A stretch of 64,000 nt of DNA, from NCBI RefSeq assembly GCF_964194025.1, contig NC_134470.1, forward strand, positions 51,274,001-51,338,000. Reading direction: 5' to 3'. Shown here one piece after another: positions 1 through 64,000 of the stretch. This DNA is from Convolutriloba macropyga (lineage: Eukaryota). Each line of letters begins with the position of its first letter. Within the stretch, counting starts at the first letter, position 1. The translations under genes were made by a program, and so were the position numbers. The notes beneath the pieces are model-generated. The model was not told the origin of the DNA and did no database searches. It was given only the letters and a program-made list of their open reading frames with translations.

Positions 1-13899: not shown

Positions 13900-14085
13900 T
13901 AACTCTTTTGTTTATGCCGCTCTTCAGCGGCTGTTATGTGGCGTGAGGTCATCGTCTATTACCCTAACCTCACTCCCCTTCAATCAAGGTAAAGCAAACC
14001 TCACTAAACTGTGGCTAGGTACTGAAGAAACCAACCGCTCGCCGGTCGTTTGAGAGCAATTCGACCGACGTTAGTCGGTTATGTT
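11926..14085 (+). mobile_element. HINE-like family A composite: 5' body 11926-12297, internal cargo, complete 3' end at 14013-14085
   Basis: 5' subTIR aattgctctcaaac; the pre-terminal motif gctag.tactga.gaa..caaccgctcgc occurs twice (~12272, ~14014); 3' subTIR gtcgtttgagagcaatt followed by hairpin ccgac-gtta-gtcgg and ttatgtt. Confidence 0.65.
12330..13640. repeat. Degenerate ~170-bp tandem repeat
   Basis: Motif (t)gataataggttactgtatagtttctaga recurs at ~12410, 12585, 12755, 12927 and 13100, with weaker copies to ~13640. Confidence 0.7.
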
Positions 14086-14939
14086 AAATCTAAATTGAGA
14101 ATGTAAAATCTAATTGAAATTAAATAGAGGCAACGCAAATTTGATAATAATCAAGTTTTTAGTCGAAAAGTTATTGTTTAGGATTTAATCTAAGAGATTT
14201 GATTTCTCTATCTTATCTTTGTTTGGTAAAAAATAATCGTTTGTTCGATATTTTTTTCTACTTGAAAATTTGTTTCAGAGTTGATTTCATGTCTGTCGTT
14301 TCGTGTGCCCTAGTGTTCGTTCTAGTGAAATAAAAAAAATGATCTGTCTGGTATCAGTTTTTAATACACGTTTTTCCTTTTTAAGACTCTATCAATACGT
14401 AAATAACAAAATTTGTGCTTATTTAGTTAGTCTATCGACTTCAATTGGTATGCAATTAAGCCAAGAACTTGGATGAGTGGGGTCGGAACATAATGTGCTG
14501 GAACACAATAGCGAGTCTCCTTGTTGATTTTCACCAAAATTGTTAATTTAAGCTAAACATTTGTTTTTATGCAAAAAATTTTATCTGAGAACTGACCGCT
14601 GTGCATTTTTTTTTTCGTTTGAAATCGAAGAAATGCGAAAATTAACATGCTATACGATATCGCGTTTTGTTTACTTTATCCGTACTTTTTCGGAAAATTC
14701 TAGAACCTAACTCGTCAGTGCCGTGAGAACGAAATACCTTTCTGCTAAAATTTTCTATTGTGATAAAGAGTTTTCAAATTCAATCACATAACACTCATGT
14801 TCGATTGTTTTGAGGGTCAGAATTACAGAACACAAAGTGAGCCAACATGGTGGTTAATTTACTCATTGCATGACGTCGGAACAATAAATGCTAAGTATAA
14901 TATACCTGCTGATTATTCTAATGTTAGTCCCAATATTAG

Positions 14940-15130
14940 CCCGGTACAACTTGTGTGCCTGAAAAGAGTTCATTTTGGGAAGAGGAAAACCAAAGTGGAG
15001 ATTATGACTCTCTGAATGAGTCTGTACAACGTGAACAGAAAAACGATGCAAAACGCGATAACATGCTTCATGAAAACTATTCCGAAAAACAACGGGACAA
15101 AACTAGTTCATATCAACGTGGAGATGAACG
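14940..15130 (+). CDS. Possible exon of an uncharacterised hydrophilic protein (PEKSSFWEEENQSGDYDSLNES…GDER)
   Basis: Open, purine-rich acidic frame after aatattag. It can be chained in phase via 15728-15828 to the 23137 exon, but only through weak splice sites. Confidence 0.25.
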
Positions 15131-16887
15131 GTTCTTTTCCAGAAGCAACTCCGATTGAATTTGAATATTTTGTTTTGTTTTCATTAGCCGGTAAAATTGA
15201 TGTTTTTGGTCCCCTTATATTGGTATATAGTTTTGGTTACAGTTAGTCACACTTCTCATAAGGTACACGATGATCAGTGCTATACGATTCAAAGACTCGC
15301 AAGCCTAATCAGTAAAATGTTTAGTATTGTGCAATTAGCTATGTAGCTTTTTACTTCATACAGCCTGCGTTCCTCAGAAAAGCGGCAATAAGATTAAAAA
15401 AAACATTGTTAATTTCCTCTGGTACACATAAGAATAGTAAGCAAATGGTAAAAGAGGCAATCTAAAGTTAAGAGTATAACATTATGTAAAATTATAAAAT
15501 CATTAAATTACTTAACTAAAAATTTGACCTTACATTATTAAAAAATGACCTAAAATGCGAGCATAAAACGTTCTCACAATTTTATATGTACATCATGAAG
15601 ATTTTAAAAAAATCTAATGCGGAAAATTAAAATCTAAGATTAACTGATGATTGTCTGAGAAATTTTTTAAAATGATGAACGCGAAGTTTTCTGGTTTCAT
15701 CTGTTTGTGGAGTTAAACCTGGAAAAGAACTGATGATGAAAGGGATGCGAATCAAGTCGAGCATGAAGTGGCCAAGACATCAATGTTTACTAGTGGTTCT
15801 TTTTACAGCCCTCAATTTGATGGAAAAGGTTTCCGGATTTACTTAGCTCATAATTAGCCTACTCGAAATCCCGTTGCTCTCATGCAAAATTCCGGCTCAT
15901 GATGGCTATCTTGTAAATTCTGGCTTGACGAATGTTTTATCTATAGTTAAACTCGAATCAGAAATAAGATTTAGCGGTCTTGCTTGGTCTTTTAATGGCA
16001 AAAAGCAAACATTTTTAATTCGTTTTGGATTGTTCGCTTTCTGTCGTGTTCAAACTATAAGAATTTACTAGTCAAGTTTTAAAATTATCTGCAATTGGTA
16101 TTATTCAACCAATATGTGGCTAACTTCGATGTCCGAATACGTTTTCAAGGTGAATCTTGTATGATTTTATTGTAAAAATACTGATTTTGATGCAACATCT
16201 CTTTTCACGCCCTCGACATTTTGTGATTGCTCTGTACGCCCACTACGTTTTCGGTATTTACAGGCATTTTTGAGCCCCTGGCGTTGAAATCTCCAAGGCA
16301 CGTTTTGGTTGAATTGGTTGGTTAATAATTGCTGGATCTAGTTCGAGTGATTAAGTTGGTCGCTCATTTGTAAGGCTGTCTTTCTGATTGAATGTAATCA
16401 AATCTCTGGAGGGACAGATCGAGTAACCTATGTTCACGTTCACCCTCTGAGCATCGGTCGAAAGTTATGTTAGTTTAATAAAGCTTAATTAAATCAAGTA
16501 TAAGGTTGACAAACAGTCTGTTTCGCGTTCACATTGAATGACGCTAAAGGTCGCTCAGATTGATAGCTAGCTTGCCGAATCCGAAATGTATCACTGCAAT
16601 GGTTACTTAAAGCTGAATTTTCATGTTCTGGATGCAGTTTCTATGGGCATAGACCTCAACTGAAACCTGCATTTTCTGTTTAAAACATAAATCAACTCAT
16701 GACATGATCTATTAATTGTTTGTGAATGGCTAAAATGTTCTTAAATTGAGTTTTCTATTTAGCTTCATTAGTTGCTCTCAAAGTTAGTACTGTAAATATC
16801 TTAGTGGTGTATTTTGTGGAAACAGTTTATTGACATTTTTATTGACTTTTTAAGCTTTTCGTTGATTGTTTTGCAGTATGCTCTTAT

Positions 16888-17757
16888 TAATAGCCGCACA
16901 GCGATAGCTGGAGCTATTATTGGCCTTCTCTTGGTTTTCTACAATTCAAAGAATTTGAATTGTATTGGGGCGCTGTCTTTCTTTAAGATCTGTTTACACA
17001 TTTTCATGATTTCTGAAGTCAAATTGGATCGGATTTTTCTCCTAAATGGTTTTTCCAATCCATTCACAGCTCATTCTAGGCCTAGTTTTTTGTTTGAATT
17101 AAATTTTCATTTCTCCCTAGGGGTTTTTTTGTTCACATGCGGCATTTTGATATTGATTCTGTTTTTTTCTTATTTTTTAAATTTTTTTTAAATGGTTTTC
17201 TCAATTCACTTATATTCCATTCTAGGTCTAGTTTTTCTGTTTAGTCAATGAAAATTCTTTGAATTGTACGTCAGGACTTGTCCTGCTATGTTTTTTTATT
17301 TCGTCGTCGCGATTTTTGGTACGACCATATGACGTCACAACCATTTCAAATCTGCTTTTTGTTCATTCGTTCATGCAATTTCACGTGAATTGCGCGCGTG
17401 ACGTCATTTTCTGCTCTTAGTGGAGCGAGATTTTTTGGTTCATTCGCGTGATTAAATTTTTGGTCACACGTGATTTACCTCACTCTCAAAAATGACTTCC
17501 TCACTTTGAAATTGACTTTTATTTACTTTAATTCAAAGAGATAAGGTCAAATGGGTGTGTGTCACTCTAAATGAAAGTTATTTGAGAGCAGCTAATAGAG
17601 GCAGCAAAAACTTGTACAGATTTTAAATCAAAATATAACATATCAGCCTTCACTGAAAAGAGGTTTTTTTTGGTCTGCCTTTTTTACTGTTTTTTTTAGA
17701 GTGCAGATCTACGAAGCTATTGCGGCTATTTTCTGGCAATCTGCCAGCTATGTTTTT
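16888..17757 (+). mobile_element. HINE/DINE-1-like element, family B (complete)
   Basis: 5' subTIR aatagccgca with a short inner inverted repeat (gctatt); 3' subTIR tgcggctatt followed by hairpin ctggca-atc-tgccag and ctatgttt; T-rich flanks and no TSD. Confidence 0.8.
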
Positions 17758-18265
17758 CCCAATAGGTGCTCGTTAAGATTTTTATGCTGTTCATTTCAAT
17801 TGGAGCCTTTTATAGAAAATCAAACCCCGAGCAGCGAAATTGGTTTTCTTTTTAATTGGCTGTGCTAAAGATAGCTAAGTGGAGCGATTATTGGCCTTCT
17901 CTAGGTTTTTACAACTCCAATAGGAGTTGCAGTGAAACAGGATGTGCAAGTCAATGCTGCTCGTAAAATCAAATATTTATGCCAATCTGTTGATAAGTCA
18001 AAAGATGAATAAAATAGTGGTTTTTGTTCATGAGTTCTCGGGGGAGAGTGAAAAACATTCAGGGAGGTTCATAAATTCATTCCATTCAGTGTCCAAACAG
18101 AAATGGAATTTAAAGGGCTGTGGAGAAAATTTTGAAGCGTTGCGCAACAGAAATTTGTCAAGTTTCCTCGGTTTTATGTTACCGCTCTTATTGCTTTGTC
18201 TATCATATTATTCGTCATTGATTCAAGATGAATGGCCTGACTTTTCGAACTCGCAACCTAGATTT

Positions 18266-18694
18266 TAATTGCTCGCAAACGAAGTTTGTAGGAATTATAT
18301 TACTCCTGTCGTCTTTGCTATTTTTCGCTGGACAGAATTTTCATCCGAACCTGTTAACTTCTCGTCCTCAAGAACGGGATAAACAGATAGCGCCCGGAAG
18401 GCTTTAAGTGGCTGTGAGCAGCTCTTGGAGCCTTAAGCCTTTCTACTCTCTCATTTTGCGATTCAATGAAACTGTTTTGAGGAGACAATTTGGAGTGAAG
18501 GGCGGTTCTTAATCTTAAAATTTTGGCTACGCCCAGTCACACCCACCCCCCCCCCCCCCCCCTCCCCCCTCATCCACTCCGCTCATCCTCATACCCTCTA
18601 ATGCTATAATATTGAACCCCAGCTAGCTACTACCGAATCCAACTGATCGCCGGTCGTTTGAGAGCAATTCGCCCGACGGTAGTTGGTTATGTTT
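18266..18694 (+). mobile_element. HINE-like family A (complete, ~430 bp)
   Basis: aattgctcgcaaacga…gtcgtttgagagcaatt, hairpin ccgac-ggta-gttgg, ttatgttt; internal poly-C tract. Confidence 0.8.
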
Positions 18695-20849
18695 AGAGAA
18701 ATTGTGTCAGATTTTGTTTTCCCCGGTTTTTTTTCGAGTTGAATAGTTTGTTGAAACCCTTAATTTATATGACTGAGTAGTTGCCTGTGACTTCACTCAT
18801 ATTTTGCTTCAAAGCGATTTCGTAGTATTGCAACTATGTTTTCTTTCTGCAAGATTTTTGTTACCACCTTGTAACTTCACACTCCAAAACAGCTGATGTT
18901 ATTTATTCATGCAGTTTTTAGAATGATTTGTGAGCATGACTGTCACATTTCTCTTATTAGAGCTAGTATTTTGTTTGTGCGAGTGAATTTTAATTTTTGT
19001 TGTGGACTAACTTTTGTAGTGGAATAAGTTCTTAATGAAATCATATCAAGCCCCATTTGAATAAGAAGCGCCCTTCGAATAAGTTATAATACCGTCTCTG
19101 AATCAGACTGATTCCAAAACCTCAATCTAGAGTTTGAACGGAATTTTTACTGACATTGGTCGGTTAATGAAATAATGGTTACACATGAAAATAATTAAGC
19201 AGCTGTCTAATTTCTGTAATTGTTTTTATGCATCTGGAGTCTCAATATAATGTTGTCGAAAACTGAAAACCGTGTCAAATTCTCGTAATACCGGGAAAGG
19301 TTAGATAAAATGAATGACTTGTCCCAATGATATGTAATTATAAGTTTTCGTTAACTTGTTGCAGACTTTTGTTCTAAGATGGAAGCCCCCTTGATAACGC
19401 TATGACTCCGCGGGTCTGCATTGGGAATGATATAGTTCGTTATCTTTCTTGATTCTTAATGTTAGCTTTATGTTTCAATTCGTTTGGTTGCACATGTTTT
19501 GCTTCTCATGTTACACATTTTAAGCAAGAACATTTTTTAAGTTTTACTTTTAAATCCCAATTTTAAACTATCTGTGATTCAAGAAGATCCTTAAACGCTA
19601 TGGAGTTAATTATTGATAGTCGCCGTCAGCCGCTCAACGGCTAGTATTTAGGCCCTCTCCTTTTTTACGACTCGAACAGGATTATTAGTTTTCTATGGGT
19701 CTTTTTTTACAGGAAGTAGTTTTGATGCTGCATTTTGACCTAAAGGCGAAAGTGAAAAAAGTTGTCATGGTGAACAGATTTTGTCTAAGTGAGAGAAGTT
19801 TTTTGATCATGCGCTGAGTTCAGTGAATGACCTTTTGACTTTGAAAAGAGTTTTTAAAAGACTGGCGCATATAGCTTACCGTTTTCGGCCGTTTTTTCGT
19901 CCATTTGGCTCATTTTTTTTAAACTTACAATTGGGTTTTTTAAATAGTTTTTGACCGATGTTGCATTAATATGTGAATTTGTGAAATTGATACCGCAAAG
20001 TGTTGCAGAGCCTAATAATTTTCAAGTGTAAAATGGGCACACGTTTCTCAACTTTATAGTTAATTTTTAATTGTTTTTTTCTTAATCTCTTCATTTTGAA
20101 TCTGTGAGAGGGCTTTTTCTTGAAAATCAGTGTTGATGGCCACTTTCGATTGGCAGTTCTTGCATTGAATAACTCTTTTGAAAGTGAGGTCTTTTTTGTT
20201 TTATAAAATTGTACACATACTAATCCTTTTTTGCATTTTTTTTTCCAATTCTCCTTGTTTCTGTTCGTTTTTAGTTTTAAATTAAAGAAATATTCTTTCT
20301 GTGCACAGCCAGTGGTTTAATTTTGTGTTGTGAAAAACGGATTTATGTTTGGACGTTTAATGATTGAAATTCAATGAAAAATTGTTTCTTTAATTGCCAT
20401 TTTAATATAATTTGATGTATAATTTTAGTATTTTGACCATTTTTTGCAATTCTTTTTATTTTCTCGAATCTCTGTAATCTTTTTCACTTTTTTATTTAGA
20501 CAGAAGGATAAAAGTAACGTTTTTAAGCCATGATTGCTTAATAAATATATGTACTTATTTTTTGATCGATAATGTGGTGTATTTGAAACAGGATGTAAAA
20601 GTCAATGCATCATGTTAAAAATAAGGTGAAACGGCTAAACGAATCGAGGAGCAGAAAGAAGACAGAGATTGGTTTTCTCTTATTCTCACGAGAGTGCGAG
20701 AAAAGTTTGAAAAGTGATAAAGTTTTCGCTAAGTGAGTGAAATTTTTTGATCACTTGCGAGTTTTTCAAAGCAGTTTATTAGTATTAATTTCATTTTTTT
20801 TTCTAACAGAAGTGTTTCTCACATTTGTCTAAACTAGTTTTAGTGTGTT

Positions 20850-21111
20850 TAATAGCCGCACAGCGATAGCTGGGGCTATTATTGGCCTTCTCTTGGTTTT
20901 TTTATTTCGTCGTCATGATTTTTGTTAACACCATATGACGTCACAACCACTTCAAATCTGCTTTTTGTTCATTCCTTCATGCAATTTCAACTGAATTGCG
21001 TGCGTGACGTAAAAAGAATATTCTTTTTGGTCTGTCTTTTCTTATTGTTTTTTGAGACTGCAGATCTGCAAAGCTACTGCGGCTATTTTCGGCAATCTGA
21101 CAGCTATGTTT
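20850..21111 (+). mobile_element. HINE-like family B, internally deleted derivative
   Basis: Same termini as 16888-17757; the interior matches only ~17295-17405 and ~17665-17755 of that copy. Confidence 0.8.
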
Positions 21112-23136
21112 AGAACAGTTTTTTGACATTCTGAAACAAATATTACATTTCAAGATTCTGTTTTCAGCTATTTTACCGTTTTGATTATTTTTTCTGCATT
21201 TTTTGTTTTCTCCTTGTATTTTTGTCTTCTGAAATTGCGTTGTGTGATGAAAATCAGTTGTCATAGTAGTTTTGGTGGTGTGTTATTTTGATTAATAGTT
21301 ATTTTTCATTGTTTTGCAGAAAATTGGCTGAATGTGAGCAAATTTTTGCTGACTTTTGGATGTTTTGCATGATTTTCGCCCATTTCTTCTGATCTTACGC
21401 TTCTCGCTGTAGCATTTCTCGGTTAATTCTTAATTAAGAGTTTTTCTGTAGTCGTTGCTAGTATGATGTGACACTTCAAGTCTAGACATTGCATTTTGGC
21501 ACTAATTTCAATTACACAAATTTCTTTTCGTTTCAGATTTTTTTTTATTTTGGCAGTTTCCATTATTCGTTTAATGTTTCTCTCTTGCGTTTGTGATGAG
21601 TGATCGATCTAGCGGAAGAAGCTATAAGAGTATTTTGGTGAATAATTTCTGGAAAGAATCTTGAAATGTAAAGAGGGCACTCTTAAATTAATAAATTAAA
21701 CTATTTTCTTTTTTTTTCAGATTTTTTGTCCTTTCTGATTTACTAGTTTAGTACTTCTCCGTCAAATATTGGGTTGGTGTCTGTTTAGTAGTTCTCCGTC
21801 AATTATAGGATGGGTGTGTGATGTACGAGAGATCGTAATTAACACTTTCTCAGATTATTGGTTCAGCCATTGCATTTTGCAGAGATCTTTTGTAGAGAAC
21901 TTTTCGATTTTGACCGCCATGTCCTTTCACTTTCCCTTTCCATGAGTTTCTCTTGACCAACCCATTTAAGAAGTTGTCCGTCAATTGTTATTATTTTTTA
22001 GAAGCTGAATTAAATATAGTTTTAGGATCCAACTAAAACTGCACGCCAAATTAGAACATTTTTTGACACTCGAAAAAAACAGAAAAAAAATTCGGTTAAT
22101 TTGTCTTATTTTCTCTGTTTCAGTCCCGATATTCATCAAGCGCATCAACAGTGGCTATTTTCCGGCAATCTGTTGGCTATGTTTATATATTGACGCGTAG
22201 TCATTAGAATCTGGATGACTCTCATATAAAGAAAATTGCCAAGCTTGAGTGCAAATTTCCTATAAGCAACACTTAATGTATCGTGGAATTTAGGTCCCTC
22301 GCTAAAGATGTGTCATTTGGTTTAATGGAAAAGTGGCAATATTACGCCGACTTGTTTCTTTTGATATTTTTTCAAAGATTTTAATGTTTTTAAATTTTAA
22401 GCTCCTAAGATTATTGTGCCGATGCATGCAAAAGACATAGAGAACTGAGGCCGGGGTGTTTAGAAAAACGCTCTTCAAAAACAGGAAATTTTCCATAAAA
22501 ATTTGCTTGATTTCTGCATGGACACTATGGTGCCAAAAAGCCTCCTAAAATATTTGTAGAGAGCGCCAAAAACATGAAATAAAACATTATTTTGTTCTCT
22601 AGAGACGGCATATTTTCGCGTACTCTGCCTCAAAATGGCCCATGAATTTTGGATTTAGATCCAAAGTAAATGCCGAGCATTGTATTACCTCCTACTTCTT
22701 CTCTTGTAAGAAATTGCTAACAATCTTTAATTTATAAACGGGAACATCCTCTTGCTGGAAAATTTGTAATTGCTCAAAATTTCCAAGTAAACCAGAACGT
22801 TTATCTTGCTGTATAGCAACCTAACACATAAACGAGTACTTGTCCGAACTCAAATATGTTGTTTTTTTGTCAATGAGAATGAAATATTGTCCAGAAGTTG
22901 TTCTTTCACGTTTTTTTTTTCACCTTTTTGACCCTATCAAACTTACTGAATAAAAAAAAACGCTTAAATAGCACAAGATATGCTGTACAAATATTTTTTG
23001 TACCATATTTAGCCAGAATAATCAATAATTATTAAACTAATATGAAACTAAAAATCAAATATGAAATAATCAAAGCAGAATAATCAATGAAACTAAAAAT
23101 CAAATTTGCAAAAGTGAAATCCGGAACCTATTCTAG

Positions 23137-23615
23137 GCGATGAAAACACGAAAAAAGAAATACAAAGCGAAGTCGTGCAAGAAAAAACATCGACGAAAGA
23201 TGCTCATATTCAGCGTACAAAATATAAAGTAAACCGACCGACTAAAGCCAGTATCGCTAAAGAACGGGATATAAATTTGAAGCCAAGAAGTGCCGAGACG
23301 AAATGTCGAAAGCTCTCGTATTCACATCCCGCGAGCACTATATACCCCAATCCGAACCAACGACAGGATGACGGAAATAGCAGAAATGGATTAAAACCAG
23401 CTCTTAAGCATCCAAAAAACTTGAAGCCACCGAACCGGAAATTTATGGAGCCCAATTTAGAGCGTAGTAGCAGTTTGGGTCGTTACAACCGGTACTTCAG
23501 TGATCCTACTTTTGACCCTGCTGAGAGATTCAAGCGGGCACAACAGAGAATAGATAACCTCCAGCGTCAAGTGAATAGTTTAGAACGACCGTTCGCTATG
23601 AAGTTTGGGATCAAG
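23137..23615 (+). CDS. Internal exon of an uncharacterised gene (basic/low-complexity region, then a short coiled-coil-like stretch AERFKRAQQRIDNLQRQVNSLE)
   Basis: Acceptor ttctag at 23136, open frame of ~159 codons, good donor AAG|gtatgc at 23616 (phase 0). Confidence 0.7.
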
Positions 23616-23880
23616 GTATGCATTTTTTGTTAGATTTAAATGCAGATTTCTTAACTGTTAAAATAAATTTATGACGAGCATTGAGGGCACTCAATGTGCA
23701 AATTAATGTGTGGTTCAGCCGAAACTTCAGCAAAGTCCTCTTATTGTAAGATAATTTGAAAGCACGAAAAGTTTGAAATCAAGAGAATGCATTTTGTTTT
23801 GAAAAAAGGGGACGCTCATTGTTTATTCACTCCTATGGCCGGTCCAAAAGTTGAAATATTTTGCCTTTGATTTTATCTAG

Positions 23881-24078
23881 ACAAGGTCCACTTCAAAAAT
23901 TCCACAAGACGGTGTCCAGACGATTAGTCGCGGAGATGAAAAGAGCGGCAATGAGTTCAAACCGAACAGCATAATTAATCCTGCAGACGTAACCGAAGAT
24001 GAAGATGTGCCTGTGAAGAGTATCTTCTCTCTAATGTACGATACAGATGGAAAGCCACTCAACCAGGAAGCAAAACAG
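23881..24078 (+). CDS. Next exon of the same gene (TRSTSKIPQDG…VTEDEDVPVKSIFSLMYDTDGKPLNQEAKQ)
   Basis: Acceptor ttttatctag at 23880; phase 0 matches the previous donor. The 3' boundary is uncertain (GC donor at 24079, GT donor at ~24089, or stop at ~24105). Confidence 0.65.
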
Positions 24079-24400
24079 GCACGGCTAGGTTCCATGCTAT
24101 TGTGAAAAATCTCATCATATTTCCAGGAGGCAATTATTTCAATCAAGTCGGGGTTACGCTGTGTCATCGTCTAATGTATCAAAAAGTTTTCGCTATTCAC
24201 TCTTAATGAACGAATGATTTCTCTGATGCGTTTTAGTTAAAGTAGACTAATAGTTAACATGACCAGGTCTATAGGAAAGCCTGTTATGCTAGCAAGAAAT
24301 GTATCAATAGAGCGAAATAATTGACTAAGGATAGAGTGCTGCTGGTGATTCCAAAATTGTTTGTAATTCTATCACATGAAGCATGAATAAAACTTTTTAG

Positions 24401-24496
24401 GTGCAAAGAATGATAGAGGACGAATACGAGCAGTACAAACAGGTCAATCCAATTCCAGCCTCATCTTCAAAAAAGCCAACCAAGTCTGCTGACTGA
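24401..24496 (+). CDS. Probable terminal exon (VQRMIEDEYEQYKQVNPIPASSSKKPTKSAD*)
   Basis: Acceptor aactttttag at 24400 and an open frame to TGA at 24494-24496. Confidence 0.5.
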   Translation: MQRMIEDEYEQYKQVNPIPASSSKKPTKSAD

Positions 24497-25466
24497 TGTT
24501 CTGATGGAAAACTTTTATTTGTAGTCGGAACAACGATTGCTTTTATTTTTTAATTTTGTTAGTCTTTTCCAAGAGCTGCGAAGGGATATCAGGATTATTA
24601 TTTGTGGGTTTTTACGAACAGAAGGGTAGTTTATGACTATCTTGTTTAATAGCCGGAAAGCATTAGCTGTGGCTATTATTGCCCTTCTCTTGGGTTTTAC
24701 AATTCAAAAAGTTTGAATTAAATTGGGGCGCTGTCTTTTTTGTAAGATATACATTACTCAGTGGCTTCCAAAACGAGTTAAAAAGGTAACGCGCAGGGAG
24801 AATTAAGTTGCATTAAAGTCACTTAGCTGTCAGTCAGTGTCTTGAATTATCTGGAAAAGAATAAATTCAACGTCAAACGATCATTTTTTGAGTTTTTGAA
24901 CAATTTTTCTTTGTTTTGTCAAAATTCTTTATTTATTAGCAGATTGGTTTTTGATTAATAGCCGCCTCCATCTTCGCAGCAGGCTATCATAGTTCTTTCT
25001 AGGCCTTTTTTCGACCAAATTTCTTGCTAGTGGTTTTTGTTCACATGCGGCATTTTTACATTGATTTTGTTTTTTTTTTTAAATTTTTGATTTTTTTTTG
25101 GAAATGGTTTTCCCAAATCACCCATTGTCCGTTCTAGGTCAAGTTTTTGTGTCGTCAATGAAAATTCTTTGAATTGTACGCCAGGACTTGTCCTGTTATG
25201 TTTTTTTTACTTCGTCGACCAAAAATTTGTTTCCCTTTACCTCATTTTCCGTTTTTTCGACATTTTGCGTGAAATCTTTTTGACTTCTCTAGGCTAGTGT
25301 CATTGGTCGCCCATTCTACGCAAAGTGCTTTTAAACAGCGGTTACTCAGCAAATCAATCTGATAGGAACAGAATTAGTATTCATAAACAAAATCAAAATA
25401 GGAACGGGTAAAACACAAAGCCTAATTTTAGATGCCTGCTACTTGATCTGTTTTTATAAGTCTTAT

Positions 25467-25856
25467 TAATTGCTCTTGAACGCAGATCATAGCAATTATT
25501 GTAAACGTGTGTGTCTTTTTTTATGCAAATCTTTTGTTTGACAATTTTTCGCTTTTCTTCCTGAACATTCTTTGACTTCTCAAATGACTTTTTCACGTTC
25601 GTTCATCATTTTTGAGTGATCTCTAGTGCTCCGAATTTGCTAATATAAAATCGGTTGCAGCAGAGCAAAATTAACTGACTCGTAGCGCAGTGTTCAGTGA
25701 GGTTAGCCATGGAGCGAGAGGTCAGTGGTTCGAATCCCGGTGGGGTCAAAGTTTTTTGCACCCATAAAGAAAAATTGATCTAGGCTACAGCCCCTGAACT
25801 AAATTGCCTCGCCTGTCGTTCAAGAGCAATTCTTCCGAAATTTGTCAGTTTGTTTT
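25467..25856 (+). mobile_element. HINE-like subfamily A' element carrying a tRNA-derived cassette
   Basis: Perfect 15-bp subTIR pair aattgctcttgaacg / cgttcaagagcaatt, decayed 3' hairpin, tgtttt end. A 5' fragment of the same subfamily lies at ~39124-39250. Confidence 0.75.
25676..25749 (+). pseudogene. tRNA-derived sequence (SINE head or pseudo-tRNA) with Pol III A and B boxes
   Basis: A-box-like TAGCGCAGTG, B-box GGTTCGAATCCC, partial acceptor stem tgactc/ggggtca; the anticodon and T stems do not pair properly. Confidence 0.7.
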
Positions 25857-26278
25857 ACCATCTCTAATGCTAATTAGAATTGATAGTAGCCCTTGTACCC
25901 TCTCGTTAAGTAACAGGAGTATATTTAACAAAATGAAATCAAAATAGTTCGCACTTTGAAAACATCCATGTTTTTCCATTTTTTTTCTGTTATTTCAATC
26001 CGAAGCGGTGTTCTGGGAGTCAATGGAGGCTTTTTTAGATCATATTTTGAATTTAAATGTACATTGTCCATGCCGACTTTAACACCCAAAGTCTAAGTAG
26101 TTTTTGCTAATTTTTTCATTTCTTTTGAAAGTTTCTGCCAATTTTTTAATTTAGTAAAATGTTAGCAAACTGGTGTTAATTTTTGCTAAGTTTTCCAGTT
26201 TTCTCAACAGTCTTTCTTTTCTTTTTCTTTGTCTCTTTTTTGTCCAGCCATGTTTTAACTAGCCTTAAAGCATTCATA

Positions 26279-27206
26279 AATTGCCCTCAAACGAAGTTTG
26301 TAGCAATTATATTAGTCCTGTGTTTTTTTGTGATCTTTCGCTGGACTGATTTTTTGTATGACCCATTTGACTTTTCGTCCTCAAAAACGGCATAAACAGG
26401 TAGCGCCTGGATGGCATTAAGTGGCCGAGCAGCTTTACATCTTACTAGTATCTAAGTATGCGATTGACCGAAAATTTTTAAAGACAGTTTTGTAGTGTAA
26501 AGTGAAGGGCGGTTCTTAATGAATTGTGTGCGTGACTTCACTCTGATTGTGGCCAAATTATTGTTGGTGTGAGTCAATAAATTTGTGGTCATACGAATTG
26601 AATCATTCTCAATTTTTCTCGGTAATTGAATTTTTCTGATTTTTTTGGAAATAATAGCAGCTCGCTATATGCTTCTCTAATATATGGTTATTTGAAGGTA
26701 GCTATTAGAGACAGCACATTTATACGGTTTCTAAAAATACGACATCTCGTTAATTAAAAAAAACTAAATTTCTCTTCAGTTTATCTTTTTCATTGCCTTT
26801 TTGAGATTCCTTTTTTTGAAGCTATAGCACCTGTTTTTTGTCTTAATTTTCCAGCTTTTGTTCCTTTGTTTTGCGATTTTTCATACTACCGACTTTTCGT
26901 CTGATAGTTTTTTTCTCGTCTGACTATTTGCCTTTGTGTCCTCAAAAACAGTATAAAGAGGCAGAGCTTTAATACTCTCTCTAAATGTGTACCGATTACC
27001 GAAACTTAAGAAGACTAATATCATGGTGTGAGGTGCATTTTTGTTGGTTTAGAGCCCCCACTCCGCTCACCTGTGCCTTCAATTAAACCTTCCTCCCCAC
27101 AATGCACGCAACCTGTCGACTCCTTCTCACTCTCTGTTTAAGATAGCCGTCGTAAGCTCCAAATACTGCCGAATCCAACCACTTGCCAGGTGTTTGAGTG
27201 CAATTC
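26279..27206 (+). mobile_element. HINE-like family A, diverged and expanded copy
   Basis: 5' aattgccctcaaacgaagtttgtagcaatt, family core to ~26520, 3' gtttgagtgcaatt. Confidence 0.6.
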
Positions 27207-27633
27207 TTTGGTACAAGTCTTTTCTCTGTCGTGTGATAAACTTTCTGACCATACACAACTTAAGTCTCTAAAAAAGAAAGTGAACTATCATATATTTACA
27301 AGTTCCCGAACTTGATTGTTATGAGGCTCTGACAATTGGAAGATATCAGAATTTCAGATATGATTAGAAAATATTAAGTCTGAATAACGACAGAGTTTGT
27401 TTTTGAATAACACTTTGTTGTTTTTCAGTGGTCTTTTCGAGCTACGGGTCCGAACAATCTCTGGCGGCATGCAGGCCATTTTGTAATGCAGGCCATTCAA
27501 ATATAATTATGCGAATGGAGACCGAAGCGTATATGGGTTTTGTTGTCCGACAGTGTTTGGTGAATTCACGTGATGAAACAATTTCTCCGTTAATTTTATT
27601 CATTTTCCTATATTTTACTTGAGACGGACTCAT

Positions 27634-28391
27634 TAATTGCTCTCGAAAACAAAGATGGAATCAATTATTGTAAAAGTGTAAAAATTTATGCTAAACCGTT
27701 TTTAACATTCTTTCGATTCCATTTCTCGAGTGACTATCTCACGATTGATTTATTGACTTTGCCGTGACCTAAATTGCTCTTATTCAGAAATTAAGTATGT
27801 TGCTAAAAGAAAAGAGATTGTAATGTAAGCTAGCATAAGGCCCTGATAGCATAGTGGTTTCAGTCTATTACTCCTTAGATATAAAATGTGTTTATGATGT
27901 ACAAAATTGAAGATGTACAAGATCCCTTCAATGATCTGTGCAGTTTCTCGAGGTTTTTTAGTGATAACTGTCCGTAGCTAAGGAAAAGAAGTACTCCTTG
28001 AAAGTGTCTGGTGACAGAATAAATCTATTTTAAAAGTTTTACTGTTATTCGAGGGCATAATAAACATCGATTAAAAACGATAAATTGTTTTACACTACCG
28101 TGAAATATCTTGTTTGTGGAATGTGTGACTCATTGTGAGCAAAATTCTCAACGATTTCGTGGATTAAATAAACTCAACCAATATAGTGCCTTTTTATATC
28201 AAGGTTTTTCGTCAATCATTGGAATTCAATGTCTTTTTATTCCATTCATTCATTCACTCTTGTCTGGATCAGAATCGCTTGCACTCAATTGTGCCAGCTA
28301 CTCGAAGGCATATCACTGAAACAGACTACAATAGATTGGAGCTCCCACTTGTCGTCTGAGAGCAATTATTCCGACGGTAGTCGGTTATGTT
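27634..28391 (+). mobile_element. HINE-like family A variant with an unrelated interior
   Basis: 5' taattgctctcg…caatt; 3' gtcgtctgagagcaatt, perfect hairpin ccgac-ggta-gtcgg, ttatgtt. Confidence 0.6.
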
Positions 28392-29099
28392 GTAATATCC
28401 TAATCTAGGACGTCAGTAGCTTGAAAAGTAGACGTCAGTAGCAGTGTCAATCGGTTGTTTGGCTCTTGAAATAGAATGATTTTTATTTACATACAATTAC
28501 TCGACAAAATTATCTCCTCTCAATTTGGGTGAATTATTGAATGGTTTTACTGGTAGTATTGCAGCATGCGCAAAGAAGATAATTTAAAATCTCAGCTCGA
28601 GTTGAAAATTTGGTTAATATAAATTATACTCAATATACAATGTCTTAGCAGTTGTTTGGGGACACCAAAGTTCTGTACTTGCGTGGTGTATTTGTTCACT
28701 TCGCAACGATAAGCGAATTGTGGAACTGCTAAAATTGAAGGCAGCCAAAGCGAGGCACTTGACTATATTTTTACGTTTTTCTGATTATCCGTGGAATCAA
28801 ACTTGTCTGCCAATAAGCGGGGCGCGTTTCGAGATCAGAAAACCTCAAGATCAAATAAGTGTGGCATACGATGAATCGGTGTTAGCTTCACCGGATTTGG
28901 TCTGCTTAATTACTCTTAAGTTTTAGCTAATGTTTTTCGCTGTACTTGGTAGCGATTTTTTTTAAGAACGAAACATTTAATTGACGATTAACTTGGTTAA
29001 CATAACGGTGGTTATCAATACAATAGATCAACAGTTTATGAATTCTTTTGATTTTTCCACATGTAAAATGTTTGTTTTTATTATCCCCACTTTGGTCAG

Positions 29100-31135
29100 T
29101 TAAGAATAAAAATAGTAGAACTGCACATTAATAAGGCTCCCGTTTGCTGCAATCGTTTTGGCGGCTCGTCATAAAAGGACCAATCTGGACTCTTCTGATT
29201 CTGAATTGGTAAATAAATCTGGCCAAAAAGAGCGAGTCAAAATCATTGAGGCAGACCTCTTGATCATATCTGTCGACCATGATTGCAACAGTAATGGATC
29301 AAGCATCTCCCCTCCGATCAGTCGAGCACCCAAAAAGCAAAATAGTCACCTAGGGAGACCGTGCCAACAACATTGCCGCTAATTCCCGAATAGCAGTGAT
29401 TGACAAGGATTGCATGAGTTTACAGAAAGCTACAGACAACCCCTGCGCTTGGAAAGAACTCTTGTCACTTAACACAGCCAACCGCTTGAGTGTTTTTTTT
29501 TATGATTGCCGATATTCCGCCAAGGACTTCAATTGCAAGCAGAACAAATGTGATTCCATTTTTGCGCAGTTATCGTCGTGGAGGCAATATTTTCGTTCAT
29601 CTGCCGCATCAAGCGCGTATCCTGCCTTTGTAGCCGCATTAGTGAGAGAGTTGGATTGCAGAGACGAAGTAACGGTTACATCAAATGCAGCAGGTTTCCA
29701 CGCTTTCCAAGTTGGGACAAAGATGTCTCCGGGGCGTGATTGGCTTTCTGGAATGAGGTTTTTTCCACTACTGGTGAGAGATTCGCAGATGAGCAAACAG
29801 ACACTATTTTATCTAGAGTCCGGTCATGTCTTGCAATTGCGTCTCCTCGACCGTGACACGCAATGGCATGATCCCCATAGATGTCAAGAACTCGTTCATT
29901 ACAGAACGGGCACTTCCTTTCGACGTCGTAGACAGGGACACCCAACCTGTACTTTGCACTTCCTAAACTCATTTGGTACCATATGAAGCCCAAGAGCTGG
30001 AATGGGTGGAGCAGACAACCAAGCTCCTGCATGTCGAACAGACAATGAGAGAAGTCGGGCCGATGCTCTCTCACAAGCTAGATTCTTTGAGACCATGAAA
30101 TTTTTCATTATCAAGAGCTTGTTGGATCGTCTTTTGCGAAAAGTTTGAAATGTCCAGTTGTGCTATACTAGAATAAGGATCCTGAAAAACTGGTCAGTTT
30201 TTTGGGCTTTCACCGGTTATTTTTATAACAAGATCCTCAGATGAGAGAACAGAACCAACGTATGATGCTTTATACTGGTCTTGACATTGGCGAACACCCA
30301 ACCCTGATAGGGTTATGGGCAGGGTTGCTTGAGTCCAGGATTCTTCTGGAAGAACAGTTCCAAGGATATTCAAGTTTCTCGCGCTGTTGGGCATCAAATT
30401 CTTTTAGGGATTTAATAACTGAACTTGTGGGCGTTTGACAACGAACAGAATACACCATTTTGGGGGGACCAATGCAGTGGCGTAGGATACTTAGTGCGCA
30501 CTGAGGGTGATCAAGGTAGTCCAACTTTTCAAAAAGTACCCTTTTTTTCCCTATTATTTCGTTAGGTTTCATGTAGACAAAATCTGGGGTTCCTAACGCA
30601 GCTCCAAGAACCTCAAGGCCCAAAATATCATTTCGTTTTATTCTTATATCCAGTCCGTCTAAATCTACCGTGGACCACAGTTCGCACTTATCGACCCTGA
30701 CGTGGAGGCCGCGAGCTCGCATAGACGATTCCAAGATCTAATGAGATCGTCCTCTGAGCCCACCACGACACCATCATCTAGATACCAGGATTGTTGTTGA
30801 AGCTCTGGGGAAGATTCCTGAATTTTCTCTATAATGGGCCAGAGCGTCAGAGAAAAAAGCAAAGGGCCCAATGGGTCGCCTTGTTGGATACCGCTTTCAC
30901 TGCTAACACCAATTTTGTCATAAAATAATTGGCTTTGTTGTGAATAAAAGCGGCAATGCCAGGCATTGAATGGGCAACGGCTTTCAGCGTTTCACAGCGT
31001 TTTATCGAAGTGAATGCATTGCAAAAATCAATTTGCAAAATACCCGAGGAACTGGATGAGGTGAGTATACCGCTATTAGAAATGAGATTCGAATTCACCA
31101 AATTTGATTTGGAAAGGGCACTTGATAACCGTTTT
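29100..31135 (-). mobile_element. 5'-truncated, frameshifted non-LTR retrotransposon, CRE-clade-like (RT + Cys/His finger + restriction-like endonuclease)
   Basis: Minus-strand fragments in several frames: QIDFCNAF, GIQQGDPLGPLLFSL, WYLDDG (RT); CPFC…DIYGDHAIAC…RHD; RPGDIF…AAFDVTV…ERK (REL endonuclease); C-terminus …QSLSITAIRELAAMLLARSP* ending at 29350, then a ~250-bp 3' UTR. Confidence 0.88.
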
Positions 31136-31607
31136 TAGATTAAACACTTATTCGATCGGTTAAACACTTATTCGATTAGTTGTAAAATCGAATAAAAAAT
31201 TGATCTGTAAGAGCTCTCAAACTTTATTTTCGCTTGTGATCTTGATATCAGTTCTCTGTTGGTAACCGTTTTCTCTAGCCGCTAATTTCTGGCATATTCT
31301 CTTGCGTTCTGTTGATGCAGTTGTGAATTTTGTGTCTTCTCAGTCTATGGTATTGTTGCTTTTAATTTGAAATATGCGGTTTTTTACAAATATATTGGGA
31401 AAATTTTTTGAAAGCGTTGGTCGGCAAAAACAAAAATTGTTGATTAAGTTTGGCCATGTATATATGCGGAATACGCAATCAATTTCAATCTAATTCCACG
31501 AAATTATCATTTTAGAACTTTTAGCTACTGTTTCGAAACGAATTCTAAACTGCCTCTGGTCTTGGTAGCTCTTGTATTGTCGTTCATTTTATTTTCAGGT
31601 CTTTAGC

Positions 31608-32199
31608 ATGGCCTACAAAAAGTCGTTGCAACAGGGCTTAACGGGCATCGAGGCTGCAGTTGGTGGTCTCAAACAAGTATTCACACAACAGAATGAAATG
31701 TTTGACGAATTTGTGAATGACAGTATATCCCTGAATACAGATTTATTAGACTTTGTAAAGAAACGTGCGGAACTGCAGATAGAATACGGCAAGAGTTTAC
31801 AGAACTTATGCGACAGACAATTGAAGAAATATCAGAATCTTTTTGAACGTCAGCGGCGTTCTAATAAATGCAATAGTTCTATGTTTGGATGCTTTTATCA
31901 GTTATTGGCGAGTTCAAGGTTCGAAGCTTCGGATCTGATTGGTTTATCTCAAATGACAACCGATATCAGCGTCCCTTTAATAGAACACGCGCTGGGAGAT
32001 CTCAAAGTTAATCACTCTTCATTCAAGAAAGTGCTCTGTGATACCCAAAATGAACTGACAGGGCAAAGCGGTGATTTGGTGCTGAACATCAAAGACTACA
32101 ATGGCCAGTTCGCAGCCTTTAAAGAGAGTCAGTCCAAATTGGACACTGTCAAGAGTGACATGTCAAAATTACGTAATAGTTTGGAGAGCAAAGGAAAAG
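31608..32199 (+). CDS. SRGAP: srGAP/SRGP-1-like protein, coding exon 1 (N-terminal F-BAR/FCH domain)
   Basis: Acceptor ttttcag at 31598, ATG at 31608; FCH motif DLLDFVKKRAELQIEYGKSLQNL; donor AAG|gtatgt at 32200 (phase 1). Confidence 0.88.
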
Positions 32200-33169
32200 G
32201 TATGTAATTTAGCTGAGTCTATTTGAACGCAAATTGGGTCACCATGTCAAACTGGTGGTCTTAATTTGAGTGAAAAGAAGCACAAATTTTATTGCATGCA
32301 AATTTTTGAATGCGTACTTGTGGAGATGAGATCTTTCTTAAAAGAACTAAAAAAAACTTTCACAATTTGTCGAGGTAAAGTTAATGCGACGGTTAATTAA
32401 AATTTCCAAAGTTTCTGTAGTAACAGTTCTAAAACAACAAAATGATGAAACGATTTGAATAAACCTTTACATTTTCCACGTAGAATGCTCACATATTTTG
32501 AAAAATAGGTGATGGAAACATAGCTGCATGAGTCCAGATAGGGCTGCTTTAATGATACCTTAAAATAACTTACTAATCAAAAGATCCTGTAGAATTTTTC
32601 GCAAAAGAATTTTCGGCAAAAGAATTTTTCGCAAAAGAAATTTTGCAGAGAAACTAGAAGAAATTTTGAAGTAGATTTCACACTGTCATAAAAATGAAAA
32701 AATGTTATAATTTTCCAACTAACAAGATTACTACTCTTGAGGAGACGGTTCATAGATTTTCTCAACACTGAAAATCAATCAAAGACTAGAGTTTTTGAAA
32801 TTTTTCACGTCAAAAAACGTGACAAACAATTTTTGAAGCGTGATCATATCAGATACCGCATGGGAAAATTGATTATGTTAATCTGCTTTCTATGAAAAAT
32901 TGTTGTATTTTGTGTGTACTTTTTGTGTATTTTTTGAGGAAGAGATCAGACTTCGAGGACTAATTTTTCAAAAAAAACTTTTTTTTTATTTTTGAAAATA
33001 TCATGGAAACTATCATGGAAAATATCATGGAAAAATTTTTTTTCTTTTCGAAATATCATGGAAACGAGACTAAATTGGCCACCAACTTTTAAGATCTGCG
33101 ATATTTGAAGAAATATGACCTCTAAATGATTTGGCAGGTAATTGCGGGATAAACAGTACCTTACGTTTT

Positions 33170-33586
33170 TAATTGTTCTCAAACGAATTTTGTAGCAATT
33201 ATATTTGTCCTGTGGTCTTTCTTATGCGATTTTTCGCTTGACCGATTTTCGTCTGAACCTTTTGACTTTTCGTCCTAAAAACGGGATCAACAGGTAGAGA
33301 CCGGAGGTCATTAAGTGGCTGTGAGCAGCTCTCTTAGAGCCTTACGCGTTACTAGTTTCTAATTATGCGTTTCAATTAAACTGTTTTGAGAGAATTCCAT
33401 GGTGTGAAGGGCGGTTCTTAACCTAACAAAATTGACTATCTTGAGTCACCCCCTCTTGTACAGCCCTCCCAACAATCCGACCCATCGCTTGACCCCCCCC
33501 CCCTCGCCACCCACTCCGCTGACCCTAACTAGCGTAGTCAACTGGAGGTTTGAGAGCAATTTGTCCGACGATTGGGGGTTATGTTT
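33170..33586 (+). mobile_element. HINE-like family A (complete)
   Basis: aattgttctcaaacga…gtttgagagcaatt, decayed hairpin, ttatgttt; family core and C-rich tract. Confidence 0.8.
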
Positions 33587-34094
33587 AAGGTGTCATTTAC
33601 TTGTGATTAATTGCTATTTTAAAAGCATAATCCAAAATATTGAGTTGAAAATCGGTCTCTATTGAGCAAAAAATTTCTTGCATGCGAATGGTTGATGAAG
33701 TATAACAACTCTTTAGTTTCACAACTACCACAAAAATTTATTATACTGGCTTCAGAAATGATCTTAATTCGAAATAAGTGTGATGACAAAAATCGACCAC
33801 ATGTCGAAAATAAAGGTTTTGTTGAACTTACGTAACTTTTTTTAAAAAAATTCAAAATGTTACTGAAGCCTTATAAACGGAAAATTGAGTTTGCTTTTTC
33901 TAACTGGATTTTTTCGAAGGCAGCCGTTTATGCTGATGAGAATAGCACATAGCGTAATTGGCTTTCCATGGGAAAGGTCTGATAAATGCAGTTTTCGGAT
34001 TAAATTGCCTAGAGCAATGCTTGACACAAGGGGTATTGCTCTTGAGATGGGAAGTGGGGCGCCTTTTACGTTATGGCTCCAGAAAAGTTTTATT

Positions 34095-37000
34095 TAATTG
34101 TTCCGACCCACTTCAGTGGGGGAGGAACTATATACTCAAATGGGTTTTTTTGTTCAGTCAATTTTCGCCGATCGATATATTCATCGTAGAGAGTTGTGAT
34201 CATTAAGAAGCCCGGCCAGCGTAGAATATGGAATTAAAAAGATTTTCTCGATTTTTGCTTTTTCAAGGGAGTTATCGAGGTTTAAAATTTCGTGAAAATT
34301 AGACGTATTTCAGCCGTTTTTATTCACATTTTCGGAATTTTTGACCTAATTTTTGTAAATTTTGCTAAAATTTGTTCAAACTATTAACTGTAGTGTTATT
34401 AATTTTATCTCTAAATGTAGAGGAGAGTTGCTGAATTGTTAAATCCGAGTTCTGTGGCTGAAATTTTTGCTAAATTTTTCAAAATTCAAATTTTTAGGGA
34501 CCAAATTTGCTTTTTTAGCCGACTTGCTTTAAATTTGCTGAAAGCAGATACGTTAAAACTGCGGCCATATTCTTTTTAAAATGACACACGAGCTAGTCGT
34601 ACACCCACTGGCTTTGAGTGTCCTCTGGAGTTATAATCTTGCCAGTTTTTTGCAAATTTAAACTCAATAAATATATAAAACGCATTTTTATTTTTGACAA
34701 ACTGAAAAATGTTGTTAATGAATTGATCTGTTTTGCAACCGTTTGATCAAATGAGTATTTTTTTAGACGAGCATCGAACTCTGTGCTGATCTTGTTATCG
34801 CCATCGATCCTTACGATAAAAATTTTTTTAATGGGGCGCGACTTTTTTTTTTCAAAATATTTCCGCTTTGTAAGTTTTTTATATAAACTTTTTTTACTTA
34901 GAAGAATTTCAAGTCTGGGCTCAATTAATGAGATACTAATTACAATAAACGAAGCCAAACGAGATTATAGAACAGTTTCAGAGTTAAGGGCGTGGTTTCT
35001 ATGGCTCTGACCAATTGTTTTTGTAAAAAAAATTTCTGTACTTCTGGTTTTGCTTTCATTTGTTATCTTTTTGTAGCCCGATGACTTATTGTCCCCAGTC
35101 AAAGATCCAGTTATTTTTCGGGAGGTATAAATAAAACTTGACACTTCTTTCAGTTGTTATCTAATGTCTGTTATGACTTTGAATATATTTGTTTTAGTTA
35201 AACATCGGTCAACTTTTGAACTTTGCAACTATTTGATCTTATTTCTCTCAACTTCGGGCGCAGTCTCAGTCAAAGCAGGCAGAATCCTATTTCCTCTATT
35301 TCCTGTGGGTTATAAGCTAATGATCGTAAAGGTTTTATGTTCAACTAATGGTCTAATTGTTTTGATACTACGCCTTTTCAATATTTTTTTTTTATTTTTG
35401 AGCATAACAGCATATTTTATGAGTTCACCCTTGCTTCCTTATCGAATTATCGCATTATTGACAAATGCAATTGAAGGAAATCATAATAAAGAAAATGCAG
35501 AGCGCTGAAAAAAGGCGTACCTGAACATTTAATTGTTTTTATATAGTTTATGCTTTTTGGGCTGAGACAGTTATCTCGCAAAATTTTATGGATTTTGTTT
35601 GTTTTTGCCTATGTTGGTCTTTCTTTTGGTTGTTATGCGCCAAATATCTAATAAAGATAGGTCTCAATTGTTTTGACAGGAGGTTTAGTTCAACCTAGTT
35701 AATGACTTCAGACTTTTTTGGGACCAATTTTGCTTTTTTTAGCCAACTTGCTTTAAATTTGCTGGAAGCAGATACGCTAAAACTGCGGCCATATTCCTTT
35801 TAAGCTGACAAACGAGATATTTGTACACCCACTGGCTTTGAGAGTCTTCTTTAGTTATAATCATGCCAGTTTTTCGCAAATTTAAACTCAATAAATATGT
35901 AAAATGCTTTTTCGTTCGAAAAAACTGATAAAATTTGTTAAGGAATTGATCTGTTTTGCAACCATTTGAACAAATGAGTAATTTTTTAGACGTGCAGCAA
36001 CCACTGGGTTGATCTTGATATTGCTATCGATCCTTACGATAAAGAGTTTTTTAGATTTTAATGGGGCGCAACTTTTTTTCAAAATATTTCCGCTATGTAA
36101 ATGTTTTTATATAAATTTTTTTTACTTACAAGAATTTCAAATCTGGGCTAAGTCAATGACAGATACTATTTACAATAAACAAGGCCCAACGAGATTATAT
36201 AACAGTTTCAGAGTTAAGGGCGTGGTTTCTATGGCTCTGACCAATTGTTTCAAAAATAATTTTCGGTAATTCTGGTTCTGCTTTCATTTGTTATCTTTTT
36301 GTAGCCCGATGACTTTGTAGCCCGGTGTCCCAAGTCAACGATCCAGTTATTTTTCAGGCGGTACAAAAATTTAAAAATTTGACACCTCTTACAGTTGTTA
36401 TCTAACGTTTGTTATGACTTTGAATATATTTGTTTTAAGAAAACTTCGGTCAACGTTTGAACTTTGCAACTATTTTCTTATTTTTCTCAACTTCGGGCGC
36501 AGTCTCAGTATAAACAGGCAGAATCATATTTCCTCTATTTCCTGTGGGTTATAAATTAATGTACGTAACGGTTTTATATTCAACCAGTGGCCTAATTGTT
36601 TTGATACTACGCCTTTTCAATATTTTTTTTATTTTTGATCATAACTGCATATTTTATGAGTTCATCTTTTGTTTCCTTGTCGAATTATCGCATAATTGAC
36701 ATATACAATTGAAGGAAAACATATTAGGGAAGATGCACAGGGCTGGATAAAGGCGTATCTGAATATTTAATTGTTTTTGTTATATAGTTTATGCTTTTTT
36801 GGGCTGATACTCAGTTATATCGCAAATTTTTATTGATTTATTTTTGTTTTTGCCTATGTTGGTCTTTCTTTTGGTTGTTTTACGCCATACATACAATAAC
36901 GATAGGTCTCAATTGCTTACCCAGGGCGTTTAACTCAACCTAGTTGAAAATTTCGGTCTTTAGCTGTTTGTTTTTATGACTTCAAAATGGAAAAAAATGA

Positions 37001-38258
37001 TTTTTTTTTCAACTGTGTCCTTTTTGCTTTCATTTTTGTAACCATGCAACTCAATATGACTAATTCGAGGTCTCAAATATTGTTGTTGATTTGAACATTT
37101 TATTGCCCTTGGTTATACGTTGTGACTGATTGCTTCGACAAATAATTTCATAAAAGTTTTTGAGATTTCTATACTCTTCAAATTCTGGGTTTCTTTTTGT
37201 TGTCATGTCTACGTAATGCTTTTAGAAGGCAGACTCTTTGATGTTAAAATGAGGAGAAAGTGACAATTTACAGGTCTTACAGGTGACAGCTTATATTTAT
37301 AGTGCCTTGAACGGTGTGATATCGTAAAATTGTTTGAAGTTTTTGCTTTTTTATTTTGTTATTTTGTGGTGTCGTGACGTAATTTCAATTTTAACGGGCC
37401 CAACTGGCTTCCTGAAGTATTGCAATTTAATCCATCGCTGTTTGTTGAAATATTAAGTATTTTATGACTTTTGAAAATATCTGTTTTCAAAAACATAATT
37501 GGGTTTTTGAACGTCGTCATTTTTTTAATTAAACTTTCGGCGATTCGTAGCTCAGTCTGTGTAAACACAGGTCACAACCCGTTTCCAGTGAACTATTATT
37601 TAACCGCTATAACGGTTTTAACTTCAGACATTTGTTTTTAGGCTTTGTTACTGCTGTTACTACGAGATTTTTAAAAAAATTAATTGAGATTTTTTGCATT
37701 TGTACATTTTACAGGATTTTTGTTTTCTTTTTAATTTGCAACAATAATCGTAGATCCCACTGGCTTTGAAATTTTGCGCAATTGAGAATTGGATAGTGAC
37801 AGGTCTCAATTGCTTCCTATGGACATATAAATGAAGATTTCAGAATTTTCAGTGAAATTATTTTTTTTCAAAAATAGAAACTTATTTTTGAACTTCGCAC
37901 CTCTTTGCTCTTTTTTGTCGACCTATTAACAGTCGCATTGAGGACAGGACCCATATTTTTTTTTTATTGATTTATAGGTTTAATTGTTTCGTTTGCTTTC
38001 TATCTGACGCGAGTTTGATTTTGTTGTGATTTTATTTATTATAGAAATCGAGATTTGGTCGTGAATAATTTTTCTTCTTGATATTTTTATTGTCCTTTCT
38101 AGTAATGATATTATCAACAACGTTCATCGGCCCTCTAGGGTGGCATTTTTGTACTCGATTATTATCTCTTCATCATTTGGAAGCTAATTAAGTCAAGAAT
38201 GTGGATGAGCGGGGTCGGAACCTTATGTGCGTACGCACATTACCGAGCCTCCTTGTTT
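34095..38258 (+). mobile_element. Long HINE/DINE-1-like element, family C (~4.2 kb)
   Basis: 5' taattgttccgacccac…ggaac; 3' gcggggtcggaac, palindrome atgtgcgtacgcacat, then gagcctccttgtttt (DINE-1-style CTTGTT end). An opposite-strand relative lies at 56155-58902 and an isolated 3' end at ~14460-14525. Confidence 0.7.
34495..36945 (+). repeat. ~1.22-kb direct tandem duplication inside the family C element
   Basis: 34495-35700 is colinear with 35717-36945 (e.g. aacagtttcagagttaagggcgtggtttctatggctctgaccaattgttt at ~34971 and ~36201). Confidence 0.92.
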
Positions 38259-39344
38259 TTTTAGGATACGATTAATCTTTTTTGTCGTGTTATAAGATAT
38301 AAGATATTTTTAATGCTTCATATTTGTATTATTGCTTCATAACTACAGTACAACTTGTTTTCGACCCGATATCGGGAAATCTAGCTGCTTAATATCTTTA
38401 CCGAGTCGTAATGGAATTTTTTAGGTCTCGTATATTATTGATTTTTTAGGGATTTGAAGCAGCTGCTTGCGAACATTAGTTAAAACGCTGTAAAAATATT
38501 ATGGGTTATAAAGTTCAATGCTGCTTCCTCTGAGATATTAGTTCTGATCATGGAGATCTGAGGATAGGTTGTTTGGTGTAGCTTACTTATTTCGCAATAA
38601 TATTAGTTAACTAATTGTTTTTCTTGCTCATGATTAAGTTTTTCCAAAACCCTATAAGCGAACATTTGGAACAGTGATGTACTTGGCTATGATGCACTGC
38701 GCAAATCTGTTTCGAGATAATAATCTTGTTTTTTAAAAAAAGTAAAATGCTTGGTAATGCGCGTTTGCACATAATGGTCCACCGACCGCTCTCATCTACA
38801 ACTTTCCCCACCAAAAAAGTTCTTTTCATTATTTGACTTAACTGAACTATAGGTGTGGATCTTGAGTTCCAGGAGAACTTTAAGAGATAAACATCAAGAT
38901 TGTGTCGTAAGCAGTTCACTATTTCGTTAGCATGCTAAGCAAACTTTAAAAGGTCAGTAAAATGTTTACCTTATGAGTGAAAATTTCAATAGCCACAGAA
39001 CTTTTTTTTTACTTTGATGCAATTGCAATGAATCGAAAGCGAAATAGCGGTTCTAAAAAATAAATATCATAAAATATGTTCCTCTCCGTTAATTCATCTT
39101 CGGTATTGAGATAAACATCTGATTAGTTGCTCTTGAACGAAGTACATAGCAATTAGTGTAAACGTGTTGGTCTTTTTTATGCAATTTTTTTGCTTGACCA
39201 TTTTGCGCTTTTCTAGAACTTTCTTTGACTTCTCAAGTGACTTTTTCTAGCTTTCTTTCTTGAAAATTTTATACAAATAGGAAAAATATAGACAGATTTT
39301 GCTGTTCGCGATTCAGCAATTTTTTTCAAGTTTTTAATGTTAAA

Positions 39345-42300
39345 ACCAATAAAGTAAAACCAATAAAGTTCAAAACAAATTAGTGGTCCATCTGACATCT
39401 TCTTTGACAGCTTAGGTGGCAGTTCAAGTTGTAATGTGTGGATGGAACAAAAACCTTTTGTTGAATTGTCATTTGACGATCGTTTTTACCCAAAATTAAA
39501 AGTAGATTTTTGGAGAAAAGGGAATTGATCAAACTTAAACTATTTTTGTAATGTTTGGGTTAAAGGGCACATATTTATAGTGGAATCGTTCAAAACAAAT
39601 AAATAGTTGATTTTTTTATTCTAACAGTCTTATTTAAAATTATAATATGACTATGGAACAGCATCCGATTTAGCTTTTACCATATTTTACCAAGAAAATT
39701 TAACATATATTTTCTAAAAGCTAATATTGCAATTTTTCTGGTGGAATCTAAGTAATAATTAGAAATGTTAAATTTAAAAAGATTCCAATAAAGATGGACG
39801 ACAGTGTGATTAATAGTCCAGGTTTTACAATATTTTTTTAACTCGCTTAGAATTTCAATCATCCCATTTCGATTCTTTGTTCGACAGGATGATAGACTTG
39901 TAATGGTACTCATATCTTTATGCGTCAAATATATGAACGAGCCTAAAATTGACTGCGCAAAGGAAAATCAAGTGAGCGAAAAGTCGTTCCCCCGCTAAAG
40001 TGGATCAGAAGAAATAAAGATTTACTGTAATTTAACTTTGGAATTAGTGTACCACTTTGTGGCACGTTGGTATCTATTGACTTCTGAAAACCACGATTCG
40101 AGTAACCAGCATGTCATACTTTTACCTGTGTGATTTTAAGAGCCTTAATTGTGCGAAGCCCTCATTGGCGGAATGATGGGTTTTTATCAATTTTTTTTTC
40201 TAATTTGGCTCGTTTTCAGTGCTAATTGGGGGATTTTTTTGGTTATGACGTAGGTTAGATGATAAGAAAAGAGCTGCTGTCAGAGCTGCTGTAATCCAAC
40301 TTGTGGGACCAAAAGACTTTCAGTTGAAAGATATTTTAAACACTTTTTTTCGGAGCCAAAAATTAATGGGCACCATATTCGTCATTCGTCCGGGCGAAAA
40401 ACTCAATAAGGTCCTCAATAAAATTCATTACATGTTTTTTAACTGGAAAAAAAACATTTCTAAAGCCATCATTTCAATTTTTGTTCAAGCGTTGGACTAG
40501 TCGAATATAAGTAAATTTAATGTTGTTTAAACATCAACACATTATACTGGGGGGACTGCCCACCTGAAACTTGTACAAATTTTGCTGCTATTTTTTTCTT
40601 AAGTTTACCCCCACCAATTAATTGTTGTTCGTATTATATTTCCTAACTTTGGTTATAATTCCGCTCACTGTCCAGCAATTGGTTATCACTGAATTTTTTC
40701 TAATTTGGCTCGTTTTCGGTGCTATTGGGTGGATTTTTTTGGTTATGACGTAGGTTTGAGGATAAGAAAAGAGCTGCTGTCAGAGCAGCTGTAATCCAAC
40801 TGTTGCGGGACCAAAAGATTTTCAGTTGAAAGATGTTTTTTAAAGGCGATTTTTTGGAGCCAAAAATTCATGGGAACCATATTCGTCTGGGAGAAAAACA
40901 CAAAGTTCTTCAAATTTTTGATGAAAATCTTCAATCTTCAGTGAAATTAATAACCGATTCATTTTATGAATAACAGATATAGCCGGAAGTTATCAAAAAA
41001 TTTTGTTTTCCATTGATTTGGAGGCTAAAATATCTCAAAATACAAAAATATGAAACAAATTTTTCGGTGGCCCATTCTGAGTTTATTCGACTGTTTTTTA
41101 AATGTTTAGAGCGTCTCTGAGTTTTTAATTTGGAAAAATTTGCTCTGAATGAAATATTTTCAATGCAAAAGCATTCATGGCTTCGCATTTTTTTTATAGT
41201 TGGTCAGATAAATGGGAGTTGTTTTTCGCTCCAAATATTGAAATGTTTATTCTGTTATACAAAAATCCTATTTTACGATGTCATGTATTGTTGCCCATCA
41301 CTTGATTTATTTCACTATTCAGAGAATATGAACAGTTTTTGGGGCATTCTTCGTTCCGAGATGTATTCAGTAAAATAGGATACAGTAAGATTTTTCCAAT
41401 TTTTCTTTGAAGTTGTTTACGACAGGTTTCACCAACTGAAACCAATAAATTTCAAAACAAATTATTGGTCGAAACGACATAGTCTTTGACAGGTTAGGTG
41501 GCAATTCAAGTTGTAGTGTGTTGATGGAACAAAAACCTTTTGCTGAATTGTCATCTGACAATCTTTTTTACACGAAATTAAAGTGGATTTTTCGAGAAAA
41601 AAGCATATTGTAAAATTGATCAAAATTAAACTATTTTTGTAACGTTTGGGTTAAAGGGCATATATTTTTAGTGGAATCTTTCAAAAAGAAACAAAAATTG
41701 ATTTTTTGATCTAACAGTCTTATTTAAAAATATAGTATGACAATGGAACAGCATTCGATTTAGCTTTTACCATATTTTACCAGGAAAAATTACCATAGTT
41801 TTTGTAAAAGCTAATATTCCAATTATTCTGGTGGAATCTAAGTAATAATTAGAGTTGTTAAATTTAAAAAGATTCCAATAAAGATGAACGACATTGTAAT
41901 TAATAGTCCTGGTGTTACAATATTTTTAAACTCCCTCAGCATTTCAATCATCCCATTTCGATTCCTTGTTCGACAGGGGGATAGGCTTGTAATGGTACTC
42001 ATATCTTTATGCGTCAAATATATGAACGAGCCTAAAATTGACTGCGCAAAGGAAAATCAATGTAGCGAAAGTCGTTCCCCGCTGAAGTGGGTCAGAAGAA
42101 TTAAAGAATTACTGTAATTTAACTTTGGAATTAGTGTACCACTTTGTGGCACGTTGGTATCTATTGACTTCTGAAAACCACGGTTTGAGTAACCAGCATG
42201 TCATACTTTTACCTGCGTGATATTAAGAGCCTTAATTGTGCGAAGCCCTCATTGGCGGAATGATGGGTTTTTTGTCAATTTTTTTTTCTAATTTGGCTCG

Positions 42301-44560
42301 TTTTCAGTGCTAATTGGGGGATTTTTTTGGTTATGACGTAGGTTAGAGGATAAGAAAAGAGCTGCTGTCAGAGCAGCTGTAATGCAACTGTTGTTGGGCC
42401 AAAAGATTTTCAGTTGAAGGATATGTTTATAACGCGATTTTTTGGAGCCAAAAATTCATGGGAACCATATACGTCTGGGAGAAAAACACGAAGTTCTTTG
42501 AATTTTTTGATAAATCTTCGTTCTTCAGTGAAATTAATAACCGATTCATTTTATGGATAACAGATTTAGCCTGTAGTAATCAAAAAATTTTGTTTTCCAT
42601 GTATTTTGAGGCTAAAATATCTCAAAATACAAAAAAATACGAGAGACAAACTTTTCGGTGGCCCATTATGAGTTTATTCAGCTATGTTTTTTTTAAATGT
42701 TAAGAGTGTCTCTGAGTTTTTAATTTGGAAAAATTTGCTCTGAGTGAAATATTTTTAATGCACAAGCTTTCATGGCTTCGCATTTTTTTATAGTAGGTCA
42801 GATAAATGGGAGTTGTTTTCGCTCCAAATATTGAAATGTTTATTCTATTATACAAAAATCCTATTTTACGATGTCATGTATTGTTGCCCTTCACTTGACT
42901 TATTTCACTACTCAGAGAATATGAACAGTTTTTGGGGAATTCTTCGTTCCGAGATGTATTCAGTAAAATAGGATACAGTAAGATTTTTCCAATTTTTCTT
43001 TGAAGTTATTTACGACAGGTTTCACCAACTGAAACCATTAAAGTTCAAAACAAATTAGTGGTCGAAACGACATAGTCTTTGACAGGTTAGGTGGCAATTC
43101 AAGTTGTAATGTGTTGATGGAACAAAAACCTTTTGCTGAATTGTCATCTGACAATCTTTTTTACACGAAATTAAAGTGGATTTTTCGAGAAAAACGCATA
43201 TTGTAAAATTGATCAAAATTAAACTATTTTTGTAACGTTTGGGTTAAAGGGCATAGATTTTTTAGTGGAATCTTTCAAAAAGAAACAAAAACTGATTTTT
43301 TGATCTAACAGTCTTATTTAAAAATATAGTATGACAATGAAACAGCATTCGATTTAGCTTTTACCATATTTTACCAGGAAAAATTACCATAGTTTTTGTA
43401 AAAGCTAATATTCCAATTATTCTGGTGGAATCTAAGTAATAATTAGAGTTGTTAAATTTAAAAAGATTCCAATAAAGATGAACGACATTGTAATTAATAG
43501 TCCTGGTGTTACAATATTTTTAAACTCCCTCAGCATTTCAATCATCCCATTTCGATTCCTTGTTCGACAGGGGGATAGGCTTGTAATGGTACTCATATCT
43601 TTATGCGTCAAATATATGAACGAGCCTAAAATTGACTGCGCAAAGGAAAATCAATGTAGCGAAAAGTCGTTCCCCGCTGAAGTGGGTCAGAAGAATTAAA
43701 GAATTACCGTAATTTAACTTTGGAATTAGTGTACCACTTTGTGGCACGTTGGTATCTATTGACTTCTGAAAATCACGGTTTGAGTAACCAGCATGTCATA
43801 CTTTTACCTGCGTGATATTAAGAGCCTTAATTGTGCGAAGCCCTCATTGGCGGAATGATGGGTTTTTATCAATTTTTTTTCTAATTTGGCTCGTTTTCAG
43901 TGCTAATTGGGGGATTTTTTTGGTTATGACGTAGGTTAGAGGATAAGAAAAGAGCTGCTGTCAGAGCAGCTGTAATCCAACTGTTGTTGGGCCAAAAGAT
44001 TTTCAGTTGAAGGATATGTTTATAACGCGGTTTTTTGGAGCCAAAAATTCATGGGAACCATATACGTCTTGGAGAAAAACAAGAAGTTCTTTGAATTTTT
44101 CGATGAAAATCTTCGTTCTTCAGTGAAATTAATAACCGATTCATTTTATGGATGACAGATGTAGCCTGTATTTATCAAAAAATTTTGTTTTCCATTGATT
44201 TTGAGGCTAAAATATCTCAAAATACAAAAAAATACGAGAGACAAACTTTTCGGTGGCCCATTATGAGTTTATTCAGCTATGTTTTTTTAAATGTTTAGAG
44301 CGTCTCTGAGTTTTTAATTTGGAAAAATTTGCTCTGAATGAAATATTTTTAGTGCAAAAGCTTTCATGGCTTCGCATTTTTTTATAGTAGGTCAGATAAA
44401 TGGGAGTTGTTTTTTGCTCCAAATATTGAAATGTTTATTCTATTATAAAAAAATCCTATTTTACGATGTCATGTATTGTAGCCCATCACTTGACTTATTT
44501 CACAATTCAGATAATATGAACATTTTTTGGGGGCATTCTGCTATCCGAGATGTGTTCAGA
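39345..44560 (+). repeat. Three tandem copies of a ~1.59-kb unit (the first has an internal insertion and partial duplication)
   Basis: Markers recur at ~39372/41454/43047. The near-identical ORFs at 41884 and 43478 are 1594 bp apart. Confidence 0.93.
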
Positions 44561-46809
44561 TTTTTGTAGTAAAAAATGTCTCTTTTGATTCCATTTTTAC
44601 ATTTGCTTTTAGAATTTCTGTATTTTTATGACCGAATCTGCTTCTGAACTGCCCAGTATTGTATGGGGCACGTATTTTTGAGCTCATATTGTTTTCCTAT
44701 TTTCCTAAAATCCTTTTCGACTTCGAGTAGTCTTTTTGCCCTCATGCTAAAGTCGCATTTTAAAATAGAACAAAATGCTCGGGGTGAATACCGCTATTGT
44801 TATTATCATTGAGTCTGGGGATTGAGTATAATCAAAATTGTCGATACTTTTGCTTTGAAGGTTTTTAACGTTGTTTCCGAAGCAAAGCATTTTCAGTTGT
44901 ACTGTTTTGTTTGATCAAAATCTGCACTCCACTTCGTTCTTCATTTTTTATACTCATGTCGGAATTGCAGTTAGAATAATCCTAAATGGAAATTTGCAAA
45001 AATTCATGAGCTAGACCTCGAATTCGAAAAATTTTAAACAAAAACGACTGCTATTGTTGCATATTTAGCTTCAGTTTCAACTCGAATGAACATGTAAGAG
45101 AACAATGGTCTTAAGGGGATATATGAAAAAGGCTTCAAAGTAGAAAGCCTGCAAGTTTAGTTTGTTTCGAAAGCTAAGCTGAATTGTGCTTCAAAATGAG
45201 AGTACTCATACTGGTTAGGAGTAGATCTGGTAATCATTGGGGGATCTGGGGAGCAAATTAGATTGAAATTATAGGGCAAAATTTAAGAATGATTTTTTGA
45301 AATTTTGAAGATTTGTCCAGCTATATTTTCAGATGAGTTCACCGTTTGTCTCAAAGTTGCATTTTGTTTTGTATTCAATTTTACAAAAACCATTCCTTTG
45401 TAGCTCAGATTCTATGTCCTGCAATATGAGTTGGTTCCAAAAACATTTTGAATAATATTCAATTTTATCGAGTAATTATTCGGACTTGTGGCTCAATATT
45501 ATGAATCAAAAGTAAACCTAAAATTAATTGAAATAAGGGCAGAGAAAAACCATATATTGCAGAAACCATGCTGTGACTAATTTAGTAGCTAACCATTTTC
45601 ATAGACAAGTACCGTAAAGAATACTTTTATAAGTTGTGGTTTTGGCCTCTGGTTGTTAATACATTTAAGGGATCTAACGAACCGTTTGAACACAGATTAG
45701 AACACTTTAATCGTTGGAACTCTACTGTTCAACGGAATATTAGGTAAAAAGGTATACAGCTGCTGATCGAATGTTAGTACTTCCCGTGCGGTAGTTATTC
45801 GGAAAGTATAGCCAGTTATTGAACCAGAAATGAGTTGTGGGGTTTGGTTTATTTTGCCAATGCGTGGAAAGGACTTTCTCAATGCTAGGCCTAAGGGTAT
45901 TTGTGATCTAATCGACTCAGTTTTGTTTAGATTTTTATAAATAGAACAGGGAACTTGTTCAAACTCAAACAGGGTTCCATTAAGGCTGTTTCTACGGCGA
46001 CCTGCTTTGAACTGGACCTTTGATTGGAGACTTTTACATGTTTAGAGTAGTAGTAAGAGCAACCAGATGGTTTGCATGAAGAATGAAGAGATTTTGCATG
46101 TTATTTTGAGCTGCATAATTAAAGGATTAGTTGTGTTTGAAACACTAGTAAATGTAAACAGGTCACGTGGAGAATAGAGCTTGAAAGTCTAAGAAAGATA
46201 AATTGAGAAATGGTTGTTTCTCGAAATGTACTGGGAACATCGACTTAAATTCCCACATTGCTTCAGACTTTGCTGTGTTTTGACTAGAGTTATAGTGTAA
46301 GCTAATTGTGCATGCTGGCTTGAACATGCAACTCAAATGGAAAGTTTCATGTTTTGATACATTTTCTTGACATATGCTATGGCACAGTTGCCATGGTTTC
46401 CCACTGAAGGTCTTTGCAAGTTGCGTTGTCTGTGCTTAAACGTGATAAAGACCAAAGTAATGCTTTCCGATCTCGGTTGAGATCTATGCTCCCCGCCCCC
46501 ACCCCGGCGCCATTAAATACACGAATTATCTACGTCAATATTTGAATATCGCGTACAAGGGGTTTACATAATTTATGTGTAAGACGATGACGGGGAATTG
46601 GGTTCTGACGATACACAACCGAATCGAGCTATTATGGTAGTTTTTTGCAAGATTCTTGCGAAAACGCTTAGCTTGTAAAATCATATGAACGGGTATGTTC
46701 GTTTTATGACTCTGTTCTAGTGGGCATAAAATTTCGATACGCTCATTCTCCTAGATTTTTTTCTTAAGCAAAAACCAAAGTAGTAATATGCGAGCAAAGC
46801 TGGGGGGGG

Positions 46810-48392
46810 GGGGGGTAAAAGGAAGTACCTATGTATTAAGATTAGGTATAGCCCATTTTCCCTCAAATTCCAAGGAAGTACCTCACAGCATGATACCCAA
46901 GCTGTTCGCACTAAGGGGATTAGCAAGATAATCCTTTAATAATAATTTAGGATGACTCATTTACAGTTACGAACGAATTTTCAAAAACGTAGCTCACAGT
47001 ATGATAACCAAACTGTTCACACAAAGGGGGATTAGCCAGCTAATGTTTTAATATTAAATTAGATAAGATGACTCATTTACACTTATGTACAGCTTACGTG
47101 ATTTTGAAAAATGTACCTCACAGCATGACACCCAAGCTGTTCACACGAAGGGGATTAGCAAGATAGTGCCTTAACAACAAATTAATAAGGTCATCGACCC
47201 CCTACCAAATTACATTTTAATAACGTAAATTTTCAAAGACGTACCTCACAGCATGACACCTAAGCTGTTCACCCGAAGGGGATTAGCAAGAAAGTGACTT
47301 CACAACAAATTAATAAGGTCATCGATACCCTACCAAATTACATTTTAATAACATACATTTCCAAAGACGTACCTCACAGCATGACACCCAAGCTGTTCAC
47401 ACGAAGGGCATTAGCAAGATATTACCTAAAGAACAAATTAATAAGCTCATCGACCCCCTACCAATTTACACTTTAATAACGTAAATTTCCAAAGACGTAC
47501 CTCACAGCATGACACGCAAGCTGTTCACACGAAGGGGATTAGCAAGATAGTGCCTTAACAACAAATTTATAAGGTCATCGACCAACTACCAAATTACACT
47601 TTAATAACGTAAATTTCCAAAGATGTACCTCACAGCATGACACCCAAGCTGTTCACACGAAGGGGATTAGCAAGACAGTGCCTTAACAAATTAGTAAGGA
47701 CATTGACCCCCTACCATATTACAGTTTACTAATGTAAATTTCCAGAGATGTACCTCACAGCGTGACAGCCAAGCTGTTCGCACGAAGGGGATTAGCAAGA
47801 CAGTGCCTTAACATCGAATCAGTAAGGTCATTGTCCCCTTACCAAATTGCATTTTACTAACATCTGATTTCAAAGACGTATCTCACAGCATGATACCCAA
47901 GCTGTTCACGCGAGGGAGATTAGCAAGATAATCCCTTAATATTAAATTAGTAAGGTCATTTACCCATTCCCATATTACACTTTCATAATGTAAATTTTCA
48001 AAGGTGTACCTCCAGCATGACACCCAAGCTGTTCACACGAGGGGGATTAGCAAGATAGTGCCTTAACAACAAATCAGTAAGGTCATTGACCCCCTACCAT
48101 TTTACACTTTAATAATTCAAATTTCCAATAACGTACCCCACAGCATGACACCCCAGCTGTTCACACGAGGGGGATTAGCAAGACAGGGGGATAAAAGATG
48201 TACCTATCTATAAAGATTACGTATAGCCTATTTTCCCTCATATCCCGAAGACGTACCTCACAGCGTGATACCCACGCTGTTCACACGAGGGGGATTAGTC
48301 AGATAATCCCTTAATATTCAATTAGTAAGGTAATTTACCTCTTCCCATAAAAGACGTACCTCAGAGCATGATACCCAAGCTGTTCACACGAA
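46810..48392. repeat. Tandem array of ~13 units, ~128-bp period, with a conserved ~55-bp core (GTACCTCACAGCATGACACCCAAGCTGTTCACACGAAGGGGATTAGCAAGA)
   Basis: Core at ~46878, 46989, 47113, 47241, 47369, 47497, 47625, 47749, 47878, 48006, 48133, 48253 and 48355. Confidence 0.95.
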
Positions 48393-49050
48393 AAATATCA
48401 CATTCTTGCTTAAAATACCCAATTCTTGCCAAAAATACCCCATCCTCGCTAAAAATACCCAATTCTTGAAAAAAAATTCTTACCAAAAAATCACCAATTC
48501 TTGGCAAAAAATACACAATTATTGCCAAAAATACCCAATTATTGCCAAAAAATACCCAATTATTGCCAAAAATGTCCAATTATTGCCACAAATACCCAAC
48601 TCATGCTAAAAATACCTATTTCTTGAAAAAAAGACACAATTCTTGCTAAAAAATACCCAATTCTTGAAATAAACACCCAATTCTTGCCAAAAACATACCA
48701 ATTCTTGGCAGAAAACACACAATTCTTGGTGAAAAAACACCCAATTCTTACCAAAAATACCCAATTAATACCAAAAATACCCAATTATTACTAAAAATTA
48801 CCCAATTATTGCCAAAAATTACCCAATTCTTGCAGAAAATACCCAAATCTGACAAATTTTTTTCTAAAACTTTACCAGAAACTACCCAATATTAAAAAAA
48901 TAGCCATTTCTTACCAAAAATACTTCCTTTTTGCCACAAAAAACATATTTTCTAACAAGAAACCCAATTCTATTAAAAACTGTCCACTTGCTACCACTTA
49001 TAATTACCACAAAGTAGCTAAATATTGTCAAAAATACTCAATTTTTACAC
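48392..49050. repeat. ~21-bp minisatellite (AAAAATACCCAATTCTTGCCA)
   Basis: Directly visible, decaying toward 49050. Confidence 0.92.
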
Positions 49051-49587
49051 GTTTTTTTAGTATTGTAGAAAAACAACCAAATTTTGTAAAGAATAACAAA
49101 ATGTTTTCAAATATTTATCGAAAATATATCAAAAAATTAGACAACTTAACATAACATCATCATCTGTATTTATTTAATTTCTATCTGACAATCCGTTTAT
49201 TTAGTGATCTTTCAAACATCAATTTTGACATCTTCTTTTGTAAAGGCGAATCTTCTCAGGTGATCGATAGAGGTTTTTTGAGTACAACTTCATCGAACTT
49301 TTCACTATCGTTAGAAATAAGTCATAAAATGTATCAATTAAATCATAGTACCATAAAAATTACGTCCTACTATCTTCGCAATTAAGGACAAATAGATGAT
49401 TTCATAATTGCATGGGGACCACTGTCCTCTTTAGAACAAAATTAAGATCAATTACGTCTTAGGATTGGAACAATTACCGAATTACAGAAACCTAGATATT
49501 CTATGTGGTCATTGAACTCATGTGAACAAAGTCTATACCATACTACTTACGATATGATGATTCATACTTTATCTAAGCATGCACAAC

Positions 49588-49692
49588 TCACGTGATTGAC
49601 GTCTTCCTCATAGTACCGTAATAATAACGTCACTATTGCGTCATAATGATGTCATCTTTATCATAGTGTACAAACAAAAGTACAACTCATTT
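49588..49692 (+). promoter_or_regulatory. Candidate promoter: cluster of E-box and ATF/CRE-like sites plus an initiator-like TCATTT
   Basis: TCACGTGA (49588), TGACGTC (49597), ACGTCA (49627), TTGCGTCAT (49636) and ATGATGTCAT (49646) within 70 bp; TCATTT at 49687; followed by a strong donor gtaagt at 49851. Confidence 0.4.
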
Positions 49693-50047
49693 TACTTCTT
49701 TTCCTTCTCTTCAACAACTTAACTATAACTAGCTTTTGTTCTTTTCTTGAGACAATTTGAAGCGCTTTTTTTACCAGCCTAAGTTGACAACTATAAACTC
49801 TTCAGCGAAGATTCTTCATCTACAGGACCTCTGCCTATTTCGCATTCCAAGTAAGTCTGTTCTGTTATAAAATATGAGAACAAACCAAAAAAAGCGAATA
49901 AATAGCTATTATAATCATGGTACTCATTGGCAAATAGCATAGGAATGCTTCAGAGAGAAAGGTTTAGGGATTATGGTTATAGAGGCAATTTTGCTTTAAT
50001 TTAGTTCATTTAGGATTTCAACCGTCTTGAACCAAACAAAGGCTGGA

Positions 50048-50920
50048 ATGATGAATATCAAATCTGTGAAATTGAACGAAAATCTCAAGGTCCACTTCTT
50101 CTTCCCCGACTTCAATGATGATGTAGCAATTATAAAAGAGAGAAAAACGTGCTTCGGATGGGTAGCTGATCCTCCATTCTCAATTCCGAGGCAGCTTCTG
50201 GTCTTCATTGTTGCTATCGAGAATTTGCCTGAAGTCTCTGTACCATACAAACAGACAACTGTAGACTTTTACAAAAACCACAATGAAAACACAACTTTAC
50301 AAGTCTCGGACACCATGGAACTAAGCAGATCAGTCCGTGCGCAATTCTGTGATTATGAGTTGTCCTATAAAGCAATACATGAAAATCAACGAGGATTTTT
50401 TGAGGAGGAGAGGGAACTTAAATTCCTCTGGTGTGTTTCTGACGAGTATGACGATTTGCAGGAGCAGAAACCTGATCGCGATTGTGACGATTGGGAAAAT
50501 GAGTCACTGACAGAGAGTATTATTGCAAGTATAAAAGAAGAGAACGCACTTGGCCTCAAGTTTGACAACAAAAAATTTGACAAGTCAGTCACCTTTTCGT
50601 GTTTTTCTACAGAAACTGAACAAGAAACCATGAAAGAAGTACAGGAGACATCAACGGTTGAAAATACTGTACTCGAGTCTGTCAGAACCATCCTCAGTAA
50701 AGTAGTTGACGAATGTGCAGATAATCGGGATCATTTTTTTCCTGATGCAACTGAAGCAATATCTGAAAAAACTTCCCTCAAATGTGAGCAACCGGCGTAT
50801 TGTACACAAAAGACAGTCAAGAGAAGGGCTTTGTTGTCAATAACCCTGAGAGAGAGGGAAGTAGAAAGTCAGAAGTTGATGAGAACGAAGAAAAATTGTG
50901 TCCTCCATCGAGCAAATTGA
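50048..50920 (+). CDS. Intact ~290-aa acidic orphan protein nested in the srGAP intron; RVxF-like motifs
   Basis: 873-bp stop-free ORF in AT-rich DNA; upstream intron 49851 (gtaagt) to 50013 (ttcatttag); ATG ATG at 50048; KSVTF at 50582-50596. Confidence 0.65.
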   Translation: MMNIKSVKLNENLKVHFFFPDFNDDVAIIKERKTCFGWVADPPFSIPRQLLVFIVAIENLPEVSVPYKQTTVDFYKNHNENTTLQVSDTMELSRSVRAQFCDYELSYKAIHENQRGFFEEERELKFLWCVSDEYDDLQEQKPDRDCDDWENESLTESIIASIKEENALGLKFDNKKFDKSVTFSCFSTETEQETMKEVQETSTVENTVLESVRTILSKVVDECADNRDHFFPDATEAISEKTSLKCEQPAYCTQKTVKRRALLSITLREREVESQKLMRTKKNCVLHRAN

Positions 50921-51261
50921 GACGACATACTGAGTTATATGGTAACTAAACTAGCAATCTGAGAAGATATTCCATTGGCTGATTATTTTTGTTTGTATTT
51001 CCTGTATAATTTCAAATCTGATACTAGTATTTTTTGTGATGACTGATTGACTGATTAATTTGAAATATTGTGTTTCTACACTCAGAAAAGCTGAAGCTTA
51101 TGTATGCTTTTGAATTAATACATTGATACTAATATTTAATTGAGTTTTAAAAATGCATTTTCGAAAACAATTTTTATCAAAAGTTCGATTTTGAATTTAA
51201 ATATTTCTCGACAAATGCTTGCTTTGGAAATATCGTTTTTTTTTCAAAAATGTGGGTTATA

Positions 51262-51801
51262 GTCGTTGCAGAGACTGTGAAGTTGATTGGAAATCGTTGG
51301 GATGGAAATGATCTGGTTATCAGACAAAGGACCGTAGTCGACATACGACCACAAAATATCTGAAAGGTTCTCATGCGGATAGGTTTTTTTAACAACAGGT
51401 TTTTCAAGTTCCTGAATGAGCTGAAAGACCAGATTTTTGAGGTAGGAATGAGCAAGACACGTATTGAACATAAAGAACCAATATTTCTTGGGTTCTTTAT
51501 CCTCCTGTACGCCAAAATTACAATGTTGCAACTTAAATACATTTTCTAATCCTCTTTCTGCAATCCAAACAAATATGAGTTGATTGAAATTGATACTGAC
51601 AGTCTTTGCTTAGCACGTAGTGAGGAAAAATTTGACGAATTCAGTTGACCAGAAACGAATCCATTGTGGTACTGGATGATGCAAAGTAATTGCAGTGATA
51701 ATTTCGCAGCAGACTTTAGCAACAATTCTTTACCACGAAATGAATGCAATAATCATGGAAACTTTCATATGGGAACACCTGGTTTTTCTAAAGAAGAATT
51801 T
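51262..51801 (+). pseudogene. Polinton/Maverick/adintovirus-type protein-primed DNA polymerase B fragment
   Basis: Hand translation: VVAETVKLIGN /frameshift/ GYQTKDRSRHTTTKYL…IEHKEPIFLGFFILLYAKITMLQLKYIF*SSFCNPNKYELIEIDTDSLCLA…*…TPGFSKEEF. This contains PolB motif B (KxxxNSxYG, disrupted), motif C (DTDS at 51592-51603) and the PGxFKxE motif; two in-frame stops. Confidence 0.88.
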
Positions 51802-51849
51802 TTGGTAAAGATTTTTAGATATAGATGCATACATATCATTAATAAAAAA

Positions 51850-53054
51850 ATTTACAATTTTTGTAAGTGGAAAACCATTTCAATTAGTTTATTGTTTTGA
51901 ATAAAAATTGTTTTACTAAAGGAAATTTTTTTTGAAAAATGTAAATTTTATAAGGTTTCTAACAAAAAAATGTAAATTTTGATGTTTTTTATTTTTCTAT
52001 ATTTTACATTTTTCAGTTTTTGAAGTTTTTTTTCATGTATAATTTTTAATTCGTTTTTTATTCAAAATTGTTGTTTTACCGAAGAAAATTTTTTCAAATG
52101 TTGTCTTTTACATAAGGTTTTAACCAAAAGTAGACATGCTGTTGTTTTTTTATTTTTCTATTTTCATTTCTCAGTTTTGGAACTTGTTTCACGTAAATTT
52201 TTTAATTCATTTGTTTTTTATTAAAAAAAGGTTGTTTTACAAAAATAATTTTTTTTTAAAAAATGTCGTTTTTAACTTTTAAGGTTTCTAACCAAAAATG
52301 TAAATTTGTTTGTTTTTAAATTTTCTACATTTACATTTTAGTTTTAGAATTTTTTTCATGTAAAATTTTCAAGTTAATTATATTTTTCATTAAAAAGTGA
52401 TCTCACTAAAATAATTTTTTTTCAAAAATGTCGCTTTTTACATAAGGTTTTCAACCAAAAATGTATATTTTGTTTTTTATTTTTTCTATTTTTTCCATTT
52501 TTCAGTTTTGGAAGTTTTTTTTATGTAAAATTTTCAATTTAATTGTTTTTTTATTAAAAAATGTTGTTTTACTAAAATGATTTTTTTTCAGAAATGTCGT
52601 TTTTTACATAAGGTTTTTATCCAAAAATGTAAATTTTATTGTTTTTTTATTTTTCTATTATTACATTTTTTCAGTTTTTGAAGTTTTTATGTAAAATTTT
52701 CAATTTAATTATTTTTTCATTAAAAAATTTTTTTCGTAAGACTTTAACCAAAAATCTATATTTTGCTATTTATTTTTCCATTTCTCTGTTTTGGAAGTTT
52801 TTTATGTAAAATTTTCAATTTAATTGTTTTTTTATTAAAAATGTTAATTTACCAAAAAAAATTTTTTCTCAAAATTGTCGTTTTTTACATTTTTCAGTTA
52901 TTGAAGTTTTTTTCATGTAAAATTTTTAAATTAAATATTTTTTTCATTAAAAAATGTTTTACTAAAGTAATTTTTTTGAAAAATGCCGTTTTTTACATAA
53001 GGGTTTAACCAAAAATATATATTTTTGTTGTTTTTTATTTTTCTATTTTTCCAT
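51850..53054. repeat. Very T-rich degenerate ~165-170-bp tandem satellite running into the gap
   Basis: Motif cataaggttt(t)aaccaaaaatgta recurs at ~51950, 52111, 52280, 52441, 52608, 52737 and 52996. Confidence 0.85.
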
Positions 53055-53254
53055 NNNNNNNNNNNNNNNNNNNNNNNNNNNNNNNNNNNNNNNNNNNNNN
53101 NNNNNNNNNNNNNNNNNNNNNNNNNNNNNNNNNNNNNNNNNNNNNNNNNNNNNNNNNNNNNNNNNNNNNNNNNNNNNNNNNNNNNNNNNNNNNNNNNNNN
53201 NNNNNNNNNNNNNNNNNNNNNNNNNNNNNNNNNNNNNNNNNNNNNNNNNNNNNN
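53055..53254. other. Assembly gap (200 N)
   Basis: N bases. Confidence 0.99.
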
Positions 53255-53321
53255 CAATAAGTCAAAAAAAACTCAACAAAGGAAAATGAATCATGCTCTA
53301 ATTGTCAAATTTTTGTTCCAG

Positions 53322-55390
53322 AAACATCTTCAAGCTCAAAGTTTCGTTCTCTTGAGAAGTCAGAGAAGAAGCGGAAAGAAACGATGGTTGCATCTCGACA
53401 GAAATTGAACAAATCACGAAATGATTACCTGCTCAGCTTACAGGCTCTCACACATTACAGGAACAAACTATTCAATGACGATATTCACGGTCTGTTTGAA
53501 AATTTGACCTGCGAATTCTACCATTTGATGAAGGTTGCATTCAAAAGCCTACATCATGCACAAGTAAAACGCATATCAAACATGGAAATTTGCAACGAGA
53601 AATTGACTGAGAAAGAACGCGAGGTGGATTTTAGGAAGGAATGGGACTCATTGTACGACACCTATGCCGATTGTTTGGAAATTCCCGACTCACGGTTGGA
53701 GTTTTTGCCCGCGTACACGAAAGAGTGCCTGGACAGCATAAGCAGCCTTCAGTTAGACTCTGATATTGAAGAACGATACCCGATAATAATCCAGAACTTC
53801 CAGGCTAACTTGATAAAGAGCAAAGAAATTGAGGACCAAATTGAAGCATCCAAACGGTCGATTGCAAACATGGCAGATAGTATGCGTGTTGATTTGTCAG
53901 ACTATCTTAGTGATTTGCAGAATCTAAGTGGATCTACGGGAACGCTTCAGAACAATGTCCAATGCGATGATAGCCCGGAAGGTGAGAATGGGGCACCCTC
54001 GCTAAATGGTACCCTTAAGGGCTCCGAAATATCATCAGAAGCTGCTATGAAACGTTCCTGGACGAAAATCAAAACTCAGTACAGTAATGTCGTCGCCAAG
54101 TACAAAGAACTGTTCAACTATTCTAACAAGGCTGCAAGATTGAAGGCTAGAAAAGATCTGATTGAGTCGACATTCGGTGGAGCGCTTGAAACGAAGCGAG
54201 ACTCCTACCAATCCATGGCTCTTAAACGGCAAGAAAGTGTTCGAATTACAAAATACGTACCAAGACCAGTGGCTGCAGTTAACGTGAAACTTTTTGGTGG
54301 AGATATTGAGCAGTATTGCAAGGCTATTCAGAAAGACATACCTCCTATTGTGTTAAGCTGCATTGAGTTCATAAGAGAGCACGGTATGTTTACGCAAGGA
54401 ATATTTCGTGTCAATGGTGCTAAATCGACGGTACGATATTTGAAGGACTATTTCGAGGGTGGCGATGACCCGCTTTTGTCGCCCAGCGCAGACTCAAATT
54501 CAGAAGAATATGAAGCAGCAGCTGTTTCAGAACTCCTGAAGCTTTATTTCAGACAACTGCAACAGCCGCCATTGCCGACCGATATCTTAACTTTGTACAT
54601 GAAGTCAAAAGAAGCACAGAACGCGGATTCTGTTGAAACTGATAGTCAAATTTCGTCAAATACCAGCTCAACGTCTGACAAATCGGAAGGGTCATCGACT
54701 TTTTCAGTGAGTGGTAAAACTGTCGAGGAAGTCCTCAAGAACGTGTTATCAAAACTGCCTTACTCGACTATGGTCACGCTAAGGTATCTATTTGCCTTTC
54801 TTCACAGTTTGACTCGCTTCAGTGACGAAAACATGATGGATGCCTACAACTTGGCAATCGTGTGGGGTCCCACTCTGATCAGACCAGAAGCTGAAGATCT
54901 GGTTGCTTTGCAGAACCCGAGTATTGAACTGGTGCAGTTTATGGTCATCAATCATGACCAGGTGTTCCCACAGGATTCGGGATCCCTCTTCTCAGACACA
55001 ACGAGCCGTGTCAGACCAAGGACATTGTCGTTAGCAGAGTGTGGAAGCATGAGCTCATTGGCAGATTCGATTGACACTGCGAGTCCTTACAGTCAGAACA
55101 ATAACAATATCAGCTACGACGCTAACATGTCAGTTTCGCCCATGTATTCACAAGGTTCAAAACTGCCCGCGCCCAAACCCCCGATTAAAACCTCCTCTGG
55201 TTCTGGATTTTCACCTTCATCAGATTCGGCAGAATCGTTGAGCACATCTTCGCACAGCCCAACCACAAGTCCAAAGAACTTAAGACATTTCAGACCAGCT
55301 TCGAGTGTTATAGTGACGTCAGCGGCCTTGGTCTCGCAGCCCGGGGAAGTTGTTAAAGAAGCTGCAGTTATGAATAACCGTTTGGTGTGA
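53322..55390 (+). CDS. SRGAP: srGAP/SRGP-1-like protein, coding exon 2 (rest of F-BAR, coiled coil, RhoGAP domain, S/P-rich tail)
   Basis: Acceptor ttttgttccag at 53321 matches phase 1 (G|AA = Glu). srGAP-like KLNKSRNDYLLSL; RhoGAP motifs KLFGG, IPPIVLSCI, GIFRVNG (arginine finger), LKLYFRQL, NMMDAYNLAIVWGPTL. Confidence 0.93.
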
Positions 55391-55924
55391 CCTATTGTTT
55401 TGCATGAGCCCAAAAACCCTTGAATACTGTCCCTTAAATTGCTTTAAGCGCTCAAACTTGCTCTTTTCGACATGAAAACAATTGCTGGCTCAAACGTAGT
55501 ATTTCAAGATGAGACTGGACGTTTTAAATATGGTTGATATTTTTACAAATGACAAAATATTATTAGTACTAGATAAAAGGAATTGAATAATGAAATAATT
55601 CGTCTATTTTGCCTTCTTTCTCATTGTTTGGGTATGCTATCGTACATTTTCACTGCTATTAGATCAATTAGTGTAATTTTAATTTTCCCATCTAATAATT
55701 TATTTTCCATAAGAACCAAAATTAGGCCGAACTAGGTATTTGGAATCAAAAGACATTCGGTGGAGTGTATAACTCTATCTTGTCAATGTACCGTGCAGTG
55801 CAGCTAAGCTCAAGCTCAACTCGATCTTGGCCAATATCGATGATAAATGTAAATGTTTTCACCTGAACTTCTTATGCCAGTTTTTTCTTGAGGGATCGCA
55901 GCAGGCGCAACTGCTGTAAAAATG

Positions 55925-55986
55925 GACCAGTATTGGATTCGAACCAGCATCTTACTTGCAAGCCTAATGTGCTAACAATGACATCA
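55925..55986 (-). repeat. Decayed tRNA-derived SINE-like fragment
   Basis: ggattcgaacc at ~55936 is the reverse complement of the B-box GGTTCGAATCC; there is a weak A-box-like sequence upstream on -. Confidence 0.35.
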
Positions 55987-56154
55987 ATTGTTAATAAGCT
56001 CTTAAAATAGCTTTCTGAAAGAACATAATTGCAACACGCAAGAAAACAATATTTAAAACGAATGTTTTGAAGTTTACTTTAAAACAGTCGTTTTACCTTT
56101 TCAACGTTTCATCAATATTGGCATTTGGATACATGAGAAATTTAAAAATTTGAT

Positions 56155-58902
56155 TAAGGAGGCTCGGTAATGTGCGTTGGCACAAAGTTCCGACCCCGCT
56201 GATCTACAATTTACTCTTAATTGTCTACCAAATGAGGAAGAGATTTAAGAAAATAACATATCGTTCAACAAACTACTAAATAAAACAATCTGACTTAGAG
56301 GGCCGATGAGACCTGTGACTACCGTAATATCATTACCAGCAAAGACGGCGATAAAAATCAAATAATTTAAATATTAATTACGATCAAACTCGTCCATTTT
56401 TTAAAAACCATTAATAACCAAATTAACATGGCATCAGATGAAACTTATACTATAGAAGTTTAACCTGTAATTCATTAGAAAAAAAATGCTCAATGCGACT
56501 TGACAGCAAGTCGGCAAGAAATGAGCAAAAGGGGCGAAGTTTAATAAAACGTTGCTTTTCCGAAAGGAATTAATGTCAAACTGTTTAGAAACATTATGCG
56601 TCAAATGAAAACATTGAGATCCTTTTATACCTCCATAGAGAGCTATTAAGACCTTTCATTATCCATTACAAAAAGAACGACAAATACAGGCAAAACGAAA
56701 CGATGTCTCAGCCAATTAAACATAAAACTTCGCTAAAAACATTTAAAAATTCTGATTGCGTTTTTTAAATGAACAGAGGACCACTCATTATTGTGATACT
56801 GTGAAAAGAAAAGAAAAACTTACAAAATTGGCGAATATGCTAAAATAGGCAAAAACTAGTTCAATAGATTAGGGATGTGACATTTCTATAGTGATGCTAA
56901 GCTACAAATTAACAGAAATTATATTGGCAAATCTCGGAAATCAATTGTCTGTTTTTAAAAAACAAATTTTTTTCGAAATTCATAGCCAACATAAGCTTTC
57001 GACTAAGAGAGTCGACAGTTTATCTTGCAATTTCTTCGAAAACTAACTGCCGCTGTTATCAGTGGGACTAAGTCATAAGACTATAGACTAACAATAAATA
57101 CAAGCTGAACGAAAAATTTCACAAACAATTTTACGAAACCAGTGTTGAAGCCATTGAGTTTAAAATTTTTACCGCGGGATAACTTAATCTTTGTTTGCGT
57201 CTCCTCTGAACATTATAAAGTCTTTTTGTAAAACGACTATCTCAAAATCACAGCAAAGAGAACCACAAAAATTGAAGTATCTAAATTTCCCAAAACTCAA
57301 TAATGAAATCTCTCAATAATTAGGCTAAATTACGAAAATGATACATTGTAAAAGACGAAAAAACACAAATAAATTTGGTTCTATAGTTGGCCACTGAGAC
57401 CTTTAATTACCCAATAATTTGCATAAGACAACAAAAATTAACAAATACAGGGCAATAAAAAACTCCCAAATTCTGCAAGAGAACGGTGTCGCAGCCCTTA
57501 AAACCATATATTATGCAGACAAAAGTTCAGCTAGGAATTTTGTAACGTGTTCGGCAGTTAGATTGTTAATTAATGTGAGAAACAAAAGAAAAAAAGCAAC
57601 AGCAAAAATGGGGAACTATGCACAAAAATTATAAAATATTGCATTGAAAACTCGTAGTACCAAAATCAAGAAACCGTTTTTCTAAAACAATCTGCAAAAA
57701 ATCTAGGTTTTATTCTATCAGAAACAGTGTTAGATCTGTATTTACTGAGAATAAACTTAAAATTGACAGAAATAAAAATTGTTCAAAAAATCACTGAAAT
57801 TTCCTTCAAACAAATGGCATTCAATGACAAAAGAGACATCAGATAACAAATGAATGCACTGTAGAGCTTCACTTACAACTCTTGAAGAAGGCATTTGGAT
57901 CTTTGATTGATTCGATTCAGATCAGACTTCGAATCAGACTGCAAAAAGAACAACAATTGAAGGCAAAACACGATAATTCAGTTGAAGTTCACTAAAACTC
58001 CATTAAACCATTAGGTTCTCTGAAAACAAAAATTATGTACATTCGGCCACATTTTACGGAAATGCGAGTTGTCAAAAATGGAGCCGTGAATAAAAAATTC
58101 TGTCTGTAATTAACATTAAAAAAGTTTAAAAATGTGAAAAAAAAATCAGCTTTTAAATAAAAATTAAACAATTTCTGATTCTAAGAATCCATGATGATAA
58201 CAAACCTATCCCTGATTTTGCCGCGCGCCCAGCAAACCGCCCAAGTGCTCCAAATGTTTGCGAATTAGACCATCTGTTGAGTGGATTACTTTAAATATTA
58301 AAAAAAATGATGATGATGCTTTTTGTATAATTATCGAGTTAAATTTGGAAAAACGGCAAAATTTCAATTCCAGAAGACTTAAACAGGGCACCAGGTTTTA
58401 ATTAGCTCTTTTTTGGAGTTTTAAAAAGATTGTTCCAGCGGTTTCTAGGTCTGCACTTTCGGCAAAATTAAGCAAAATGGACCAAAACAACATATTTTCT
58501 GCAATTTTTGTAAAGGTCTGAATTTTGAAAATTTTTTCAAACTTTTTAGCCAAAGAAGCTTCATCCAAACAATTCAGCAACAATTTTTTTATCTGTAACG
58601 GTAACAACAGCACTCTACCGTTAAAAATTTTAACTTATTGAATTATATTAGCAAAATTGTGCCCAATTTACGCAAAAATTAATAAAGATGTGAATAAAAA
58701 TTTTCGAGTTTTCTGAAAATTTGAAACCTCGATAACTCACTGTAGAAAAAGAAATTCGAAAATTTTTAACGCCATAATCTAGGATGTACATTTTTTTAAT
58801 GTTTTTTGTCACAACTATTTACGATGAATATATCGATCGGCCAAAATTGACTGAATTTAAAAAAAATCCATTTCAGAATATGGTTCCTCCCTCGGAACAA
58901 TA
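56155..58902 (-). mobile_element. HINE-like family C element in reverse orientation; another family C 3' end on - at ~59447-59500
   Basis: aaggaggctcggtaatgtgcg…gttccgaccccgc is the reverse complement of 38208-38253; cacaactatttacgatgaatatatcgatcggccaaaattgactgaa is the reverse complement of ~34154-34200; 5' end ggttcctccctcggaacaat. Confidence 0.7.
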
Positions 58903-61399
58903 AAAGAATAGATAGATTTTTGTTTCTGAGATTTTATTCTGCTAAATCATAGTGCATTCAACCAACATTCCCGATAAAAATTGAATTGGGAGCAAAATTA
59001 CAAAATATTTTATAATATCACTTGAGGAAACTCAATCTCTGAGTTGTTATCAGAATACAAATTGCATCATGAGAAGGTACCATTTCAATTTTTATTATAA
59101 TAGATGTTTTTAATGATTAGATTCGAAAATGTTTGATGTGGGGCAAAGGCATTTTAAAAAAGTAGTTCATGATTAATGATTGTTTGGCATTCCGAAAATT
59201 AGCAAGAATGATGGTTCCGTTGAAAAAACAACTTTCAAGTGTGCTTTTGAATTAAATCAAAATTAATGTGCTCCTTTGGCAATTCCTGACTTTTGGTGAA
59301 CATTGTAATAAAAAATAGAAATTCCGTAAAAATCGTAGATGAAAAATAGACAGGCAGAAATTGCTTCACGCATAGTAACGTTCATTGTCACCAAATGAGT
59401 TAATTTTTTCCAAATGGAGAGTCGTTAACTCAAAGGGAAAAAACTTCAAAGAGGCTCCAATTTAGATTTGGTACATAATTTTGCGACCCCGCTTATCTCC
59501 ATTTGTGACGTAATTGTCTATTAATTGAAACAGAGATGAATACCTTCAAGTAAAAAAGTTAAAATTTTGTTATTTACATTTTGGCATTTTAAAACAGACA
59601 GAGGTGCTTACAAAAAGAATAATTGTATAATAATTGAAAACAAACTTCTTTTTTCACTACAGTGAACATTAGCAAAAACAAAACAACAGATATGAAATCA
59701 ACTCTAAAGCAATTAGAAAACAATTTAGTTGAGTAAATATTTATTTGACAAGACAAAAAGCTCTAGAAGTCAACCGCTATTCCTTTCTCAAATATTTTTT
59801 AAAAGAAAAGGTTTTTTATCTAACCACTTCATTTTTATCTAATTTGCGTAGCCTTTAATTTCTTATTCTTCTCAAGTTAGATTTATAGGTGAGAGTAGAT
59901 TGATACAAAAAGTCAACAAAATGACTTCGACATGCAAAAATTTTAATTAATTCATGATTCACTGAGAAAACCATTAAACAAGTGACAGAATGACAAAGGA
60001 ACTGCAAAAGTTACTATTTATTGAAATAAATTATGACAAAGTTCTTAAAACGTTTCGATATCAAACGCAACTATTGAAGAGCGACTGTGTCACTTCGTTG
60101 GAGAGCAGTTAAAAGCGGTAATTTACTAGACTAACGAACTAGACTAACTAGACGGCACAACAAAAAAAAGAAACGAAAAGGAGCCAAAACAAAAAGTTGG
60201 GTATTTTTCTTTTTAATGGGAATAGTCTAAATGACGAAATCGTTTGATCTGAGATGAGTTAGGTAAATAGTTCAAACAATACCAAATTGTATAGCCTACT
60301 ATATATAACCTGCCATTATTGAAACTAAAGGACAGGGCAACAGAAGCATCAAAAAAGCTAGGTAAGTTTGAAAAATTCAACGATATTAAAAACCATTTGT
60401 GTCAGCGTAGTTAAAGCTTTCAGAATTCAATTGAAACCATTAAGGAGCTTCTAGAACACCCTAGAGGAGAGTCTATTGATCTTTTGGATTAGAAAAAAGG
60501 AGAAGAATAAGATTATAAAGCTGCCAAAAGTATAATTAAACATCACTGATATTTTTAATAAACTGAAACTTTAAGTTAAGTCATATAAACCATTAACTGC
60601 TCTTTGATAAATTCGAAAATACAATTAGGCATTTTTAGAACAAATAATCCACAATTGTTGTATAAAAAACAATTGTTAGGAAATGAGGAAAGAAAAGAGC
60701 AAAAAACGAAATTCAATTTGCGGTACTTAAACACAGAAAGTTTTCAAAGAGCATAATTTTCTGTTCAACCACAATTTCCCCATTCCACTTCAAAAACCGT
60801 TTGAAAAAACGTTGCACCGTATTTGTCTGCACTTTTATTCCTTTTAACTAGAGCTAGACTATGATCTTTTCTATAATTTTACTTCACATTGACAACAAAA
60901 AGAAGAAAAAAGTACAGGAATCTCGAAGAGACTATGTACCAATACAATTTGAGTTCTTGTTATCTGGAAAAAAATAAATGGGGAAAACTTGAAAACAAAT
61001 TAAAAAGTTAAAACTTGAAAAAAATAATAGCAAGTCTGTGAAACTTCTTGATACGTGTGGCTTCAAAAACGCTTTATATCTGGCTATTACTTTCAAAGCA
61101 AGTAACTTGCAATTCAGAACTTGCTCGAAGATAGGAGACAAAAAGAGGCACAAACATCGATAGATCTTCCAAACTTTGGAACAATTAGTAAACAATTATC
61201 AAAAATAACGCGGACAGTTCTTAAAACTAACGTCTTGAAAAGCAAATAGAGGCTGCTTAAATCAACCTAATCACGCAAAAGAAAAATATTTTGAAAAATT
61301 ACCATGGCCCAAAAAAATTCAAAACTGGACAAAGTGTAACAAATTTTATTAACACTTCGAAGACGTACTTCAAAAATTTTCAAATATGCACAACGTCTC

Positions 61400-61804
61400 T
61401 GTGATACGTATGGATACCTATTATATATCGAAACTCCTATGTGTACTAAATTATTTATCCTCTATATCTATAATTATATCATGCGTTTTATAACTAAAAG
61501 TTATGACTTCTATTTATTCACCTATATTAATATTCCCGTAAGTCTACTAAATTATTTCATATTTTGTTCATACTAGTTTATCATAAGTAATCATAATTTC
61601 ATTTAGTTATCTGAATTCAAGTTACTCTGTAAACGCTCTTCATAATCTTAATCTAGATTTAACAACGGATTCGCGCCGCGTCTCCAAGAATCAGAATTCG
61701 TAATACACAAGTTATTGTGTATTCGCCTAGCAATTCCTATCGTAATCTCGACACCAGTATTCGCAACGCGAATCCTAAAGTATTCAATACAATTAAGTAT
61801 AACA
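61400..61804 (+). repeat. 5' LTR (~405 bp) of the Ty3/gypsy element
   Basis: TGTGATAC…GTATAACA imperfect terminal inverted repeat with TG…CA ends, followed directly by a PBS. Confidence 0.75.
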
Positions 61805-64000
61805 TGGCGCAGTCAGCGACAAAGGACAGCGGCAAATCCCCACTTGGAATTCAACCCTTTTGGGAAAAGGCAACACTAGAACCTCCAATTCGCTGGGAGT
61901 TTTGGAGAATACAGTTGAAACTCGCAATTCTCGCCCGAGAAGGAATTGAAGTAGATCTCCTCTTATTGGACCCCCCAGAACATGTCCTCTTACCTCCTGA
62001 ACCAGCATATGAAGATGCAGTTGACAACCCGACGGCACAATCAGAGCGAGACCGACGTACCCGCAATGAACAAGCAAAAACAGCGTGGAAGAATCAGTGT
62101 CAACGAGTTACAGCAGTTGGTATACTTTGCGGTGATAAACCGTGGAAGTTATGTGATCGGAAAGCATCCTCTTTGATGTACTTGAGCTTAGGCATGGAAG
62201 GTCGGCGCGTATTCAACTCAAAGAATTCGACCATCAATCTTGAAACAATTTCAACGAAAGATCTGTGGGATATTCTCAATACAACCTTCATTCGGATCCA
62301 CAATATAACCTTCGATAGATACCTATTCCTCACCCGAAAACAGCAAAAGGGAGAACCTATTGAGAAATTCTATGGACATCTCAAAGAACTTTCGGAAAAC
62401 TGTGACCTTGGAGATAAAGGAGACACGATCATCCGGGACGTCTTTATTGCAAACATGCAAAATGAAGACATTCAAAAGGAGCTCCTTAAGGAAACAGTTG
62501 ACCCTGAAAAAGCATTGGCAATAGCGATCAATATCGAGATGGGTACGCTCAACCAATTAAAAATGAATGCAAGCAAAACCGAGTCACATTCAACTGTTAA
62601 TCAAGTACAACGGATGCGCATCGCAAATGCTACCCCTTTCTCCAATATGAATACAACAGCACGAAAAAAGCCAACAACCTGTCATTTCTGTGGATCCAAT
62701 TGGACCTCTGACCACCGAAATAAATGTCCCGCTCGGGGAAAAAGATGCAATAACTGTGGTATTGAGAACCACTTCGCAAAAGTTTGCCGAAAACCTAAAG
62801 ATCCCAATTCCTACCCAAAACCTAAACCGCGGGTCAATAACGTAGAAAAGGACGATCAAAATGAAGATGTCAATCAGATTTCGACAAATTTTGATCCTGA
62901 TTTGGAATCAAACTATTCTTCAGATGAAGATAATTGTGTAGCAGCAGTATCCTCAACAGATTCCTCAACTTCAGTGGATGCAATCAATCTTCCTGTAATC
63001 TTTGGTAAAACATCAACAAATGTTTTGGTGGATTCGGGCAGCGTATGCACAATAATAAACGAATCCTTGGCAAACTCCATCTTTTCACATGATTCAAAAT
63101 CGAAGTGGATACGCGATGCGAATCCTAAACAATTGAAAACATTTTCAAACGAACCTATTAATACGGTGGGCATTCTTCAAACTTCAATTCAAAGCAGCAA
63201 TTGGTACGCAAATCCAATAGAAATTCAAATAGTGGCAGACGGACATCGATCTCTATTGGGTAGAGATTTGTTTCCAGCTCTTGGACTCTCAATACATCAA
63301 TCAAGTAACAATGTAACAATTAATCAGGTAGATCAAGAATATTGCCCAATCAAAAAACAGATTGCTATTGATTATCCCGATCTCATCTCCAGAATTGGTA
63401 AGTCCAAAGTACATACAGTTCGTTCAAAATTCCACAAACACTATACTCCATCCCACCAAAAGGGCCGTCGTGTTCCTATAAATTTACTAGACAAAGTATC
63501 TGCTGAGCTGAAGAAACTTTCTGAACAAGGACACATCGAAAAATTACAAGAATGTTCGGATAAAAACTACATTTCCCCCATTGTAATCGCGGTCAAAAAG
63601 GACAAATCTGTAAAGTTAGCTCTTGATTCAAAAATATTAAATAAAGCGATCCACAAAAACAAGTACCAAATGCCAAATATAGATAGTCTTATCGATTCAA
63701 TCTCACAACATATTAATAATTCAAACCTAGGAGATCATGTCTACTTTTCAACGATTGATTTAAAATACGCCTATAGTCAATTAAAACTGCATCCGGATAC
63801 CGCACGTCATTGCAATTTTAATATTTATTTGCGGCGATGCAACTGGCACATATCGTTTTAAAACGGGATTTTACGGCCTTACGGATATGCCGGCTGAGTT
63901 TCAAAAGGCAATGGATTACACATTGGTTGGACTAACTAACACATACTGTTTTCTGGATGACATAATTGTAGTTAGCAAAGTACCAAGGAATCGCACCTCA
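61804..64000 (+). CDS. Gag-Pol polyprotein (Gag with double Cys/His knuckle, aspartic protease, RT), with a frameshift at ~63825
   Basis: CHFC…H…C and CNNCGIENHFAKVC; protease VLVDSGS; RT SPIVIAVKKD…IDLKYAYSQL, continuing in a shifted frame as GTYRFKTGFYGLTDMPAEFQ…YCFLDDII. Confidence 0.92.
61805..61817 (+). promoter_or_regulatory. Primer-binding site, tRNA-Ser-like (TGGCGCAGTCAGC)
   Basis: Starts with TGG directly after the LTR CA; resembles the complement of a tRNA-Ser 3' end (recalled, not searched). Confidence 0.65.

Follow-up and report, generated by a model that had tools for sequence, protein, structure and literature searches.

A multi-copy palindromic element with Polinton ends and an accessory gene in the genome of Convolutriloba macropyga

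A palindromic element and its window copy

The region from 46779 to 53054 of the window (the 64,000-nucleotide stretch of Convolutriloba macropyga contig NC_134470.1 analysed here) is a single arm of a nearly perfect palindrome of 10-19 kb, an element present in many copies, in which two inverted arms carry converging ORFs. Roughly 100 copies of the palindrome are present in the genome, and the ORF was found at a minimum of 171-184 places. To judge from their sequences, the ends, arrays, promoter-like motifs and PolB piece of the element derive from a full-length Polinton family of the same genome, referred to here as family A. We consider it probable that the palindrome is a snap-back satellite of a Polinton, keeping one useful gene behind a captured PolB promoter. 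The features of the window copy and its surroundings are as follows.

31569..32207, + strand: F-BAR/FCH exon of the host srGAP-like gene, upstream of the insertion (PF00611, E 2.9e-9)
46773..46778, no strand: left flank hexamer, the expected 6-bp target site duplication (TSD), from the sequence and from family members with 6-bp TSDs; its partner lies in or beyond the N run
46779..46880, + strand: Polinton terminus (AGTAGT, then a G run) common to full-length family A, from terminus pattern matches and a 70-base end comparison
46865..48392, + strand: 128-bp subterminal array (TRF), which also makes up the TIRs of full-length Polintons of family A (matching both ends of A2-A6 and A8 at 74-83%)
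48391..48970, + strand: 20/21-bp minisatellite, present too in full-length copy A7 at the end nearer PolB
49580..49660, + strand: ACGT/TGACG motif cluster, a candidate promoter resembling the family-A region upstream of PolB
49851..50013, + strand: candidate 163-bp intron (GT..AG) in the 5' leader, donor GTAAGT at 49851, acceptor AG at 50012-50013
50048..50920, + strand: Polinton accessory ORF, 290 aa, with a conserved N-domain (aa 2-131) and an acidic, unconstrained C-part
51261..51801, + strand: broken C-terminal piece of a family-A-type protein-primed PolB, with a frameshift near its start and in-frame stops; every subfamily has this piece in whole or in part
51880..53054, + strand: 165/166-bp satellite toward the fold-back axis; a related satellite lies at the other end of A7, S2 and S3
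53055..53254, no strand: 200 N, the expected site of the axis and mirror arm; 200-N runs are also central in other copies
53261..55390, + strand: RhoGAP exon frame of the host srGAP-like gene, downstream of the insertion (PF00620, E 1e-34)

An earlier note, made from the sequence alone, had described the array, minisatellite, motifs, donor, ORF, PolB relic and satellite in this order within an srGAP intron. All of these parts are present, and the host assignment is borne out by the Pfam matches on either side. The 128-bp array (TRF core 47113-48183, 8.4 copies, with related units from about 46865 to 48392) is there as claimed, but it is not hairpin-rich: folding z was -0.48 to -2.06 in 5 units, and a structured RNA or DNA hairpin is thus unsupported. 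The minisatellite repeat call itself covers 48391-48850. The palindrome, which is the main feature, and the Polinton terminus that opens the module at 46779 had both been missed. At another locus, the database gene model P0072 fuses part of the ORF to a host frame beside copy E6.

The arms of the palindrome are mostly 5-9 kb long and 88-99% alike, and they make up nearly the whole element. A loop of 5 bases with a common axis motif was found in 16 of 78 stretches scanned; subfamily 4 instead has a loop of about 170 bp, for which an Rfam search gave no match. The AGTAGT termini correspond to the (AGT)2//(ACT)2 ends described for Polintons, and the terminus pattern has 134 exact matches (control, 0). 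Fifteen two-ended copies were examined for TSDs; 13 were evaluable, with 6 of 6 bases matching in 11 and 5 of 6 in 2. The same 5-base axis at many unrelated sites indicates that the palindrome moves as one unit.

The window arm ends about 35 bp short of the axis known from complete copies. Most likely, its mirror arm has been lost in the 200-N gap, which begins just before the fold-back axis. No joint spanning the whole element was present among the 15 of 63 joints listed (contigs, four runs, window region). A 3-base match between the sequence after the gap and the expected TSD was uninformative, and the pattern was absent in 6 other half copies with a readable terminus (no terminus was found in 5 further half copies). 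Of 40 lone-looking copies, 19 have a second arm, 15 are interrupted by 200 N close to the centre, 4 continue as satellite and 2 are truncated. Palindromic elements of this kind break assemblies at the axis and pose as 'orphan genes in introns'.

Relation to full-length Polintons

Eight copies of family A (about 15-16 kb; 15.1-15.9 kb where both ends were found) have their ends and arrays in common with the palindromes. The window terminus matches four family-A ends at 58-64 of 70 bases, against 28-32 of 70 for families B and C. Representative family-A ORFs match rve and Pox_A32, and the family-A PolB has PF03175-bearing homologues; family A is the likely helper. The PolB piece has 74-78% DNA identity to full-length PolB genes and is nearer to family A than to B or C. 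Its stops are common to whole subfamilies, and its dN/dS of 1.7-2.6 is that of an unconstrained sequence. Antisense ratios of 0.87-1.56 lent no support to an antisense gene over the piece.

The core genes are missing from the palindromes. Copies E1-E7 contain no integrase, packaging ATPase or capsid ORFs; no intact protein-primed PolB is present, the PolB piece being at most about 630 bp long with stops common to copies. None of 59 lone-looking copies (the 40 above and 19 others) continues into full-length Polinton genes; compared with the family-A interior, these 59 loci gave no match beyond the PolB piece, apart from a short non-coding one on the left. Since it shares its ends with a full-length family of the same genome, the element belongs with the non-autonomous Polinton derivatives, which was one of two readings offered by the earlier note; its parts are found together repeatedly, as one arm of a palindrome that is mobile. 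The common ends and the TSDs suggest that helper enzymes mobilise it in trans. Non-autonomous Polinton families are also present in Repbase.

The ORF was open, at about 290 aa, as the earlier note reported, but it is no orphan: it has 137 matches in this genome and homologues in other full-length Polinton families, at 43-46% identity. The parts are linked in palindromes, and the ends, arrays and PolB occur in full-length family A, but an HMM search of the eight family-A copies found no homologue of the ORF (1840 frames, best E 0.28). Its position in full-length families B and C is at the other end from PolB, while in the palindrome it is upstream of the PolB piece. The 'cargo' that had been proposed is a Polinton accessory gene, not host cargo.

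Candidate promoter and leader intron

The ACGT/TGACG count at 49580-49660 was reached in only 1 of 3196 81-bp windows of the 64 kb, with a motif list picked after the site had been seen; the cluster noticed earlier is real in this sense. It has local matches of 65-72% to the region upstream of the family-A PolB, where 7 motifs are found in A7, 10 in A1 and 0 in A5. It may thus function as a promoter. Downstream of it, the donor G and T of the candidate intron are kept in 97-99% of 77 arms and the acceptor A and G in 97-99% of 79, with a divergence of about 0.2 in the intron interior. This pattern is consistent with splicing of 49851..50013.

Selection on the ORF

The frame is open from 50000 to 50920, with a first ATG at 50048; most copies begin at the second, at 50051, and the last 29 or so codons of the window copy are in a different frame from most copies. 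Selection was analysed on 88 aligned pieces, 79 full arms and 44 elements, after removal of duplicate loci and of arms that did not span the whole ORF. Three subfamilies were compared, the small subfamilies 1, 2, 3 and 6 being left out of the contrasts. Over all weightings, dN/dS for the N-terminal 130 residues was 0.17-0.31 between subfamilies: 0.17-0.21 with an upper confidence limit of at most 0.38, 0.19-0.31 with transition/transversion weighting, and 0.24-0.30 with empirical base rates. The corresponding ratios were 0.5-1.1 for the C-part, 1.7-2.6 for the PolB piece and 0.73 (CI 0.52-1.02) for arm versus arm. These substitution ratios are those of purifying selection on the N-domain along the element lineage. 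The contrast drawn earlier between an open ORF and a decayed polymerase therefore holds in that form.

Individual copies do decay. The N-domain frame is intact in 49 of 79 arms and broken in 30; of 31 disabling N-domain lesions, only 2 are common to more than one element (2 elements each), and none is common to a subfamily. Selection on a gene in a non-autonomous DNA element is unusual, for a product acting in trans is not expected to benefit the copy that encodes it. The selected ORF points to a stage, as an episome or in particles, during which each copy gains from the gene it carries, and it marks one unnamed Polinton accessory domain as being of use beyond the parent element.

It is unlikely that the ORF is instead an idle passenger in a Polinton satellite, with the selection signal brought in by recombination from unsampled or extinct full-length Polintons. 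Such a history would fit the ORF dS, which is higher than the divergence seen in the flanks and the PolB piece, the exchange of terminal subtypes between palindromes and full-length copies, the identical stops on the two arms of some elements, and S1, a 6-kb palindrome without the ORF that has a perfect TSD. However, the centre of S1 is a gap, no close full-length donor was found among the 59 lone-looking or 8 family-A copies, and the nearest full-length homologues are those at only 43-46% identity. The boundaries of the PolB piece are common to all subfamilies, no disabling lesion is common to any one of them, and the ratio is below 1 within subfamily 4 (3 of 4 weightings) and subfamily 7 (4 of 4).

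Predicted structure of the accessory protein

Searches of Pfam, PHROGs and PDB sequences with the ORF gave no match. Short C-terminal motifs occur in the distant homologues, APKK-like in 11 of 12 and RxL-F in 3 of 12. The AF2 model (pLDDT 86) is alpha/beta with three helices and contains a four-strand sheet plus helix, a topology that fits the PC4/Whirly/PUR fold with weak structural scores. The top hits of a structure search, also weak, include MRP1/2, a PC4 homologue and Pur-alpha, and were not reproduced with P0120. A PC4/Whirly-like, nucleic acid-binding protein is thus a weak lead from modelling. A Rel homology dimerisation (IPT) domain was also considered; the atlas lead of 0.83 was not repeated with a full-length-Polinton homologue, and a mimic of PF16179 was rejected on the lack of a Pfam match and on the model, which is not an immunoglobulin-like sandwich.

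Origin and maintenance of the palindrome

We propose that the palindrome began as an internally deleted family-A molecule that, while replicating, folded back and was copied on itself. The product would have the same origin at both ends, and its displaced strand would zip into a full hairpin, so that it should be copied efficiently by the pPolB of full-length family A and inserted by the helper integrase. One arm would then be repeatedly templated on the other, by re-folding, hairpin mismatch repair or gene conversion. The nearest sequence to an arm is its partner in 27 of 31 elements, and 336 private variants are present on both arms in this comparison. Fold-backs have also formed anew: S2 is made from the other end of family A, and one copy with a TSD has a new fold-back axis within the ORF. 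Such repeated new axes may point, only indirectly, to polymerase template switching as the maker of palindromes. Polinton self-copying itself has been modelled from sequence and is not known to have been observed. A family of such genomes in the chromosomes, in which arms are templated on each other and axes have formed anew more than once, is a natural record of replication intermediates, and linear palindromes and hairpins are concrete things to seek in the animal.

The ORF would have been acquired from another Polinton lineage. It occupies the place that PolB has in family A, behind motifs like those of the PolB promoter, and we suggest that it would therefore be expressed alongside the early genes of the helper. 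The accessory gene would likely aid the element's own spread. The least certain step is how: the N-domain could possibly, though this is doubtful, bind single-stranded nucleic acid through its PC4/Whirly-like sheet and helix and so favour satellite replication intermediates.

The palindromes might also have arisen in the chromosome without a snap-back intermediate, by paired head-to-head insertion of half-elements or by recombination of long TIRs, followed by gene conversion. We regard this as improbable. Arm homogenisation fits replication and chromosomal gene conversion equally, and tandem and rearranged copies show in-place dynamics; but a single TSD surrounds the whole palindrome and one and the same 5-base axis is seen at many sites that are unrelated, so that a chromosomal process could account only for how the palindrome first arose and for homogenisation afterwards. 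Very improbable is domestication, the other reading of the earlier note; the animal would then keep the intronic copy or the whole family, for example as a dominant-negative or as a small-RNA source against Polintons. The frame of the window copy is open and its splice signals are intact, a gene model fuses part of the ORF to a host frame, and read-through of long palindromes would be expected to give double-stranded RNA, but there are at least 171 copies, many with a broken N-domain, arm-versus-arm change after insertion is near neutral, and the window copy, which differs by only 1.6% from the sequences closest to it, is young and has a C-terminal frame unlike most copies.

A more far-reaching form of the snap-back satellite reading, which we offer tentatively and jointly with the view that the ORF protein belongs to a widespread, unnamed family, would see in the palindrome a genuine satellite of an endogenous DNA virus of an animal. 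Such a heritable snap-back genome would have taken the helper's origins and PolB promoter, shed all of its core genes, and acquired, from another Polinton lineage, a single-strand-binding protein, kept in two copies, that biases helper replication or packaging in the satellite's favour.

Comparison with known systems

Our literature search, which did not extend to the founding Polinton paper, returned no description of palindromic non-autonomous Polintons, and no paper on acoel Polintons or on PC4-like Polinton proteins of this kind. Compared with the PC4/Whirly/PUR fold, the protein has no significant score or sequence similarity, and it adds a hairpin-and-two-helix half with the NQ and W motifs of its own family. 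As a small accessory ORF of a Polinton, here upstream of the PolB piece, it recalls the adintovirus 'Oncoid' and 'Adintoc' genes (PMC8502044) and may be equal to an Adintoc group of that paper. The Oncoid features given in the excerpt of that source (LxCxE with a CK2 site and paired CxxC) set it apart, LxCxE being found in 0 of 15 proteins tested and not in the window ORF.

Cut-and-paste transposases mobilise the Foldback elements (Drosophila FB, Galileo, Tetris). These likewise have long, internally repetitive inverted arms that breed satellites, but the ends, TSD and genes of the palindrome are of Polinton type; Galileo belongs to the P superfamily, according to the abstract of PMC3573991.

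Polintons/Mavericks have (AGT)2//(ACT)2 or (AG)3 termini (excerpt of PMC8097293) and TIRs of 100-1,500 bp (excerpt of PMC10748475). The palindrome resembles them, as far as the excerpted sources describe them, in its termini, 6-bp TSD, size within the 10-25 kb range, and PolB-derived and accessory-gene sequence (PMC8097293, PMC10748475, PMC6431247). It differs in having no intact PolB, integrase, ATPase or capsid genes, and in arms of mostly 5-9 kb where the TIRs of PMC10748475 flank a unique interior. The excerpt of a butterfly study (bioRxiv 10.1101/2025.02.07.637071) describes PolB-less polinton-related insertions and polintons with gene-bearing TIRs of 2 kb, that is, genes doubled inside long inverted repeats and mobile derivatives without PolB, as here. 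These butterfly polintons keep a unique middle and have capsid or protease genes in the TIR, whereas only a 5-base or roughly 170-bp loop separates the arms of the palindrome.

Closest in form are the snap-back defective viral genomes, described for RNA viruses in the excerpt of PMC13506859. Like them, the palindrome is almost wholly self-complementary with a tiny loop (larger in subfamily 4), has the same terminus at both ends and presumably needs a full-length helper. Whereas the snap-back genomes of that source are described as non-coding, the palindrome is DNA, integrated with TSDs and inherited in many copies, and it carries on both arms a gene under purifying selection.

The module and its host intron

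The module under study lies in an intron of an animal's srGAP-like gene with FCH and RhoGAP exons. The series of parts that an earlier note had claimed for this intron is present in full and in the order stated. First come an array of 128-bp units and a minisatellite of 20/21 bp, then an ACGT-rich cluster, a candidate GT..AG intron and a frame of 290 codons (the ORF); a broken piece of PolB and a satellite of 165/166 bp follow. The motif cluster, which the same note had called dense, is the densest among 3196 windows, the motifs having been chosen after the site was seen. The array's description as hairpin-rich did not hold, as most copies fold no better than shuffles (z -0.48 to -2.06, 5 units). 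The module and the other features of the window are as follows.

793-1805: 12-bp array, 85 copies
3241-6388: 22-bp array, 143 copies, 92% matches
29354-30737, minus strand: disrupted frames resembling the reverse transcriptase and zinc-knuckle end of a non-LTR retrotransposon
46779-53054: the module
51261-51801: PolB piece
61663-63861: LTR retrotransposon frame of gag-pol-like type, 732 aa (RVT_1 at E 1e-4; aspartyl protease weak)

Palindromic copies

The ORF has at least 137 matches in its own genome at 59-100% identity (137 of 1157 candidates scored), among which converging pairs are common. Exact 18-mers of the ORF occur at 171 and 184 genomic places (control, 0); since they fit just 65-66 of the 79 sampled arms, the total should be roughly 200 arms, or roughly 100 elements. 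The genome search for co-occurrence of the parts, suggested in the earlier note, bore out their linkage: in all eight converging pairs fetched complete, the whole 6-kb module is present twice, inverted. The elements end in AGTAGT and are flanked by 6-bp duplications, perfect in 11 of 13 evaluable copies and matching at 5 of 6 bases in 2 (15 examined). From terminus to terminus, eight ORF-bearing copies measure 10.3-18.7 kb, and the copy S1 6.05 kb. Arms of subfamilies 5 and 7 join at a common axis, where the loop is 5 bases long (16 of 78 stretches). At the centre of subfamily 4 lies a conserved, GC-rich loop of ~170 bp (L119:4050-4300; also L104, L114, L116 and E6), with no match in Rfam or in the full-length copies tested. 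The palindromic architecture is almost certainly real.

The window arm breaks off ~35 bases short of the axis and is followed directly by 200 N. An identical run is central in E3, E7, E8, S1, L081, L084 and L090. Of 40 unpaired-looking copies, 19 have a second arm, 15 a 200-N gap near the centre and 4 continuing satellite; 2 are truncated. The N run may represent masking; on the simplest reading, the second arm of this locus was probably dropped at the hairpin during assembly.

Full-length Polintons as the likely helper

There are 134 occurrences of the terminal motif. Eight elements that combine a window-type end with a long PolB frame prove to be full-length Polintons (family A, copies A1-A8), 15.1-15.9 kb long where both ends were found. 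They carry frames for PolB, integrase (rve) and ATPase (Pox_A32), together with frames that we take, from gene position and recall and with no profile hit, to be probable capsid genes. The 128-bp array is the TIR in most family-A copies, and 6-bp duplications were found in the six copies with both ends matched. The window terminus matches family A at 58-64 of 70 bases, versus 28-32 of 70 for families B and C, which are full-length Polintons too. In A7, the 21-bp array and an ACGT cluster of the same kind lie immediately 5' of PolB, and the opposite end holds the 165-bp satellite; local identity to the arm's upstream region is 60-72%. ACGT/TGACG motifs 5' of PolB number 7 in A7, 10 in A1 and 0 in A5. 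The PolB piece, carried wholly or in part by every subfamily, shares 74-78% identity with family A, and the tree places it closer to A than to B or C. Family A is the likely helper.

Several subtypes of the terminus (window 46779-46806) each occur both in palindromes and in full-length copies of family A, and within one palindrome subfamily there is more than one subtype. This suggests that palindromes swapped ends with helpers.

Origin of the ORF

The ORF has no counterpart in the eight family-A copies (tblastn; best HMM E 0.28). Homologues (43-46%) occur in full-length Polintons of other families, where the gene comes first on reading inward from one end; the bearers are one 19.3-kb element nested in E8 and three of ~17.6-17.8 kb. 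The nested element, a family-B Polinton (G000:C13:2483594-2502942; L036-L038) with a 221-bp TIR and 6-bp TSD, is inserted into the ORF of an E8 arm, and its own 428-aa homologue, with an acidic repeat, lies behind a ~110-bp tandem array. Of 59 ORF loci that looked lone or odd, not one runs on into full-length Polinton genes. As the ends, promoter-like region and PolB piece are of family A and the ORF's homologues of another lineage, the element is, by sequence comparison, a chimera in which an accessory gene of another Polinton lineage is set where the start of PolB would be.

A HMMER search of 1.84 billion proteins gave 53 matches, and a wider profile 28 further. About a dozen of the 53 are distant (20-27%) and unnamed; they have the N-domain (aa 2-131) in common, with NQ and W conserved. 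A C-terminal APKK-like motif was found in 11 and RxL-F in 3 of the 12 distant or full-length homologues checked, neither in three palindrome proteins, and LxCxE in none of these 15. The function proposed for the ORF protein, binding of single-stranded nucleic acid, is doubtful.

One database protein, P0072, is a partial homologue whose label names an acoel; its gene model fuses the second half of the ORF frame with a host frame (PF06916) just outside the palindrome beside E6 (L033:6312-6998), possibly by exon capture or as a mis-joined model.

Selection on the ORF

Pairwise dN/dS was counted over 79 arms of 44 elements, with no consensus used. The earlier contrast of an open ORF with a decayed polymerase was upheld: in the only three deep contrasts, between subfamilies, N-domain dN/dS was 0.18, 0.17 and 0.21 (upper CI 0.29-0.38), against 1.71 when the PolB piece of these pairs was counted. 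Within subfamilies the N-domain gave 0.37-0.51, and the acidic C-part 0.48-0.94. Weighting for transitions or empirical base-change rates left the N-domain at 0.19-0.31; the weighted arm-versus-arm ratio climbs to 0.73 (0.52-1.02), which fits the expectation for decay after insertion. The N-domain is broken in 30 of 79 arms, and only 2 of 31 lesions recur, each in 2 elements; PolB stops, in contrast, are common to several subfamilies, so that the spreading lineages had an intact gene. Between subfamilies 5 and 7 the PolB piece (window 51385-51789) gave 1.7-2.6, with CI above 1 and little third-position change, and no alternative reading frame explains this. Two points count against selection on the ORF: the deep contrasts number just three, and its dS exceeds the divergence seen in the PolB piece and the flanking sequence, so that alleles may have been exchanged with donors outside the sample. 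Judged from these alignments, selection probably acts within the satellite.

Exchange between arms and new folds

For 27 of 31 elements, an arm's nearest sequence was its partner (median 2.1% versus 3.4%), 336 element-private variants were on both arms versus 456 on one, and several stops were present on both. Thus one arm seems to have been repeatedly copied into the other. At L176-L177 (G000:C1:14667589-14685180), a 6-bp duplication accompanies a secondary fold-back whose axis is new and lies within the ORF; a tandem duplication there takes in host flank. S2 (L058; G000:C2:591111-599823), a palindrome of 8.7 kb, derives from the opposite end of family A; its arms consist of 165-bp satellite, and close to the centre lies an ATPase piece.

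The 8.8-kb elements S3 and S4 are family-A copies with an internal deletion. L169 (G000:C7:60841100-60851099), a tandem array whose ~1.04-kb unit includes the 3' part of the ORF, is an element turning into satellite DNA. The 165-bp satellite centre is expanded in several copies (L108, L113, L135, L173).

Proposed mechanism and comparison with known systems

Polintons are modelled to replicate by protein-primed strand displacement. During such replication a deleted family-A molecule would have folded back; helper PolB would copy the palindrome and helper integrase insert it. The captured PolB promoter region would drive the ORF, whose protein may benefit its own copy during an episomal stage. 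A snap-back Polinton satellite with a selected accessory gene is the best explanation overall, and a likely one.

The ends and TSD agree with the Maverick definition in PMC8097293, and the element falls outside the definition of an autonomous Polinton/Maverick. Usual Polinton TIRs are 100-1,500 bp, according to PMC10748475. By motif the ORF is not an Oncoid as described in PMC8502044; it may belong to an Adintoc group (PMC8502044 supplement). The palindrome would work like the snap-back defective genome of PMC13506859, from which it differs in being integrated, coding DNA. For butterflies, bioRxiv 10.1101/2025.02.07.637071 reports polinton derivatives without PolB and TIRs of 2 kb that bear genes. 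Our literature search found no description of palindromic non-autonomous Polintons. The present case adds a named helper family for a palindromic satellite. It also adds a gene, captured from another Polinton lineage, that both arms carry and whose selection signal was measured next to an internal neutral control.
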